In this document: positions 1 through 64,000 of the stretch, in pieces | Layout: every line of letters starts with the position of its first letter | How positions within the stretch are numbered: position 1 is the first letter of the stretch | From: an uncultured Ruminococcus sp. | GTDB taxonomy: Bacteria > Bacillota > Clostridia > Oscillospirales > CAG-272 | NCBI GenBank assembly: GCA_964621165.1 | Contig: CAZULC010000003.1 | Coordinates: 30,633 to 94,632, forward strand | DNA length: 64,000 bases | Reading direction: 5' to 3' | Notes under the pieces: generated by a model | Seen by the model: the letters and a program-made list of their open reading frames with translations, nothing else | What the model was told of the DNA's origin: nothing | The model's database searches: none | Program-made: the position numbers and the translations under genes

Positions 1-816
1 CCGCCGCAGAAGCAGGGTGAAGTAGTCCTCCGTGCAGGTATCGCGGATGAGTTCCTGAATGTGGGTCAGCGTGACGACATGGACCTTGACCTTACCCGAA
101 TATTCTGCCAGACGTGCCGCCAGTGTGAGGACTTTTTCGCGTGCGGCTTCGCTGGTGTACGGCGGAGACTCAAAATGCACGCACTCTACGGTCATGCCGC
201 GCTTCATCATCATGTAACCCGCAACAGGGGAGTCAATTCCGCCGGACAAAAGTAAAAGTCCCTTTCCCGCAGAACCAATCGGCATTCCGCCCGCACCCTT
301 GTCCTGACCCGCGTGAATGTAGGCGTATTCCTCACGGACTTCAATCCGCACAACCACGTCCGGATCGTTCACGTCAACCTTGAGATTCGGCATGGCCTCG
401 AGGATCGCATCTCCGACCTCACCTGACAGCTCCGGGGACGAAAGCGGGAATTTCTTATCGCTTCTCTTTGACTCGCACTTGAAGGTCTTCACGCCCCTCA
501 GCTTGCCGGGTAGATAAGCCTGCGCCGTTTTGATTATGGACTCGAGGTTTTTCTCAGCCGCGGCGGCCTTGCAGATTCCGGAAAAGCCGAAGACCATGCC
601 AAGCTGGACATAAAGCGCGTCAACCGAATCAGCGGATTCATCGTCATTTGGAGTCACGTAAACTGTACTCTGGTTGTAAGTCACGCTGTAGTGACCGATC
701 ATAGCCGCACGACGCTTGACTTCACGCAGAAGCTGAGTCTCAAAAGTAGAGCGGTTTGCGCCTTTGAGGATGATTTCGCCGTACTTGCATAAAATTATTT
801 CTTTGATTTTTTCCAT
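1..816 (-). CDS. thiI: tRNA 4-thiouridine synthase ThiI, 5' part (3' end runs off the window)
   Basis: Manual minus-strand translation from ATG 816..814: MEKIKEIILCKYGEIILKGANRSTFE..., THUMP-type N-terminus then PP-loop LLLLSGGIDSPVAGYMMMKRG. Frame stays open to position 1, so there is no stop in the window and it is absent from the ORF track. Confidence 0.85.
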   Translation of the reverse strand, partial: MEKIKEIILCKYGEIILKGANRSTFETQLLREVKRRAAMIGHYSVTYNQSTVYVTPNDDESADSVDALYVQLGMVFGFSGICKAAAAEKNLESIIKTAQAYLPGKLRGVKTFKCESKRSDKKFPLSSPELSGEVGDAILEAMPNLKVDVNDPDVVVRIEVREEYAYIHAGQDKGAGGMPIGSAGKGLLLLSGGIDSPVAGYMMMKRGMTVECVHFESPPYTSEAAREKVLTLAARLAEYSGKVKVHVVTLTHIQELIRDTCTEDYFTLLLRR

Positions 817-930
817 ATTTAACCCGTTTCGGCAGGGAAGCCTTTTCAACTGAAACCGTACCGGCTCCCGCAATATTTTTACCTATTATACCATATTACG
901 GAAGAAATTTAAATAGTAAAGATGTACAAA

Positions 931-1629
931 TTATCCTTCACCGTTTTCAATATGTTCATAAAAATCCCGTAATAATTCCATCGCAAGCTTATCTCCCGCC
1001 ATTTCCGGGTGCCACTGAACCGCCTTGTAGTACCGCATGCCCACGACCTCCGCTGCTTCGACAATCCCGTCATTGGACACGGCACAGACCGACAGCTCTT
1101 TTCCCAAAGCCTTCAGCGACTGATGATGGTAGCTGTTTGTCAATATTTCATCACCTCCAGATAATTTTCGCAAGAATCCCGAAGTCCTGATCTGATGCAC
1201 CGGATTCTCCTTGTCCTCAACATGGGGGATTCCCGTAAGCTGAGAAGCAAAATCCTGCCATAATGTTCCGCCGAGAGCCACGTTCATCACCTGAATACCA
1301 CGGCATATTCCGAACACCGGTTTGTCAAGCCGAATCAGCTCATGAAGCAGGGCCAGTTCAAATTCATCACGGCAGAGTTCTGATTCGCCGCAGCAGGGAA
1401 GACGCTCTTCACCGTAGAAAGAAGGCTCCACGTCGTCCCCGCCCGTGAAAATAAATCCGTCATACAGTCCACCGTATTCTTTGATTATCCTCTTGCTTGA
1501 AACTACGGGAAGTATCGCCGGAGTCACATCAAATCCGAACATTTCCCCCGCACGAGTGGCGTAATCCGCATACCGCATTTTCTGAAAAAATCTGTCCCCT
1601 TCGACTGAGCAGGTTAAAGCAATTCTCAT
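931..1629 (-). CDS. class I glutamine amidotransferase / peptidase C26 (gamma-glutamyl-GABA hydrolase-like)
   Basis: 232 aa ORF with nucleophile elbow FGICRGIQVMNVALGG and HHQS / WHPE motifs. AAGGAG RBS upstream of the ATG. Confidence 0.8.
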   Translation of the reverse strand: MRIALTCSVEGDRFFQKMRYADYATRAGEMFGFDVTPAILPVVSSKRIIKEYGGLYDGFIFTGGDDVEPSFYGEERLPCCGESELCRDEFELALLHELIRLDKPVFGICRGIQVMNVALGGTLWQDFASQLTGIPHVEDKENPVHQIRTSGFLRKLSGGDEILTNSYHHQSLKALGKELSVCAVSNDGIVEAAEVVGMRYYKAVQWHPEMAGDKLAMELLRDFYEHIENGEG

Positions 1630-1767
1630 GTTTTTCTCCTTGAAATAAAATCCACACCTATATTATATATCAAACATTATATTAATGTCATATAAAATTT
1701 TTGAAAAAAATCAAACTCCACACCGCAAAAATTACGAAAAATCATAAAATCAACTTCACAGCAACAT

Positions 1768-1817
1768 AAAAAGCGGTTTCTCAAGCCTCACAGGAAGCCA
1801 AAAGAAAGCCGCTTTTT
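1768..1817 (-). terminator. rho-independent terminator after the HTH-repeat gene
   Basis: AAAAAGCGG...CCGCTTTTT inverted repeat (GCGGcTTTC / GAAACCGC stem on the minus strand) followed by a T-run, between two minus-strand genes. Confidence 0.6.
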
Positions 1818-1929
1818 CTGATAAATATCTATTTCCGTATCACAAATTATCTTCTGCAAATGACAATTCTATTTTTAGACAACTGCCAAATCGGAATCTA
1901 CACTTGCCTAACCTAAATCGTCAATTGCC

Positions 1930-3696
1930 TTAATTATTCATCTCTCCGTCAATTGTAATATTCTTCCCGGATACATCGCCGTTTGCGTCGCCTTCGATAT
2001 GTACGTCTCCGCGGGTCTTGACGTTGCCTTCAGCACTGCCGCCAATCGTAACCGACTCGTCCGCGTCAACATCCCCGTTTACGTCTCCTTCGACATTTAC
2101 GCTTCCTCCGGCTTCAACGTCCCCGCAGATATCCCCGCCAGCCGTAACGTCGCCTTCCGCATCAATATCGCCTGAAATCTCACCGCCTGCGTTCACGTCT
2201 CCCTGTGAATCCACGTCGCCTGAAATATCCCCGTCAGCCGATACATAACCACCGGCGTTCACGTTACCGCCAATATCACCACTAACTGTAGCATTGTCAC
2301 CGCAGCTTACATTCCCGCCGATATCTCCGACAGCTGTAACACTGTCTCCAGCGGTCACGTCACCGTCAACATCGCCGCCGACTGAAGCAGAATTTCCCGC
2401 ATTGAGCGCACCTTCAACGTCTCCGTCAACTGTAACATTCCCACTTCCGGTAACAGAACCGCTGACGTCGCCGTGTACCTCAACAGAATTCTCACAGCTT
2501 ATGTCGCCGTAAACATCGCCGTTGACGACAATATTTTCGATTCCATCGAGGTCGCCGTTGTAGTCCCCGTCGATTGTTACTGTTCTACCGTTCACGTGTA
2601 TACCAGTTCCGGAATTGACCTTGATTCTTAACGGCTCCTTGTTCACGTTGACATTGATCTTTTCGTCAAAATTCTTCTCAATCTTTTCGGGAAGGTTTGC
2701 TAGACTCTTGTCAAGCCGCTCCGAAACCAGGGACAAAATACCGTTGATTCTGTCGCTCAGCCCGTTCAGCTTGTCCATGGAACCCATCTTTTTCGTCTCC
2801 TCCGACGGATTTTTCTCCTCAGGATGAACGCCGAACTCACCGGAAGCCTTGCCCAGCACGGTCCTGCAGTTTACGCCGAATCCAGCGTTCACATTGCCTC
2901 CCACGTCGCCGCACTTGGTGTCAAATCCCGAGGACACATTTCCGCCCACGTCGCCATCAATCCGCATTTCAAAGCCTGAGGAAGCGTCTCCGCACACCAA
3001 GCCTTCCACCGTAACGCTCATAGCCGACTTAAGCTTGTACACATTGCCGGAGACAAGAACCGTGATGAAGTTGTCGGGATTGCCCCTGAATGAGCGCACA
3101 ATCTGCCCGTTTTTGATAACCGCAATCTCGTATTCGTCCTTCTTGAAGTTCAAATCTCCGGACGATAACGGAATGGAGTCATTCTTGAAGAAGCCGTTAT
3201 CAATACTGCAGTTTCCGCTGCCGCTGTCTTTCTTGGGAGCGGAGTAGACCACGTCAAAGCAGGGAGTGTTGTAATCGGGATTTTCTTCTTCGTCAGAAAC
3301 CGCGCCATCCGTGCTGACTTCAATCTTTGCTTCGTTTTTCGTGTTGTGCTCCACCTCAACCGATACGCCATCGACGTTGACGTCAGCCTCAACTGAAACC
3401 GTATCCACATATGCTTTATCAGCGTTTTCATTAGATGCTCCCGAGTTGTCTGCAAGAACATTGCCGCCGTTCTGGTTTAATTTAAGCTCCTCCGAGCCCA
3501 TAATTGCCGAAACGCTCTCACCGAAAATCTCCGCTATAATAGGGAGCGTCAGTATGTCAGGCAGCGTCTCGTTTCTCTCCCACTGGGATACCGCCTGATG
3601 GCTCACACCAATCATATCGGCAAGCTCCGCCTGTGTCAGACCCTTGCTCTTTCTAAGTTCAGCTATTCTTTGTCCGATTATACTTCTGTCCGTCAT
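1930..3696 (-). CDS. XRE-family HTH protein fused to a long GDV-repeat (bactofilin-like beta-helix) region
   Basis: 588 aa. N-terminus IGQRIAELRKSKGLTQAELADMIGVSHQAVSQWERNE is a classic Cro/C1 HTH. The C-terminal ~230 aa are tandem 8-9 residue repeats (GDVSGSV, GDVDGDV, GDIGGNV ...). No hydrophobic TM segment seen. Confidence 0.8.
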   Translation of the reverse strand: MTDRSIIGQRIAELRKSKGLTQAELADMIGVSHQAVSQWERNETLPDILTLPIIAEIFGESVSAIMGSEELKLNQNGGNVLADNSGASNENADKAYVDTVSVEADVNVDGVSVEVEHNTKNEAKIEVSTDGAVSDEEENPDYNTPCFDVVYSAPKKDSGSGNCSIDNGFFKNDSIPLSSGDLNFKKDEYEIAVIKNGQIVRSFRGNPDNFITVLVSGNVYKLKSAMSVTVEGLVCGDASSGFEMRIDGDVGGNVSSGFDTKCGDVGGNVNAGFGVNCRTVLGKASGEFGVHPEEKNPSEETKKMGSMDKLNGLSDRINGILSLVSERLDKSLANLPEKIEKNFDEKINVNVNKEPLRIKVNSGTGIHVNGRTVTIDGDYNGDLDGIENIVVNGDVYGDISCENSVEVHGDVSGSVTGSGNVTVDGDVEGALNAGNSASVGGDVDGDVTAGDSVTAVGDIGGNVSCGDNATVSGDIGGNVNAGGYVSADGDISGDVDSQGDVNAGGEISGDIDAEGDVTAGGDICGDVEAGGSVNVEGDVNGDVDADESVTIGGSAEGNVKTRGDVHIEGDANGDVSGKNITIDGEMNN

Positions 3697-4109
3697 TTTT
3701 GTATTCCTCCGATAAAAATTGATTCACGTGAATCGCTCATCTGTTGTAACAGCCGCACATCATTTTTCACGCGATATGTAGTTTTAATAGAATCCGGCGC
3801 GCCGCTTGCTTCTGTTTTTAGCATAGCATAAAAAAATCGAAAAAGCAATAAAGCGTTAATTGAATTTTCAAAAAAATTTAAATTCAAGCGTCTCTTGAAA
3901 AATGTTGCCGTTTTGTGAACGAGGATACCGGATGAAAACCCAACTGTAAATAACTGGAAAATTGCGTCTCGTTCCAGACTGTACGGCTGCTGCCCGTAAA
4001 ATTGAACCTGAAATTCAAAATTCAAGCGTCGCTTGCAGTAAAAAGAGGCAACATTCCGGCGCATGAGCATATACTGAAATGAAGCTCTAATGGAACAGGA
4101 GGCTAACCA

Positions 4110-4721
4110 ATGAACAATGGATATACAGCGGAAGGGTACCTGAAAGTGAGAGTGACCGAGGTAAACGGCACAATTCCCATAGAAAACGCCGTTGTCACCA
4201 TATCCGACTACACCTCTGACCCGAAAACAGACAGCGGAGCCGGAGACGTGCTTTTTTCCCTCAGAACCAACCCGGGAGGTATGACCGAAACCGTGACCCT
4301 AATGACCCCGCCTACCGCCGAAAGTGCGAGTCCCGGAGCATACCAGCCTTACGCGGTATATAACGTCACGGTGGAATACCCAGGCTATTATTCCGTCATT
4401 GGAGTGGGAGTTCCGGTTTTCCCGGGAGTAATAGCGGTTCAGCCGGTGAATCTCACCCCAATCAGCGAGGAGGGAATACTGTCCGGCGAGATAGGCAGAA
4501 GAATAATGATATTCGAAACCCCCGATTCCCAGTCACTGCAGCCGGGAGGTGTGAAGCGCGAGGATATCGGCAATAAAAACGGCAGTCTCAGCGGCAGTAT
4601 GATGCAGAACGCCGAAAACAGCACCCGAACCGGTCAGTATAATCAGCAGAATCAAAAAACCGACCTGCCTCACTTCAACCCTGATAACACAAACCTAACC
4701 GACAACGGAGGAAGCATATGA
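4110..4721 (+). CDS. SleC N-terminal (prepro-region-like) beta-sandwich domain protein, encoded as a separate ORF
   Basis: 203 aa with AGGAGG RBS. YLKVRVTEVNGTIPIENAVVTI ... PYAVYNVTVEYPGYYSV resembles, from memory, the N-terminal region of clostridial spore cortex-lytic enzyme SleC. Its TGA overlaps the next ATG (ATGA). Confidence 0.6.
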   Translation: MNNGYTAEGYLKVRVTEVNGTIPIENAVVTISDYTSDPKTDSGAGDVLFSLRTNPGGMTETVTLMTPPTAESASPGAYQPYAVYNVTVEYPGYYSVIGVGVPVFPGVIAVQPVNLTPISEEGILSGEIGRRIMIFETPDSQSLQPGGVKREDIGNKNGSLSGSMMQNAENSTRTGQYNQQNQKTDLPHFNPDNTNLTDNGGSI

Positions 4722-6115
4722 ACGAAGGAGTGCTCTATCCGGTAATCCCCGAAACCATAACGGTGCATCTCGGCCGACCGGACGAACCCGCGCGGAACGT
4801 CACAGTCCAATTTGTTGACTACATCAAAAACGTAGCTTCAAGTGAAATTTACCCCACATGGAACGAAAAAGCCCTCCGCGCCAATATTCTCGCACAGATA
4901 AGCTTCGCCCTGAACCGGATCTACACCGAATACTACATCAGCCGGGGCTACGACTTCAACATAACCAACTCCACCTCAATCGACCAGTCATTCGTCTACG
5001 GCCGCGACATTTTCGAAAACATATCCCAGCTTGTCGACGAGCTTTTTGACTCCTATATAAGCCGTCAGGGGTCAGTAGAGCCGCTTTTTGCCGTGTACTG
5101 CGACGGAATCGAGGTTCAGTGCAACGGTTTGTCACAGTGGGGAAGCGCCGCTCTCGCCGAACAGGGAATGACCCCATATGAAATTCTGCGGTACTATTAT
5201 GGCGACAGTATAGACATCGTAAGAAACGCGCCCATCGTCGGTCTTGCAGGCTCCTACCCTGGGACTCCGCTTCGGCTTGGCGATTCCGGCGACAACGTTT
5301 ACCTCATCCAGATACGACTGAACCGAATTTCACGCAACTTCCCGAACATCCCCAAAACAACACCCGACGGCTTCTTCACATCCGACACAGAAGACGCAGT
5401 GCGTGCTTTCCAGCGCCAGTTTGACCTGACTCCCGACGGAATAGTCGGAAAAGCAACATGGTACGCCATCTCTCGAATCTATACATCCGTAAAGCGATTG
5501 ACCGACGTGAACTCCGAGGGAGTGCCAATAAACGAAGCCACACTTATTTTCAACGGACGGCTCAGCGAGGGTGCGGTCAACGTGGGAGTGAAAGAAGTGC
5601 AGACCCTGCTCAGATATATCTCCCTCTTCAATCAAAGCGTCAGAAGCGTTGTGGTAGACGGAATTTTCGGCGCGGACACAAGAACGTCGGTGGAGGATTT
5701 CCAGTACGCCTACGGACTGCCCGTGACAGGAGCGGTTGACGCGCAGACCTTTGAGACAATGGTATCGGTTTTCCAAAGCTACCGTGCGTCGCTGCCGGAG
5801 GGTTCAATCGGAACTATAACCGAGCTGTACCCCGGAATTCCCCTGCGTATAGGCTACACTGGACAGAGCGTAAGCACCATACAGACCTATCTCAACCGAA
5901 TCTCCGACGTTTACACCGACATTCCAAAGCTGACCGTGGACGGGATTTTCGGCACGGCTACACAGAATTCCGTCAGGGCATACCAGCGTATTTTCGGAAT
6001 CGAGGAAAGCGGCGTGGTTGGAGCGGTGACGTGGGAATCCATATCCGAAACCTACAGAACAATAGTGGACGGCAGCGAAGGCTCCCCCACCCAGTTCGGC
6101 GGAAACATCGGATGA
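4718..6115 (+). CDS. sleC: SleC-like spore cortex-lytic enzyme core with three PG_binding_1 domains
   Basis: 465 aa. VQFVDYIKNVASSEIYPTWNEKALRANILAQISFALNRIYTEYYISRGYDFNITNSTSIDQSF matches the SleC core as I recall it. Three repeats of the GxxGxxVxxxQxxLN...DGIFGxxTxxAVxxFQ type. GGAGG RBS 6 nt before the ATG. Confidence 0.7.
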   Translation: MNEGVLYPVIPETITVHLGRPDEPARNVTVQFVDYIKNVASSEIYPTWNEKALRANILAQISFALNRIYTEYYISRGYDFNITNSTSIDQSFVYGRDIFENISQLVDELFDSYISRQGSVEPLFAVYCDGIEVQCNGLSQWGSAALAEQGMTPYEILRYYYGDSIDIVRNAPIVGLAGSYPGTPLRLGDSGDNVYLIQIRLNRISRNFPNIPKTTPDGFFTSDTEDAVRAFQRQFDLTPDGIVGKATWYAISRIYTSVKRLTDVNSEGVPINEATLIFNGRLSEGAVNVGVKEVQTLLRYISLFNQSVRSVVVDGIFGADTRTSVEDFQYAYGLPVTGAVDAQTFETMVSVFQSYRASLPEGSIGTITELYPGIPLRIGYTGQSVSTIQTYLNRISDVYTDIPKLTVDGIFGTATQNSVRAYQRIFGIEESGVVGAVTWESISETYRTIVDGSEGSPTQFGGNIG

Positions 6116-6140
6116 AGCTATATAATAAGGATGGTAACTT

Positions 6141-6659
6141 ATGCTCATAAACATAACCGACCCAAAAGTCCGCGCCCGCCGGGTTCAGACAATGCTCCGT
6201 ACGCTGTCTTTTGCGTATGACGAGCCTCACCTAAGAGCCAACGTCACCGGTAACTTCGATGAGCGAACAGAATCGGCGGTCAGATTCTTTCAGGAGAAAA
6301 ACAAAATCCCCGTTACAGGAGTGGTTGATCTCGCAACATGGAACGAGCTTGTCCGTCAGTACGATTATCAGATGGAACTGCAGCAGGGAATCGCACTGAA
6401 CCCCATCGGAACTGATTACGACTATAAAACGTCCCCCGGCGAGAGAAGTGACACAGTATGCATCCTGCAAATCATGCTCAACGCACTTAGCCGGGACTAC
6501 GGCATGGAACACATCCCCCTGTCCGGAATTTACGGAAGACAGACTGTCGAAGCAGTGAAGCTCTTTCAGGAGAAGAACAGACTGCCGGTCACAGGGGTCG
6601 CGGACGTCACAACATGGCAGAGACTTGCCGAGGAGTACAGCCGACAGATTTCACAGTAA
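6141..6659 (+). CDS. peptidoglycan-binding (2 x PG_binding_1) protein
   Basis: 172 aa. Two copies of the ...ESAVRFFQEKNKIPVTGVVDLATWNEL / VEAVKLFQEKNRLPVTGVADVTTWQRL motif. Confidence 0.75.
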   Translation: MLINITDPKVRARRVQTMLRTLSFAYDEPHLRANVTGNFDERTESAVRFFQEKNKIPVTGVVDLATWNELVRQYDYQMELQQGIALNPIGTDYDYKTSPGERSDTVCILQIMLNALSRDYGMEHIPLSGIYGRQTVEAVKLFQEKNRLPVTGVADVTTWQRLAEEYSRQISQ

Positions 6660-6666
6660 GACAAAA

Positions 6667-6708
6667 CCGCACGGCAGAGCATAACCCGGAACCGTGCGGA
6701 ATTTTTGT
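6667..6708 (+). terminator. rho-independent terminator of the sleC cluster
   Basis: CCGCACGG (6667-6674) / CCGTGCGG (6692-6699), an 8-bp stem followed by AATTTTTG. Confidence 0.75.
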
Positions 6709-6758
6709 TTAAACCAAACTGTAGCTAATGTAAAACAGTATCTGGCGATAGTCAAATG

Positions 6759-8348
6759 TCAGTCGTCGATTTCCTTGTCATACTTGAGAACCGAGCCGTC
6801 GAGAGCGTTGATGTCGTAGTCATATTCGTACCCTCCGGACTTGAATTCAATCTCATAATGCATAACATTGTGATCGTCGTCCATCTCGACCTCAAGCTCA
6901 CGTATGTCGTCAAGGGTCAGACCGGCATGATTCAGTGCGGCTTCAAGAGCGGCGTCATAGCCAATGTAGCCCTCGCTTTCAAGCCCCACGGAAGATGAAC
7001 CCTTGCCCTTGTCGGATTTGTCCTTGCCGTCCATGTAATCGTCGTCCGGCTCAACTTCCGACTTCACAATTTCCCCGCTTGCGGCAAGAAGCTTGTATTC
7101 ATACTCGTATCCGCCGGCTTTGAATTCAACCTCGTAGTAATCCTCGCCGCCCTCGTTTTTCAGCTTGCACTCGTACTCGTAAACGTCAGCTGAATCAACT
7201 CCGGCTGTCTCGAGTACAAGATCGCGGACCTTTTCCATAACGCTGTCGAGTCCCTGAGACGTGCTGTTCTGCTGAACGTCGGCAGTGTTGCCGCTTTGTA
7301 TGGGAACGGACTGACTGTTCTTCTCTACATTCGTGCTGTTTGCCTGACCGTATCTGTAGTCGTCGTCAGGCTTTGAGTTTTTCTTTATTATCTCCCCGCT
7401 CTCGGCGTTGATGTCGAAGTCGTATTCCGTACCGTCGCACTTGAACTCGATCTCGTACACCATCACGCCCTGCTCGAATTCCATCTCGATCTCGTAGTCA
7501 AAGACGTCACTTTCACTGACTCCCGCATCGGAGAGAGCTATTTCCTTTGCCCGGTCGCGTCCGATGTAAGCCTTGTCGCTCGCCTGGCCCTGAGCCGCAA
7601 CATTTTCGAGGTTCAGCCCGCCGGACATGGTGAGCAGATTCAGCTCGTTTATCGACAGTGGAACCAAGTCCTCGAAGGTGTAGTACGCATTCTGTGCGGT
7701 AATCTGTGAAATGAGCTGAGCCTTGCCAACGGTGATTCCGTATTCCTCAGAGATTTTCTTTAAATTGTCGTCCACGCTGACAGTCTGACTGAGAACCGCA
7801 CCGTCAAGTCCGCCAAGGGATAGAATTTCCGCAATCTCGCCCGCAACCTTCTGCTGGATTTCCGCGCTTTTTTCCACGCTCTTTCCCTCAACGCTGACGA
7901 GAATTGAGTTCGTGACGTCGCTGAGATATCCGTTTTTCAGCATTGACCCGATCAGAGCGTTGACCGTGACCTCGAGAGAGCTTCCTTCAAAGTCCATGCC
8001 GCCTATGATTGCCGTGCCGTCCTCGTTCAGTGCGTTTACCCCGAGAACACGTTCGTTTTTGTTGATGTTTATCTCAACCGACGGATTCACATCGAGAGAA
8101 ACCGTTGAGGACACCGTGTTGTTTGCCGAATAAACTCCCGCCGAAGCTCCGATTCCGAGAACCAATACAGCGGACGCGGCTATAGCTATGATTTTCTTGT
8201 ACATTTTCTGACTCCTTCTCTTTGTCAATATAATTTTGTCCGATGGCTTAACTTCCGCGCAGTCGCTGAGAACCGAATCGAGAATGTCCGGTGTAATTTT
8301 CGCGCAGGCGGATTTCAGATTTCTTTCAATATCAGAGGTTTTCATCAT
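6759..8348 (-). CDS. anti-sigma-factor-like membrane protein with three PepSY domains
   Basis: 529 aa starting 2 nt after the ECF sigma gene. Short cytoplasmic N-terminus, one TM (IIAIAASAVLVLGIGASAGV), then three repeats of the YEIEFKxxGxEYxYxIxAxSGEI (PepSY) type. Confidence 0.7.
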   Translation of the reverse strand: MMKTSDIERNLKSACAKITPDILDSVLSDCAEVKPSDKIILTKRRSQKMYKKIIAIAASAVLVLGIGASAGVYSANNTVSSTVSLDVNPSVEININKNERVLGVNALNEDGTAIIGGMDFEGSSLEVTVNALIGSMLKNGYLSDVTNSILVSVEGKSVEKSAEIQQKVAGEIAEILSLGGLDGAVLSQTVSVDDNLKKISEEYGITVGKAQLISQITAQNAYYTFEDLVPLSINELNLLTMSGGLNLENVAAQGQASDKAYIGRDRAKEIALSDAGVSESDVFDYEIEMEFEQGVMVYEIEFKCDGTEYDFDINAESGEIIKKNSKPDDDYRYGQANSTNVEKNSQSVPIQSGNTADVQQNSTSQGLDSVMEKVRDLVLETAGVDSADVYEYECKLKNEGGEDYYEVEFKAGGYEYEYKLLAASGEIVKSEVEPDDDYMDGKDKSDKGKGSSSVGLESEGYIGYDAALEAALNHAGLTLDDIRELEVEMDDDHNVMHYEIEFKSGGYEYDYDINALDGSVLKYDKEIDD

Positions 8349-8349
8349 T

Positions 8350-8913
8350 TTAATCCTCCATTGTTAAGGCGTTTTTGAGCTTTTTTATGGCTCTGTTGTA
8401 TTTTGACAGCACCGTCGAGAGGGGAAGCGACATATGCTCAGCTATCTCCCGATGCTTGAATCCGGAAACAGCATGCAGCATGACTATTTCCCGTTCGTCG
8501 TCTTTCAGAATTTTCATGGCTCCCATGACGGCTGCCCGTTCGTCGTATGAGAGTCCATCGTGCGAGGCGATGTATTCGCTCCAGTCATCAATCTGCTCGT
8601 GATCCGCCCGGCTGTTGGCTCTCAGCTTTGACAGACATAAATTTTTGGTGATGGTGATGATCCATGCCATTGGTTTGCCCGACGAACGGTAAGCCCCGGC
8701 ATGAATGGCAATTTTTATGTAGCTGTCGTGCATCACATCCTCAGCGTCGGCGATATTCTGCAGAATGGACAGAGCATAAGAATAAACCTGCGTCTTTGTT
8801 TCTTCATACAATTTTTCGAGAGCGTCAGTGTTTTTCTCTGCAATTCTGTAAATCAGAGAATCGAGATCGGTTTCTTTCTCTTTTTCACGGTGTGCGGTGA
8901 CGGAAAACATCAT
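8350..8913 (-). CDS. ECF-type RNA polymerase sigma-70 family factor
   Basis: Region 2 (VMHDSYIKI..., WIITITKNLCLSKLR) and region 4 (REIAEHMSLPLSTVLSKYNRAIKKL). I place the start at the ATGATG preceded by GGGGGGAAG rather than the ORF-track start at 8952. Confidence 0.85.
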   Translation of the reverse strand: MMFSVTAHREKEKETDLDSLIYRIAEKNTDALEKLYEETKTQVYSYALSILQNIADAEDVMHDSYIKIAIHAGAYRSSGKPMAWIITITKNLCLSKLRANSRADHEQIDDWSEYIASHDGLSYDERAAVMGAMKILKDDEREIVMLHAVSGFKHREIAEHMSLPLSTVLSKYNRAIKKLKNALTMED

Positions 8914-9089
8914 CTTCCCCCCTTTCACTATATTAACGCCGCAGAACTCCATTTTATCGCATTATTTCAAAATTTTTTTAAATTTCTGAATTCCAAAAAA
9001 AACTATTGCAATTCATGGACGAAAATGGTATAATTTATCTGTAAAAATATATTAAATGGTAAAAATCAAAGTAAAAAGAATGAATCAAA

Positions 9090-9869
9090 ATGAGTAATAT
9101 TAACGTATTTACATACAATCTCAGAATGGACAACCGGGGAGACGGAATCAACGCTTTCTCCTCGCGGAAGGATTATATCAAAAAGACCTTTCCAAAGTAC
9201 AATGCCGACGTCATAGGCTTTCAGGAGGTTCTCCCTCACATGAGACAGTGGCTGATAGATAACTTCACCGACTACGAAATCTGCGGAGTTGGCAGGGGAG
9301 CGAACCTTGACGACGAGAGCAACGTTGTGGCGTACAGAAAGGACAAATTCGACCTTGTATCATTGGAAACCTTCTGGCTTTCTGACACACCGCGCCGTCC
9401 CGGAACAAGATTCTCCACCGACCAAAGCCCATGCCCGAGAATCTGCACCTGCACAACCCTCTACTCAAGGGAAGCCAAAAAGGTGTTCCGCCACTACAAT
9501 ACCCATCTCGACCACGAAGGAGCCTTCGCTCAGGCACAGGGAATATCCCTGATTCTCGGCAGGATCGCTTCGGACTACGACTCATGGGCGCTCCCTGTAA
9601 TCCTCACCGGAGACTTCAACGTAACGCCGGACAGCGTTGTAATAAAGTCAGTCTCGAACTTCTCAGGTTGCGGGGAAAAGCTCATTGACGTGACGTCGGG
9701 CATCACCGGAACCTTCCACGGCTACAAGCCTGAAAAACGCCTGACTAAAATCGACTATATCTTCACAAACCTGCCTTGCGACAAGTCTAAGACCCATGTC
9801 GCCGACGACTGCGAAAACGGAGTCTACCTCTCCGACCATTATCCCGTAGGAGCCGCGGTGGAGATATAA
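9090..9869 (+). CDS. endonuclease/exonuclease/phosphatase (EEP) family protein
   Basis: 259 aa: VFTYNLRMDN..., GFQEV, TGDFNVTPDS, LSDHYPV, the characteristic EEP motifs. Confidence 0.8.
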   Translation: MSNINVFTYNLRMDNRGDGINAFSSRKDYIKKTFPKYNADVIGFQEVLPHMRQWLIDNFTDYEICGVGRGANLDDESNVVAYRKDKFDLVSLETFWLSDTPRRPGTRFSTDQSPCPRICTCTTLYSREAKKVFRHYNTHLDHEGAFAQAQGISLILGRIASDYDSWALPVILTGDFNVTPDSVVIKSVSNFSGCGEKLIDVTSGITGTFHGYKPEKRLTKIDYIFTNLPCDKSKTHVADDCENGVYLSDHYPVGAAVEI

Positions 9870-9939
9870 ATATAATACCACATTTTTGCAAAGAAGTAAA
9901 CAGAACCCAAAAAATTATCATCATACGGAGGTGCAGCTC

Positions 9940-10458
9940 ATGAAATGCCCAAGGTGTTCATGTACTGACAGTATAGTTGTAGACAGCCGGCCTGTGGAAG
10001 AGAATAACAGTACGAGGCGAAGACGTGAGTGTACTGCCTGCCACTTCCGTTTTACAACGTACGAATTTATAGACAACCTCAGCCCCATTGTCATCAAAAA
10101 GGACGGCTCCCGGGAACTATTCGACAAAAATAAAATCCTGTCGGGACTCATAAAAGCTTGCAATAAACGTCCGGTTGACGCGGTGAAGCTGGCAAACGAC
10201 ATTGAAGCCGAAATCAAAAGCTCCATGAAGACCGAAATCAAGTCAAAGAAAATCGGCGATATCGTGATGGAAAAGCTCAAGCAGCTGGATGACGTGGCAT
10301 ACGTGCGCTTTGCCTCAGTCCACCGGGAATTCAAGGATATAGAATCCTTCGCCGCGGAAATCACCAACCTGAAACGTGAAAAAGAGAAAGCCACACACGA
10401 CTTTGACTCCGACGAGGATGGAGATGGCAGAAAACGCCGCCGTTCGACGAAAAAGTAA
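9940..10458 (+). CDS. nrdR: transcriptional repressor NrdR
   Basis: MKCPRCSCTDSIVVDSRPVEENNSTRRRRECTACHFRFTTYE zinc ribbon plus ATP-cone. Start moved to ATG 9940, behind the GGAGGTG RBS. Has an acidic/basic C-terminal tail. Confidence 0.9.
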   Translation: MKCPRCSCTDSIVVDSRPVEENNSTRRRRECTACHFRFTTYEFIDNLSPIVIKKDGSRELFDKNKILSGLIKACNKRPVDAVKLANDIEAEIKSSMKTEIKSKKIGDIVMEKLKQLDDVAYVRFASVHREFKDIESFAAEITNLKREKEKATHDFDSDEDGDGRKRRRSTKK

Positions 10459-10462
10459 CTTA

Positions 10463-11001
10463 TGAAGTACACCATAAATCTGTATTTTGACAGGTAAACA
10501 GAGGAAAAACTGTCATATCTCGCAAAAAGTACAGCCGAAGAAACAGCCAGTGATAAAATTTCCGGATACAGCGTCCGACCATACCTCACATTAGCCTGCT
10601 TCAATGACGTTGACGAGCCGCAGTGTATAAGTCTGCTGAAAAGTTTTGCCAAAAGCCTTAAGGTCATATCCGTGAAAATCGGCTCCGTGGGAATGTTTAC
10701 CGACAGCAGCACTCTTTTCGGCATGCCAACCCTGACCGCCGGAATATTCCGTTTCCAAAGCGAGCTTCACGAAATCATGACGGACTTCGACAAAACCGGC
10801 TGGACCCTCTTTTGTCCTGACAACTGGTCGCCACACTGCACACTCGCATATACCTTGGAAGAAGGAAACGAAATCTTCCTCAGGGCGAGCAGGGTACTTC
10901 TGCAAAAATTCCGCCCCATGACAGGTGAGTTTTCGTCAATCGGACTTGTGAACATCACCCCTCCCGTAAAGGAAATCTTGGAGACCGAGTTGTCCCGGTA
11001 A
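10463..11001 (+). pseudogene. 2H phosphoesterase (LigT / 2'-5' RNA ligase-like) with in-frame TAA
   Basis: ATG 10463 gives MKYTINLYFDR, then TAA at 10496..10498. The same frame continues TEEKLSYLAK...RPYLTLA...PHCTLAYTLEE to 11001. The second HxTx motif is intact (HCTL) and the first is degenerate (YLTL). Confidence 0.7.
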
Positions 11002-11006
11002 AAATT

Positions 11007-11069
11007 CAAGCAATACTTGCAATAATACAAGCAATACTTGCAATAATACAAGCAATACTTGCAATAATA
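11007..11069. repeat. perfect tandem repeat, 3 x 21 bp (CAAGCAATACTTGCAATAATA)
   Basis: Units at 11007-11027, 11028-11048 and 11049-11069 are identical. Each contains a small CAAG-CAATA-CTTG hairpin. Sits between convergent genes. Confidence 0.95.
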
Positions 11070-11107
11070 AAGGAAGCCAGCCGCATCCACGGTAAAAAGC
11101 TTCCTTT
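11069..11107. terminator. bidirectional hairpin between convergent genes
   Basis: AAAGGAAGC (11069-11077) / GCTTCCTTT (11099-11107) with T/A runs on both sides. The loop is long (21 nt). Confidence 0.5.
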
Positions 11108-11131
11108 TATTATAATTATTATAATCGGGAT

Positions 11132-13954
11132 TCACTCGGCTTTCGTCTTTTTTGCCTGAACAATCGCCATAGCCGCCTTGCGAATGGTGTCAGCCGGAAT
11201 CACGGTCAGGGCAAACACCGCGCACAAAAGAAGATCGTCCACTCTCAGCGGCACACACCGGAAAACCTCGCCGCCGAAATATATAATCAACAGCTGAATC
11301 GCCGCCACCGCCGTCATAATGAACAGAAACGGCTTGTTCTTTCCCATGTTCGCGAACAGATTGATCCGCGGCGTTCGGGTACACATTGCAATCCCGATTC
11401 CCATAAATATAAACAAAGCGAAAAATAAAGTCAGATGATAAATATAATCCCCCGCGAACAAATGCTGCAAGCTCTTTGACATGAGAAAGTACATGGACAG
11501 CCCCACGGCGTAGGTTCCGGTCAGGATAATCTGGCAGACCATGGCGGAGGTCAGTATGTGCTCGTCACGCCGGACCGGTGGAATTTTCATGTATGCTTCA
11601 AGGGCAGGCTCACCGGCGAAGGCAAGGGAACCGAGAGTGTCCATGATGATGTTCACCCACAGCATCTGAATCACCGTGACGGGCGCGTCAATCCCGAAAA
11701 CCGTGCCGAGAACCGAAACTCCCACGGCAGCCATGTTCATGGTGAGCTGAAACGTGATGAACTTCCTGATACTCGAGAAAATCGTCCGCCCGAAGAGTAC
11801 GGCTTTGGTAATCGAGACGAAATTGTCGTCTGTTATCACAATATCACCGGCTTCACGGGCAATATCACTTCCGCTTCCCATTGAAAAGCCCACGTCCGCT
11901 GATTTGAGCGCCGGCGCGTCGTTGATTCCGTCCCCAGTCATCCCAGCAATGTGACCGGAAGCCTTGGAGAGACGTATGAGTCTGCTTTTGTCCATCGGAG
12001 TGACCCGGGATATGACCCTGATGTTCGGCAAAAGATAGGTGACCTGTTCGTCATCAAGCGAGCGCAAGTCATCCCCGTCTATGACAAGACTGCCGCATGC
12101 CTTGGTGAAGTGAGAAAAACTCTCCTTATTATTATATATAAGATAATTCTTCTCGAGGATTCTGCACTCCTCCGCGATTTTCCTCGCCGTGTCGCAGTTG
12201 TCTCCGGTAATCATCACCACCTGAATCCCCGCGCTCTTGCAATCCCGTATGGCTGGAATCACTTCCCGCCGGATTTCATCCTTGATAACGTACATCCCGG
12301 CAAAGGTCAGCTCTGCAGAGTCCAGCCCGCTCTTTTTCAGCCTGCCCATGACGGAAGCGTCCCCCTCAGCCGCCAACAGAATCCTGCATGAAGCTCCGGC
12401 TTTGGCTGATATCGCCGACTTGATTTTTCCGAGAACCTCGCCGCTCATGTGATTGACTTTACCGTCAGAGGTCAGATACGTCGTGCATTTCGGCAGAAGA
12501 TAGTCCGCCGCTCCCTGAACGTAGGTTTTACCTCTGTACAACGCCGCCGCGTACTTCCTTGACGAATCAAACATAATCCTCTCGCTTACGTCCTCTCCGC
12601 CGCCGGATATCCCGAGAAATTTGTTTATCGCCTTTTCAGTGGAGTTGTGTACCCCGGAGCAGGAATAGGCGCAGTTTTTCACGCTCTCGTAAACGCTCCC
12701 GCCAGAGGATGACAGTGCGGTCAGGGAATAATACTCCTGCCCCTCGGCTGAAATAATGCTGGACATGGTCAGCTTGCCCGTGGTCAAAGTTCCGGTTTTG
12801 TCCGTGAAGAGAATATCCACGCTTCCCGCAGTCTCGATTCCAACAAGCCGACGCACCAGAACGCTGGACTTCAGCATCTTCTGCATGTTCGACGACAGCA
12901 CCACCGTAATCATCATGGGAAGCCCTTCCGGCACCGCGACAACCACCACCGACACCGCCATGGTAAACGCCTTGATACATTCGGAGAAGACGTAACGGTA
13001 GTCCCGCAGTCTCTCGAGAGCCACAGTCGGATTCATTCCGGCTTCAATCCAGAACGCGTCAATCAGGTGAACCGCGGCGACAATTGCGGCTGAAACATAC
13101 CCGATTTTCGATATGGTTTTGGCGAGAGCCGACAGTCTTTCCTTCAGTGGACTTGCTTCGTCCACCCGTGAAAGCTCCCCTGCAATGGAGCCGTACATTG
13201 TGTTGTCCCCAACCGCCGTCACAAGCATAACCCCCGACCCGCCCGTGACATGGCACCCCTTGAACACCGCGCATCCGCCATGCTCATTTAACTTAAAATA
13301 AGCCGCGTCATTCCTGTACTTTTTTATAACAGAGTCCGCCGGAGTTTTTTCCACCTTCCTCGATTCCCCAGTCAAAGGAGCTTCGTCACAGCTGACCTTT
13401 CCCCGTACAAGAATCCCGTCCGCTGGAACAGTATCCCCGGGTGAGAGGACGACAATATCATGCCGCACCAGCTCCGACAAAGGAAGCGACACCTCACGCC
13501 CATCCCGTATGACCGCACATTTTCCTTCGTCAAGGGTAGAGTAAAGCTTTTCAAACGCCTTGCCCGAGGAATGCTCGGATATGGTGGAAACCAAGGCGGA
13601 AATCAGAACAGTAGCCGCGATACCGATGCTCTCAGCCCAGTTGAAATCGGAAAAGGTGAAGATGATGTTTATAACCAGCGCACCGATTAAAATCTTGATA
13701 ATGGGGTCGCTGAGATTTTTCAGAAAACAGATAAAAAATCCCGCCTGCTTTTTCGGTGAGATGGAATTGGAGCCGTATTTTTCCCGTGACTGCGCCGCTT
13801 CTTCACTGGTAAGTCCGACGGAAGGGGACGGAATAACATCCCGACTGACTCTGCCGTACCTTTCACGCCGAACGCCGGCCTCACCGTGCAGCTTTACTGT
13901 TTCATTCATTTGCTCACCGCGCTTCCTATAGTTTTCTCGATAGAGTATATTCAC
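11132..13954 (-). CDS. P-type (P2) calcium-translocating ATPase
   Basis: 940 aa with DKTGTLT phosphorylation site, VAVPEGLP, MITGDN and TGDGINDAPALK motifs, ~10 TM. Alternative start at 13909 (MNETV...). Confidence 0.85.
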   Translation of the reverse strand: MNILYRENYRKRGEQMNETVKLHGEAGVRRERYGRVSRDVIPSPSVGLTSEEAAQSREKYGSNSISPKKQAGFFICFLKNLSDPIIKILIGALVINIIFTFSDFNWAESIGIAATVLISALVSTISEHSSGKAFEKLYSTLDEGKCAVIRDGREVSLPLSELVRHDIVVLSPGDTVPADGILVRGKVSCDEAPLTGESRKVEKTPADSVIKKYRNDAAYFKLNEHGGCAVFKGCHVTGGSGVMLVTAVGDNTMYGSIAGELSRVDEASPLKERLSALAKTISKIGYVSAAIVAAVHLIDAFWIEAGMNPTVALERLRDYRYVFSECIKAFTMAVSVVVVAVPEGLPMMITVVLSSNMQKMLKSSVLVRRLVGIETAGSVDILFTDKTGTLTTGKLTMSSIISAEGQEYYSLTALSSSGGSVYESVKNCAYSCSGVHNSTEKAINKFLGISGGGEDVSERIMFDSSRKYAAALYRGKTYVQGAADYLLPKCTTYLTSDGKVNHMSGEVLGKIKSAISAKAGASCRILLAAEGDASVMGRLKKSGLDSAELTFAGMYVIKDEIRREVIPAIRDCKSAGIQVVMITGDNCDTARKIAEECRILEKNYLIYNNKESFSHFTKACGSLVIDGDDLRSLDDEQVTYLLPNIRVISRVTPMDKSRLIRLSKASGHIAGMTGDGINDAPALKSADVGFSMGSGSDIAREAGDIVITDDNFVSITKAVLFGRTIFSSIRKFITFQLTMNMAAVGVSVLGTVFGIDAPVTVIQMLWVNIIMDTLGSLAFAGEPALEAYMKIPPVRRDEHILTSAMVCQIILTGTYAVGLSMYFLMSKSLQHLFAGDYIYHLTLFFALFIFMGIGIAMCTRTPRINLFANMGKNKPFLFIMTAVAAIQLLIIYFGGEVFRCVPLRVDDLLLCAVFALTVIPADTIRKAAMAIVQAKKTKAE

Positions 13955-14073
13955 CCCGCCCCGCGGCTATTCCCATGAAATTTTTTTATTTTTTTCCGAA
14001 AAATCAAACTTTTTTGCCTTTTCAAACGTCTATATATATGTAATCGGTTACAGACCAAAAAAATGGTGACGCC

Positions 14074-15360
14074 ATGGAAAAAGAAGAGATAAAGCATTTG
14101 CTTGAAGAAAACTACGCCGCTCTCGAAAGGTATGTCTTCTTTCAGGCGGGATACAGCCAGCAGTCCGCTGATATTGTGCAGGAGACAGCCTTGTCGGTTA
14201 TGCTCCACGGGGATGCTCTCAGGAAAAAGGAAGCGTTCAAGCCGTGGCTGTACCAAATCGCACGGAATAAGCTCGCCGACGCATACCGGAAAAGCGGACA
14301 TGAAATCAGCTCCGACAAGCTGGATATGGTCCCCGTCAGGCGGGTTGAGAGAAGCTGCGACGCGGTATGGGAAACCCTCTACAAGCTCCCGCCCGATGAC
14401 AAAAAAATTCTCACCCTGTGCTACATGCAAGGAATGAAGCAGAAGGACGCGGCTGAGCTTCTGTCAATCCCTCTCGGTACGCTGAAAACCAGACTGAGCG
14501 CGGCAAGAGAAAGATTCAGAAAAAATTATCAGTATACTTATAATTACAAGGAGAAAACTATGGATAACATTAATTTTCCGAAAATAATACCTGACTATGA
14601 AATAACCGAAAAGGAAGGGGAGATTTTCCCTGTCAAATACGAGGGAATCATCGGCTGGGGAATTGTGCCAAGGCTCGGCGAGAAGAAAGCGTGGGCGGCA
14701 TACGACTTCCCGGAGAAGAAAATCACGGACGTCATGAAAATGGAGGTAACAGGCAGGTGCGAGGTCCACGGAATCGAGGGAGTGGAAATAAAGACAACCG
14801 AAACCTCCTGCGGAGGGATCGACCCAAACGTATTCACTGACAGTGAAATCGAGCGCATTTTCGCCGCACAGCTCACGGAAACCCACTGCCGCCTCCTCGC
14901 CGAGAGCCACATGGAAAACGGGGTCAAGAAGTGCTATACCTTCCTCGATGGGAACAAATTCCTCGATAACTGGGGATTCGGCGAAAATAACTGCGGCTTC
15001 AAGACACACCTCCGTCACGAGGGATATATAATAAAGAAGGGAAGCACCGTCGAAAATAAATCCGGCAGAGATGAGGTAATGGACCTGTCCGGCAGATTCA
15101 CCGTAAAAATCGGCGGGGTGGAGTACGACACCGTGTGCCTGACCGATATAGAATCCTACAACGAGGGAGTGCTGACGGAAACCTACCTCGACAGAAACGG
15201 TAACGAAATTCTCTGGCGCCGCTTCAACAGTGACGACTGGCACAGCGAGAGAATCGGGATGAAATGGGGCGAAAAATATCCGCAAAACGAGAGACTCACC
15301 GTCAACGGCAAAACTTACGTCCACTGGTACGACTGCATTTTCGATAATCTTGTAAAGTAA
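14074..15360 (+). CDS. ECF-like sigma factor fused to a ~260-aa C-terminal domain of unknown function
   Basis: The N-terminal ~165 aa carry sigma region 2 (FKPWLYQIARNKLADAYRK) and region 4 (KQKDAAELLSIPLGTLKTRLSAARERF). The remaining ~260 aa match nothing I recognise and have no TM. Confidence 0.75.
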   Translation: MEKEEIKHLLEENYAALERYVFFQAGYSQQSADIVQETALSVMLHGDALRKKEAFKPWLYQIARNKLADAYRKSGHEISSDKLDMVPVRRVERSCDAVWETLYKLPPDDKKILTLCYMQGMKQKDAAELLSIPLGTLKTRLSAARERFRKNYQYTYNYKEKTMDNINFPKIIPDYEITEKEGEIFPVKYEGIIGWGIVPRLGEKKAWAAYDFPEKKITDVMKMEVTGRCEVHGIEGVEIKTTETSCGGIDPNVFTDSEIERIFAAQLTETHCRLLAESHMENGVKKCYTFLDGNKFLDNWGFGENNCGFKTHLRHEGYIIKKGSTVENKSGRDEVMDLSGRFTVKIGGVEYDTVCLTDIESYNEGVLTETYLDRNGNEILWRRFNSDDWHSERIGMKWGEKYPQNERLTVNGKTYVHWYDCIFDNLVK

Positions 15361-15367
15361 AATTAAA

Positions 15368-15410
15368 CCCGCGGGAAATGTACATACAAATACTTCCCGC
15401 GGGATTTGTA
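15368..15410. terminator. bidirectional terminator
   Basis: CCCGCGGGAA (15368-15377) / TTCCCGCGGG (15394-15403), a 10-bp stem between convergent genes. Confidence 0.75.
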
Positions 15411-15459
15411 TGCTTCTCAGCTCACGCAATGGTCTGAACTCGTCAATATCATACCATAC

Positions 15460-16420
15460 TCACGATAATACTGACGATAATACTTCATAATTCACATCAA
15501 AGTTGTGGCTGTGACTGCTCTTTACAATAAACTCCACCCGGGAAACCGCTTCTTCGGCTTCATCATTCCTTCCGAGACGGTACAGACAAGCCGCAATCTC
15601 AAGGTAATAAGCATATTATTTGGAGTTCGTCCCGCCTATCTCATATGAGTCATATGAATAATCGTTATCCTTCATGAACATTTCCACCTCAGCCGCCGCC
15701 TGCCTGAAGGATTTGAGCGCTTTTTCATAATTACCGACCTAAAAATATCCTTTTCTTTCCTGTGCGAAAGCAATGAACAGTTCCTGATTTTCGATAATTT
15801 TCCACTCTGACGCTTCCTTGAGCCGATCTCCCCCTTGAGAAAATACGAGGTCACGCGCATTCTGTCCTGAAGCATGTATGGGTACATATACGGAAGCGAT
15901 TCAACCATTTTTTTGGCTTCATCATATTTGTCTAAATCAAGAGAAGCTGAAGCAATCATTTCCTTGCAGCGGCAGATACAGAAAATATCGTTTGATTAGG
16001 ATATTATTTTATTTCCAATATTCAAGAGTTTGTCAAGCAATTCATTTCTGTCAACTATATACTGACGTTATAAATTGAGAAGCTCCGTTTTCAGTTTATC
16101 CGACGACGGGTACTGGGCAATGCCGCCAAGCAGAATTTTCTCCGCTTTTTTAAAGTCACTGAAAAAAAATAATTATATGATTCAATTCTGATGTACTCGA
16201 TCCTATCTTCAATCTCCTCCGCGTTGTAGTTGAACAGCGTATCCAGCGATACCTTGAAGAATGCCGCGATGGCCGGAATCAGGGTCATATCCGGGTAGGA
16301 CGCCGCCATCTCCCAATTCGAAACCGCCTGAGGGGATACGTTGAGCTTGGAAGCAAGCTGATCCTGAGTCAGACCCCGCATTTTGCGAAGCTCGCGTATT
16401 TTGTTTTCTAAATTAATCAT
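15460..16420 (-). pseudogene. XRE-HTH / TPR-repeat regulator, multiply disrupted
   Basis: Intact HTH (MINLENKIRELRKMRGLTQDQLASKLNVSPQAVSNWE). Downstream TPR-like sequence (DFKKAEKILLGGIAQYPSSDKLKTELL, LDLDKYDEAKKMVESLPYMYPYM, GNYEKALKSFRQAAA, YYLEIAACLYRLGRNDEAEEA) is spread over all three frames with several stops. Shifts occur at T8 and A6 runs. Confidence 0.65.
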
Positions 16421-16636
16421 ATAAAAAATACCTATCAAGTATTGTCTGGCGCGCACCTTACGTTTATATTTTACATCCACGGGAAGAAAAAATCACCAAC
16501 GGGATTTTTGTGTTTTTTTCAACCTTTGGTTGTACCGGTTGAATGCGAAAAATAAACACGAAAAATTTACCGATTATATTTGACTTATTTCGGCAAAAGA
16601 TATAAAATATATAGGTTAGAAATAATTTGTCAGGAG

Positions 16637-17305
16637 ATGACGGAATTGAAGTACAAAGCCGCAATATTCGACCTCGACGGAACACTGCTCGATACCCTTG
16701 ATGACCTGCACGACGCCGTGAACCACACTATGAATAAATATTCCTACCCCGAGAGAACTCTCGACGAAGTCTGCCGTTTTGTGGGCAACGGTGTGGACAG
16801 ACTGATAACCCTCTGCGTACCCGGACATGAGAGCGACCCCAGCCTCGCCGCTGCAATAGGAGACTTTCGCGACTACTACGCCGCCCACTCGGAGATAAAG
16901 ACAAAGCCATACCCTGGTGTGATTGAGCTGATAGACAGGCTCATGAAGTCCGGCGTGAAAGCTGCAATCGTGTCAAACAAAATGCACGAGGCTGTCGTGA
17001 CACTGTGCCGGAAATATTTCCCGCAGGTTGAGGTGGTGTGCGGCGAGCGTGAGAGGGAAGGGGTCAGACGAAAGCCAGCTCCGGACACCGTAATAAAGGC
17101 GGCTGAAAACCTCGGCGTAAACCTGTCTGACGTTGTATACATCGGCGACTCCGAGGTTGACCTCAAGACCTCCGAAAACGCAGGAGTCGACTGCATATCG
17201 GTCCTATGGGGCTTCCGCGGACGGGAATGCTTAATCAATCACGGTGCGAAAATTTTTGCACAAACCGCCGATCAGGTTTACAGCATAATCGCAGGAGAAA
17301 ATTAA
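16637..17305 (+). CDS. HAD-family phosphatase (phosphoglycolate phosphatase-like)
   Basis: AAIFDLDGTLLDT motif I, SNK motif, and GDSEVDLKTSENAG motif IV. Start uncertain (ATG 16637 versus TTG 16580). Confidence 0.8.
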   Translation: MTELKYKAAIFDLDGTLLDTLDDLHDAVNHTMNKYSYPERTLDEVCRFVGNGVDRLITLCVPGHESDPSLAAAIGDFRDYYAAHSEIKTKPYPGVIELIDRLMKSGVKAAIVSNKMHEAVVTLCRKYFPQVEVVCGEREREGVRRKPAPDTVIKAAENLGVNLSDVVYIGDSEVDLKTSENAGVDCISVLWGFRGRECLINHGAKIFAQTADQVYSIIAGEN

Positions 17306-17419
17306 CAATTTTTGAAAAAAATGTAATTTTATTAATGATTAAAAAAAATCATTTACATTCGGATACGAATATGATATAATATAGGTGTATTGACTACTCG
17401 CTGATTTTTTGGAGCTTAA

Positions 17420-18826
17420 ATGTACTTTTCAAATATATTTTTCCTGTATGTCTTCATGCCGGTTCTGTTTCTGGCATATTTTATAATAAAAAACAATGCT
17501 TGGCGCAGGGGAGTACTTGTCGCTTTTTCGCTGATTTTCTACGCGTGGGGCGAGCCGGTTTACGTCTTCCTAATGGTAGGCCTTGTCCTCGCCGACTACC
17601 TCTTCGGTCTGGGAATCACGAACACCAAAAGCGCGTGGATGAAGAAATTTCTCCTTATAATGGCAGTGGCGTCGAACCTGAGCGTCCTCGGAGTGTACAA
17701 ATACCTTGGATTCTTCACCGAAACTTTGAACTACATCTTCAACGTGAACCTGCCAATGGTTGAGCTGACAATGCCCATCGGAATCAGCTTCTTCACCTTC
17801 CAGACCATGTCATACGTAATCGACGTTTACCGGGGTGACGCCGACGTGCAGAAATCTTTCTTCAAGCTTCTGCTTTACGTCTCATTCTTCCCACAGCTTG
17901 TGGCGGGACCAATAGTACGCTACAAGGACATAGAAGCACAGCTCACGGACCGTCATGTTCCTGTGGAGAAGTTCAACGAGGGCTTGTTCCGCCTGTCCGT
18001 GGGACTTGCCAAAAAGGTTCTCATCGCCGACTGCTGTGCCACGGTAATAACGTCACTCTACAGTCTGACTGATGTAACCTTCGCCGCGAGATGGATGGGA
18101 GCCGTGTTCTTCACCCTTCAGCTCTACTTCGACTTCTCAGGCTACTCCGACATGGCGATAGGGCTTGGCAAAATGTTCGGCTTCGAGCTGCGTGAAAACT
18201 TCAACTACCCGCTTATTTCCTCAAGCGCGACGGAATTCTGGCGCAGATGGCACATATCCCTCGGCAGCTTCTTCCGTGATTACGTGTACATCCCTCTCGG
18301 AGGAAACCGCCACGACCAGCAGAGAAACATACTTGTTGTATGGTTTTTGACCGGAATGTGGCACGGCGCGTCATGGAACTTCATCATTTGGGGACTGTAC
18401 TACGCATTCTTGTTAATGTGGGAAAAAAGCTATTTTCTGAAAGCTCGCGAAAGAATGCCTAAAGCTGTATCATTTGTTGTGTCACACATTTATACAATAT
18501 TCATAACAGTTTTTGGATTTGCCATATTCTACTTCGACGAAGGGCTGCTCAAGAATCTGGGCTACCTCTTCGGAATCGGATGCGCATCCTTCAGCGATAT
18601 TTTCACCAACGCCGTAATCATGGACAACATAATCCTTTTGGCGGCGGCAATTCTGTTCTCGGCACCGGTTGTTCCATATCTGTGGAATAAGCTGACATCC
18701 CGCGTCGCCGTTCCATACTCAGTGGAGCGAATCATCAAAACCGTGGTGGCAGTGGTGTTCATCGCCGCGTCCTCCGTCAGACTTGTGGGCGACACCTACA
18801 GCCCCTTCCTATATTTCCGCTTCTGA
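17420..18826 (+). CDS. MBOAT family O-acyltransferase (AlgI/DltB/PatA-like)
   Basis: 468 aa polytopic protein with FWRRWHISLGSFFRDYVYIPLGGNR and MWHGASW motifs containing the conserved His. Confidence 0.85.
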   Translation: MYFSNIFFLYVFMPVLFLAYFIIKNNAWRRGVLVAFSLIFYAWGEPVYVFLMVGLVLADYLFGLGITNTKSAWMKKFLLIMAVASNLSVLGVYKYLGFFTETLNYIFNVNLPMVELTMPIGISFFTFQTMSYVIDVYRGDADVQKSFFKLLLYVSFFPQLVAGPIVRYKDIEAQLTDRHVPVEKFNEGLFRLSVGLAKKVLIADCCATVITSLYSLTDVTFAARWMGAVFFTLQLYFDFSGYSDMAIGLGKMFGFELRENFNYPLISSSATEFWRRWHISLGSFFRDYVYIPLGGNRHDQQRNILVVWFLTGMWHGASWNFIIWGLYYAFLLMWEKSYFLKARERMPKAVSFVVSHIYTIFITVFGFAIFYFDEGLLKNLGYLFGIGCASFSDIFTNAVIMDNIILLAAAILFSAPVVPYLWNKLTSRVAVPYSVERIIKTVVAVVFIAASSVRLVGDTYSPFLYFRF

Positions 18827-18866
18827 TAACATTAATCAAAAAACATATTATTGAGTCAAGAAAGTA

Positions 18867-20660
18867 ATGCATATGAAAAATAAAATAATCGATGTCGTAT
18901 GCCTGTCCGTAGTGGCGGTCTTGTTCGGCTCCGTGGTGGTTTTGAATCTCGTCCAGAAGGACAGACCCACCGAATCCCTTACGGAGAAGCGGGAGCTTGC
19001 GAAAATGCCCGATTTTTCCTTCGATTCTCTCTGTGACGGCTCCTATTTTTCAGGAGTGGCGGCATTTATCTCGGACACCTTCATTGAACGGGACAAAATC
19101 GTCGCGCTTTCCGAAAAAATGGAGACTCTCAAGGGAGTGGACTATTCAATCGGCGGTCAAAACAACTTTGCTCTTTTAAGCCCCATCGACAACCCCGCCG
19201 ACAATTCAGGCGAACATGAGGAACTGTCAAACAAGCTGACCGAAGCCCTCGACAGCCTGAACAAACAACCGGATCCGGACAAGGATCCCGATGACCAAAG
19301 CGGATTTGCCAATGTGACAAAGGATGAAACCACGCCTCCTGAAACCGAGCCGGAGACAACCCCTCCTGAAACCGAAACCGAAGCGGAATCAGATCCCGAG
19401 CCGGAGACGGAAAAGCCGGAGGAAACCGAAACTGATGATCCTGAAACCGAGACAGAACCCGCCGAAACCCAGCCCGATCCAGAAAATGAAGTCACGGCAA
19501 TACATTTGTCGAAATCATATCTCAAGCTCACAGTCGGAAGCGGCTCAGCCGTAAGCGCCACCGTTGACACTACAAATAAAGAAGGAGTCATGGTGAAGTG
19601 GTCCATATCCGACAGCAGTATAGCGTCAATTGCCGTGAACGAAAGCGGAGGAATCAACGTCAAAGGCGAAGCTCTCGGCACCGCAACCCTGACCTGCTTC
19701 TACGGTGATGTGAAAGAGGAATGCAAGGTCGAGGTGGTTGAAATCAACACAGCCTCCACCCAGCCCAGCGACGGACACGCGGACTTTCTCGCAAGCGGAC
19801 TGTTCATCTACGGCGACGCGGTTTACACCCAAGCATGGTACAGCGATTCCGCGGCTGAGGTCTACGCACAGACTGTGGAATACTACAAAAAGCTATTTGG
19901 CGATAATGTAAACGTCAGCGTGGTTGTGGCGCCCGTTTCATCAATGGTGGTGGACAACGAGGAAGTCCAGTCGAAAATCCAGAATCAGGACGAAATTATA
20001 CAGAAAATCGGCGCTCATATGGCTGCAGACATCAACTTCGTCAACCCCTACGCGGAAATGTACGCCCACAAAGACGAATACCTCTTCTTCAAGAGCGACC
20101 ACCACTGGACACAGAGAGGAGCATACTACGCCTACCGTGCCTTCGCGGAGTCAGTCGGATTTGAACCCACAGCTCTCGATGACTTCACCTACGAAATCCG
20201 CAACGACAGCTACAGCGGAAGCCTCTACAGTTGGACTGCCGACGAGAGAGTGAAGTACTTCAAGGACACAATCGAGGCGTTCCGACCGACAAAATCCCAC
20301 ACCATGACGGTTACAAGCTCCAACGGCACAGTTTACACATACGATACGTCAATTGTCAACACAAACCAGACCTACGTTACGTTTATCGCAGGCGACAACC
20401 CATACACTGTAATCAACGTTCCCGACAATCCACAGGACAAAAACATCCTTGTTCTCAAGGATTCCTTTGGCAATGCGTTCGTCCCATTCCTATGCGAGCA
20501 TTACGGAAACATTATAGTGATAGATGTGCGTTATTCCAATTTCAATATATATGACCAGCTAAAGGACTACGGCTTGTCCGACATAGTTTTTGTGAACAAC
20601 GTCCAGGCTATCACAGCTGAGTGGGCGCAGATGTACCTTAAAGCAGTCGGCGTACAATAA
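18867..20660 (+). CDS. DHHW family (AlgX/AlgJ-like) protein with Big_2 domain and acidic Pro/Thr/Glu linker
   Basis: 597 aa. N-terminal TM, low-complexity ETTPPETEPETTPPETETEAESDPEPE linker, Big_2-like segment (LKLTVGSGSAVSATV...), and the FKSDHHWTQRGAYYAY signature. Confidence 0.8.
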   Translation: MHMKNKIIDVVCLSVVAVLFGSVVVLNLVQKDRPTESLTEKRELAKMPDFSFDSLCDGSYFSGVAAFISDTFIERDKIVALSEKMETLKGVDYSIGGQNNFALLSPIDNPADNSGEHEELSNKLTEALDSLNKQPDPDKDPDDQSGFANVTKDETTPPETEPETTPPETETEAESDPEPETEKPEETETDDPETETEPAETQPDPENEVTAIHLSKSYLKLTVGSGSAVSATVDTTNKEGVMVKWSISDSSIASIAVNESGGINVKGEALGTATLTCFYGDVKEECKVEVVEINTASTQPSDGHADFLASGLFIYGDAVYTQAWYSDSAAEVYAQTVEYYKKLFGDNVNVSVVVAPVSSMVVDNEEVQSKIQNQDEIIQKIGAHMAADINFVNPYAEMYAHKDEYLFFKSDHHWTQRGAYYAYRAFAESVGFEPTALDDFTYEIRNDSYSGSLYSWTADERVKYFKDTIEAFRPTKSHTMTVTSSNGTVYTYDTSIVNTNQTYVTFIAGDNPYTVINVPDNPQDKNILVLKDSFGNAFVPFLCEHYGNIIVIDVRYSNFNIYDQLKDYGLSDIVFVNNVQAITAEWAQMYLKAVGVQ

Positions 20661-20802
20661 AGTGACAGGTCGGGACGCCCCGACAGGCAAACACAGGGCG
20701 GGGAAGCCCCCGCGGGCATACACGGCACTTCTACAACTGAAACTATAAGAAATCCCACGACGACGGGGGCTAGCTCCCGCAATATAACTGCAAAATTAAA
20801 AC

Positions 20803-20851
20803 AACTCCCTATGGAATCAAGTTCGCGCAACTGAACCACAGGGAGTTTTTC
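20803..20851. terminator. bidirectional terminator between the DHHW and GNAT genes
   Basis: AACTCCCT (20803-20810) / AGGGAGTT (20840-20847), followed by T5 on plus and GTTTTAATTTT on minus. Confidence 0.6.
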
Positions 20852-20901
20852 ATATGTGTTTTTACGGGAACCTTACCTCGGCAGCCTAAAGAACCGCCAT
20901 A

Positions 20902-21435
20902 TCACCAGACGGATTTTTCCAATTCATCATTCACTAACGAAAATAAACAGTCGTCATGCACCTGACCGTCGTACCCCATAACCGCATGCCGCAGCCTACC
21001 TTCATTCGCGAATCCCAGCCGACGCATCACCGCAAGGGACTTCACGTTGTCAGCAAACACCCGCGCCGTTATAATTTCAAGCCCCAGTTCGCCGAAGCAG
21101 TAGGGAAGGAACTCACGCAAAGCCTCGCTCATGTACCCATGCCCTACAAAAGCCGGATCAAGGTCGTATGACAGACTCATACTGCCCGCTTTATACCTGA
21201 CATCGTCATCCACAAGACCGATTGTGCCGATAATTTTACCGCTCTCTTTCAGCTCAATCGAGTATTTGTAAAACCCGCGTTCGATGTTCCGCTGCGCCGA
21301 TTCTTCGTCAACAGGCTGGATGCAGTTGTATTTTAAAACCTTGGGACTTGAGTAAATCCCAACAAGCTCAGGCAAATCAGAAACATCGGCTTCGCGCACT
21401 TTGATTCTGTCGGTTTCAACAAAAATTCTGCCCAT
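20902..21435 (-). CDS. GNAT family N-acetyltransferase (RimJ/RimL-like)
   Basis: Acetyltransferase fold motifs (IGTIGLV, GHGYMSEALREF, RRLGF). Start set at ATG 21435, behind the GGAGG RBS. Confidence 0.8.
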   Translation of the reverse strand: MGRIFVETDRIKVREADVSDLPELVGIYSSPKVLKYNCIQPVDEESAQRNIERGFYKYSIELKESGKIIGTIGLVDDDVRYKAGSMSLSYDLDPAFVGHGYMSEALREFLPYCFGELGLEIITARVFADNVKSLAVMRRLGFANEGRLRHAVMGYDGQVHDDCLFSLVNDELEKSVW

Positions 21436-21520
21436 AAAAATCCTCCGTTTCAAAGGAATCATAGGAAAACCGCCCCGTACGTGACACAGGACGGCTTCCC
21501 ATATTTAAAGTTAACTCAAA

Positions 21521-23026
21521 TCAATATTTGTCGCTGTTTTCTTCGATATTTGTGAGCAGACGTTCGAGGGACTTGTTCCACAGCTTCTGCTGTTTTTCCA
21601 TGGAAGACGAGATTGCTTCGGTCTTGGAGGAAAGGTTGGAGCGGAAGAAGTGAGCGATGTCTGAAATGTTGTATGAATACAGCTCGGCAAAATCGGCAGA
21701 AACATTGTCTCTGATGAGGTCAATCATCATACCGGATTCGGTGTCGCGGGCATACTTGACTTTCAGCGCAACATCATAATAAGCCGGAGTTACAGTCTTG
21801 AGGCTCTCGGAAGCCAGACATTCAAGTGTGACGGAGGTTTCGTCGATATGCTGGTTGGTGATCGGAATGCCGAAGAGGGTTACGCCGTCGTGAAGCATGG
21901 TGTTGTAATGTTCCTGCTCCTCGTTGAGCTTCGGCACGGGAATGATCTTGAATTCCTGCTCCATTTCGCGGAGGTAGATGCCGGACTGAAACAGCTTATT
22001 TACTGTAATCATGGCGCGGTTGTCGGCAAACATCTGCATTACGGTCTTGCTGTCGTCCTCGGTGTGCCAGAATCCGGTGTTGTTTGCGATAATGTTGTAC
22101 ATTTTTTCATAAAAAGTAATGGTTCTCTCATTGTTGAAAGTTATCACGGGCGTACCCGAGTCATCTCTTTCGGAGAAATTTATCATGGAGCCGGCCGCCA
22201 TGCCTTCCACAGGGTCTTCTATATCGAATACAAAGCCGAAGGAGTCCTTGTAGTCGATCCGTCCGTTGCCGTTCATATCCTCAAACGCGCCGTTGGAGTA
22301 TTCGTTGAGCGCGTCAATAGTCCATTTGCCCTCGTTTACAAGGTCGTAAACGTCAACGTCGGCGTAGTGATTGCCCCAGATTTCTTGGTTTATATATGTA
22401 ACATACATACCGCCCGTATATCTCAGGGCAATATCGCCTGTTACCCAGTATGTTATATCCTTGTAGGACATGTTTTCGATGTATTGAGTACCCCAGTATT
22501 CGCGGGTGGTGTCAATGTTTTCCACGCTGTTCAGGTTCAGCATAAGACCCTCGGGACCCATACTGATGCCGTAGTACTGGTAAGTGCCTATGATATCGTA
22601 GTCGTCGGAGCCTGCCTGAATGGAAGGACGTACGGTTCCGGGAAGGCCGGGGTACATGATTACATCTACAAGATCAATGTTGATGTTGAGACGGTCGCAG
22701 ACGCTGTTGTTACGCTCTACCACGGCAGAATCAACGACCTCGCCGGTGTCTTCCTCAGCCCGTATGGACAGCTCAGTGAGGTTGCCCTGACCGCCTTCCT
22801 CTACAATAAAGCGAACGTTGTAGCCGCCGAAGTCGTAGCTTTCAGCAAGGTCGTCAAGGTACTTTTTGGTCTCGGTTTCTGTTTCCGTATCACCGGATAG
22901 GTCAAGAGTGTTGTCGACCGCAGGAGTTTCAGCAGTCGTATCATCATTGGCAGTCTTTTCCGAACAGGAAGCCATGGAAGCGCCAATCATCAATAAAGCA
23001 AGGATGAGGTAGAATTTTTTCTTCAT
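21521..23026 (-). CDS. extracellular solute-binding lipoprotein (ABC-type sugar SBP), orphan
   Basis: Signal plus lipobox (LLMIGASMASCSE). About 500 aa, paralogous to 40825..42282. No permease or ATPase genes adjacent. Start at ATG 23026 behind GGAGG. Confidence 0.75.
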   Translation of the reverse strand: MKKKFYLILALLMIGASMASCSEKTANDDTTAETPAVDNTLDLSGDTETETETKKYLDDLAESYDFGGYNVRFIVEEGGQGNLTELSIRAEEDTGEVVDSAVVERNNSVCDRLNINIDLVDVIMYPGLPGTVRPSIQAGSDDYDIIGTYQYYGISMGPEGLMLNLNSVENIDTTREYWGTQYIENMSYKDITYWVTGDIALRYTGGMYVTYINQEIWGNHYADVDVYDLVNEGKWTIDALNEYSNGAFEDMNGNGRIDYKDSFGFVFDIEDPVEGMAAGSMINFSERDDSGTPVITFNNERTITFYEKMYNIIANNTGFWHTEDDSKTVMQMFADNRAMITVNKLFQSGIYLREMEQEFKIIPVPKLNEEQEHYNTMLHDGVTLFGIPITNQHIDETSVTLECLASESLKTVTPAYYDVALKVKYARDTESGMMIDLIRDNVSADFAELYSYNISDIAHFFRSNLSSKTEAISSSMEKQQKLWNKSLERLLTNIEENSDKY

Positions 23027-23462
23027 ATGTTCCTCCACAAGATTTTGTACTGTAATTTACGCTCACGTCAAGAACAAAGTGTATAAGCCACCCGTGGCTT
23101 TAACCAATATAATCAGTGGGTATAGCACAAATAACTTATCACTATACTGAACATATTATATCATATATAAGTAGGAATGTCAATAAAAACATTCAATTTT
23201 TTCGCTATTTTTTCGCTATTTTTTAATCATGATATCAATAATATACAATTGCCGTACAGCCATCCGGAAGGTGGGAAAGAAGAATTATTTAACCCCCATA
23301 AATAATCCGCCATCCACTTGACTTTTTCCAAAAAAGTGATATAATAACCACCGTTGATCAAATATCCGTATGTATTTTACAGAATATATCGGTGAAAGTA
23401 TGGTTTCCCCCATAAAGGTTCCGCTGTTTTTTAACCATGCGGTCTTAATGGAGGATTTTTTT

Positions 23463-23571
23463 ATGTATGAAAACAACAACCCACTCGCGACTGAGAAAAT
23501 AGGGAAGCTCCTGCCGAAATACGTAATTCCCAGCGTCATATCACTGCTGATCGGCTCGCTCTACAACATAA
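23463..23571 (+). pseudogene. 5' fragment of a MATE efflux transporter gene
   Basis: MYENNNPLATEKIGKLLPKYVIPSVISLLIGSLYNI is a typical MATE N-terminus. Similarity stops at about codon 36 and the frame ends at 23645. Preceded by a TTGACT / TATAAT-like promoter near 23310-23345. Confidence 0.6.
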
Positions 23572-23833
23572 GTGAAGAACCGTTTTCGTTCTCGTTAGAC
23601 CCCATAGCTTTGCGTCGCCGTTTTTCAACGGTTTTGCAACAATAAGAAATTATTCTATTGTATTGCAGAAATTTTAATACCATACCGATCGGAACCGCCG
23701 CGAACTCAACCTTTCTGAGCCGCTACGTAGGTCCTTTCTTGAACCCTCTGTTGCTTTCCCTTTCGACGTATACAATATACCACACCCCATCAGCTTTGTT
23801 AAGTGGTTTTGGAAAGATTTTTTAAAAATTTTT

Positions 23834-24526
23834 TCAGTTCTCGCCGGAGCTTAAATACAGATGGTATTCCTGATCGGGATATAAATATGACTTAAAGCCG
23901 AAACCCGTCCTGTAGAAAGCGTTTTTCAGGCGGAAATTTTCTGCATCAAAAGCCGCGCTGACGCCGCTCATGAAAGATTCTGTCAGCTTTTCCCGATCCC
24001 GCACGGCAAACGTGCAGTTCTTTGCTGATTCATTGAAATTACGAATGTATTCGAGAATCTCTTTTCCGCCTGAAGACAGATATTTGTCGGGCATGGGAAT
24101 GAAGCCCAAAAAGTAACCATTGCTGTCTGTGAGCAGCATGTGGACCCGCGGGTCGTTCTTTTTGGTGATGAAAAGGTCGAGAAGAACGAAAAAAGCGTTG
24201 ATGTTGATCTTTTTTTCGGCGACAAACTGCTGTTGGACCAAATCGCACATTATTTTAAAGTACGCGTTTATGTAATCTGCCGTCCTAGGACCTACGCCTT
24301 CAACTGTCAACAGTTCGTCATGCGACGCCTGAAATACCCCGAGGAGGGAGCCGAATTTATCAATCAGGCGGTGTGATAGTGGATTTGTGTTTGCGCGGGG
24401 AATTACGCCGAAGAGATACAGTTCGAGAACCTCGTGTTCCGTAAAGCACTGCAATCCCTCTCTTTCAATCCGTTTCATCACGCGCTGACGATGACCCGCG
24501 TGCGATGTGTTCTTTTCGCCATCCAT
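23834..24526 (-). CDS. RadC-like protein (UPF0758 HhH N-domain) lacking the JAMM motif
   Basis: GHRQRVMKRIEREGLQCFTEHEVLELYLFGVIPRANTNPLSHRLIDKFGSLLGVFQASHDELLTVEGVGPRTA is RadC N-terminal. The C-terminal half has no HxHx7SxxD. Confidence 0.7.
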   Translation of the reverse strand: MDGEKNTSHAGHRQRVMKRIEREGLQCFTEHEVLELYLFGVIPRANTNPLSHRLIDKFGSLLGVFQASHDELLTVEGVGPRTADYINAYFKIMCDLVQQQFVAEKKININAFFVLLDLFITKKNDPRVHMLLTDSNGYFLGFIPMPDKYLSSGGKEILEYIRNFNESAKNCTFAVRDREKLTESFMSGVSAAFDAENFRLKNAFYRTGFGFKSYLYPDQEYHLYLSSGEN

Positions 24527-24687
24527 AAAACTCCCGCCTTTGTGAAAAAAATATGCATATTAACAGCATTTTCAGCGGTAGTATAACATGATTTTACATT
24601 TTTGTCAATGTTTTTCTGTTAATTTTCCCCTGATTTGAATTTAAATATTTTTTATAAAAATTTTTCCTGCGGATTTCGCCGAAACCG

Positions 24688-24736
24688 TTGACAATCGTCT
24701 TCGGATATGCTATAATAAAACCATAGACAATTGTCT
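24688..24736 (+). promoter_or_regulatory. sigma-70 promoter plus palindromic BlaI/CopY-type operator
   Basis: TTGACA (24688-24693), 17 nt, TATAAT (24711-24716). Perfect palindrome AGACAATTGTCT at 24725-24736 (ACAnnTGT core). A half-related GACAATCGTC overlaps the -35. Confidence 0.7.
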
Positions 24737-24764
24737 TTAAAATTCACACAAAAAGAGGTTCAAT

Positions 24765-25148
24765 ATGAAAACAATAGAACGCCTGCCAGATGCGGAGCTT
24801 GAAGTTATGCTGATTCTGTGGCACAATCAAACGCCAATGACCGCTGGAGACATAACAAAACTTCTCGCGGATACACACAGCTGGAAAAACGCAACGGTCC
24901 ATGTGCTGCTCGATCGGCTTGAAGAACGCGGATTCGTTTGCTGTGACAAAACCGGTTTCCGGCATCTGTTTGCGCCTGCCATATCGGAAGAAGACTACCG
25001 GCGGGGCGAGGAGCGGACTCTGATGAAGCGGTTTTTCGGCGGGTCTGCCAAGAACATGATTGCTTCATTGCTGAACACGGACGGTTTATCCGATGACGAC
25101 CTCGATGAACTGTCAGCAATGCTGAAACGTCGCAAAGGAGGAAACTGA
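24765..25148 (+). CDS. BlaI/MecI/CopY family transcriptional repressor
   Basis: 127 aa: LPDAELEVMLILWHNQTPMTAGDITKLL... winged helix. Its stop overlaps the start of the M56 gene (TGATG). Confidence 0.85.
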   Translation: MKTIERLPDAELEVMLILWHNQTPMTAGDITKLLADTHSWKNATVHVLLDRLEERGFVCCDKTGFRHLFAPAISEEDYRRGEERTLMKRFFGGSAKNMIASLLNTDGLSDDDLDELSAMLKRRKGGN

Positions 25149-28100
25149 TGGCAATTCGCGATTTTTTCATCGGCATTCTTGAATTGAACATCGGAATGTC
25201 GCTTCTGATTCTGCTCATGTTGGCACTGTTGAAGCTGATTGGCGGAAAATTTACGGCAAGATGCCGCTACATTTTGTGGACGCTCGTAATAATCCGGCTT
25301 GCCCTGCCATTTGGCTTCGGAATTCCTGCCATTATTGAGCTTCCAATTGGGGTGGAAACCCAGTCTCAGACGCCGGATGAACAGCAGCCTGTACAATACC
25401 CGCCGGATTACGCTCCCACATTTTCCGCATCTTCTGCTGTTCCCGTAACGACCGGCAAGCCGCTGCAGCTTCAGGAACCAGTAATGATTCCGGAGGTCCC
25501 CGAGACTGACCCGACGACTTCCGGACAAAATCAATCCATGACTTTGGAAAAAGCGGTAACATACTTGTCGTACCTGTATCTCACTGCGGCGGCGGTATAT
25601 CTTCTGTGGATTTTTCCTTCCTATTTATTATATACCTTTAAAATCACACGATGGGCAAAAGAGCCAGACGAAAGGACCCGGGCGGTTTATGATTCCGTTT
25701 GCGTCAATCAAAAAATCAGGCATGCACCGCGGCTTCTTATATCTTCTGATGTGAACAGCCCCATTGCCTTCGGACTTGTGAAAAGAAAAATCGTCCTGCC
25801 GGATATATTTCTCACGAATGAGGGGCTTGCGGGCACTTTGTCCCATGAACTGACTCACTGTAGGCGTGGAGATCTGTGGATCAAGGCTTTCTCGCTTCTT
25901 GCGCGGGCGTTCAACTGGTTCAATCCACTGGTTCACTGGGCCGCCATGCGTTGTGAAATGGAAATGGAACTGTCCTGCGACGAAGCTGTTCTTGCTGGGT
26001 GCGGAGAGGACGTCCGTGCGGCTTATGGTGATGTGATGCTCGACATAATACGTCAGTGCAGGCGCAAGGGCGGTGTGCTGACGACTCATTTCAATCCCAA
26101 AAAACGTGCGGTGAAGGCCAGATTTATAAATATAATGTACGGTTCGGGCAAGCGGCGGGGACTGTGGCTCATTGGGGCGTGCGTTGTACTGTGCGTGACA
26201 GCAGGAGCTGTTGTGGCGTGCAAAACTGTCAAACCGGATGAAAAACCTGACGCGGAAGCAGTTGACATGCCCGAAACCGATTCCGGCGAGAATCCAGAGG
26301 AAAACTCCGACGAGCTTGATTTGCTTGTCAGCAAAATTTACGAGCTCTCTCTCTCGCCCATCATGAAATGCTTTGCCACCGGATGCGGAAATGTGGAATA
26401 CGACATCAGCAGCTCGCAGTATACCGAAGACAACGAATACTATATAGTTACGGACCCATGGTTCGCTGAAGCCGGCGTCGACTCGGTGGAGTCATTGAGA
26501 AACTATCTCCTCGGCTATTTTTCACCTGAATATACCGACCGGTTGCTCGATTCCTCCGTCACCTTCCGGGATATAAACGGGAAGCTGTGTATTCATTTGT
26601 ATGACGGCGGTAACTCAGCCGTTTATGATTTCCCCGAATTTTCCGCGGAACACATAGATGACAGCAGAATCAGGCTGACCTGTTTATCAATCTGTAATAT
26701 GCCCCTCGTTGAGCCGGAGCCGTATCTGATGGAGTTTGAATTCGTTCAGACGGATGGCGGTTGGGTTATTGATGAAGCTCCGTCTTTGCTCGATTATTTA
26801 TGGATACGGTTCGGCGTGGAAAATGAGCTGACCGCCTCGCTTGTCGAAAAGATAAGTCAAGCCGCAGAGTCGCCTGTACTGAACTGCTTTGCCGTCGGTT
26901 GTCAGGCAGTCGGGCGCAGCGTTGAGAGTTCCGGCGTTCCTGATTACTATATGATCAATGATCAATGGTTCGAAGAAAACGGAATCAACTCAGTAAAGGC
27001 GGTGGAGGACTACCTGCTCACCAGCTTCACACCCGATTGTGTGGATAGACTGTTCTCGGAGAACCCAAGCCTTTTCAATGATATTGACGGACGCCTCTGC
27101 ATATCCGACTACGTGTCAGAAAATTCGGCTGTATATGAATTCCCAGACATTACGGCTTCATATACCTCAGACGACAAAATCTGTCTGACCTGCTACGTCA
27201 CACCGGGCGCGTCCTTCGAACATCCCGATCCATACAAGTTGTATTTTTACTTTGTCAAACAGGACGGCGAATGGCTGATTGATTACACGCCTTCGGTCAA
27301 GGATCTCGTAAGACTGCGCTTCAGTGAGAATATTTTGTGGGAATATAACGAGCTGTACGGAGAATTTCTCGCCACAGCTTTCGCGCCCTATACAAAGCTC
27401 CTCAGCGCGTCGGAATACCTTGACCTCGACTCAAACGGCGTACCAGAGCTGATCCTGCAGGATTTGGCTTATGGTGCATGCGAGATTTACACCATAGAAA
27501 ACGGAGAAGTCCGCGCCTTTTACAGTGGGGACAGCATTTTCACCCATTACTCCGACGAGCGAAAACCGCTGGCTCCACCGTCCGAAAACGCTAAAGACTT
27601 GATGTTTTACGGCGCCACAACGTTAATGTCCTCCGACATCCAGCCCACATTCCTACCCGCCGAGGAAAAGTCCACGGGGAGAAAAGGGTACATGCTCTGC
27701 TCCGTCTGGGGCAATGATATGACGTGTAACTGGGAATACTATTTCTTCACACAGGGAAGTGACGGCTTGCTGACGGTTGAACTTCTGGAAATATACCGCG
27801 CTGAGGCGGTGAACTCCAACACATCAAACGGCTGGGAATTCTACAGCGGACTTAATATGCTCTCGGGCAGTCAGTTTATGGCTGAGATAACCGAACTGTG
27901 GCGCAGCTTTGCCGACGAATACGGTGTGAGCTTCACGCAGGAGAACACAATGTGTCCGCTGACCCATCTGACTGAAAAGACTCCGCCAATCCACCTGCTG
28001 CTCGATATTCTTGAGTCCCTTGACGTGGATGAGCCAATGGTTCGTATCGCGAAAACAATACCGTCAACGCAAATGTCCATAAGTTCGGCCAATGGCTGGG

Positions 28101-28378
28101 GATTTGATGAAGCAAAGGAACTTGCAGGTCAGCTGCGTGAATTCAGTTATAAGCAGTCAGAGCAGTCAGAGGAGCCCGAAGACGCGCAGATTGCCGTAAT
28201 GTCGTCGACGGAACAGGATTTCTCGCTGTACTTCCACGAAAACTCCGACGTAGTGGAGATGAACCTTGACGGTGAGACATACGTCTTTGAAGCCGCACAG
28301 ATGACCGAAGAAACAGGATCAATCTTTGAAGCGGTGACAGCGTGGTTTGACGCAGCAGTTGAAAACGGGAAAAACTAA
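25148..28378 (+). CDS. BlaR1-like M56 metallopeptidase signal transducer with large non-PBP extracellular region
   Basis: 1076 aa with HELTHCRRGD (HExxH) in the M56 domain and 4 TM. The extracellular part has two ~150-aa internal repeats (residues ~395-545 and ~560-715) and no SxxK/PBP motifs. Confidence 0.8.
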   Translation: MAIRDFFIGILELNIGMSLLILLMLALLKLIGGKFTARCRYILWTLVIIRLALPFGFGIPAIIELPIGVETQSQTPDEQQPVQYPPDYAPTFSASSAVPVTTGKPLQLQEPVMIPEVPETDPTTSGQNQSMTLEKAVTYLSYLYLTAAAVYLLWIFPSYLLYTFKITRWAKEPDERTRAVYDSVCVNQKIRHAPRLLISSDVNSPIAFGLVKRKIVLPDIFLTNEGLAGTLSHELTHCRRGDLWIKAFSLLARAFNWFNPLVHWAAMRCEMEMELSCDEAVLAGCGEDVRAAYGDVMLDIIRQCRRKGGVLTTHFNPKKRAVKARFINIMYGSGKRRGLWLIGACVVLCVTAGAVVACKTVKPDEKPDAEAVDMPETDSGENPEENSDELDLLVSKIYELSLSPIMKCFATGCGNVEYDISSSQYTEDNEYYIVTDPWFAEAGVDSVESLRNYLLGYFSPEYTDRLLDSSVTFRDINGKLCIHLYDGGNSAVYDFPEFSAEHIDDSRIRLTCLSICNMPLVEPEPYLMEFEFVQTDGGWVIDEAPSLLDYLWIRFGVENELTASLVEKISQAAESPVLNCFAVGCQAVGRSVESSGVPDYYMINDQWFEENGINSVKAVEDYLLTSFTPDCVDRLFSENPSLFNDIDGRLCISDYVSENSAVYEFPDITASYTSDDKICLTCYVTPGASFEHPDPYKLYFYFVKQDGEWLIDYTPSVKDLVRLRFSENILWEYNELYGEFLATAFAPYTKLLSASEYLDLDSNGVPELILQDLAYGACEIYTIENGEVRAFYSGDSIFTHYSDERKPLAPPSENAKDLMFYGATTLMSSDIQPTFLPAEEKSTGRKGYMLCSVWGNDMTCNWEYYFFTQGSDGLLTVELLEIYRAEAVNSNTSNGWEFYSGLNMLSGSQFMAEITELWRSFADEYGVSFTQENTMCPLTHLTEKTPPIHLLLDILESLDVDEPMVRIAKTIPSTQMSISSANGWGFDEAKELAGQLREFSYKQSEQSEEPEDAQIAVMSSTEQDFSLYFHENSDVVEMNLDGETYVFEAAQMTEETGSIFEAVTAWFDAAVENGKN

Positions 28379-28562
28379 GCCCACAAACGATGCACGTCAA
28401 ACATTTCTACAGATTCAAAAAACTCTGCCCGGAAAGCGTTCGGTCTTCCACAAAATGGCAGATAAACTCAACCGTATGGAAAATCAACATCAAAAGTAAC
28501 GCTATATTCCACAAAACACAAGATAAAAATTGATGTAAATTCGTGCAAAAAAATAAAAATAA

Positions 28563-28591
28563 TTGACATATTATCGAAATCATGGTATGAT
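28563..28591 (+). promoter_or_regulatory. consensus sigma-70 promoter
   Basis: TTGACA (28563-28568), 17 nt, TATGAT (28586-28591). Confidence 0.7.
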
Positions 28592-28633
28592 TATTTCGGC
28601 AGACAAAATTTAACTGCTGAAAGGAGTTATACC

Positions 28634-28702
28634 ATGACTGTTTTTAAGTATCGTATCGCACCCGCGGCCTCACTGATTATCACCTTAATTGACGATTCAT
28701 AA
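28634..28702 (+). CDS. candidate small ORF (22 aa: MTVFKYRIAPAASLIITLIDDS)
   Basis: AAAGGAG RBS 6-7 nt upstream of the ATG and ~40 nt downstream of the consensus promoter. Stop lies 31 nt before the TTG start of the first ABC gene. Below the ORF-track size cut-off. Confidence 0.35.
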   Translation: MTVFKYRIAPAASLIITLIDDS

Positions 28703-28733
28703 TACCAAAATTTAATCAAAGAAGGTGAAATAA

Positions 28734-30561
28734 TTGTTCAAGCATAAGAAAAATCCCGATACCATAATGTTCACGGAGTCTTTGCCGCTGTTCGCCGCGT
28801 CAGTCAGACGGGTTTGGCGGATGGACAGGAAGTACATCCTTTTCTCCGACTTCGTCTACCTCCTCGGCACGGTCCCGCCCCTTCTGACCGCATACATCAC
28901 TGCGGTTTTCAACAAACGTTTAATCGCAGGCTAGCAGGCTTACCCGTCGTATTTCTGCGCGTTCTACCCACTCATCATAGCTTTCGCTGTATCTGTGCTG
29001 GAATTCGTTTTTTTCATGGTATGGCAGTGGGTCGGAAACCGCACATATGACCGGATTACTTCGATTCTTATGTGGGATTCGGTGAAAAAAGCGTCAAAAA
29101 TAGATTACGCCTCCTATGACAGTCCTGAATTCTACGACCGTATACAAAAAGGCTGGTCACTGGACGGGCAGCGGTTTGTCGCCAGCGCACAGAGCATTTT
29201 CAACACGCTGTCCTGTATTGCCGGGATGGCTGCGTATGCCGCGATTTTAGCCTATGTCGACTGGAAGCTGTTTTTGGTTCTGATCCTGCTGCGGATAGCA
29301 TTCACTCCGATTGACGAGAAAACCGGCAGGATGATCTACCGTTTCAACAACAAATTAGCCGAGCAGCGGAGGAAGGAGTCGTATTACCGCAGCTTTTTCG
29401 ACAACAAGGGAATGGCAGCTGAGGGCAAAATATTCGACCTCTACAGCTACGCACGGGAAAACTACATATCGGCGAACAAAAAGATATATAAGCAAACCTT
29501 TATATTTGAGCTTAAAATCAAGGGAATAAAGCTCCTGTCCGAGGTAATGTGGAATCTGCCAATCGCGGCGGTGTACATCTACCTGTCAGTCTGCGCGTAC
29601 AACGGCACGGTCAGCCTTGGGGACATGACAATGTGCATAGCGATGTATGTCGGCTTCATCAACCAGCTCTACAACACCATTGCCAACATAACGGGATTCC
29701 GAAACGACGCGGAAAGAGCGCGGTTTTCACGGGAATTTCTCGCTCCCCCCACAACAATCTGCGCCGATGGCGACGAATCAAAGCCAAAGGTTGACTCAGG
29801 TTTTGCCGGACATACGGTGGAATTTTGCGGCGTGTCCTTCGCATATCTCGGAATCGATAAGAAGGTTCTCGACAACGTCAGCTTTAAGGTTGGCTCCAAC
29901 AAAACCGTATCCGTAATCGGCGCAAACGGCGCAGGAAAGACTACACTTGTACATCTACTCATGCGGCTGTACGACCCCACCGAAGGCGTGATTCTGCTTG
30001 ACGGCAGGGATTTGCGCGAATACTCGGCGTCGAGCCTGTACGAAATTTTCGGCGTGCTGTTTCAGGACTACTGTGACTACGCCGTGAGCGCCTGGGAGTT
30101 CGTAACTCTGTCCACTGTCGAGCTGGATGTGAGTCGATTCAGCGACGCATTAAAGTCCTCTACATCATACAAATTCATAAATTCACTCAAAAACGGCATA
30201 AATACCGCCCCTGTCAAGTAGGTTCGACCCCGACGGAATCGAGCTGTCCGGCGGTTAGAAGCATCGGGTGGCACTTGCGCGGGCATATTACAAGGACGCA
30301 CCTGTCATAGTCCTCGACGAGCCGTCAGCCTCCATTGACCCGCAATCCGAGACGGAGATTCTCGCGTCCGTGAAAATGCTCCACGGCAAGCGGAATATCT
30401 GGCTCATTTCCCACCGGCTCAGCACCTGCGTCATTTCCTATTTGGTTCTGCTGCTGAAGGACGGCAGGCTTATCGGAAACGGTTCGCACGACGAGCTGAT
30501 GGAAAACAACGACGAGTACCGCCGTATGTTCAGACTCCAAGCCGACAGATATGAGGTGTAA
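28734..30561 (+). pseudogene. ABC exporter, fused permease/ATPase (pair A, gene 1), disrupted
   Basis: TTG start behind AAGGTG. In-frame TAG at 28932-28934, a +1 frameshift near 30200-30221 (GINT|PLSSRFDPDG), and an in-frame TAG at 30256-30258 exactly at the Q of the LSGGQ signature (IELSGG*KHRVALARAYYKDAPVIVLDEPSASIDP). Walker A GANGAGKTT is present. Confidence 0.8.
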
Positions 30562-30563
30562 TT

Positions 30564-32351
30564 ATGATTAATAAAAAAGCAATATCCGCTATATCCTGAG
30601 CCTAGCATTCGACAAAAGTCTGTGGTTCATCCTGATTATCCCCGTCTGCTCCATCATCGCGGGTCAGAGAGCTGTGGCGTCCAGTTGGCTCAGCGCACAG
30701 ATTTTTAATAAGCTCCAGCTTATAGTTACGGAAAATCACGACCCGGCTCTGCTGTATGACGCCATAATTTTCGGAATCCTGCTGTCGTTCACCACAATAG
30801 TGGTATGGCTCCTTAATACCGTATCGGGTCTCACAGAAAACCACTGGCGGGAGCACGTCAACTTATAAGTGCAGGAAAAATTCCTCGAGCGGGACTATAA
30901 AAGTGACATCGCGGACTTCGACAACCCTGATTTTCAGAACCGCCGCTCCGTCACCAAGAGAGTTGACCCCATAGGCGAGATCAAAACGGTCATCGACTGC
31001 CTAAGCGGGATTTTCGCAGCCCTGTCATTCACCGTGATTCTGTGGAATTACAGCCCCATCATGTTCATCGCCGCCGTTTTTGTGAAGCTGCCCACGTATT
31101 TTCACAAAAATTCACTCATGAAGGAGCGCCGGCAGTTCCGTATTTCCTCGGATGTACTGTGGCGTGAGAAGAACTATTATCGCGGCATTCCTGTATCCCG
31201 TTAAGAAGCGAAGGGATTCAAAATCTTTGACATGAAATCCTACGTCTGCGACAAATACGACGACGCGGTTGAGCGGTATTTCAAGGCGTACAGAAGCCAG
31301 TTCGTCAAAAATAAAACGAACATCGGAATCGACGACCACTACTCCGAGCTGATTACGGTTGTCGTTGAAATTATCGTGGGAACCTCGGTTTTCACGGGGA
31401 AAATGATGGTAGGCGACTTCACCCTCGTCGTTGCCGCGTTCAATAACTTGTCAGGCTGCGTTTGGAAATCTCGTCGGATTCGCGGCACAGCTGAATGATA
31501 TGCGGGATCAAAACAATATGCTTCGTGACTACCTTGAAGACAAGGCAATTTTCGACAGAGGCGAAGAATCCGGCATGGAAGTAAAGGAAGGCGCACACAC
31601 GATTGAAGTAAGAAACCTGTGCTTCACCTACCCCGGAGGTGACAAGCCTATTTTCTCGGACCTAAGCCTGACCATCTCCGCCGGCGAGACATGTGCTCTT
31701 GTCGGACTGAACGGAAGCGGAAAGAGTACGTTTGTCAACATGCTCCTGCGACTGTACAAGCCTGACAGCTGGGAAATCCTCCTTGACGGCGTGAATATCG
31801 AAAAATACGACGTCCATTCCTACTATAAAGCGATCGCATGCGTGTTCCAGAGCACCACAAAATACGCCATGCCCATCCGTGACTACATCGCGTCGGGAAA
31901 GGACTGCGACATAGACAGAGCAAAAGCGGCGGTCAACGAGGTTAGACTGGGCGATTGGTGCAGGGAACTGCCTCACGGATTGGACACCATGCTGACCTGC
32001 CCGTTTACGTCTGAGTCCGATTCAGTGGAGCCGTCAATTGGACAATGGCAGAAGCTTTCGATTGCCCGTGCAATATACAAGGACTCGTCAATTATGATTC
32101 TAGACGAGCTATCAGCCAGCCTCGACGTTGACTCGGAAAACGTGATTTTTAGCTATATAGAGCGTCTGTTCGCTAAGAAAACGGCACTGCTGATCTCCCA
32201 CAGACTGTCAAATGTGGTCGGATGCGATAAAATCTTTCTGATCATCGGCGGTCGATTGGTAGAAGAGGGAAGTCACCGCGAGCTTATGGAAAAACGCAGA
32301 CGTTACGCCGAGTTGTTCATGTCACAGGCGGAGATGTACAAAGCCGGATAA
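30564..32351 (+). pseudogene. ABC exporter, fused permease/ATPase (pair A, gene 2), disrupted
   Basis: ATG 30564. Frameshift in the A6 run 30573-30578, in-frame TAA at 30866-30868 and at 31202-31204, and a frameshift near 31450. The NBD (GLNGSGKST ... MILDELSASLD) is otherwise readable. Confidence 0.8.
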
Positions 32352-32478
32352 AACAGGATTCACCTGAGTTTACTGTAAAATAAATCCAACTCCTGCATAT
32401 TCGTGCTGGAATTTTTGTATGAACTGCATTTTATGGTGAAAAGCACAAGCCGAAGCATAACACAGCTGTGTCTGCCTA

Positions 32479-32507
32479 TTGACATCCGCAAAAACCAATG
32501 CTATAAT
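32479..32507 (+). promoter_or_regulatory. consensus sigma-70 promoter of the two-component genes
   Basis: TTGACA (32479-32484), 17 nt, TATAAT (32502-32507). Confidence 0.7.
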
Positions 32508-32539
32508 TAATCCATAACCAAAACGAAAGAGCAGCTCCA

Positions 32540-33241
32540 ATGAACCTGAAAATAGCAATCTGCGACGACGACGCAACCCAGCGGACATATCTACAAGACA
32601 TCCTCATCCCGTGGGCAAAGCGAAACCGCCATCTTATTGAAATCAAACAATACGCAAATGCAAAACAATTCTTCTTTGACTATGATGAAGAAAAGGACTT
32701 CGACATACTTCTTCTCGACGTGGAAATGCCGGAGGTGAACGGAATTGAGGTCGCGAAACGGGTGAGAGAGAAGAATTCCACCGTCCAGATTATCTTCATC
32801 ACCGGGTATTACGAGTATTTCAGCGACGGATTTGACGTCTCAGCTCTCCATTACCTCATCAAACCCGTGGATAAAGCTAAGCTATGCCCCGTGCTGGACA
32901 AAGCTGCGGACAATCTACTCTGCCGTCAGCGTTCGGTTCTTGTCTCCACCCCGGATGAGGACATAAAAATCTCTCTCGCCGACATCTGCTACGTGAATTC
33001 GGAAAATGTCTACGTCAACGTCCACACGGTTCACGGAAATCATCGTACACGAATGACCCTCGCAAAATTCGCCGAGCAGCTTGATGGAACCTTTTTCAAA
33101 ATCCACCGCTCATACATAGTCGGGTTGAAATACGTTAAAAAAATCTCACGCAGCGAGGTCACAATGTTAAACGGCGACGTACTGCCAATCAGCCGGGGAC
33201 TGTACGACGAGATTCACGCCGCGGTAATCAAGTATCTTTGA
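32540..33241 (+). CDS. LytTR/AlgR family response regulator
   Basis: REC domain (IAICDDD...LLLDVEMPEVNGIEV) plus LytTR DNA-binding domain (FFKIHRSYIVGLKYVKKI). Confidence 0.9.
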   Translation: MNLKIAICDDDATQRTYLQDILIPWAKRNRHLIEIKQYANAKQFFFDYDEEKDFDILLLDVEMPEVNGIEVAKRVREKNSTVQIIFITGYYEYFSDGFDVSALHYLIKPVDKAKLCPVLDKAADNLLCRQRSVLVSTPDEDIKISLADICYVNSENVYVNVHTVHGNHRTRMTLAKFAEQLDGTFFKIHRSYIVGLKYVKKISRSEVTMLNGDVLPISRGLYDEIHAAVIKYL

Positions 33242-33250
33242 GGTGCATGC

Positions 33251-33895
33251 ATGATTTTAGACAAGCTAATATCAAAACGGGTCGCCGCCTTTGAACAGGA
33301 ACTTCTACAGAAGTATTACGCCGAGGTCGAGAACATGTACGACAAAATGCGCGGCTGGCGTCACGACTACCGGCACCACATCCAGACCATGAAGGTCCAC
33401 ATGGCAAACGGCGAGATTGAGGAAATCGGGCGTTATCTCGACATGCTCGACGACGACCTGACCAACGTGGAAACCGTAATCAAAACCGGCAACCGCATGG
33501 CTGACGCAATCCTCAACAGCAAGCTCTCCCTCGCCGCCCAAAAGGACATAAAGGTCAAAGCGGAGGCGAAAATCCCCGTGTCCCTTTCCGTTTCCGAGAT
33601 TGATTTGTGCGTGGTAATCGGCAACCTGCTCGACAACGCCATCGAAGCCTGCATGGAGCTTCCGCCAAAGGAGCGGCTGATTCGGATTTACATGGAGATG
33701 AAGGGAAACTATCTCTACATTGCTCTGACCAACACCGCCGCCAGAAAGAAGAAAAGCAGCTTCCGCACGACAAAGGGCGACGGTCACGGCTTCGGCATAA
33801 GCCGGGTGGACGCGGTGGTGAAGAAGTACGGCGGCTACGTCACAAGAGCGTCGGAGGACGGGGCTTTTTCCACCGAGGTCCTGCTTCCGATGTAA
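33251..33895 (+). CDS. AgrC-type (HPK10) histidine kinase core without transmembrane or sensor domain
   Basis: 214 aa. H-box WRHDYRHHIQTM, N-box IGNLLDNAIEA, G-box GDGHGFGISRV. No hydrophobic segment. Starts 10 nt after the RR stop, behind a GAGGTG RBS. Confidence 0.8.
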   Translation: MILDKLISKRVAAFEQELLQKYYAEVENMYDKMRGWRHDYRHHIQTMKVHMANGEIEEIGRYLDMLDDDLTNVETVIKTGNRMADAILNSKLSLAAQKDIKVKAEAKIPVSLSVSEIDLCVVIGNLLDNAIEACMELPPKERLIRIYMEMKGNYLYIALTNTAARKKKSSFRTTKGDGHGFGISRVDAVVKKYGGYVTRASEDGAFSTEVLLPM

Positions 33896-33921
33896 AATAA
33901 ACAAAAAAATGCAATTGACAA

Positions 33922-33978
33922 CAAATTTCAGACATTTGGCATCAAATTGCACTTTTTCATTTCCGGAAATGTTATAAT
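33922..33978 (+). promoter_or_regulatory. candidate LytTR operator (direct repeats) plus extended -10 promoter
   Basis: CAAATTTCA (33922-33930) and CAAATTGCA (33943-33951) match 8/9 and start 21 bp apart (9-bp repeat plus 12-bp spacer). TGtTATAAT at 33970-33978 lies 21 nt downstream. Confidence 0.5.
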
Positions 33979-34073
33979 GTAGTCAAGAGGTGCGGCGTGA
34001 AGATATAGTTGATCACAGTTTATTTAGCTGTCAGCCGACCGGAATTCTTTCATATCTATTTGTGGAGGAGAAA

Positions 34074-35894
34074 ATGAAAACCAAAAAAGAAAAACGAAAG
34101 TATTCACGCATTGACTCAATCCTGTTTGGAATGAAATGGATGTGGAAATTCGACAAAAGTTTTATATTCTATGTATTTTCCAACATTCCGTTAATAATAA
34201 TCATTCCCCTCGCGTCTTCCTATTTCACGAAATACCTTATAAACGCGCTGGAACGCGGGGCGGCATTCAAGGAACTCGCGCTGATTGTAGCCGGCTTCAT
34301 CGGGGGAATCATGCTTCTCAATTTTTTAGACATGCTTTTATCCACGCGCCTCGGTGCAAAAACTTATTATCCGACTATGATTTGTCAGACAGAAATGAAC
34401 GCGATTGTTAACAAAGAAAAGGACTATGAAAACACCGAAAAGCAGGATTTCAAGAAAGCATATCAATATTCTTACAATGACGCTTGCAGTGGGAACTGCG
34501 CATTGGAGACTGTCTGGAAGGATATTTCCAATTTTTTGGTCTCCCTCCTCGGAATCGGCGTGTACGGCTCACTGCTGGGACTGCTCAACCCCATACTTTT
34601 CGCTGTCGTTGTTGCTGTGTCAATTGCGTCGTACTACACAACCCGCTGGGAGAGCCTGTATTATGAAAAGCACAAGCATATGTACGAAAAGGAACAGCGC
34701 AAGCTCAGCTATCTCAAGGGACTATCGGAAAACTTTTCCGTCGCAAAGGATATAAAGCTCTACGGCATGGAGTCGTGGCTAGACAAAATGGTGCGGGATT
34801 ACCAGATCTACGTCCTCATGTGGGAGAACAGATGCAGTCTTCGGGGCGTTTTCGCTTCCATTTTTTCGGGAATCATGAGCTTTGTGCAGAACAGCGTGGC
34901 TTATATAGTACTCATCGGAACATTGTTTTCCGGAGGTATGTCAGTGGGCGACTTCGTGTTCTACTTCGGTATAGTCGGCAGCATTGCCGGATTTCTCACC
35001 GGAATCATCACAGGCATCGCAAGACTTAACAACCGCGCCGAGAAAATCGACTACTACCGGGATTTCTTCGCATATTCCAACGTAATGAACTACGGAAAAG
35101 GCTGCGAGCTGCCTGAAAGTGCGGTCAAAATCGAGCTTCGCGACGTGTGGTACCGTTACGACGGAGCCGAGGACTACACCATCAGGGGAATCAACCTGAC
35201 TATCGACTCTGGTGAGAGCCTCGCACTTGTGGGCATGAACGGCGCGGGTAAAACCACGCTAATCAAGCTCATCTGCGGCTTCTATCTTCCTACAAAGGGT
35301 GAAATCCTCGTAAACGGCAGGAAAATCGAGGAATATAACATAAACGAATACTATTCCATCATATCCGCCGTGTTCCAGAAAATCAACCCCGTCGCCTTTT
35401 CCATATTTAATTTCGTGGCGAGCTCTGACCTGACCCGGGAAAACGCCCGTGAGGAAGCAATAGACGCCATGAAGAAAGCCGGAATCTGGGAGAAAATCGA
35501 GAGTCTCGAGTACGGAATCGACACCCACCTGATGAAGGGTATATACGACGACGGCGTGGATTTGTCCGGCGGGGAAATGCAGAAGCTGGTTCTGGCGCGG
35601 GCAATCTACAAAAACGGTCACATCCTCATCCTCGACGAACCCACCGCAGCCCTCGACCCAATCGCGGAAAACAACCTGTACCTGCAATACCGCGCACTGA
35701 CAAAGGAAAAAACCTCAATCTACATCTCACACCGCTTCGCCTCCACAAAATTCTGCGATAGGATTGTACTGCTTGAGGACGGCAGAATCACGGAAAGTGG
35801 CACACATGACGAGCTGATGAATCTGAACGGACGGTACGCGTATATGTTCGGCGTTCAGGCAAAATATTACAGGGAGGGCGAAAAAAATGCTTAA
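34074..35894 (+). CDS. ABC exporter, fused permease/ATPase (pair B, gene 1), intact
   Basis: Start ATG 34074 behind GGAGGAG. 6 TM region, Walker A GMNGAGKTT, LSGGEMQKLVLARA signature, ILILDEPTAALD Walker B. Confidence 0.85.
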   Translation: MKTKKEKRKYSRIDSILFGMKWMWKFDKSFIFYVFSNIPLIIIIPLASSYFTKYLINALERGAAFKELALIVAGFIGGIMLLNFLDMLLSTRLGAKTYYPTMICQTEMNAIVNKEKDYENTEKQDFKKAYQYSYNDACSGNCALETVWKDISNFLVSLLGIGVYGSLLGLLNPILFAVVVAVSIASYYTTRWESLYYEKHKHMYEKEQRKLSYLKGLSENFSVAKDIKLYGMESWLDKMVRDYQIYVLMWENRCSLRGVFASIFSGIMSFVQNSVAYIVLIGTLFSGGMSVGDFVFYFGIVGSIAGFLTGIITGIARLNNRAEKIDYYRDFFAYSNVMNYGKGCELPESAVKIELRDVWYRYDGAEDYTIRGINLTIDSGESLALVGMNGAGKTTLIKLICGFYLPTKGEILVNGRKIEEYNINEYYSIISAVFQKINPVAFSIFNFVASSDLTRENAREEAIDAMKKAGIWEKIESLEYGIDTHLMKGIYDDGVDLSGGEMQKLVLARAIYKNGHILILDEPTAALDPIAENNLYLQYRALTKEKTSIYISHRFASTKFCDRIVLLEDGRITESGTHDELMNLNGRYAYMFGVQAKYYREGEKNA

Positions 35895-37722
35895 GGACAA
35901 CATTACACTGCGCGGACTGAAAATGTACTCCGGATATAACAAAAGATATTTCCCGCTGAAATTCATTCAGACCGTGTTCGGGAGCATCTCCCCCTACTTC
36001 AATCTGTGGATGTCCGCCCAAATCGTCACCTCGCTGTATGAAGGGAAGGAGAGGGAATACATCTTTACCCTTGTGACGATAACCCTCCTCGGTAACCTGT
36101 TTGTACATATTATGGGAGCGATTCTCGGCAGGTACGTGGGCATTGAATTCAAGAAGCTGTGCAACAATGAAAGCGCCGCCTTCAGCCATAAAACCGTGTC
36201 CCTCGATTACGATAAATTAGAGGACCCCGCTGTCCGCAAGCTGCGCAGAAAAATCATAGAAAACGCGTGTATCAACAACTACGGCGTCAAATCACTGCGC
36301 ATTAATATTGAAGGACTGTTCAACCGCTTTATAAATATTTTTTTCTCGGCGGTCCTCTTTATCGAGATGTTTTCCGAGATAGCCAAAGCGGGTTTTCAGC
36401 CCCTGTCCGTCATTCTTCTGATAGGGCTGGTCGGATTTATGGTTCTTTCAATTATATACGACAACTTTATACAAAAGCAAAAAGCGCAAACGAACAATCG
36501 GCTTGGAGACCTTCTCCTGCGCGAAAATGAGCTTGACAGAGGTCATCAGCTTGACGGAATGGACTGCCGCATATATAAGCAGCAGGATATATTGTCGCGC
36601 ATTGAAGCCAAAATAAACGAAGACCACTTTAAGATTTTTACAGCGGTAATGAAACAGAATATTAGATTCAGCTTACCGAGTTCTATTTTATATAAGGTGT
36701 CGGAGGTGTGCGCGTACCTGATAATCTGCTTATACTGCGGCATGGGTATTTTCCCAATCGGCGGCGTGATAAAGTATGTAGGGTACCTGAAACGAGTGAC
36801 CAATGATATTCAAAAAACCTTCTACCATTTTTCCGAGCTGAAAAACAACGAGCCATTCCTCAAGACCTATCTGGAATACTTTGAAATTCCAAACAGCATG
36901 TACCAAGGCTCACTGGCGGTGGAAAAACGCAGCGACAAAAAGTTCGACATAGAGTTTCGCGACGTCAGCTTCAAGTACTCCGGCTCGGACGAGTACGCGC
37001 TGAAGCATATCAATCTCAGCCTGAAGGTAGGGGAACGTCTGGCAGTGGTGGGCATGAACGGCAGCGGAAAAACTACATTTATTAAGCTTCTCTGCCGCCT
37101 GTACGACCCCACGGACGGGGAAATTCTGATGAACGACTTCAACATCCGCAAATATAACTACCGCGAGTATCTTGACATATTCTCGGTGGTGTTCCAGGAA
37201 TACACGCTTTTAGCGCTCCCCCTCGGAAACAACATCGCCTGCGATAAATCGTGGGACGAGGCAAAGGCTGAGCGGCTGATTGACGAGGTGGGCTTCGGCG
37301 GACGGTATTCGGAAATGCCGAAAAAGCTGGAAACTCCCTTGTACAAGAATTTCGACGAGGACGGCGTGAACATTTCCGGCGGTGAAGCCCAGAAAATAGC
37401 CCTCGCCCGTGCGCTGTACCGTGACTCGCCGTTTATAATCCTCGATGAACCCACGGCGGCACTGGACCCCATAGCGGAGGTGGAAATTTACTCAAAATTC
37501 GACAACATTGTCGGGGACAAGACCGCGATTTACATAAGCCATAGGTTGTCGTCATGCCGGTTCTGCGACAAAATAGCGGTGTTCGACCACGGCGAGATTG
37601 TACAGATTGGCACCCATGACGAGCTGCTCTCCGACGAAAAAGGGAAGTACTATGAGCTATGGAACGCTCAGGCGCAGTATTACACAAACCAAAAGAAAAG
37701 CGCTGTGAGTGAGATAAGCTGA
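35887..37722 (+). CDS. ABC exporter, fused permease/ATPase (pair B, gene 2), intact
   Basis: Overlaps the upstream gene by 8 nt. GMNGSGKTT, ISGGEAQKIALARA, FIILDEPTAALD. Confidence 0.85.
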   Translation: MLKDNITLRGLKMYSGYNKRYFPLKFIQTVFGSISPYFNLWMSAQIVTSLYEGKEREYIFTLVTITLLGNLFVHIMGAILGRYVGIEFKKLCNNESAAFSHKTVSLDYDKLEDPAVRKLRRKIIENACINNYGVKSLRINIEGLFNRFINIFFSAVLFIEMFSEIAKAGFQPLSVILLIGLVGFMVLSIIYDNFIQKQKAQTNNRLGDLLLRENELDRGHQLDGMDCRIYKQQDILSRIEAKINEDHFKIFTAVMKQNIRFSLPSSILYKVSEVCAYLIICLYCGMGIFPIGGVIKYVGYLKRVTNDIQKTFYHFSELKNNEPFLKTYLEYFEIPNSMYQGSLAVEKRSDKKFDIEFRDVSFKYSGSDEYALKHINLSLKVGERLAVVGMNGSGKTTFIKLLCRLYDPTDGEILMNDFNIRKYNYREYLDIFSVVFQEYTLLALPLGNNIACDKSWDEAKAERLIDEVGFGGRYSEMPKKLETPLYKNFDEDGVNISGGEAQKIALARALYRDSPFIILDEPTAALDPIAEVEIYSKFDNIVGDKTAIYISHRLSSCRFCDKIAVFDHGEIVQIGTHDELLSDEKGKYYELWNAQAQYYTNQKKSAVSEIS

Positions 37723-37804
37723 TGACCTTCCAACAATACTGCGTGTGGAGTATGAACAGCACATACTGATGCGCCTCCGCATCAACATTTTTACAAGTCA
37801 AAAA

Positions 37805-37845
37805 AGCCTGATATTGGAAATAAAACTCCTCCATCAGGTTTTTCT
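37805..37845. terminator. bidirectional terminator (ABC operon / malQ)
   Basis: CCTGAT (37807-37812) / ATCAGG (37833-37838), flanked by an A-run and T5. Confidence 0.6.
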
Positions 37846-37902
37846 GATTATAACGTCATATGTAATAACTTATATAAAAGTCCGCCGTAGAAACTGACTT
37901 GT

Positions 37903-39357
37903 TCATTCCTTCCGTGTTTCCGCCGCTCTGCCATACAGCCGGTTGACGTATTTCCAGTAACCCCGGTCGATTCCGTCAAGCTGCTCATCGGTGAGCCTGA
38001 ATGCCCAGTTGCCTTCCTTGACTCCGGGGACGTTCATGCGGGTGTCCGCGCCGTAGCCGAGAATGTCCTGAATCGGGAAGACAACACGGTCAGCAGGGGA
38101 GCGAAGGATTGTTTTGAGCACAGCCGGAATCGCGTCCTTCCACAGCTCTGTCGGATAGCCGATGTAGTCCATCATAGTCCGCCGTGTGGATTCGTCCGAC
38201 TCCCAAATGTAGCCGAGAAGCGTATTGTTGTCGTGGGTTCCGGAATAAGCGACGCAGTTTACGGGGTAATTGTGCGGCTGGTGGGGGCTGTTTTCGCCAA
38301 GGAACGCGAACTGGAACACGCGCATGCCCGGCAGCTTGGATTTTTCAAGCAGCTTCACAACGTCCTCGTCGATGTCGCCCAAATCCTCGGCGATAATAAG
38401 ACGCTCTCCTGCCTGCTTCTTCAACAGATTGACAAACGGAAGTCCCGGACCCTTGACCCAGCTTCCTTCTTTTGCGGTTTCAGCCTCAGCCGGAACGGAC
38501 CAGTATGCTGAAAATCCCCGGAAATGGTCGATTCGCACCCCGTCAAATATAGTGAGCAGATGCTCGATTCGGTCAAGCCACCAGCGGTAGCCGTTTTTCT
38601 TCATTGCCTTCCAGTTGTAGAGCGGATTCTCCCAAAGCTGACCCTCTGGTGAGAAATAATCCGGCGGAACACCCGCTACATTTGTGGGATGACCACCTTC
38701 GTCCAGCAGATACTCACTCGGGTTGGCATAAACGTCGCTGCTGTCGAGGTCAAGGTAGATCGGTACATCCCCGATTATCTCAATCCCACACTCGTTTGCG
38801 TAAGCCTTGATCTTACTCCACTGGGTGAAAAATGTGTACTGTATAAATTTGTGCAGGAAAAGAACGTCGGGGTCAACGTCGATATCCGGATCAAATTCCT
38901 GCCACACCGCGCCGTGATTGGCTTCTTTTTTCGCCATAAAATTGCAGAAATCAGCAATGTGCGGAGAATTTTCCATGTAAGACTCAATTTCCTCACGCTT
39001 TTCAGCCGTCACACGGGAAGCCGCCTTTGCGAGCAGGGAGAGCCGGGATGAAAAGAGCCGTTCAAACTCACAGAGATAAGGGGACGACTGTTTTGCTCCT
39101 GCCAGATCTGCATCCGTGAGAAGCCCGTCCTTTGCCAGCGTGGGCAGGTCGATGAAGTAGGGATTGCCAGCGAAAGCGGAGATAGCCTTGTAAGGGGAGC
39201 CGTACTCATCCGGCCAGTTGAAGGGAAGGGTCTGCCATATGGAGAAACCGCTCTCCGACAGCAGATCAATAAAGCGGTAAGCCGATTCGCCGAAGGAGCC
39301 GCAGCCATAATCTCCCGGCAGTGTGGAAATGTGCATCAAAATACCCGATTTTTTCAT
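37903..39357 (-). CDS. malQ: 4-alpha-glucanotransferase (amylomaltase, GH77)
   Basis: 484 aa: SGILMHISTLPGDYGCGSFG..., RIDHFRGF, and IIAEDLGDI, the characteristic GH77 motifs. Confidence 0.9.
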   Translation of the reverse strand: MKKSGILMHISTLPGDYGCGSFGESAYRFIDLLSESGFSIWQTLPFNWPDEYGSPYKAISAFAGNPYFIDLPTLAKDGLLTDADLAGAKQSSPYLCEFERLFSSRLSLLAKAASRVTAEKREEIESYMENSPHIADFCNFMAKKEANHGAVWQEFDPDIDVDPDVLFLHKFIQYTFFTQWSKIKAYANECGIEIIGDVPIYLDLDSSDVYANPSEYLLDEGGHPTNVAGVPPDYFSPEGQLWENPLYNWKAMKKNGYRWWLDRIEHLLTIFDGVRIDHFRGFSAYWSVPAEAETAKEGSWVKGPGLPFVNLLKKQAGERLIIAEDLGDIDEDVVKLLEKSKLPGMRVFQFAFLGENSPHQPHNYPVNCVAYSGTHDNNTLLGYIWESDESTRRTMMDYIGYPTELWKDAIPAVLKTILRSPADRVVFPIQDILGYGADTRMNVPGVKEGNWAFRLTDEQLDGIDRGYWKYVNRLYGRAAETRKE

Positions 39358-39508
39358 ATAAAACCTTTCCTTTGTAAAGAATTGCTTGCGATGATTTTGT
39401 ATGTATTATGTAAATATTATAACATAAAGCAGGTGAAAAATCAATATTGATTCAGCAGTTTTGGTGGAAAGTCATGCTAATGCGTAATAATATTTACTGT
39501 CGAGTATT

Positions 39509-40564
39509 CTATTCACAGAAGTCAATGGCCGAAATGTCATACCACAATAAATTTGCGTATTCTGCGGCTAAATCCCGTTCCCACCGCTCAGCCGGCTTAA
39601 ACATTGTAACCGTAAGTTTATTTTTCTTCTTTATCCATTTACCGACAACCTCGCCGTCAATCATAAGCGCGGGCATAACAATTCCAGCAAGGTTGAAGAT
39701 TCCGCGAATGTTGTCCTGACTGATAAATAAACTCTCCGTCTTCTCGTGAGCCAAAAGAAGCTGGTCAAACCCCGCAAGAAACATGCACCGCGTTATGGAT
39801 TCGCAGCAAATCCGGTTGTTTTCAATATAATAATAGATTTTGCCCCCGCATTCCACGCTTGAAACAGGCAGACGGGAAAGCCATGCCTTGATTTGCGCGG
39901 CAGTTGTACGAAAATAATACATAGCGTCATGTATATTCGAGGGACCCATGTGCGTGAAATATCGTCGGGCAATCTCAAGCATTGCTTCATCTTCCGGCAA
40001 AGGTGAAAACGGAGGAGCGAGACAAAACGTCTTCTTTTCCTTTACAACATAATTGATGAACCCGCGCTCACATAATTCCCGTATACCGCCGCCCCATCCG
40101 TCAAACATGCAGCTTTCCTCAACCTCCGTCATACCGGCTTTGCGGCAGAAAATTTTCAGCTCTTCCCGGGTCATTTCAGAATCCCTGAGGGAGTCTAAAA
40201 TAAGGTTCGCAAAATACTCTGACGCTTGGGCGTTAGTGCAAACTTGTCCCGCTGATTGTGTAGTAGGTATACCAATTCCAGTCACGCCGACGGTAATCAC
40301 GCTCATTTCTGCAGTGGATGAACAAAGGCAGGTCTTACTCTGAAAACACATGCACCGTACCCCTGACAGTCCAGTTTTTCACCAGTCCCGTTCCCATAGC
40401 GTCCTCGCGAAAATCCGAGCACACCTGATTCTGAGCGAGTGGAAGACATTTCCCATAAACTGAGCCTGCACCCCGCATAAATCATGCAGCACGGTCTTTG
40501 TATCCGAAGGTTCCAATAAATGCTGATTCGCCATCTGACGAATTTTAATCCCGTCCAAAGTCAT
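39509..40564 (-). pseudogene. YcaQ-like winged-helix DNA-binding (DUF1006) protein, frameshifted
   Basis: The N-terminal 61 codons (40564-40379), the conserved GLVKNWTVRGTVHVFSE block, and the C-terminal 280 codons (40351-39509) lie in three different frames. One shift is at an A5 run near 40375. Confidence 0.65.
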
Positions 40565-40824
40565 CGTAGTTTCCCCGTAGGATTAGGTTGGATATTATGA
40601 TATAATTATACCAGATTTGAGGTAGTTTTTCAACCGTATTGACGATTTATATGGGATTGATATAATAGATCAGGGTGATATAAATCAATAAAACCCGTTT
40701 GATATTGCCGCTGGAATGCACTTATTAATAATGATCCCCCCATAAAACAAAACTGACTCTGCCGAAAAACAAAGTCAGTATGCCATATGCGCCAATGTAT
40801 ATTTTCTGCCTTAGTCCCTCTCTC

Positions 40825-42282
40825 TTATTCCATCTCCTCAAAATTCGCGATCATCTTCTCCAATGATTTGCCAGCCGCTTTTTCCTTTGATTTATAGTAC
40901 GACGCGACTTCCTGGGTGCTTTCGAGTATGTCACCGAGGATATTGTTCATCAGCAGGTCATATCCATAAGCAAAACCTATGGTTCTCGTGTCCGAGATAA
41001 GCTGGAGCATTTCTGCGTCGTCCGGTGCGTCAGCCGCTCTTGACTTAAGCGCAACCTCAAAGTACGCCGGAAGCACATGGTTGTAGTTGTAGCAGCTCAT
41101 TGCCTCGCAGATTGTGCCGACTATTTCCTGCTGCTCTCCCATGACGGTTTTTGGAATTGCCCACGGCACGTCTGTACAGCAGTTTATGTAGTTTTCCTGA
41201 TTCTCATCCAGCTTTGGAGTGGGCAGGAAGCCGTATTTTATGTCGCTGATTCTGATGTAGTCGTAAGCGTCGCCGACCTGTGTATAGGCAAACAGTGCGT
41301 TTCCTTTTTCAAACATGTCCGTGCCAAAGTCGCCGCTTGACACATACCTGTCCTTGTTTGTCAGCTCACGCATGATGTTCACAAATTTGTCCACTCTGTC
41401 CACGTCAAAGTCCATGTAGATTTCGCCGTTTGCGTCATGTCTGTACACGGGCAGATCGACGCTTTCCTGGAGACAATACCATGTCTGACTGCCGGATGTG
41501 AATCCAACCTTGTCTTTTTCGTTCATCTTGCCGTTGCCGTCATAGTCGTAGGAAACGTCCTCGGTTAGCGAATTCAGAGTGTCGAGAGTCCACGTGCCCT
41601 CGCGAACCATGTCGTAGAGCGAATCCATGTGAAGATCCTCCGCCCATTCCTTGTTGTATATAATGGCACGGGTCCAGTGCAGTCCACAGTAGCTTATGTA
41701 GCTAGAAGCCGCGTACATCTTGCCGGCGATAGTCCATGACTCAACTGTGTTGTCAGGCCACCACGGCTTGTCAAAATTGAACTGTTCAAAGTCGTACATG
41801 TTGCGCAGCAGTCCCTCCTTGCCCAACCCCAATGTGTTTTTATCTTGACCGATAAGAATGTCAAAGGCGTCGTCTCCCGCGTTGATGGCGGTTCTCGAGG
41901 TGTTCATTCCGTCCGTCTCGTTGCCTGTTTCAATCCACGATATCGCGGTGTCGAATCTGTCCTCAATGTTTATCTTGGATTCATACAGCGCGTCGTTAAC
42001 TGGAACGCCGGTGTAATCGTCAAAGGTCATATAGGTGGCCAGTTCTTTATTGTAGAATTGACATGACAGTATGCGGAAAGCGTAGCCGTCGAATTTTACG
42101 TCGGGCAGGTCGTCGCTGATGTATTCGGTCTCGTTGACGCTTTCGGCCTCTGTCTCCGAATAAGGATTTGCGGTTGGAACAGGCTCAGTCTCATCCGTTG
42201 CGGTCTCAGAACATGAAACCAAACATGACGACAGCATTAATATGCTCAGAGCGAGTGCCAGTATTTGCTGATGTTTTTTCAT
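40825..42282 (-). CDS. extracellular solute-binding lipoprotein, orphan (paralog of 21521..23026)
   Basis: Signal plus lipobox (ILMLSSCLVSCSE). Shares blocks with the other SBP (EGTWTLD, NGNGKMNEKDKVGF, IPWAIP). No transporter genes adjacent. Confidence 0.75.
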   Translation of the reverse strand: MKKHQQILALALSILMLSSCLVSCSETATDETEPVPTANPYSETEAESVNETEYISDDLPDVKFDGYAFRILSCQFYNKELATYMTFDDYTGVPVNDALYESKINIEDRFDTAISWIETGNETDGMNTSRTAINAGDDAFDILIGQDKNTLGLGKEGLLRNMYDFEQFNFDKPWWPDNTVESWTIAGKMYAASSYISYCGLHWTRAIIYNKEWAEDLHMDSLYDMVREGTWTLDTLNSLTEDVSYDYDGNGKMNEKDKVGFTSGSQTWYCLQESVDLPVYRHDANGEIYMDFDVDRVDKFVNIMRELTNKDRYVSSGDFGTDMFEKGNALFAYTQVGDAYDYIRISDIKYGFLPTPKLDENQENYINCCTDVPWAIPKTVMGEQQEIVGTICEAMSCYNYNHVLPAYFEVALKSRAADAPDDAEMLQLISDTRTIGFAYGYDLLMNNILGDILESTQEVASYYKSKEKAAGKSLEKMIANFEEME

Positions 42283-42712
42283 TGAACTATACTCCTTTTT
42301 TATTAAGTAATCACCAAATAAGCTCTGCGATTACTAAATTTTATTTGGTGTGTTGCTGATTATATTATAGTCAATCAAAAAGGCAATGTCAACATACAAA
42401 TGTGTAAAAAGACAAAATTTGACCATAAAATGTTGCAAAAAGGCCAGTAAAAAGGGGTGCAATTTTGTGCGAAATGAGTTATAATAGAGTATACGAAAAA
42501 ACTCATAAAAACATTATGGAATATGCCCTCTCAAAAAGTCATCAGACATGAAGAAATTGGTGTATGATGTTAAACATAATTGCGTAATGAAAATTCATTC
42601 GACTGAAAAAATGATACCTTTTGAATATGAAAAAAGTATAAACCAAATTTTGTCCTATTTCGATAAAATAATGTCCAGCCTGCGGTTGAAAAAGAGGAAG
42701 AAAGACGTAATA

Positions 42713-44389
42713 ATGAAGCCTGAGACAATATTTCCGCTGTGTTGTACAATAATGCTGATTTTGTTTCTTTTGTCGTCGTGTACTCCGAAGTTGACGGAGG
42801 GAGATGGCGCGCTTGCGGAAACATCCGGTTCTGAGCCTGACTACCCCAAATATTCGGTCAGCCCACCTGCATGGGCGGCGGAAGTAAACTTCGACAGCAA
42901 TGATTCCTCCGAAAAAGCAGTGACGAGAGCTGACGGTCAATCAACCATGTATGTGGACTCTTATGACGAAAACTTCGGCGCGGTTACGAAAATCACGGCT
43001 TACGCTGAGGACAACGAAAACTTCCCCTGCGATATCGTCGGTTATAAGGACGCGAAGACCCTCACCTACTGGCTCTTTCTTCCATGCACAGCGAACCTTT
43101 CAGAAATCAAAGTCCGAACGCTTCACGAAAACAACACGGAGACCGGCGTGTACACCCTTGACTTCACCGAAAAAGAGTACGGCGTGAATATGGGTCAGGA
43201 TTACTTCACCGTCGAAGCAATGCAGTCGGACATCCCAAGCCTGTTTATCGAAATAGACGAGAGCGAGGGGAGCATCAATAAAATGAACTCGGACCCAAAC
43301 CACACCACCTTCTGCTTCGGCGAACTGACGCTTCTTGTGACCGACGGGCTGGCAAAAGAGCGCGGCTGGAAAACGGAGTATAAGTCAAAGGAAAACGATT
43401 ACTCGACTCCGGGAAGCATAAAGATGCGCGGACGGGGTAACTGGACATGGAATCAGGATAAAAAGCCGTATCAGATTACATTTGAGAAGAAGACTGACCT
43501 GCTCGGCATGGGAGAAGCTAAAAACTACCTGCTGCTCGCTAATGTAATGGACGCGTCACTTCTGCGGAACCAGATTTTCTACGACCTTGCGGATGAAATG
43601 GGACTTGCGTTTTCGCCGGATATAGAACCTGTCGACGTGTTCCTGAACGGTGAGTACATGGGTTCATATTCGCTCTCGGAAAAAGTGGAGGTTGGCGAAA
43701 ACCGCGTCGACATTGACAAAGACGGGGACTTCCTTCTTGAGCTTGACCATTACTATTTCAACGAGACCTACACCTTCGAGACAAACTGCGGATATCACTT
43801 CACCATGCACAACCGTGAGGATGAGGAGAGCCTTAAAGAAATAAACAAAATCATTAACAAAATCGAGAGAAGCGTCTGCAGCGAGGACAGCACCGACTAC
43901 ATGGACTGCATTGACGTGGATTCGTGGGTGAAATACTGGTGGATTCAGGACCTTTCCCGCAACAACGACACCTTCATCGGAAGCAATTTCTTCTACTACG
44001 CCGCATCCGAGGAAAAGCTCTACGCCGGTCCAATCTGGGATATGGACAACACTCTTGGAATCTGGGGAAGCGGGGAAAATCTCATGTCAAAGGGCTGGCA
44101 CTCCGACGACCGGGGCTGGCTTGGACATCTCTACAAAAATCCTGCTTTTAACTCGGCTTTAGTCGATTACTACACAAACGGCGGACTCAGGGAGCTTTTC
44201 GCTTCACTTCCGGATAAAATCGATGGATACGCCGCATACATCGAAAAAAGCTACCGGATGAACTACATAGTAAACAGAAAGCAATATTTTGTGGACTGCG
44301 GCTGCGAGACCTTTGAAGACGACATAGCTTACCTCAAAAATTTTATAACCGACCGGCTTGATTGGTACGACAAAAGACTCGCGAAGTAA
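42713..44389 (+). CDS. cotH: CotH kinase family lipoprotein
   Basis: MKPETIFPLCCTIMLILFLLSSC lipobox. CotH core IKMRGRGNWTWNQDKKPYQITFEKKTDLLGMGEAKNYLLLAN...VDVFLNGEYMGSYSLSEKVE. The ORF-track start at 42548 is unlikely. Confidence 0.8.
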   Translation: MKPETIFPLCCTIMLILFLLSSCTPKLTEGDGALAETSGSEPDYPKYSVSPPAWAAEVNFDSNDSSEKAVTRADGQSTMYVDSYDENFGAVTKITAYAEDNENFPCDIVGYKDAKTLTYWLFLPCTANLSEIKVRTLHENNTETGVYTLDFTEKEYGVNMGQDYFTVEAMQSDIPSLFIEIDESEGSINKMNSDPNHTTFCFGELTLLVTDGLAKERGWKTEYKSKENDYSTPGSIKMRGRGNWTWNQDKKPYQITFEKKTDLLGMGEAKNYLLLANVMDASLLRNQIFYDLADEMGLAFSPDIEPVDVFLNGEYMGSYSLSEKVEVGENRVDIDKDGDFLLELDHYYFNETYTFETNCGYHFTMHNREDEESLKEINKIINKIERSVCSEDSTDYMDCIDVDSWVKYWWIQDLSRNNDTFIGSNFFYYAASEEKLYAGPIWDMDNTLGIWGSGENLMSKGWHSDDRGWLGHLYKNPAFNSALVDYYTNGGLRELFASLPDKIDGYAAYIEKSYRMNYIVNRKQYFVDCGCETFEDDIAYLKNFITDRLDWYDKRLAK

Positions 44390-44495
44390 CATCAGCTTGA
44401 AACAAATCAAATATATAAAACAGTATCAAATCAGCTCTCAGGCAGTAAGGGCTGTTTAGATAAAATAACCAAAATAATCAGGAGGAAATAAAAAA

Positions 44496-45845
44496 ATGAA
44501 AAAACTGCTATCATTGATCCTGTGCGCTCTCATGATCTCCATGAGCTTTGCGTCCTGCGCAGGAAAGGAAGACCAAGAGGGAAGCGGTTCGCCGGACAAT
44601 CAGACAGAAGCCGTCACTGAAGGCTCCACACCTGAAACGGAAGCCGCAACCGACGCTCCCGAAGCCCAAACTGAGCCGGCAGAAACTGAACCAGAGGCAT
44701 ATGTCTACACTCCCGACCCGAGCAATAAGTACACCGGAGGAGTCGGAGTTGGAACATATTCCACAAGCCTGACCTACAAGAGCGTCAAGGTAGTCAACAA
44801 CGCTGACCGTGAAGTCCTGCTTGACACAAAGTTCGAAAACCTCGACGGCTGGAATTATGTAACAACGAGCGGCGGCTCATGGGATTCAAGCAACACCGGA
44901 GACTGGGCTGTAGGTGATGACGGCGTTACCTTTGCTGACACCAGCTCCACAGGCGCGACAATCTGGTACGGCGACACCCAGTGGGGCAACTACAATCTTC
45001 AGGTAAAAGGCGTTGCTAACGAAGGTGCTGAGGCTCTAAGAGTATTCTTTGCCTACAAGGACACCGACAACTATTATGTATTCAACATCGGCGGCTGGAA
45101 CAACACCGTAGCCTGCGTTCAGTGCGTGGTTGACGGAGTTGAAACAGTAACTGACAAGATACCGATTCACCTCAATTATGGCGAGGAGTACATGGTATCG
45201 GTCAACGTAGGTCCCAGCGTTGTAAACGGATTCCTCAACGGCGAGCAGCTGTTCAGTATCGGCGGAGAAGAACCTGACAGTCCTTTCGTTGGCGCGGCTG
45301 GATTCGGTCACTGGTCAACGGAGGCGTATATCGACAACATCAAGGTTGTAAGCTTTGACGATGGAAGCGTGCTTTACGAAAACGACTTCGCCGACGAGAG
45401 CAAGCTTGAGGATCTGAAACACGACCTCGCCACATATTCCGATGGCACCTACAGAGGAAGCGAAGAATGCTTTGAGTGGGAAGACGGAACGCTCCACCAG
45501 ACAGACTCATCCACAACAGGCGTAATTTCATACTTCGGCGATACGTCATGGAGCAACTACATTTATTCAATTGACGTTATGCCGGTTGCCGGTACTGAAG
45601 GCGCTACAATTCTCGGAGCAATCGACCTCGATACTCCAAGCTACGTGCTTTACAATTGCGGCGGATGGTCCAATACAAAGGGCTGCTGGCAGACCTACAA
45701 CGCAGGAACAAATCAAGCGTATGACGGTGATGGACTTGACAAGAGCCTTACATATAACGAATGGCACACACTGCAGCTTGTAGTACTCGATTACGCAATC
45801 TTCTCCTACATCGACGGCGAATTCTGTCAGTCATGGTGGAACTGA
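44496..45845 (+). CDS. lipoprotein with two concanavalin/LamG-like (CBM-like) domains
   Basis: Lipobox SFASC, acidic T/E/P linker, and two repeats of the pattern GDTxWxNYxxxV...EGAxxL...DxxNYYVFNIGGWNNT. Confidence 0.65.
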   Translation: MKKLLSLILCALMISMSFASCAGKEDQEGSGSPDNQTEAVTEGSTPETEAATDAPEAQTEPAETEPEAYVYTPDPSNKYTGGVGVGTYSTSLTYKSVKVVNNADREVLLDTKFENLDGWNYVTTSGGSWDSSNTGDWAVGDDGVTFADTSSTGATIWYGDTQWGNYNLQVKGVANEGAEALRVFFAYKDTDNYYVFNIGGWNNTVACVQCVVDGVETVTDKIPIHLNYGEEYMVSVNVGPSVVNGFLNGEQLFSIGGEEPDSPFVGAAGFGHWSTEAYIDNIKVVSFDDGSVLYENDFADESKLEDLKHDLATYSDGTYRGSEECFEWEDGTLHQTDSSTTGVISYFGDTSWSNYIYSIDVMPVAGTEGATILGAIDLDTPSYVLYNCGGWSNTKGCWQTYNAGTNQAYDGDGLDKSLTYNEWHTLQLVVLDYAIFSYIDGEFCQSWWN

Positions 45846-45913
45846 TAAAGCAGGTTTGCGTATAACGGGAAATATCAGCCGCGTGATAAAATTTAATGAA
45901 GCATAAAAGTAAA

Positions 45914-45947
45914 AACCTCCTGTTAAATAAAACAACGGGAGGTTTTA
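45914..45947 (+). terminator. terminator after the lectin-fold lipoprotein gene
   Basis: AACCTCC (45914-45920) / GGAGGTT (45938-45944) followed by TTTT. Confidence 0.55.
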
Positions 45948-46048
45948 CTATTGCTTTTTATAAAAAAATTCATTTTTGAGTACGAGTCCGGCGAGGCTCA
46001 TGTTATGCAGGATAGGCAGAATTATTCATATAAAAATGTAAAAATACC

Positions 46049-46077
46049 TTGACTTTCCCTTTATTCTATGTTATAAT
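46049..46077 (+). promoter_or_regulatory. consensus sigma-70 promoter
   Basis: TTGACT (46049-46054), 17 nt, TATAAT (46072-46077). Confidence 0.7.
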
Positions 46078-46097
46078 ACAAACGAAGGGAGGACAGG

Positions 46098-46250
46098 ATG
46101 AATAATTACATCAAAAAAATACGACATATAACATCAAGTAAATCCCAAGCAAAGGCTTGTTTCAAGTCTCAGCCGTGGTTATTACTTGATTTTTTTGTTG
46201 CGTTTATTAATTCATCCTCCCTGAAAATATATTTTATGGAGGTTTTGTAA
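46098..46250 (+). pseudogene. 50-codon 5' fragment resembling an ABC exporter N-terminus
   Basis: GGGAGG RBS. MNNYIKKIRHITSSKSQAKACFKSQPWLLLDFFVAFIN parallels the N-terminus of the next ORF (MNKIKRHITNVKKS...SSQPVLAVLYIIF). Ends at TAA 46248-46250. Confidence 0.5.
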
Positions 46251-46253
46251 TTA

Positions 46254-48071
46254 TTGAATAAGATTAAGCGGCACATTACCAACGTGAAAAAATCCTGCAC
46301 AGCGGAATGGTATGTGGTAAAGCTGCTGTTTTCATCCCAGCCGGTATTAGCAGTGTTGTACATCATTTTCCACACGCTGAGCTATCCTGTTTCTCTCGTC
46401 AATATCTTCCTTTGGAAGGAGGTGCTGGACGCCCTGACTGAAGGGAAAAACACGGATTTGAAGCGCATAATATTTTTAGTATGTCTGTACCTGCTTCTGA
46501 CGATTTTTATATCCTGCTTGGGCAAAATCAATTTTGGTATAATCCGCCCAGCCTTGTATATGAAATCCCAAAAGCAGCTGGACGAGCGCATTATGAAGAA
46601 AATGTCAGAGCTGGATTTATCCTTTTTTGACGAACCCGAAAATCAGGATATGCTCCAGGTTGCTCAGAACAGCAAGCAGCAGGTCAGCGACGCCATGACA
46701 TATTTTGTCCGCGAGTCTGTCAATACTGTTACATTTGTTATAGGGCTGGACTGTTTTCTCTCAATTTAGACTGTAGTCGGATATGCGTATTTGCTGACAA
46801 ATCTACCGAGTGTCCTGATCAACCATAACAATAATGTGAAAATGGATCGTTTATCAATCAGAAGTGTTTCGGAAAATCGGGAAAAGGACTATTATCGGAG
46901 TCTGCTGACAACGAGCAGCTACGCAAAGGATTTACGGCTGTATAATCTGCGCACATACTGGCTGGAAAAATACCAAAACATATGGAATAAGCTTAGAGCT
47001 GAGCGTGCGAAAATTTTCACCCGCGGCGTAATGCTCTCGGGCATATCCCTCTTGTTGTCAGCCGCGGGAAGTATTCTTATTGTAGTATATTCCTCATATT
47101 CGGTGCTGAAAGGCGGAATGACAATCGGCACATTAACTATGTTTTTGTCCTTCGCGGAAAAATCCAAAGTATGTTTTTGGCATTATGTCATTCCTTTCCC
47201 AATCATATCAAGGTCACGATTCCTCATATTCTTCGTTTTATGGAATTTTTGTCCCTTCCTTTTCAGAATATCAAGGGAGAGGAGCCAATCGAACAGAAAC
47301 CCCCGTCAATTGAGTTTCAGAATGTTTCCTTCCATTATCCAAATGATGAGAAGAATGTTCTGCAAAACCTGAATTTAACCATTGCTCCCGGTAAAAAAGT
47401 CCTTTTGGTAGGGCAGAACGGCTCAAGAAAGACCACAATCATGAAATTGCTGCTCAGGTTTTACCGACCGACAGAAGGTCAGATTCTGATTAACGGCAAA
47501 AATATAGAATCTTATTCGCAAAAAGAATTATATCGTGTTTTCAGCGTATGCTTCCAATAAACTGAGCAATATGCCATGACCCTGCGGGAAAATATCGCAA
47601 TATTCGACGTTGACAGGATAGATGAAACGGAATCCATAAAGTCGGCTGCCCATAAGGCTGAGGTTGACGCGATTTACAAGTCCCTTCCCGAGGGCCTTGA
47701 CGCGGACTTGACAAAGAGCTTCAAACAGTAAAGGTCATGTGCTGTCCGGCGGGCAGTGGCAGAAGATTGGGCTGTCAAGAGTGTTTTAAGTGACTCAGTC
47801 TTTATGATTTTTGACGAACCTTCATCCCTTGAATCCGGACGCTGAAAACTTCGTGTTTGAATCCATCAGGACCTTGTGTCAGAACAAAGGCGGATTGATT
47901 ATCTCCTGCAGGCTGACCGCAGTTCCTTTGGCGGACGAAATTATATTCTTGAATGATGGAAAAATCAGCGAAGCCGGAACGCACAGTGAATCAATTAAAC
48001 ATAACGGTGAATATGCTAACATGTACCGACTGCAGGCTGACAAATATAAACTGATCAAGAAGGAGGCATAA
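46254..48071 (+). pseudogene. ABC exporter, fused permease/ATPase (pair C, gene 1), heavily disrupted
   Basis: Readable pieces occur in all three frames. In-frame TAA at 47558-47560 (VCFQ*TEQYAMTLRENI), LSGGQWQKIGLSRVF in one frame then LSDSVFMIFDEPSS in another (T4 run near 47783), further shifts near 46770, 47170, 47730 and 47830. Walker A is degenerate (GQNGSRKTT). Confidence 0.75.
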
Positions 48072-48074
48072 ATC

Positions 48075-49858
48075 ATGACTGAAATAAAGAAGCAAATCAA
48101 ATACGTCATTCAGGCGACAAAGCTGATTTATATGGCGTCGGGGAAATATTACATATGGATTTTTCTCCTGAGTCTGCGCCTGTCCGTTCTGCCGTATGTA
48201 CCGATGTTTTTATGACGTTCCCTATTGAATGCTTTGACGGCGGAAAGTAAAGACAGTCATGCAGTGGTATTTTTCATAGGATGCTACTGCCTCAGTGTTT
48301 TTCTGTCGGGACTATTCAACCGTATCTATAGAATAGTTTCCTACCAATATAACGACAGAGTGGACTATTATATAGATAATCTTCTGATTGAAAAGATTGC
48401 GGGGGCGGATATTTCCTTCTTTGACAGCAGTGAAATTGCGGACAAGCTCAGGAATGCCTCCAACTATATGCGCGGCACAACAAAATCAATCGTCATGTTT
48501 ATATTCTACATAATGCAGAGCTTCCTCAGAATTGCGGTTTCCGTTTTGATTATGATAGAACTGGATTATAAAGTCCTGCCGCTCATTCTTCTGTTTAGAG
48601 TGGTTCCGATATTGACGCAGAAAAAGAACAGGGAGGAGCAGTACAATTTTAATAAAGAGCAGTTAATGAGACAGAGAAAAATGGATTACATAAAAGAACT
48701 GTTTTTCAGTGGCGCAAAATATGAGCTTCGTCTGTATGTATGAGTTTAAGGATTTTTTACTCGGAAAATATAAAAATGAATGGGATGAGTATTATTCCCA
48801 AAACAAAAAGCTGCAAATCCGACTCTGAGGGCGTGAATGTGCTTCTGTATTTATGGAAGTTGGTATCGAAGCGATTGCGATTTTCTTCTCGGTGGAAAAA
48901 ATGCTTTCGCAGACGACGACAGGAATCGGCTACGTCACCTATTTTATTTCCACTGTAAATCAAATCAAGACAAATCTGCTCGGACTTTCGAATATTTATA
49001 CGCGCTTTACCCAAGAATGTACACAGCTCGACGATATTATGGACTTCATTTCCTACACCCCGAAAACAGAGATCGGCGGCAGTATGTGTCCGAAGATGAA
49101 TTGTATCCCGAGAACCACATTAAAAAATGTGTCATTCAAATATCCGAATTTCGACGAATATGTTTTGAAAAATTGCAGCTTTACCATAAATCCCAGAGAA
49201 AAAATCGGTCTGGTTGGAAATAACGGCGCCGGAAAAAGTACGATTGTGAAATTGCTGTGCAGATTCTACGATCCGACCGAAGGAGTCATTGAAGTAAATG
49301 GAGGTGACGTCAGGGAATATGAGCTGTCAGCACTGCGGCGGCTGTATGGTGTTGTTTCAGGATTATGTGCGGTACAGCTTTTCCTTGCGGGAAAATATCG
49401 CATTGTCGGATATTGAAAAGAAGGATTGATGACCGGAAGATAAATGCCGCAGTGTCCCGCAGCCATGTGTCCGACTTTGCAGGGGAATGGGATAATGCTA
49501 TGGAAGCATCTGACCCGGCAGTTCGATAAAGAGGGCAAAGAGCTGGCCGGAGGTCAATGGCAGAGTGTTTCTTTGGCGAGAGCGTTTTTCCGTGACGCGC
49601 CGGTTGTACTGCTTGACGAACCATCCGCCGCACTTGACCCCATTGCGGAGTATGAGATTTTTGAAGATTTCGCAAGGCTGTCAAAGGATAAAAGCGCGGT
49701 TTTGATTTCCCACCGGCTGTCGAGCATTACGCTGTGTGACAGGATTTTAGTTTTGTCGGACGGACACATCATCGAGCAGGGTTCCCACGCGGAGCTGATG
49801 AAGCAGAACGGGAGAATACGCTCGACTGTTCAGCCTTCAGGCGAGCAAGTATATGTGA
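48075..49858 (+). pseudogene. ABC exporter, fused permease/ATPase (pair C, gene 2), heavily disrupted
   Basis: ATG 48075 behind AGGAGG. In-frame TGA at 48213-48215 (PMFL*RSLLNALT), frameshifts near 48740, 48840, 49370-49440 and 49815. GNNGAGKST and LLDEPSAALDP are readable. True stop inferred at 49856-49858 (YARLFSLQASKYM*). Confidence 0.75.
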
Positions 49859-49976
49859 GCTTTGGGATTACAATGTGATTGAATCAACGCCTATGTTGAA
49901 ACGCGACTGTTTCCTGTGCCGTGATATACGTCTTATGTAGAGAAAGAAATTCCCGCAGAAGCATACACGTCCCGCG

Positions 49977-50255
49977 TCAATTCATATAAGTCCTCGTCCA
50001 GTTAACGCCCATGACGTCGCACCATTTCCGTATCTCTCTTCTGAGGCAGATTTTACGGTGCCTGTACCAATAATCCTCAAGCTCCAGTCGGCGTACAGTC
50101 TCACGGAAACGCCGGAACGCACCTTTGCCTTGTATCGCGTCAAGTATTTTATCCTGATATGGTTTTGGAAGCGAGTACGCAAAGTTTTCCATCAAATCAT
50201 ACTCGTCAATAAAATTACCATACGGAAGCATTATGACGTCGTCCTGTTCACTCAT
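49977..50255 (-). CDS. UPF0158-like small protein
   Basis: 92 aa. ...ILDAIQGKGAFRRFRETVRRLELEDYWYRH resembles the UPF0158 signature as I recall it. 4-nt overlap with the upstream gene. Confidence 0.55.
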   Translation of the reverse strand: MSEQDDVIMLPYGNFIDEYDLMENFAYSLPKPYQDKILDAIQGKGAFRRFRETVRRLELEDYWYRHRKICLRREIRKWCDVMGVNWTRTYMN

Positions 50256-50701
50256 AAGCTTTTTAATTGAGACAGCTCCTCCTTTTCCGTGTCAAACAGT
50301 TTCCCCTCGTCAATATCTCCGTCTAGACATGCGACGACACTGCGGGAAAAGTACATGATCTCGCCGGTTGATTTTTTGCAGAATCCGAGATTTTCGTTGT
50401 CAGGATGTCCGTCATCAAGCTCGGACGCTTCAAGCATCTTTTCGATAGTGCCAAACCGCAGCTTTGAGTCAAGCTCGTCCAAGTCTGCCGCAATGTAACT
50501 GAACCGGGAAACTTCCTTGCCATCCAAAACGACAGTTTCGTTCCACATGGACAGCGGTCTTGCCCAGCATTGTTTGGTTAATGTATTTTTATAGATAACC
50601 AGCTCTTCCAGCAATTCACTGTGCTTTGCAATCCCTGTAACCTCGTAAATCCCGCCCTTGAAATGACGATATATACCGGTCAACACCTGATTTTCTTCCA
50701 T
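50252..50701 (-). CDS. DUF1653 domain protein with C-terminal extension
   Basis: 149 aa. GIYRHFKGGIYEVTGIAKHSELLEELVIYKN...WARPLSMW is the DUF1653 pattern. Confidence 0.6.
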   Translation of the reverse strand: MEENQVLTGIYRHFKGGIYEVTGIAKHSELLEELVIYKNTLTKQCWARPLSMWNETVVLDGKEVSRFSYIAADLDELDSKLRFGTIEKMLEASELDDGHPDNENLGFCKKSTGEIMYFSRSVVACLDGDIDEGKLFDTEKEELSQLKSL

Positions 50702-50709
50702 ATTTTACC

Positions 50710-52107
50710 TCACAGCATCTTCTCGAGCTTTGGCATCCTGTTTGACCAGCCCATTTCCTTAGCCCACTCGCGCATTTCTTCGGCCTGCTCCTTGTCTTTT
50801 CCGTGAATAGTTCTCAGCATGTCAACAAAACCGCGAATTCCGCCAACGTCGTCAAGCAGTCGAAGTCCTTCCGCGGCAATGCACACGGGAGTATTGCTCT
50901 TGGCCACACTGAAAGGCGGCTCCGTCAGCTCATCAGGAGCTTTTTCGCCTGTTGTAATTGAATAGAAGAATCGAATGCCGCTCTTGTCCTCACCGTCATA
51001 CGCTGTCACAATGCCACCCCACTTGCCGGAATGAGAGCTTTCTTCGTCGAAGCTGTGCACATCCTCGCAGGTCACTTTCACACACCAGCCGTCACCGTAG
51101 TCGTAGTGGTACAGTAATGTATCGGTCAGCGGGGAAATGCCGGGGGTAATAATCGACAGCAGACCCTCAATGACGCTCTCGAGAACTGCAATCACCTCTG
51201 ATTTATGACAGCTTATATTATCGTTTGCCACGTAGTCTAAGCCGAGATAAACGCCGCGTTGTCTGAATGTTTCGGCATTTGTCAGCTCATTTTTACAGTT
51301 CTGTAAACAGTCGAATTTTTCAATCAGCTCATCATATCCCTGACCGCACGAACAGCCGCCGAAAACCTGCTTCTTTGCTTTGATTTCACCCGACATTCTG
51401 TTCAGCCACTCAGCTGTGCCCGGCAGAGATGTTATTGGACGGAGAAGTGCGTCAACAGTCAGACATTCGAGCAGATTGTTACAGTCTTCACCCAAATATA
51501 CCATTTTATTTAAATCTTCAATAGTGGAAATATCGCCGTGAGATTTTCTGAAATCACTTTTTTCAAATTCATCAACGAGCTGTTGGTTCCTGATGTAGGT
51601 GTTGCTTACGCACAAAGGCAAAACTGGACTGCTGTACATTTCTTTGACCCATTCTTTGTATGGCTTCAAACTGTCGTAAATTTCATCGCTGTATCTGTTG
51701 CTGTCGTCATCGTCCTCGGGAAAATGGAACAATAGTCCGCACAGCTCCTCCCACTTTGAAATGTTGCCGCCATCCGTTGCCGACATGAATGAATCATCCA
51801 TGAGGGTGAAGCTGTGAAGGTGAGAATTCTGCCAGCCAAACAGTGTCTGAATCACAAAATGCAGTGATTTGAGCCGCATTGACGAGGGAACGAGAACCTC
51901 ACGCCAGAATCCGGTTTTGACCTTAGCGTATTTTTGCAAAACCGTAAGCTCGTCCTCATCCCATTTTATTTCTTCTCCATCATAATCCGCAAGTTCCAGT
52001 CTCAGCCTTAAAACTGTGGGACAGCGTTTCTTTTCAACCGTTGGAATTGTTGTGCCGCCGTTAACACTTTCTGTGTTAAAATGATTGTCGTTCATTGTAA
52101 AAATCAT
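50710..52107 (-). CDS. pRiA4b ORF-3-like (MM3350 / IS1096 passenger TnpR-like) family protein with large internal insertion
   Basis: 465 aa. The N-part FWREVLVPSSMRLKSLHFVIQTLFGWQNSHLHSF and the C-part YHYDYGDGWCVKVTCE...PVCIAAEGLRLLDDVGGIRGF are the two halves of the PRiA4_ORF3 domain, separated by ~200 aa. Alternative start at 52095. Confidence 0.65.
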   Translation of the reverse strand: MIFTMNDNHFNTESVNGGTTIPTVEKKRCPTVLRLRLELADYDGEEIKWDEDELTVLQKYAKVKTGFWREVLVPSSMRLKSLHFVIQTLFGWQNSHLHSFTLMDDSFMSATDGGNISKWEELCGLLFHFPEDDDDSNRYSDEIYDSLKPYKEWVKEMYSSPVLPLCVSNTYIRNQQLVDEFEKSDFRKSHGDISTIEDLNKMVYLGEDCNNLLECLTVDALLRPITSLPGTAEWLNRMSGEIKAKKQVFGGCSCGQGYDELIEKFDCLQNCKNELTNAETFRQRGVYLGLDYVANDNISCHKSEVIAVLESVIEGLLSIITPGISPLTDTLLYHYDYGDGWCVKVTCEDVHSFDEESSHSGKWGGIVTAYDGEDKSGIRFFYSITTGEKAPDELTEPPFSVAKSNTPVCIAAEGLRLLDDVGGIRGFVDMLRTIHGKDKEQAEEMREWAKEMGWSNRMPKLEKML

Positions 52108-52136
52108 CCAAGTCTTTCCGACCTGTCGTGTTCCTT

Positions 52137-52224
52137 AAAAAATCCAAGTCCCGCGGCAATCCGGTCCCCGCAAGCACTTGTTTTGTTGTAATGACAGTAT
52201 AGCAAAAAAACACGAAATAAGCAA
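52137..52224 (-). promoter_or_regulatory. promoter plus terminator-like hairpin in the 5' leader of the PRiA4-like operon
   Basis: On the minus strand: TTGCTT (52224-52219), 17 nt, TATACT (52201-52196). Then hairpin CAAGTgcttGCGG...CCGCgggACTTG (52180-52145) followed by GATTTTTT (T-run 52142-52137), ~30 nt before the start codon. Confidence 0.5.
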
Positions 52225-52361
52225 TATTTTTTTCGAATATAGCCGTATTTTTGCATTAACACTGTGGGATATACCTATTGAGGAAAACTCGGCCGGCTGC
52301 CATTCGGCGGGAAAGTATATATTTTAACTCGGAAAACTCCAAAAAATTTCCGCAAAACCTA

Positions 52362-52390
52362 TTGACAAAAAAGAACACAAATGTTATAAT
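52362..52390 (+). promoter_or_regulatory. consensus sigma-70 promoter of rpsF-ssb-rpsR
   Basis: TTGACA (52362-52367), 17 nt, TATAAT (52385-52390). Confidence 0.75.
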
Positions 52391-52485
52391 AAACAATTGA
52401 ACGGGCAAATTTAAGATAGTCCGTCTCTCTACCGTCGGAAAAATCAAGCCGGCGGTCTGAAAAGTCCATAGGGAGGTATAAACAA
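52391..52485 (+). promoter_or_regulatory. structured rpsF 5' leader (possible S6:S18 autoregulatory element)
   Basis: Two hairpins: ACGG...CCGT, and ACCGTCGG aaaaatcaag CCGGCGGT (8 bp with one G-U). Position matches known rpsF leaders. I cannot verify the motif by eye. Confidence 0.35.
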
Positions 52486-52827
52486 ATGGAAATCATTAAC
52501 TCTTACGAAACCCTTTTTGTTATTGACTCTGACCTTACCGAAGAAGCAACAAAAGCTCTCGTTGAGAAGTTTACAAAGCTCATCTCCGATAACGGTGAAA
52601 TTGTTGAAGTAAACGAATGGGGCAAGCGCAGACTCGCATACCCGATCAACGACAAACCCGAGGGTTACTACGTACTGATAAACTTCAAGAGCCAGGCAGC
52701 GCTTCCCAGCGAGCTTGAAAGAATTTTCGGTATCACAGAGGGCATCATCCGCTCCATCGTAATTCGTCACGAGGAAAAGAAGTCGTCTAAGAAACCAGAA
52801 GAGAAAGCTGCTGAAGCAGAAGCGTAA
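52486..52827 (+). CDS. rpsF: 30S ribosomal protein S6
   Basis: MEIINSYETLFVIDSDLTEEATKALVEKF...WGKRRLAYPI. Conserved rpsF-ssb-rpsR order. Confidence 0.95.
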   Translation: MEIINSYETLFVIDSDLTEEATKALVEKFTKLISDNGEIVEVNEWGKRRLAYPINDKPEGYYVLINFKSQAALPSELERIFGITEGIIRSIVIRHEEKKSSKKPEEKAAEAEA

Positions 52828-52884
52828 AGCCGCTAAAACACCTGACTGACAAAAATCTGTCAGGGAAGAAAGGCATGGTCAATT

Positions 52885-53394
52885 ATGGCTAACTTTAACT
52901 TTAACAAAGTTATATTGGGTGGACGTTTAACCGCTGACCCGGAACTCAAGACAACCCCCTCCGGCATTTCCGTAACGTCGTTTACAGTTGCCGTGAATAG
53001 AAGGTTCGGCTCAAAGCAGGGCGAGGAAGCACAGGCTGACTTCTTTAACGTAACCGCGTGGAGACAGACCGCGGAGTTCATAACAAGATACTTCCGCAAG
53101 GCAAGCTCCATCTGCGTAGTCGGTACAGTCCAGACAAGGACGTGGATTGACGGACAGGGACAGAAGCGTTTTGCTACGGAAATCGTTGCCGACGAAGCTT
53201 ATTTTGTTGACGCAAAGAGCGAAAGTCCTATCGCGGTTCAGCAGGCTGCGGCAATGTACGCACAGAACCAGGCTCCCACCTACGTTCCCGAAGGATACGG
53301 TAGCTTTAACACTCCTACCCAGAATTCCGGAACCCAGAATCAGAATGCGCCTAAATTTGAAGAAATTTCAGACGATGAGGAATTACCTTTCTGA
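52885..53394 (+). CDS. ssb: single-stranded DNA-binding protein
   Basis: MANFNFNKVILGGRLTADPELKTTPSGISVTSFTVAVNR OB fold. Gln/Asn-rich linker and acidic tail DDEELPF. Confidence 0.95.
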   Translation: MANFNFNKVILGGRLTADPELKTTPSGISVTSFTVAVNRRFGSKQGEEAQADFFNVTAWRQTAEFITRYFRKASSICVVGTVQTRTWIDGQGQKRFATEIVADEAYFVDAKSESPIAVQQAAAMYAQNQAPTYVPEGYGSFNTPTQNSGTQNQNAPKFEEISDDEELPF

Positions 53395-53435
53395 GATACC
53401 AAAGGTAACAATTTTAACAGGAGGATTAAGTAAGA

Positions 53436-53756
53436 ATGGATACAGAAAAGACTGAAGTAGTTGCCGAGGAGACTACCGCTCCCGCCGCAGCTGAAAGAAC
53501 AGAATCCGCACCCCAGCAGAGAATCAACCGTCAGGGCAGAAACAACAGAAGAAAAAAGGTCTGCCTGTTCTGCGCTGAAAATATCGACTACATTGACTAT
53601 AAGGATATTGCAAGACTGAAAAAGTGCATCGCTCCCGAAAGAGGAAAGATTCTCCCCAGAAGAATTTCCGGCTGTTGCGCTAAGCACCAGAGACAGCTCA
53701 CCGTAGCTATCAAGAGAGCACGCCAAATCGCACTTCTCCCCTACATTGCTGACTAA
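53436..53756 (+). CDS. rpsR: 30S ribosomal protein S18 (with ~30-aa N-terminal extension)
   Basis: ...[66 protein letters not shown]. Confidence 0.9.
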
Positions 53757-53901
53757 GCAGGCATAACTTAAGCGAAAATCTCCGATTGACCGAATCCGTC
53801 ATGGATTTACTCCAACCGGAGTTTTTATTTTGTACGGCTGAAAATCAAAAAAAGCGCCTCCCCGAAGAGAAACGCTTAATTTTGTTATTCTGTCAAATTG
53901 A

Positions 53902-53926
53902 CGTGAGTTGGAAGTGTTCTGTTGGC
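53902..53926. repeat. left arm of a 25-bp imperfect inverted repeat
   Basis: CGTGAGTTGGAAGTGTTCTGTTGGC matches the reverse complement of 54739-54763 at 22/25 positions. Confidence 0.9.
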
Positions 53927-53969
53927 ATGAGTCACTCTAAAATATCAGATCGTTCTGTTTGCAGATATC

Positions 53970-54636
53970 TTACTTATCTTCTACTAAGTTGTTGTGCGGA
54001 ATGTCGCAGGTAAAAATCCCATGAACCTCACAATAATCGCCGACCATCACAGGGTCATAGGGCTTGCTGTCAGAATCATTACTTCCCGCTAAAGCCGGAA
54101 CCGGTGTAGGGTTATCCAATCCAAGTTTTTTTGCCACTCTTGCGCGTAAATCTGGTTATTTCGGTAAAGAACAATATGCGTCATCTTTACCGCTTGTATC
54201 ATCAATGTGGTAATATGCCTCAACATGATAATCATCATTATGCGCTCCTCTTGCGAACCAACCGCAGTCTGTGCAAATATACGCGTTCCAGCACAACTCC
54301 TGAACGGTGCTACAGTCTGATCCATGAAGACGCGGGAAATAACATGATGCGTAATAATCGTCTTCCAAGCAACTCTCACTGTAGCAAAGCGTGGCTTCTT
54401 TACCGCATAAAGGACATTCTACATAATAATAAGATCTATTCAAACCATAACCATGACAAATAGTTGCAGTTCTGCTCAAGATGTTCAGCACAAATATCTG
54501 CTGCGTGAATTGCTTCAGAATAATAGTCAACAGGTTCCGGACTGATATTGTCAGACGCACAAACCAAAATTACTGCTGAAACTGCAACAAGAACTATCGC
54601 TGATATCAATATTGCTGTTTTTTTAGCTTTATTCAT
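53970..54636 (-). pseudogene. membrane-anchored Cys-rich hypothetical protein, disrupted
   Basis: Signal-anchor MNKAKKTAILISAIVLVAVSAVILVCAS (frame 1). The Cys-rich body ...ICHGYGLNRSYYYVECPLCGKEATLCYSESC...CTDCGWFARG is in another frame (shift near 54440-54480). In-frame TAA at 54156-54158, then 61 more sense codons to TAA 53970-53972. Confidence 0.5.
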
Positions 54637-54738
54637 AATTAAACATTAAACCTCTCAATTCTAATATCACTCGTCTGAATACAATAAAAAAATGTGTATA
54701 ATAATCGAAGAACATCCAAAATTTGTTTATTATGATAA

Positions 54739-54763
54739 AGCCAACAGAATCTTTCCAACTCAC
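54739..54763. repeat. right arm of the 25-bp inverted repeat
   Basis: GCCAACAGAATCTTTCCAACTCACG. Its outer 8 nt also pair with CGTGAGTT at 54783-54790 to form a local hairpin just downstream of gap. Confidence 0.9.
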
Positions 54764-54822
54764 GCCAACCCTCTCAGGAATAACGTGAGTTTAAAAACAA
54801 CAGACTAAATCTAACCTAAACC

Positions 54823-55854
54823 TTAGTTCAGCTCAGCGAAGTACTTGATTGTACGAACCATCTGGCTGGTGTAGGAGTTCTCGTTGTCGTACCAGGAAAC
54901 AACCTGAACTTGATATGTGTCGTCATCAATCTTTGTTACCATTGTCTGAGTGGAATCAAACAGTGAGCCGTATCTCATTCCAACAACGTCGGAAGAAACG
55001 ATAAGCTCGTCGTTGTAGCCGAAGGATTCGGAAGCCTGAGCCTTCATAGCGGCGTTGATTGAATCCTTTGTAACGTCCTTGCCCTTAACAACAGCAACGA
55101 GGATTGTGGTGGAACCGGTTGTTACAGGAACTCTCTGAGCGGAGCCGATGAGCTTGCCGTTGAGTTCGGGAATAACAAGTCCGATAGCCTTTGCGGCGCC
55201 GGTGGAGTTGGGAACGATGTTAGCGGCACCTGCTCTTGCACGTCTCAGGTCGCCCTTTCTCTGAGGACCGTCGAGGATCATCTGGTCGCCGGTGTATGCG
55301 TGAACTGTTGTCATGATACCAGAAACGATCGGATAAGCGTCATTCAGAGCCTTAGCCATAGGAGCGAGGCAGTTTGTTGTGCAGGAAGCAGCGGATATGA
55401 TCTGGTCATCGGGTGTAAGAGTCTTCTCGTTTACGGAATAAACGATTGTCTTCAAGTCATTGCCGGCGGGAGCGGAGATAACAACCTTCTTTGCGCCTGC
55501 GGTGATGTGAGCCTGGGACTTTTCCTTGGATGTGTAGAAGCCTGTGCATTCGAGAACTACGTCTACGTCAAGCTTTCCCCAAGGGCAGTCTGCCGCGTTC
55601 TTTTCAGCGTAAATCTTGATTTCCTTGCCGTCAACAACGATGGAATCTTCTGTGGAAGTGACGGTGTGCTTGTTTTCGCCGATCTTGCCGAGGAATGAAC
55701 CCTGAGCTGTGTCGTACTTCAGAAGATGAGCGAGCATTGCGGGGCTGGTAAGGTCGTTGATAGCGACAACCTCGTAGCCTTCAGCGTCGAACATCTGACG
55801 GAAAGCAAGACGACCAATGCGGCCGAAACCGTTAATAGCAACTTTAACTGACAT
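54823..55854 (-). CDS. gap: type I glyceraldehyde-3-phosphate dehydrogenase
   Basis: [15 protein letters not shown], active site SCTTNCLAP. Start at ATG 55854 behind GGAGG (the ORF-track start 55869 is a TTG). Confidence 0.95.
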
Positions 55855-56041
55855 TTGTGTTTCCTCCAAATATATATGATATTTCTTTGGGACAATATTA
55901 TATTAGATTTCCCTTCGAGTATATATTTTACCTCATTTTTTGGAAATATACAATAGTTTTTAGGAAAGTTTTTTAGATTTTACCATTTATATAAAAAAAT
56001 AACAAAAAATTGTGACAATTCGTTAAAAATGGGGGTAAATA

Positions 56042-56074
56042 AAATACCGACTCTTTGCGTTAGAATCGGTATTT
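56042..56074. terminator. hairpin terminator downstream of the 56120..56914 gene
   Basis: ATACCGA...TCGGTAT inverted repeat flanked by A/T runs. Confidence 0.5.
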
Positions 56075-56119
56075 TACGTTTTCGATTAATCAGTGCGTTA
56101 TCGCTCTAAGTTTGTGGTA

Positions 56120-56914
56120 TTATTCAACGATTTCGCCGCGGGCAATAGCTTCCTTTTCAGCTTCCACCTTAGCTCTGAATTCAGCACGTCTCTTTGCGGA
56201 TTCTTCGGCACGCTTAGCAAGCTCCTTCTGACGTGTTACGATTGCACGGGAGATCTGGTCGCAGTACTTGTCGATGTCGGCGCCGTATGTAACGCAGAGT
56301 TCAAGAGCCTTGCCGCCGTCTGTCTTGATAATCTTGAATACATAATACTTGACCTGAACGGTGCGGTCTTTCTTCTGGTATTCGTAGACCTTTTCCTCGA
56401 TTTCGGCGTGGTCAAGCTCGTTGAATGTGAACTGAGCCGCAATCTCGCTGTCGATGGTCTCGTCTGTCATGGAGAAGCGGCGTCCGTATACGAACATCTT
56501 CTCGCTTGTGAAAATCAGGTTGACGCCGGTGAAGTAGTTGGTTCTGTCAACGCCGTCTTTGCCTTTTTTGTAGTACAGGGGAGTTTCCTTTGCGTCAAAG
56601 TCGTAGCCATTCAGATTGATAGGCTTGAGCATCTTGAGGAAGCTCTTTTCGTAAACTTCAAATTTCTTTTCGCTGAGTTCCTGAAGGTTCTTGATTCTTT
56701 CGGCTATCTGGAAGTCGATGTCACTGTCCGTTGATTTTCCGCCGGAGGTCAGAGCAACCACGAGTGCGCCTACAATAGCGACGACGATACCGTAAAGTCT
56801 GAGGTACCTGACGCCGAGCATAATAAGGCCGACGATGATTACAATCCAGCCGATGAGCGAGGGAATTGAAATCGGCGGAGCTGTGAAATATTTGAGATTG
56901 CGTTTGGTTTCCAT
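56120..56914 (-). CDS. hypothetical two-TM membrane protein with cytoplasmic domain and charged coiled C-terminus
   Basis: METKRN... with two hydrophobic helices (LIGWIVIIVGLIMLGV, IVVAIVGALVVAL), a ~170-aa soluble domain, and a KELAKRAEESAKRRAEFRAKVEAEKEA tail. No family recognised. Confidence 0.6.
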   Translation of the reverse strand: METKRNLKYFTAPPISIPSLIGWIVIIVGLIMLGVRYLRLYGIVVAIVGALVVALTSGGKSTDSDIDFQIAERIKNLQELSEKKFEVYEKSFLKMLKPINLNGYDFDAKETPLYYKKGKDGVDRTNYFTGVNLIFTSEKMFVYGRRFSMTDETIDSEIAAQFTFNELDHAEIEEKVYEYQKKDRTVQVKYYVFKIIKTDGGKALELCVTYGADIDKYCDQISRAIVTRQKELAKRAEESAKRRAEFRAKVEAEKEAIARGEIVE

Positions 56915-57044
56915 AACAACTCTCCATTCAAATAAAATTTTGATGATAACGATAAAACGCACATTATCAATATATGTATAATATCACAAATTTCGGTGAA
57001 TGTCAAGACTATTGGCGGTTATAAATGATAAATAGTTATTTCTG

Positions 57045-57071
57045 CGAAAAAAGCACACCTGAAATTTGTGC
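57045..57071 (-). terminator. rho-independent terminator of the greA-like gene
   Basis: On the minus strand, GCACA aatttcagg TGTGC followed by TTTTTT. Confidence 0.7.
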
Positions 57072-57138
57072 AAAATGACGATGAAATATGCTTCTTCTTC
57101 TCGAATCAAGCATAACCGCGGATTTTTATGCCCTGTTC

Positions 57139-57639
57139 TCAATTGATATTTAGCGAGTCGTCGTCAATGCCCTTTGTGAGTTCGCGAATTGTCACATAAT
57201 ATGAATATTTGTCGTTTACCTTTATCAGCACTCTGTCGCCCTCATGATGACCCAGAAGAGCTTGGCCAAGAGGGGATTCCTTTGAAATTTTGTCGTTTAA
57301 AATGTCGTGGCGCAGGGGAGTTACAATTGTGATTGTCCGTTCCTCTTCGTCATCCTCATACCATAACCTGACGCTGTCGAACAGCCCCACGGTTTCCGCG
57401 TCTGACTCGTAGTTGATAACCACCGCGTTGTCAAGCAGGGACTTGAGGTAGCGGATCCTGGAGTAATTGCGGTTCATGTCACGCTTGGCGCTTCTGTATT
57501 CGTCGTTTTCGGATAAGTCGCCGAATGCCCGGGTCCGCTGAACCTCCGCTATGCACTTAGGCGTCTCCACCTGCTGGCGGTACTGTATTTCTTCCTTGAT
57601 TTTGTTGATCTCAACTTCTGTAAGCTCATGTGAAGGCAT
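57139..57639 (-). CDS. greA: GreA/GreB family transcription elongation factor
   Basis: 166 aa: ...RTRAFGDLSENDEYRSAKRDMNRNYSRIRYLKSLL coiled-coil finger plus C-terminal globular domain. Confidence 0.8.
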   Translation of the reverse strand: MPSHELTEVEINKIKEEIQYRQQVETPKCIAEVQRTRAFGDLSENDEYRSAKRDMNRNYSRIRYLKSLLDNAVVINYESDAETVGLFDSVRLWYEDDEEERTITIVTPLRHDILNDKISKESPLGQALLGHHEGDRVLIKVNDKYSYYVTIRELTKGIDDDSLNIN

Positions 57640-57738
57640 GATTTATTCCTCCCAATCTGTATTGGCTTTGTATCAGATAAATTATATCACCCCGGAGATA
57701 AAAAATCAAGACTGAGCGGAAAAAATTCGCTTTAGCTA

Positions 57739-57767
57739 TTGCATTTTCAAAAAAACCGTGATATAAT
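57739..57767 (+). promoter_or_regulatory. sigma-70 promoter of tRNA-Arg
   Basis: TTGCAT (57739-57744), 17 nt, TATAAT (57762-57767). The tRNA begins 14 nt later. Confidence 0.7.
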
Positions 57768-57780
57768 TATCAAAGCTGAT

Positions 57781-57854
57781 GTTTCCGTAGCTCAGTTGGA
57801 TAGAGCGACCGCCTCCTAAGCGGTAGGTCGGGTGTTCAAGTCACCTCGGGAACG
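57781..57854 (+). tRNA. tRNA-Arg (anticodon CCT)
   Basis: Hand-folded cloverleaf: acceptor GTTTCCG/CGGGAAC, D arm GCTC...GAGC, anticodon stem ACCGC/GCGGT with loop CTCCTAA, T arm GGGTG TTCAAGT CACCT. No encoded CCA. Confidence 0.9.
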
Positions 57855-57860
57855 TCAATA

Positions 57861-57890
57861 GTCAGAACCGCACATGATTCTGACTTTTTT
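57861..57890 (+). terminator. rho-independent terminator after tRNA-Arg
   Basis: GTCAGAA (57861-57867) / TTCTGAC (57878-57884) followed by T6. Confidence 0.85.
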
Positions 57891-57984
57891 CTTTTCTTCA
57901 CAGCAGTGTTGCTTTTTGCATCGATTTGTGCTATCATATATATAAATAAAAAATACTGCGGACCATACTGAAAGGATAAAAAAT

Positions 57985-59070
57985 ATGACTGGCTATACTT
58001 TCTCGGGAATCGGAACCGGTATGGGCAGCCTGTCGCTTCTATCGAACGCCAAATCCCGCTCAATCAGTCCGGAAAACTTTGACGGAAAAAAGGGAAGAGG
58101 CGGCATGGCAGAGGACGGCACAGGAAAGAGCTGCGCAAGGGATCTTGGAACCGGATGGAAAATATCTCCCTCAGTGAGAATCGAGCCTCACACAACCTAC
58201 ACAATGGCACAGATCGAGGGACCGGGCTGCATCAACCACATATGGCTGACCCCCGCAGGCGCACCCGGACGCTTCGTCATAATCAGAATCTACTGGGACG
58301 ACATCACAGTCCCATCGGTTGAATGTCCCCTCGGCGACTTTTTCGCAAATGCCTACGTTCCGGAGTTCAGACAGATGAGCTCGCTGGCAGTCTGCGTGAA
58401 TCCCCGCAACGGACTCAACTGCTACTGGCAGATGCCATTTCGGAAAAACTGCCGCATAACCGTGGAAAACCTCGCCGACGACGTGTTCACCCTCTATTAT
58501 CAGGTTGACTACCAGCTGACCGATATTCCCGACGGCATGGGATACTTCCACGCACAGTTCCGCCGTACAAATCCGGTGCCGTATAAATCCGTGCATACAA
58601 TCCTCGACGGAGTGAATGGCAAGGGTCATTATGTCGGAACCTACATGGCGTGGGGAGTCAACAACAACGGCTGGTGGGGCGAGGGGGAAATCAAGTTCTA
58701 CATGGACAACGACAGCGAATACCCCACAATCTGCGGTACGGGAACTGAGGACTATTTCTGCGGCGCGTATAACTTCGACAACGAACACAGATATGAGCCA
58801 TTCTGTACCCCCTACACTGGAATGATCCCATATAAACCCGACGGACTGTATAACTCCCAGCAGAGGTTCTCCCTCTACAGATGGCATATCACCGACCCAA
58901 TCCGCTTCGACGAAAATCTCAGGGTCACGATTCAGGACTTAGGCTGGCGCTCCTCCGGCAGGTATCTCCCCATGCAGGATGACGTATCCTCAGTCGCCTT
59001 CTGGTACCAGGACAAACCTAATGGAACCATGCCGCCCCTTCCTGACCGCGATTTCCTCGAGATAATCTGA
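57985..59070 (+). CDS. DUF2961 (GH172-like) domain protein
   Basis: 361 aa. ...SRSISPENFDGKKGRGGMA...GPGCINHIWLTP... and the WGEGEIKFYMDNDSEYPTICGTGTEDYF pattern typical of DUF2961. Confidence 0.7.
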   Translation: MTGYTFSGIGTGMGSLSLLSNAKSRSISPENFDGKKGRGGMAEDGTGKSCARDLGTGWKISPSVRIEPHTTYTMAQIEGPGCINHIWLTPAGAPGRFVIIRIYWDDITVPSVECPLGDFFANAYVPEFRQMSSLAVCVNPRNGLNCYWQMPFRKNCRITVENLADDVFTLYYQVDYQLTDIPDGMGYFHAQFRRTNPVPYKSVHTILDGVNGKGHYVGTYMAWGVNNNGWWGEGEIKFYMDNDSEYPTICGTGTEDYFCGAYNFDNEHRYEPFCTPYTGMIPYKPDGLYNSQQRFSLYRWHITDPIRFDENLRVTIQDLGWRSSGRYLPMQDDVSSVAFWYQDKPNGTMPPLPDRDFLEII

Positions 59071-59141
59071 CCCGAATCCGCAGACAGACTGTTTTCTGAT
59101 TATTACGATAATTCTATTCAACAGAACGGGAGAGATAATTA

Positions 59142-59663
59142 ATGGATAAAAAAATTAAAAGCGAATGGAGCGGATTCTATATAGACAAAGTTATTAACAG
59201 ACGGGAAAATATAGTTGAAAGAACAAAAATTGATAAGCAAAGCTATGTTTTTTTCGCGGAAATCATGAGGTATATCTCATCCGCAGGCATTCCTGACAAG
59301 AGAAACAGAAAAATCCTGAAGCATCGCTACGACAAAGAGGTGTATGATTTGAACACAAAGGAAGGAGTAGCCGTTTATTCGACATGGCAGCTGTGCAGTG
59401 ATATGGAGGACAAACGCTGGGTGGGTACAAACGCGACATTTGAAATTCAGCCGTCCGGAAGCAGGCTCTGCTTTTCAGCCCATGCCCATCCCTATCTGCC
59501 GCGCACACCCTCGCCTGACGATTATCTCATTATCGCAAAGATGAAAGGCAGATCTGTAAACTATATAATCGACCGCTTCGTCTGCGAGGAATATTCTCTT
59601 GACATGTTCAAGCCTTATGAGATAAAAACAAAACCGAAAACTCCGTCTCAGCCTCAGCCCTGA
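59142..59663 (+). CDS. small stand-alone JAB/MPN (JAMM motif) protein
   Basis: 173 aa. HAHPYLPRTPSPDD fits HxHx7SxxD exactly. The 3' end overlaps the convergent methyltransferase gene by 56 nt. Confidence 0.55.
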   Translation: MDKKIKSEWSGFYIDKVINRRENIVERTKIDKQSYVFFAEIMRYISSAGIPDKRNRKILKHRYDKEVYDLNTKEGVAVYSTWQLCSDMEDKRWVGTNATFEIQPSGSRLCFSAHAHPYLPRTPSPDDYLIIAKMKGRSVNYIIDRFVCEEYSLDMFKPYEIKTKPKTPSQPQP

Positions 59664-60225
59664 CGCAAAGTCCCGCTTCCATTATATATCCTGCCATTTC
59701 CTCACGACCGGCGGGGTATATTTTTATTTTCCTGTCGCCATACCTGATGAATTCATCGGTACTTTTGTCCACTGACAGGACGAAGCTTCCGCCGGGGTTC
59801 AGCAGTCCTGCCGCTTTCCTGACAGCATTACGCTTGTCCTCGAAGTGCATGAAGGTCAGGGAAGAGTACACAATGTCAAACCTGCGTGAGAATTCGTACT
59901 CCATAAAATCCCCGCAGACAAGGCTTGCGTTTTCCATCCCTGCCAGATTCACCCTCGCGCGTTCGATTGTCTTCGGTGAAATGTCAATTCCACAGAAAGT
60001 CCCAAACAGTGGACAAACCTTCACCGCAAGTCTGCCGCTTCCCACACCTATTTCGAGGGCGCTTTTGCTTTTGTCCGGAGCCAGCAGCTCAATAAATTTT
60101 TCGCCGTCCCACTTGTCCATGTATTCGCGAAGGGGGGCGGGGTCATGGACGGGATCATTTCCTTCGTCAATCAGGGCGTCATAGTGCCGGATCACATCAA
60201 TATTTCCATTCATATCAGATTTCAT
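59608..60225 (-). CDS. class I SAM-dependent methyltransferase
   Basis: Motif I ALEIGVGSGRLAVKV, post-I GIDISP, and the LNPGGSFVLS motif. Confidence 0.8.
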   Translation of the reverse strand: MKSDMNGNIDVIRHYDALIDEGNDPVHDPAPLREYMDKWDGEKFIELLAPDKSKSALEIGVGSGRLAVKVCPLFGTFCGIDISPKTIERARVNLAGMENASLVCGDFMEYEFSRRFDIVYSSLTFMHFEDKRNAVRKAAGLLNPGGSFVLSVDKSTDEFIRYGDRKIKIYPAGREEMAGYIMEAGLCVRAEAETEFSVLFLSHKA

Positions 60226-61585
60226 CCTTTCTGCCCTTGTTTATGTACGGTAGAAACAGCGCAGGAGATACCGCAAGCGCAATCCAGTCAGCCGCCGGCG
60301 TCGCCCACGCTATTCCTTTGTTTCCGATGTATCTGTTGAAGAATATCATCAGCGGTATGTCAAGACTGCCTTTTCTCAGAAGCGAAAGCACAAGCGGCTG
60401 AATTTTCTGCTTGGTCGCCTGAAACGTGGTGATAATCATGAAGTTTACGGCAGTGGAAGGACAGGTGAAACATATGATTATAAGAAAAGTACGTCCGACC
60501 ATAACCGTTTCGCCGTTGTTTATAAAGCATCCGGTAATCGGCTCGGCAAACGTGAACAGAACAACAGTCGCGGTGCAGGCTATGGTCAGTGTGTATGTCA
60601 GCGTCACCCGTATGGATTGGCTCATTCTCGTCCGGTTGCCTGAGGCGTAGTTGTAGGAAATCAGCGGCATAACCCCCTGAGTCATACCCTGAGCCACACA
60701 GAACGCAATCATGTCAATTTTCTTCGCGATTCCCATTCCCGCCATAACTTCGTTGGAATATGAAGTCACAAGCCGATTCAGGACGCTGTTTGACAGACAG
60801 CCGAGCATCATCATTATAAAGCTGGGCAGTCCACCGACGATAACTTCACTGGGAATTCCGCCTGACAGACTGTAGTCCCGCAGATTCGGCCTGATTGCAG
60901 TCTTGTTTCTGATTCTGTAGATAAAAATGAAGAAATAAGCGGCCGCTGCGGTGTTCGAGAGCATAGTAGCCACCGCCGCACCGGTTATCTAGAGCTTAAA
61001 AACGAATATAAACACCGGGTCGAGAATCATGTTCAGTACACCGCCGAAGGCAACACCGAATCCGGCTTCCTTTGCGTATCCCTCGGTCCGGATCAGGTGC
61101 GCAATTTCCGCGTTGAGTACTGTAGGAACCGCACCCGATGTAATGGTCAGAAAACATAACTCGAGCAATATGTGTAAGTGTCGTCATCCGCTCCGAGAAG
61201 TCCGAGTAAATCCCGACGGAACAGAAGGACTCAGAGTCCATACAGCAGTGATACCGCAATCGACGTCCACACACAGAAAGCGGCGGTTTTCTTAGCCCCA
61301 TCCTCATCCTTGTTTGCCGAGACAGCGTGCGATTTTTCCGGCTCCACCGATTCCGAACAGATTTGAAAGTGCGGTCAGCACCGCAAAAGCAGACATGGCA
61401 ACCGTGGCGGCGGCAACCTGATCCGGGTCATCAAGCTGACCTATGAAAAACGTGTCCGCCATGTTATAAATCACCGTGATTATCTGACTTATGACTGTCG
61501 GCACCGCCAGAGACAGAACCGCACGTCTCACCGGCATCTTCCTGAATAAAAAGACGTTTTCATGCATTTTCATTACTCCCTTCAC
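60215..61585 (-). pseudogene. MATE family efflux transporter, disrupted
   Basis: The N-terminal (61585-61304) and C-terminal (60973-60215) parts share one frame, but the middle is readable only in another frame (DEDGAKKTAAFCVWTSIAVSLLYGL*VLLFRRDLL...). Two compensating frameshifts (near 61300 and near 61165 at a T4 run), in-frame TGA at 61231-61233 at a likely Trp, and in-frame TAG at 60989-60991 (FVFKL*ITGAAVATMLSN). Confidence 0.75.
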
Positions 61586-62141
61586 TTTTTAAACCTGAAA
61601 TCAGGCACATTACCGTAGTCTTAAAGTTTTCTTCTGCGTCCGCCGGATAATGTCTGAAAAAGCCAGCGTTTTCACAGGAAACAAAGCCGTGAACAACGCT
61701 CTTGAATACTCTTTGCCAGTGAATGCGGCGTACCTCGTCAAGTCCATACTGTGACAACACTTCAAAAATCGGCTCCGCTATGGCAGTGGACGTTTCTCTA
61801 AGAACATTCTCAGGCAGAGTAGGCAGGGAAAAGTAACGCTGTATAACCCTCGCCTCTCCTTCGCATAATTTCTGTAAGCGGCGACTAATGCAAGCACGGC
61901 TTCGTCCCGCTCTTTTCCTTCGATTGCGTGAACCAATGTGTCTCTGAGCTGAAATGCTGCGTACCTGCTGACCTCCGCCGCTACCTCATCCGCGTTTTTC
62001 TCATGATTGTACAGCGAAGGCGCCTTGATTCCCAGCTCAGCCGCGAGTTCCCGCATTGGAATGACAGGATTCCCGCTTTTTTCAACCATCTCCACAGCCT
62101 TGGCAAGTATGACCTCCCGGCTGATTCCTTTTTTGTGCCAT
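61560..62141 (-). pseudogene. TetR/AcrR family regulator, frameshifted
   Basis: ATG 62141 is out of frame with the HTH (KKGISREVILAKAVEMVEKSGNPVIPMRELAAELGIKAPSLYNH). The shift is at the A6 run (plus-strand T-run 62129-62134). A second shift near 61805 separates ...YSVTF from SLPTLPENVLRETSTAIAEPIFEVLSQYGLD. Confidence 0.7.
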
Positions 62142-62235
62142 AAATTCTCCGAAACAAAAAACTAACGATGTAAGTATTATACACTAACGCCGTTAGTCAG
62201 TCAATATTATCGGAGAAATTTATAATTAACAGAAG

Positions 62236-63123
62236 TCAGCTTTTGTCCGAGACCAGCGTGTCCCGCACCATAAGAGCAGTGCTTGCCGCCATTATTGCCA
62301 GCGCAACATAAAACTGCACCCCGGGACGCTCGCCAACGATAATCATGCTGAACATAACCCCTAGGAAAGGTGCGATTGAGTAAAACGCGCTTGTTTTGGC
62401 AGCCCCCAAGTCCGCCTGAGCCATGATGTAGAAGTTGATGCTCATGCCGTAAGCCACAAAGCCGAGAGCCATTGAAGCTAAAATCCACATGAATTCAGGA
62501 ATACTCTCGCCTGAACATAACGCTATAACAAGACTTCCCAGCCCCGAGAAAATTCCCTTGATGACGACAATTTCCTCCGAGCTTTTGTTGCTTATCATCT
62601 TTGTGCAGTTGTTCTCAAATCCCCAGCAGAGACAAGCCCCGAGAACAAACAGCGATCCTTTGTTCAAAGCGAACGCACCGGCTCCTTCAAAGCTGAGAAT
62701 CGCGCTTGCCGCCGTCACAAGAACGATAACCAGCCATAACCGCTTCGATATAGCTTCCTTAAAAATAATCAGCGCAATCAATGAAGTAGCCACAATCTCG
62801 AAGTTGTTGAGAAGTGAAACGTTGGCTGAGTTTGTGTATGTAATGCCAAACATAAGCAGAATTGGGGCAAAAATGTCCAGCACCACCATTCCGATGGTGT
62901 AGGGAAGCTCCTTTTTCGTAAGAGGCTCTTTTTTGTTGCCTTTGCCGAACAGCTTCCGCATAAGTCCGTATAAAATCATCCCCACACCGGCCCCAAGATA
63001 GAGCAGGGAAGCCATCATCACCGCTCCCACATGCTCCATCAGCAGCTTCGACAACGGTACGTTTATTGCATACAAAGCCGCAGCCATCACCGCGAACGCC
63101 ATGGCAAGTTTTTTCTCTCTCAT
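62236..63123 (-). CDS. DMT superfamily (EamA-like) transporter
   Basis: 295 aa, ~10 TM, with two EamA-like halves. Confidence 0.8.
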   Translation of the reverse strand: MREKKLAMAFAVMAAALYAINVPLSKLLMEHVGAVMMASLLYLGAGVGMILYGLMRKLFGKGNKKEPLTKKELPYTIGMVVLDIFAPILLMFGITYTNSANVSLLNNFEIVATSLIALIIFKEAISKRLWLVIVLVTAASAILSFEGAGAFALNKGSLFVLGACLCWGFENNCTKMISNKSSEEIVVIKGIFSGLGSLVIALCSGESIPEFMWILASMALGFVAYGMSINFYIMAQADLGAAKTSAFYSIAPFLGVMFSMIIVGERPGVQFYVALAIMAASTALMVRDTLVSDKS

Positions 63124-63191
63124 AAAATCACGCTCCTGTAAGCAAAGTCATAATTTGTATTCCTTCCTGAAATCAAACGGCATAATTTACC

Positions 63192-63508
63192 TCACCTGTT
63201 TTCTTCAAACACCACATCGGAAGGGTATCTGCTTTCGTTAATCTTCGGCTTAACCTTGATGACCTTTTCCAAATCAATATCGTATAAATTTGCAATCGTG
63301 ATAGCGTAATATATGACTTCCCACACCTCTTCGTCAATTGTCCCGATAATATCCTCGTCATCAACCGCTTTGAGACCTTTTCTCATCGCCTGTGACAGCT
63401 CGCCCACCTCCTCCGTCAGCTTTAGAAAATAGTCCTTCGCCAGCTCCGGGTGGTAATCCTTCTGCCTGATGAAATTTTGCAGATACTTGACCGTAGTTTT
63501 CCGTCCAT
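63192..63508 (-). pseudogene. MazG-like nucleotide pyrophosphohydrolase, start-proximal frameshift
   Basis: GGAGT RBS plus ATG 63508 (MDGK...) is out of frame by one base with TTVKYLQNFIRQKDYHPELAKDYFLKLTEEVGELSQAMRKG...WEVIYYAITIANLYDIDLE. An A4 run (plus TTTT 63497-63500) would restore the frame if it were A5. It may still be expressed from the GTG at 63407, but without the EExxE motif. Confidence 0.6.
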
Positions 63509-63563
63509 TTTATACTCCAATTATAACAAAAAAGTCTGCAAACACGAAGTTCACAGACTCTGC

Positions 63564-63649
63564 CGGAAGCGGTGGGATTCGAACCCACGGACCATTGCTG
63601 ATCAACTGATTTCGAGTCAGTCCCGTTATGACCACTTCGATACGCTTCC
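63564..63649 (-). tRNA. tRNA-Ser (anticodon CGA)
   Basis: Hand-folded: acceptor GGAAGCG/CGCTTCC, anticodon stem ACTGA/TCAGT with loop CTCGAAA, long variable arm, T loop GGTTCGAATCC. No encoded CCA. Confidence 0.9.
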
Positions 63650-64000
63650 ATTAACTTGAGTAACTCACTCAAGTCTGTTTATTATACCACAAATTAAGCG
63701 GCTTTGCAATACTTTTTTGAAATTTTTTACTCTGAAAATTATATTTGCGTATTTTATAAAAATTTAAGCTAATAACGCCTAATAGCTAATAAATAAGCAT
63801 TCTGCTTCATGTGATATATAAAATCCATTTTGCCTGACTTTGCGTTTATGCATAAAAATAAAGGTTAAAATTTAGTTAAACCTAACAAAAATAAAAAAAT
63901 TCGATAGATTATATTGACAAAATAGTCCGGGGGGTATAATTAGCTATTGTTGTTTTTGCCCAAGAAACAGCGATGAATTTTAAAAGACTTACATAAGGAG

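Follow-up and report, generated by a model that had tools for sequence, protein, structure and literature searches.

An inverted repeat conserved around a strain-variable, Cys-rich gene module 3' of gap in an uncultured Ruminococcus

The locus lies in a 64,000-nt stretch of a contig from an uncultured Ruminococcus sp. (the window, by which we mean the whole of the DNA analyzed; the genome that it comes from is referred to as W). It consists of a small module situated between rpsR and gap, as the original prediction had stated. Read along the minus strand, gap is followed by a 31-nt spacer, a short third copy of the repeat end, a 19-nt loop, the 5' arm of an inverted repeat, a 100-nt leader with a Shine-Dalgarno sequence, a gene for a Cys-rich protein (54636-53970), a 43-nt spacer, the 3' arm, a further 24 nt and a strong intrinsic terminator, beyond which come the terminator of rpsR and rpsR itself in the opposite direction (Table 1). 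A terminator scan gave no terminator-like site between the end of gap (54823) and the cassette gene; the terminator of the module is the first canonical one downstream of gap, and the only strong one, and it forms part of the variable module. Scans with Rfam 15 and for tRNA genes returned no match at the locus, the matches in the window being two tRNAs at 57.8 and 63.6 kb.

Table 1. Features between gap and rpsR, listed in the direction of gap transcription (positions refer to the window).
Feature	Position	Strand	Remarks
gap, type I glyceraldehyde-3-phosphate dehydrogenase	54823..55854	-	ORF; 99.1% aa identity to the L001 gene with Gp_dh_N and Gp_dh_C
Local hairpin, AACTCACGT (54791-54783) pairing with the outer end of the 5' arm, CGTGAGTT (54764-54757)	54757..54791	-	
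5' arm (gap-proximal), CGTGAGTTGGAAAGATTCTGTTGGC	54740..54764	-	outward extension with mismatches to ~54784; 24/25 identical to L001
Sigma-70-like promoter match	54729..54758	-	-35 TTGGAA inside the arm, 18-nt spacer, -10 CATAAT; consensus scan only
Shine-Dalgarno and pseudogene for a membrane-anchored Cys/His-rich protein	53970..54656	-	intact homologues 205-217 aa
3' arm (distal), GCCAACAGAACACTTCCAACTCACG	53902..53926	-	outward extension with mismatches to ~53884; 22/25 identical to L001
Intrinsic terminator (11-bp stem, UUCG loop, T-run)	53845..53877	-	z = -4.6; stem 53877-53852
Terminator-like hairpin after rpsR	53809..53822	+	right-hand limit of the region
rpsR, ribosomal protein S18	53436..53756	+	convergent with the cassette

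The arms match at 22 of 25 positions, with three mismatches between the left arm, CGTGAGTTGGAAGTGTTCTGTTGGC (53902-53926, plus strand), and its partner on the minus strand at 54740-54764. The original prediction was therefore right about the repeat and its degree of match, but had placed the right arm 1 nt too low, at 54739-54763. The same holds for the third copy, which does exist and does pair with the right arm, but whose 8-mer belongs at 54784-54791 and not at 54783-54790; in full, the third copy AACTCACGT occupies 54783-54791 on the minus strand, with CGTGAGTT falling within 54784-54791. Extended without gaps the inverted repeat reaches 29 nt at 86% (53898-53926 and 54740-54768, arms 813 nt apart), and if an internal loop is allowed it reaches some 43-45 nt (53884-53926 and 54740-54784, read by eye from the sequence and its fold). 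It is the top-ranking pair within 3 kb across the entire 64-kb window. Shuffled versions of the window never yielded two matches to the 25-mer, and by analytic calculation chance would produce 0.004 inverted repeats with arms within 1 kb and a match of 22/25 or better in 64 kb of DNA, and 0.18 in 3 Mb. Each arm holds a direct repeat of GTTGG, 14 nt apart, and can be written as two blocks, CGTGAGTYGGAA-N3-4-TCTGTTGGC; the three positions at which the arms of W disagree are consecutive and lie in the center.

A second carrier of the module is a 21-kb contig, L001, from the metagenome assembly GCA_037193895.1, in which the cassette gene is intact (217 aa). Here the order is a 264-aa gene, gap, the cassette, a RelA/SpoT-type gene and gpsA, followed by rpsR-ssb-rpsF on the other strand; the arms are found at 2240-2264 and 3068-3092, the third copy and the terminator are kept, and the inverted repeat extends over 48 nt at 79%. 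As judged by their sequences, W and L001 are different species: their ordinary genes show 76-84% nucleotide identity with dS values of 0.8-1.2, and the only close-looking genes are gap and the ribosomal genes (dS 0.2-0.26), for which the low values fit codon bias. The two arms are nevertheless identical between W and L001 at 46 of 50 positions (92%), as against 114 of 164 (~70%) for the other non-coding DNA of the cassette (Fisher p = 6e-4). Within the arms, blocks of 12 and 9-10 nt are nearly invariant between the two species and the center varies, the differences in the 3' arm being clustered there. Identity is complete in the third copy (9/9) and amounts to 24/26 in the terminator, whose two differences are A/G exchanges facing a U and so retain pairing. 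The spacer that separates the gap stop codon from the third copy and its hairpin is just 55% identical. On this comparison the arms, the third copy and the terminator form conserved islands within diverged DNA, and the repeat probably has a function, since two species have retained it almost unchanged.

The opposite view would be that the repeat is a functionless by-product of history, such as an inverted duplication that arose when the module was built or inserted, and that the locus is then an ordinary strain-variable islet with a pseudogene. The genome-wide chance expectation given above is not negligible and only two carriers are known. We nonetheless regard this view as highly improbable: the arms have kept their 46 identities where synonymous sites differ at 49-60% (pS), the binomial probability of such conservation is at most 0.002 even at a 75% baseline, and conservation extends to the third copy and its hairpin.

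The gene inside the repeats had been described as a disrupted one for a membrane-anchored Cys-rich protein, and this description was borne out. Relative to intact members of the family it carries three lesions along its minus-strand course from 54636 down to 53970, namely a 7-nt duplication at 54637-54650, between the Shine-Dalgarno sequence and the ATG, that brings their spacing to 14 nt; an additional T near 54462; and a change of TTA to TAA at 54156-54158. Sequencing or assembly error as the cause of the disruption is rejected, because two Logan contigs of run SRR10165008 are 100% identical to the window (54865-53424 and 46885-53452), and the lesions are thus real. On the same contigs, the broken ABC-transporter genes found nearby are likewise real. 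The decay in W looks recent, since outgroup identities are almost equal for W and L001. Between these two the cassette gene has an ordinary dS of 0.79, with a dN of 0.27 as compared to 0.075-0.14 in ordinary genes (2-3.6 times as high).

Several relatives display the locus in an empty state, as the original prediction would lead one to expect. The closest is L088, from the sister assembly GCA_037193195.1, which is conspecific with L001 (identity of 99.2% at the end of gap and of 97.4% in the RelA/SpoT gene) and in which 174 bp take the place of L001 ~2190-3176; these 174 bp lack the terminator of the module, have two terminators of their own and also carry one copy of an unrelated repeat of ~97 nt. 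At the sequence level, then, the module is polymorphic within the L001 species. In L091 and L100 (gap ~95.5% aa identity) gap is followed by its own terminator, RelA/SpoT and gpsA, again with the module absent, and in L092 and L099 by a terminator and pgk. A search of the genome collection retrieved 80 gap relatives, none of which has the Cys-rich gene; in each of the nine closest ones that were examined, a strong terminator comes within ~20-60 nt of the end of gap. In W, RelA/SpoT and gpsA are gone from the position next to gap. The composition of the module is foreign in both carriers, with a GC3 for the cassette gene of 0.257 in L001 and 0.28-0.43 in W, the neighboring genes lying at 0.53-0.69 (0.53-0.62 in W). 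Because the relatives have gap with a terminator of its own and no module, comparison with them shows a low-GC single-gene module that was acquired horizontally in the lineage of W and L001, 3' of gap, where it replaced the terminator of that gene.

The original prediction had gone further and proposed, as one of two options, a mobile element with the repeats as its ends. Of this, the idea of an accessory, horizontally acquired unit holds up, but that of MITE or IS ends does not. When the filled site of L001 is aligned with the empty site of L088 (flanks at 97-99%), homology runs out close to the gap stop codon (no more than ~15-20 nt past it) and returns just past the T-run of the terminator, so that the boundaries of presence and absence fall beyond the arms, by roughly 30-50 nt at one end and 70-85 nt at the other. 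A target-site duplication had been named as a further check; no direct repeat of at least 2 nt is present at the boundaries of the 25-, 29- or ~45-nt inverted repeat in either W or L001. With repeats that are not termini, no target-site duplication, and the empty sites of L088, L091 and L100 as the one expected sign to be found, the proposal in its original form is rejected.

A less strict form of it would see the arms as the ends of a non-autonomous cassette, either of the mobile insertion cassette type or with subterminal repeats, that is moved in trans by an enzyme requiring the arms. Mobile insertion cassettes and MITEs are IS-derived, transposase-less units with terminal inverted repeats and passenger genes, as exemplified by the B. 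cereus MIC231 type and the qnrD mic (PMC3913671, PMC6542083). The cassette resembles these in the lack of a transposase, the inverted repeats around a single passenger gene, the foreign composition (GC3 0.26-0.43 over the two carriers) and the empty site in a close relative, and the spacer 3' of gap is a hot spot for insertion, as L088 has a different small repeat element at that point. It differs from them in that the repeats are not terminal, in that a hairpin and a terminator lie outside the repeats and travel along, and in that no target-site duplication, other copy, cognate IS or transposase was seen. No second copy came to light in the window, L001, the 90 loci or the genome, metagenome and viral collections, nor was there DNA similarity to plasmids or phages; copies elsewhere in the W genome are possible, given that the closest gap in the collection is at 92% aa. 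The occupation of one and the same site through a speciation, with an interior whose synonymous divergence of 0.79 is ordinary, points to vertical descent, and on balance we consider mobilization in trans unlikely. Other kinds of mobile DNA were dismissed on their features: integron attC sites, att sites with direct repeats and ends of the IS200/IS605 type do not fit, as the end hairpins are unrelated, no tRNA gene is nearby and direct repeats are absent. The inner end of the Tn3 terminal repeat contains AAAACTCACGTTAAG, which resembles the third copy; we treat this likeness as a coincidence, the orientation being wrong relative to the cassette, the outer end lacking GGGG and a blastn search against plasmids giving no match.

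The search for further copies and for enzymes bears on mobility and on inversion alike. A search for additional copies of the 25-mer had been proposed as a check; the window and the 89 other loci compared contain none, even with six mismatches allowed. The degenerate arm pattern CGTGAGTNGGAANNNNTCTGTTGGC had no match in the genome, metagenome and viral collections, and half-motifs elsewhere in the window occur at about chance level. For the remainder of the W genome this search carries little weight, as the genus seems to be missing from the genome collection, where the best gap match is at 92% aa. Recombinase and transposase domains were absent from the 40 ORFs screened (nearly all large non-overlapping ORFs of the window), no recombinase or transposase was present among the called genes of L001, plasmid and phage collections gave no protein or DNA match above chance, and viral contigs gave no match. 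Exact look-ups of the RpsR, the GAPDH and the 264-aa neighbor of the window found no match, and a literature search on the run and assembly accessions returned nothing. Three independent assemblies (the window, the Logan contig L097 and L001) have the cassette in one orientation, in contigs that run unbroken through both arms. No finding in the assemblies and DNA examined indicates that the cassette hops or flips, and there is no sign of recent mobility, as two species share the locus and its interior has diverged as much as ordinary genes.

These results weigh on the suggestion that the 0.86 kb between the arms are inverted by a site-specific recombinase whose gene lies elsewhere, which would make the locus an inversion switch for a whole gene. 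In classic switches the DNA that inverts is a promoter or parts of genes, and examples of such invertons are hin/hix, fimS and C. difficile cwpV. The present locus has much in common with them: inverted repeats of a few tens of bp bracket less than 1 kb at the gene of a surface protein, in a length and spacing that match known invertible segments; the recombinase may be encoded elsewhere; and sequence blocks of the repeats are almost invariant in two species while the center and the interior vary. Invertible DNA switches have been catalogued with PhaseFinder and PhaVa (10.1101/2023.03.11.532203, PMC11602134). In the orientation seen, which under this suggestion is one of two, the gene would perhaps be read from the strong promoter of gap and end at the fixed terminator, which lies outside the repeat, with no terminator between gap and the gene; in the flipped one it might lie antisense and be silent, amounting, if so, to phase variation of a surface protein. 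A membrane-anchored, fast-evolving product and a strain-variable, easily lost gene would fit the usual profile of phase-variable functions. In contrast to the known cases, however, the whole gene and its leader are inside here, with the gap promoter and the terminator outside, and neither an alternative orientation nor a recombinase nor sister sites were found, the arm motif having no other copy in 64 kb. Moreover, the three disagreements between the arms are adjacent and central, just where a crossover core would have to be identical, the conserved third copy and hairpin are left unexplained, and a flipped cassette with a promoter of its own would fire into gap. We therefore regard each part of this suggestion, the flipping as well as the two expression states, as possible but doubtful. 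If it were true, it would represent a rare flip of a whole promoter-less gene against a housekeeping promoter, in an uncultured-type lineage of the Oscillospiraceae.

The arms could also be paired DNA operators, with a regulator binding the 25-bp site at both ends, and in part the third, to loop or silence the cassette. What is conserved is the sequence itself, as two blocks separated by a variable spacer of 3-4 nt; this would agree with operators, as would the direct GTTGG repeats in each arm and the overlap of the 5' arm with a promoter-like site, the -10 region of which, TTTATCATA, is kept in L001. The 64 kb contain no further site, though, and the module is without a regulator gene; one of the sites lies 3' of the gene, just before the terminator, without an obvious target; and the reading is wholly inferential. 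We think it very unlikely. Two other readings of the arms or the cassette were rejected: an ECF-type promoter read outward from the arms (AAC-N17-CGTC) would fire into the terminator or antisense into gap, and a diversity-generating retroelement would require a reverse transcriptase and a template repeat, neither of which is in the window.

Our preferred reading, which we put forward tentatively, is that the inverted repeat acts as a long-range RNA clamp in the read-through transcript of gap. Read-through is to be expected since gap has no terminator of its own, from which co-transcription is deduced, and gap transcripts would thus extend across the whole cassette as far as the distal terminator. 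The first structure to form would be the local hairpin between the third copy and the outer part of the 5' arm; the 3' arm, made 0.8 kb later, would then pair with the whole of the 5' arm, starting at its free inner block, and the outcome would be a helix of ~28-31 bp in which the foreign ORF is looped out and the terminator is brought beside the gap stop codon. Such a clamp could either be processed by a double-strand RNase or shield the 3' end, and the fate of the gap mRNA would thereby be uncoupled from the foreign, poorly translated ORF downstream. With somewhat greater reserve, we suggest that the metastable hairpin and the two arms may be an RNA device that travels with the acquired gene and insulates the mRNA of an essential, highly expressed host gene from the ORF that has entered its 3' end: with that ORF looped out, the mRNA would regain a 3' end that is protected or processed.

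When the read-through RNA is folded in full, from the gap stop codon to the terminator, the arms pair at 22/25 in the minimum-free-energy structure of both W and L001, with summed pair probabilities of 21.2 and 21.7 and duplex energies of -34.9 and -33.2 kcal/mol, respectively. With the adjoining 6 outer nucleotides the helix counts 28 pairs out of 31 in each species (by hand), including G.U pairs, three in W and two in L001, that can pair only in the minus-strand transcript; the three mismatches between the arms of W are A.C, G.A and A.C, not G.U. The local hairpin, which is mutually exclusive with the long helix, has a predicted energy of -20.2 kcal/mol in W (z = -5.0) and -14.1 in L001 (z = -3.0). 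A single G-to-A change, at a base facing U immediately beyond the arm, converts a G.U to an A-U pair and keeps pairing in the hairpin as well as in the long helix. The outer helix retains 5-7 pairs through a shift of register between the species, and the center of the arms is reshuffled with an equal net number of pairs; at position 8 of the arm, a U-A pair has become C.A in L001 and is broken. The two sequences hold no double compensatory change and are too few for covariation statistics.

Several observations speak for the clamp. The cassette is co-oriented with gap, the first terminator-like site coming only past the 3' arm, and the conserved third copy and hairpin are not predicted by models of DNA inversion or transposon ends. 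The terminator, a part constrained by structure alone, is conserved in these two sequences to the same degree as the arms. That arms, hairpin and terminator are intact in W beside a dead gene fits a role tied to gap and not to the protein. The RNA reading would hence cover the three conserved elements, the missing gap terminator, the G.U extensions and the persistence beside a dead gene. Against it, any transcribed inverted repeat folds, and folding as such does not discriminate; a helix spanning 0.8 kb has local folds and ribosomes as competitors; the gene in W may have died too recently for its arms to show decay; and transcripts from the promoter-like site in the 5' arm, if it is real, would be without that arm. 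Weighing these points, we place the RNA clamp first, followed by the inversion switch and then by the cassette mobilized in trans, with operators and the absence of a function sharing the last place.

Pairing between distant 5' and 3' parts of an mRNA is known from the fbi-tac interaction of hok/sok, with its metastable 5' hairpin, and from the UTRs of S. aureus icaR, where the paired region is cut by RNase III; stems processed by RNase III also flank the 16S and 23S rRNAs, and Correia repeats are cut by the same enzyme. The clamp proposed here would be similar to these cases in that complementary arms flank an ORF, in that a competing local 5' hairpin can form first, and in that the predicted helix of more than 20 bp suits a double-strand RNase or 3' protection. 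It would differ in its 0.8-kb loop containing a gene of 217 codons, in its position behind an upstream housekeeping gene, in the 3' UTR, instead of at a ribosome-binding site, and in belonging to no Rfam family. The locus as a whole is like the invertons in geometry, like the mobile insertion cassettes in content and like hok fbi-tac and icaR in its three-element RNA logic, and fits none of these definitions in full. If the RNA clamp is true, it would show how a foreign gene can be tolerated inside a core glycolytic transcription unit, and it would add a device to the few known in bacteria for long-range 5'-3' pairing.

As for the product of the cassette gene, conceptual repair of the lesions gives a protein of 222 aa that starts with a membrane anchor at the N terminus and in which many Cys, His and Asp residues are invariant. 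A Pfam search of the reconstructed protein returned no family, and an AlphaFold2 model from the 4-sequence alignment was unusable (mean pLDDT 37). In the other contexts in which distant homologues occur, no such repeat surrounds the gene. The family is rare: 5.8 billion proteins included four full-length homologues of 205-217 aa, and a profile search found 24 representatives among 1.84 billion cluster representatives. For the truncated product of 66 aa, a database record exists.

The corresponding position in the window lacks two genes, gpsA and one encoding a small alarmone synthetase with a RelA/SpoT domain, both of which lie between the cassette terminator position and rpsR in L001, the contig of another species that carries the same cassette, and in the cassette-free relatives L088, L091 and L100. 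Gene content also differs on a larger scale, with approximately 29 kb of the window, running from the region upstream of rpsF to the GNAT and DHHW genes, being without counterpart in L001. This block, which encodes a BlaR1-type M56 peptidase, several ABC transporters, a LytTR two-component pair, CotH, DUF1653 and PRiA4_ORF3, looks strain- or species-specific.

An ABC transporter gene with membrane and ATPase domains is split into at least five ORF pieces in the window, and a second ABC ATPase gene is truncated. An independent Logan contig, L098, matches window 46885-53452 at 100% identity and shows the same ABC-gene breaks, which rules out an assembly error as their cause; the broken ABC genes are therefore real pseudogenes. 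In the Cys-rich gene of the cassette, a 7-nt tandem duplication (TTTAATG/TTTAATT) has the Shine-Dalgarno sequence on one side and the start codon on the other, a third lesion of this gene that was absent from the original prediction. In L002, a distantly related homologue of the Cys-rich protein is encoded in an operon-like row, following genes for an ECF-type sigma factor (Sigma70_r4_2) and a DUF4367 protein, a setting that gives a hint of a role in envelope stress for this protein family. The window itself also contains an ECF sigma and RsgI-like gene pair.

Contigs end within or beside gap and rpsR in both GCA_037193195.1 (L088 and L090) and run SRR10165008 (L097 and L098). Breaks at these conserved genes in both samples suggest a fork in the assembly graph there, caused by related strains present in the same sample. 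A repeat of approximately 97 nt, with a GC-rich hairpin at its end (CACCTGTCGGGGTGTCCCGAC), is a small element scattered through intergenic regions in the genus.

Coordinates of the features discussed
Feature	Sequence	Position	Remark
RelA/SpoT-domain gene and gpsA	L001	3158-5039	
Junction lacking both genes	window	53840 / 53826	
Block without counterpart	window	23222-52340	
Split ABC transporter gene	window	46254-49878	
Truncated ABC ATPase gene	window	28995-30221	
7-nt duplication	window	54637-54650	
Row with distant homologue	L002	2397-4949	
ECF sigma/RsgI-like pair	window	6759-8952	
Contig breaks, L088/L090	L001	1583/1587	
Contig breaks, L097/L098	window	54865 and 53424-53452	
~97-nt repeat	L001	8987-9264	2.9 tandem copies
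~97-nt repeat	window	~20660-20850	partial matches
~97-nt repeat	L088	681-770	single copy, within the empty gap allele
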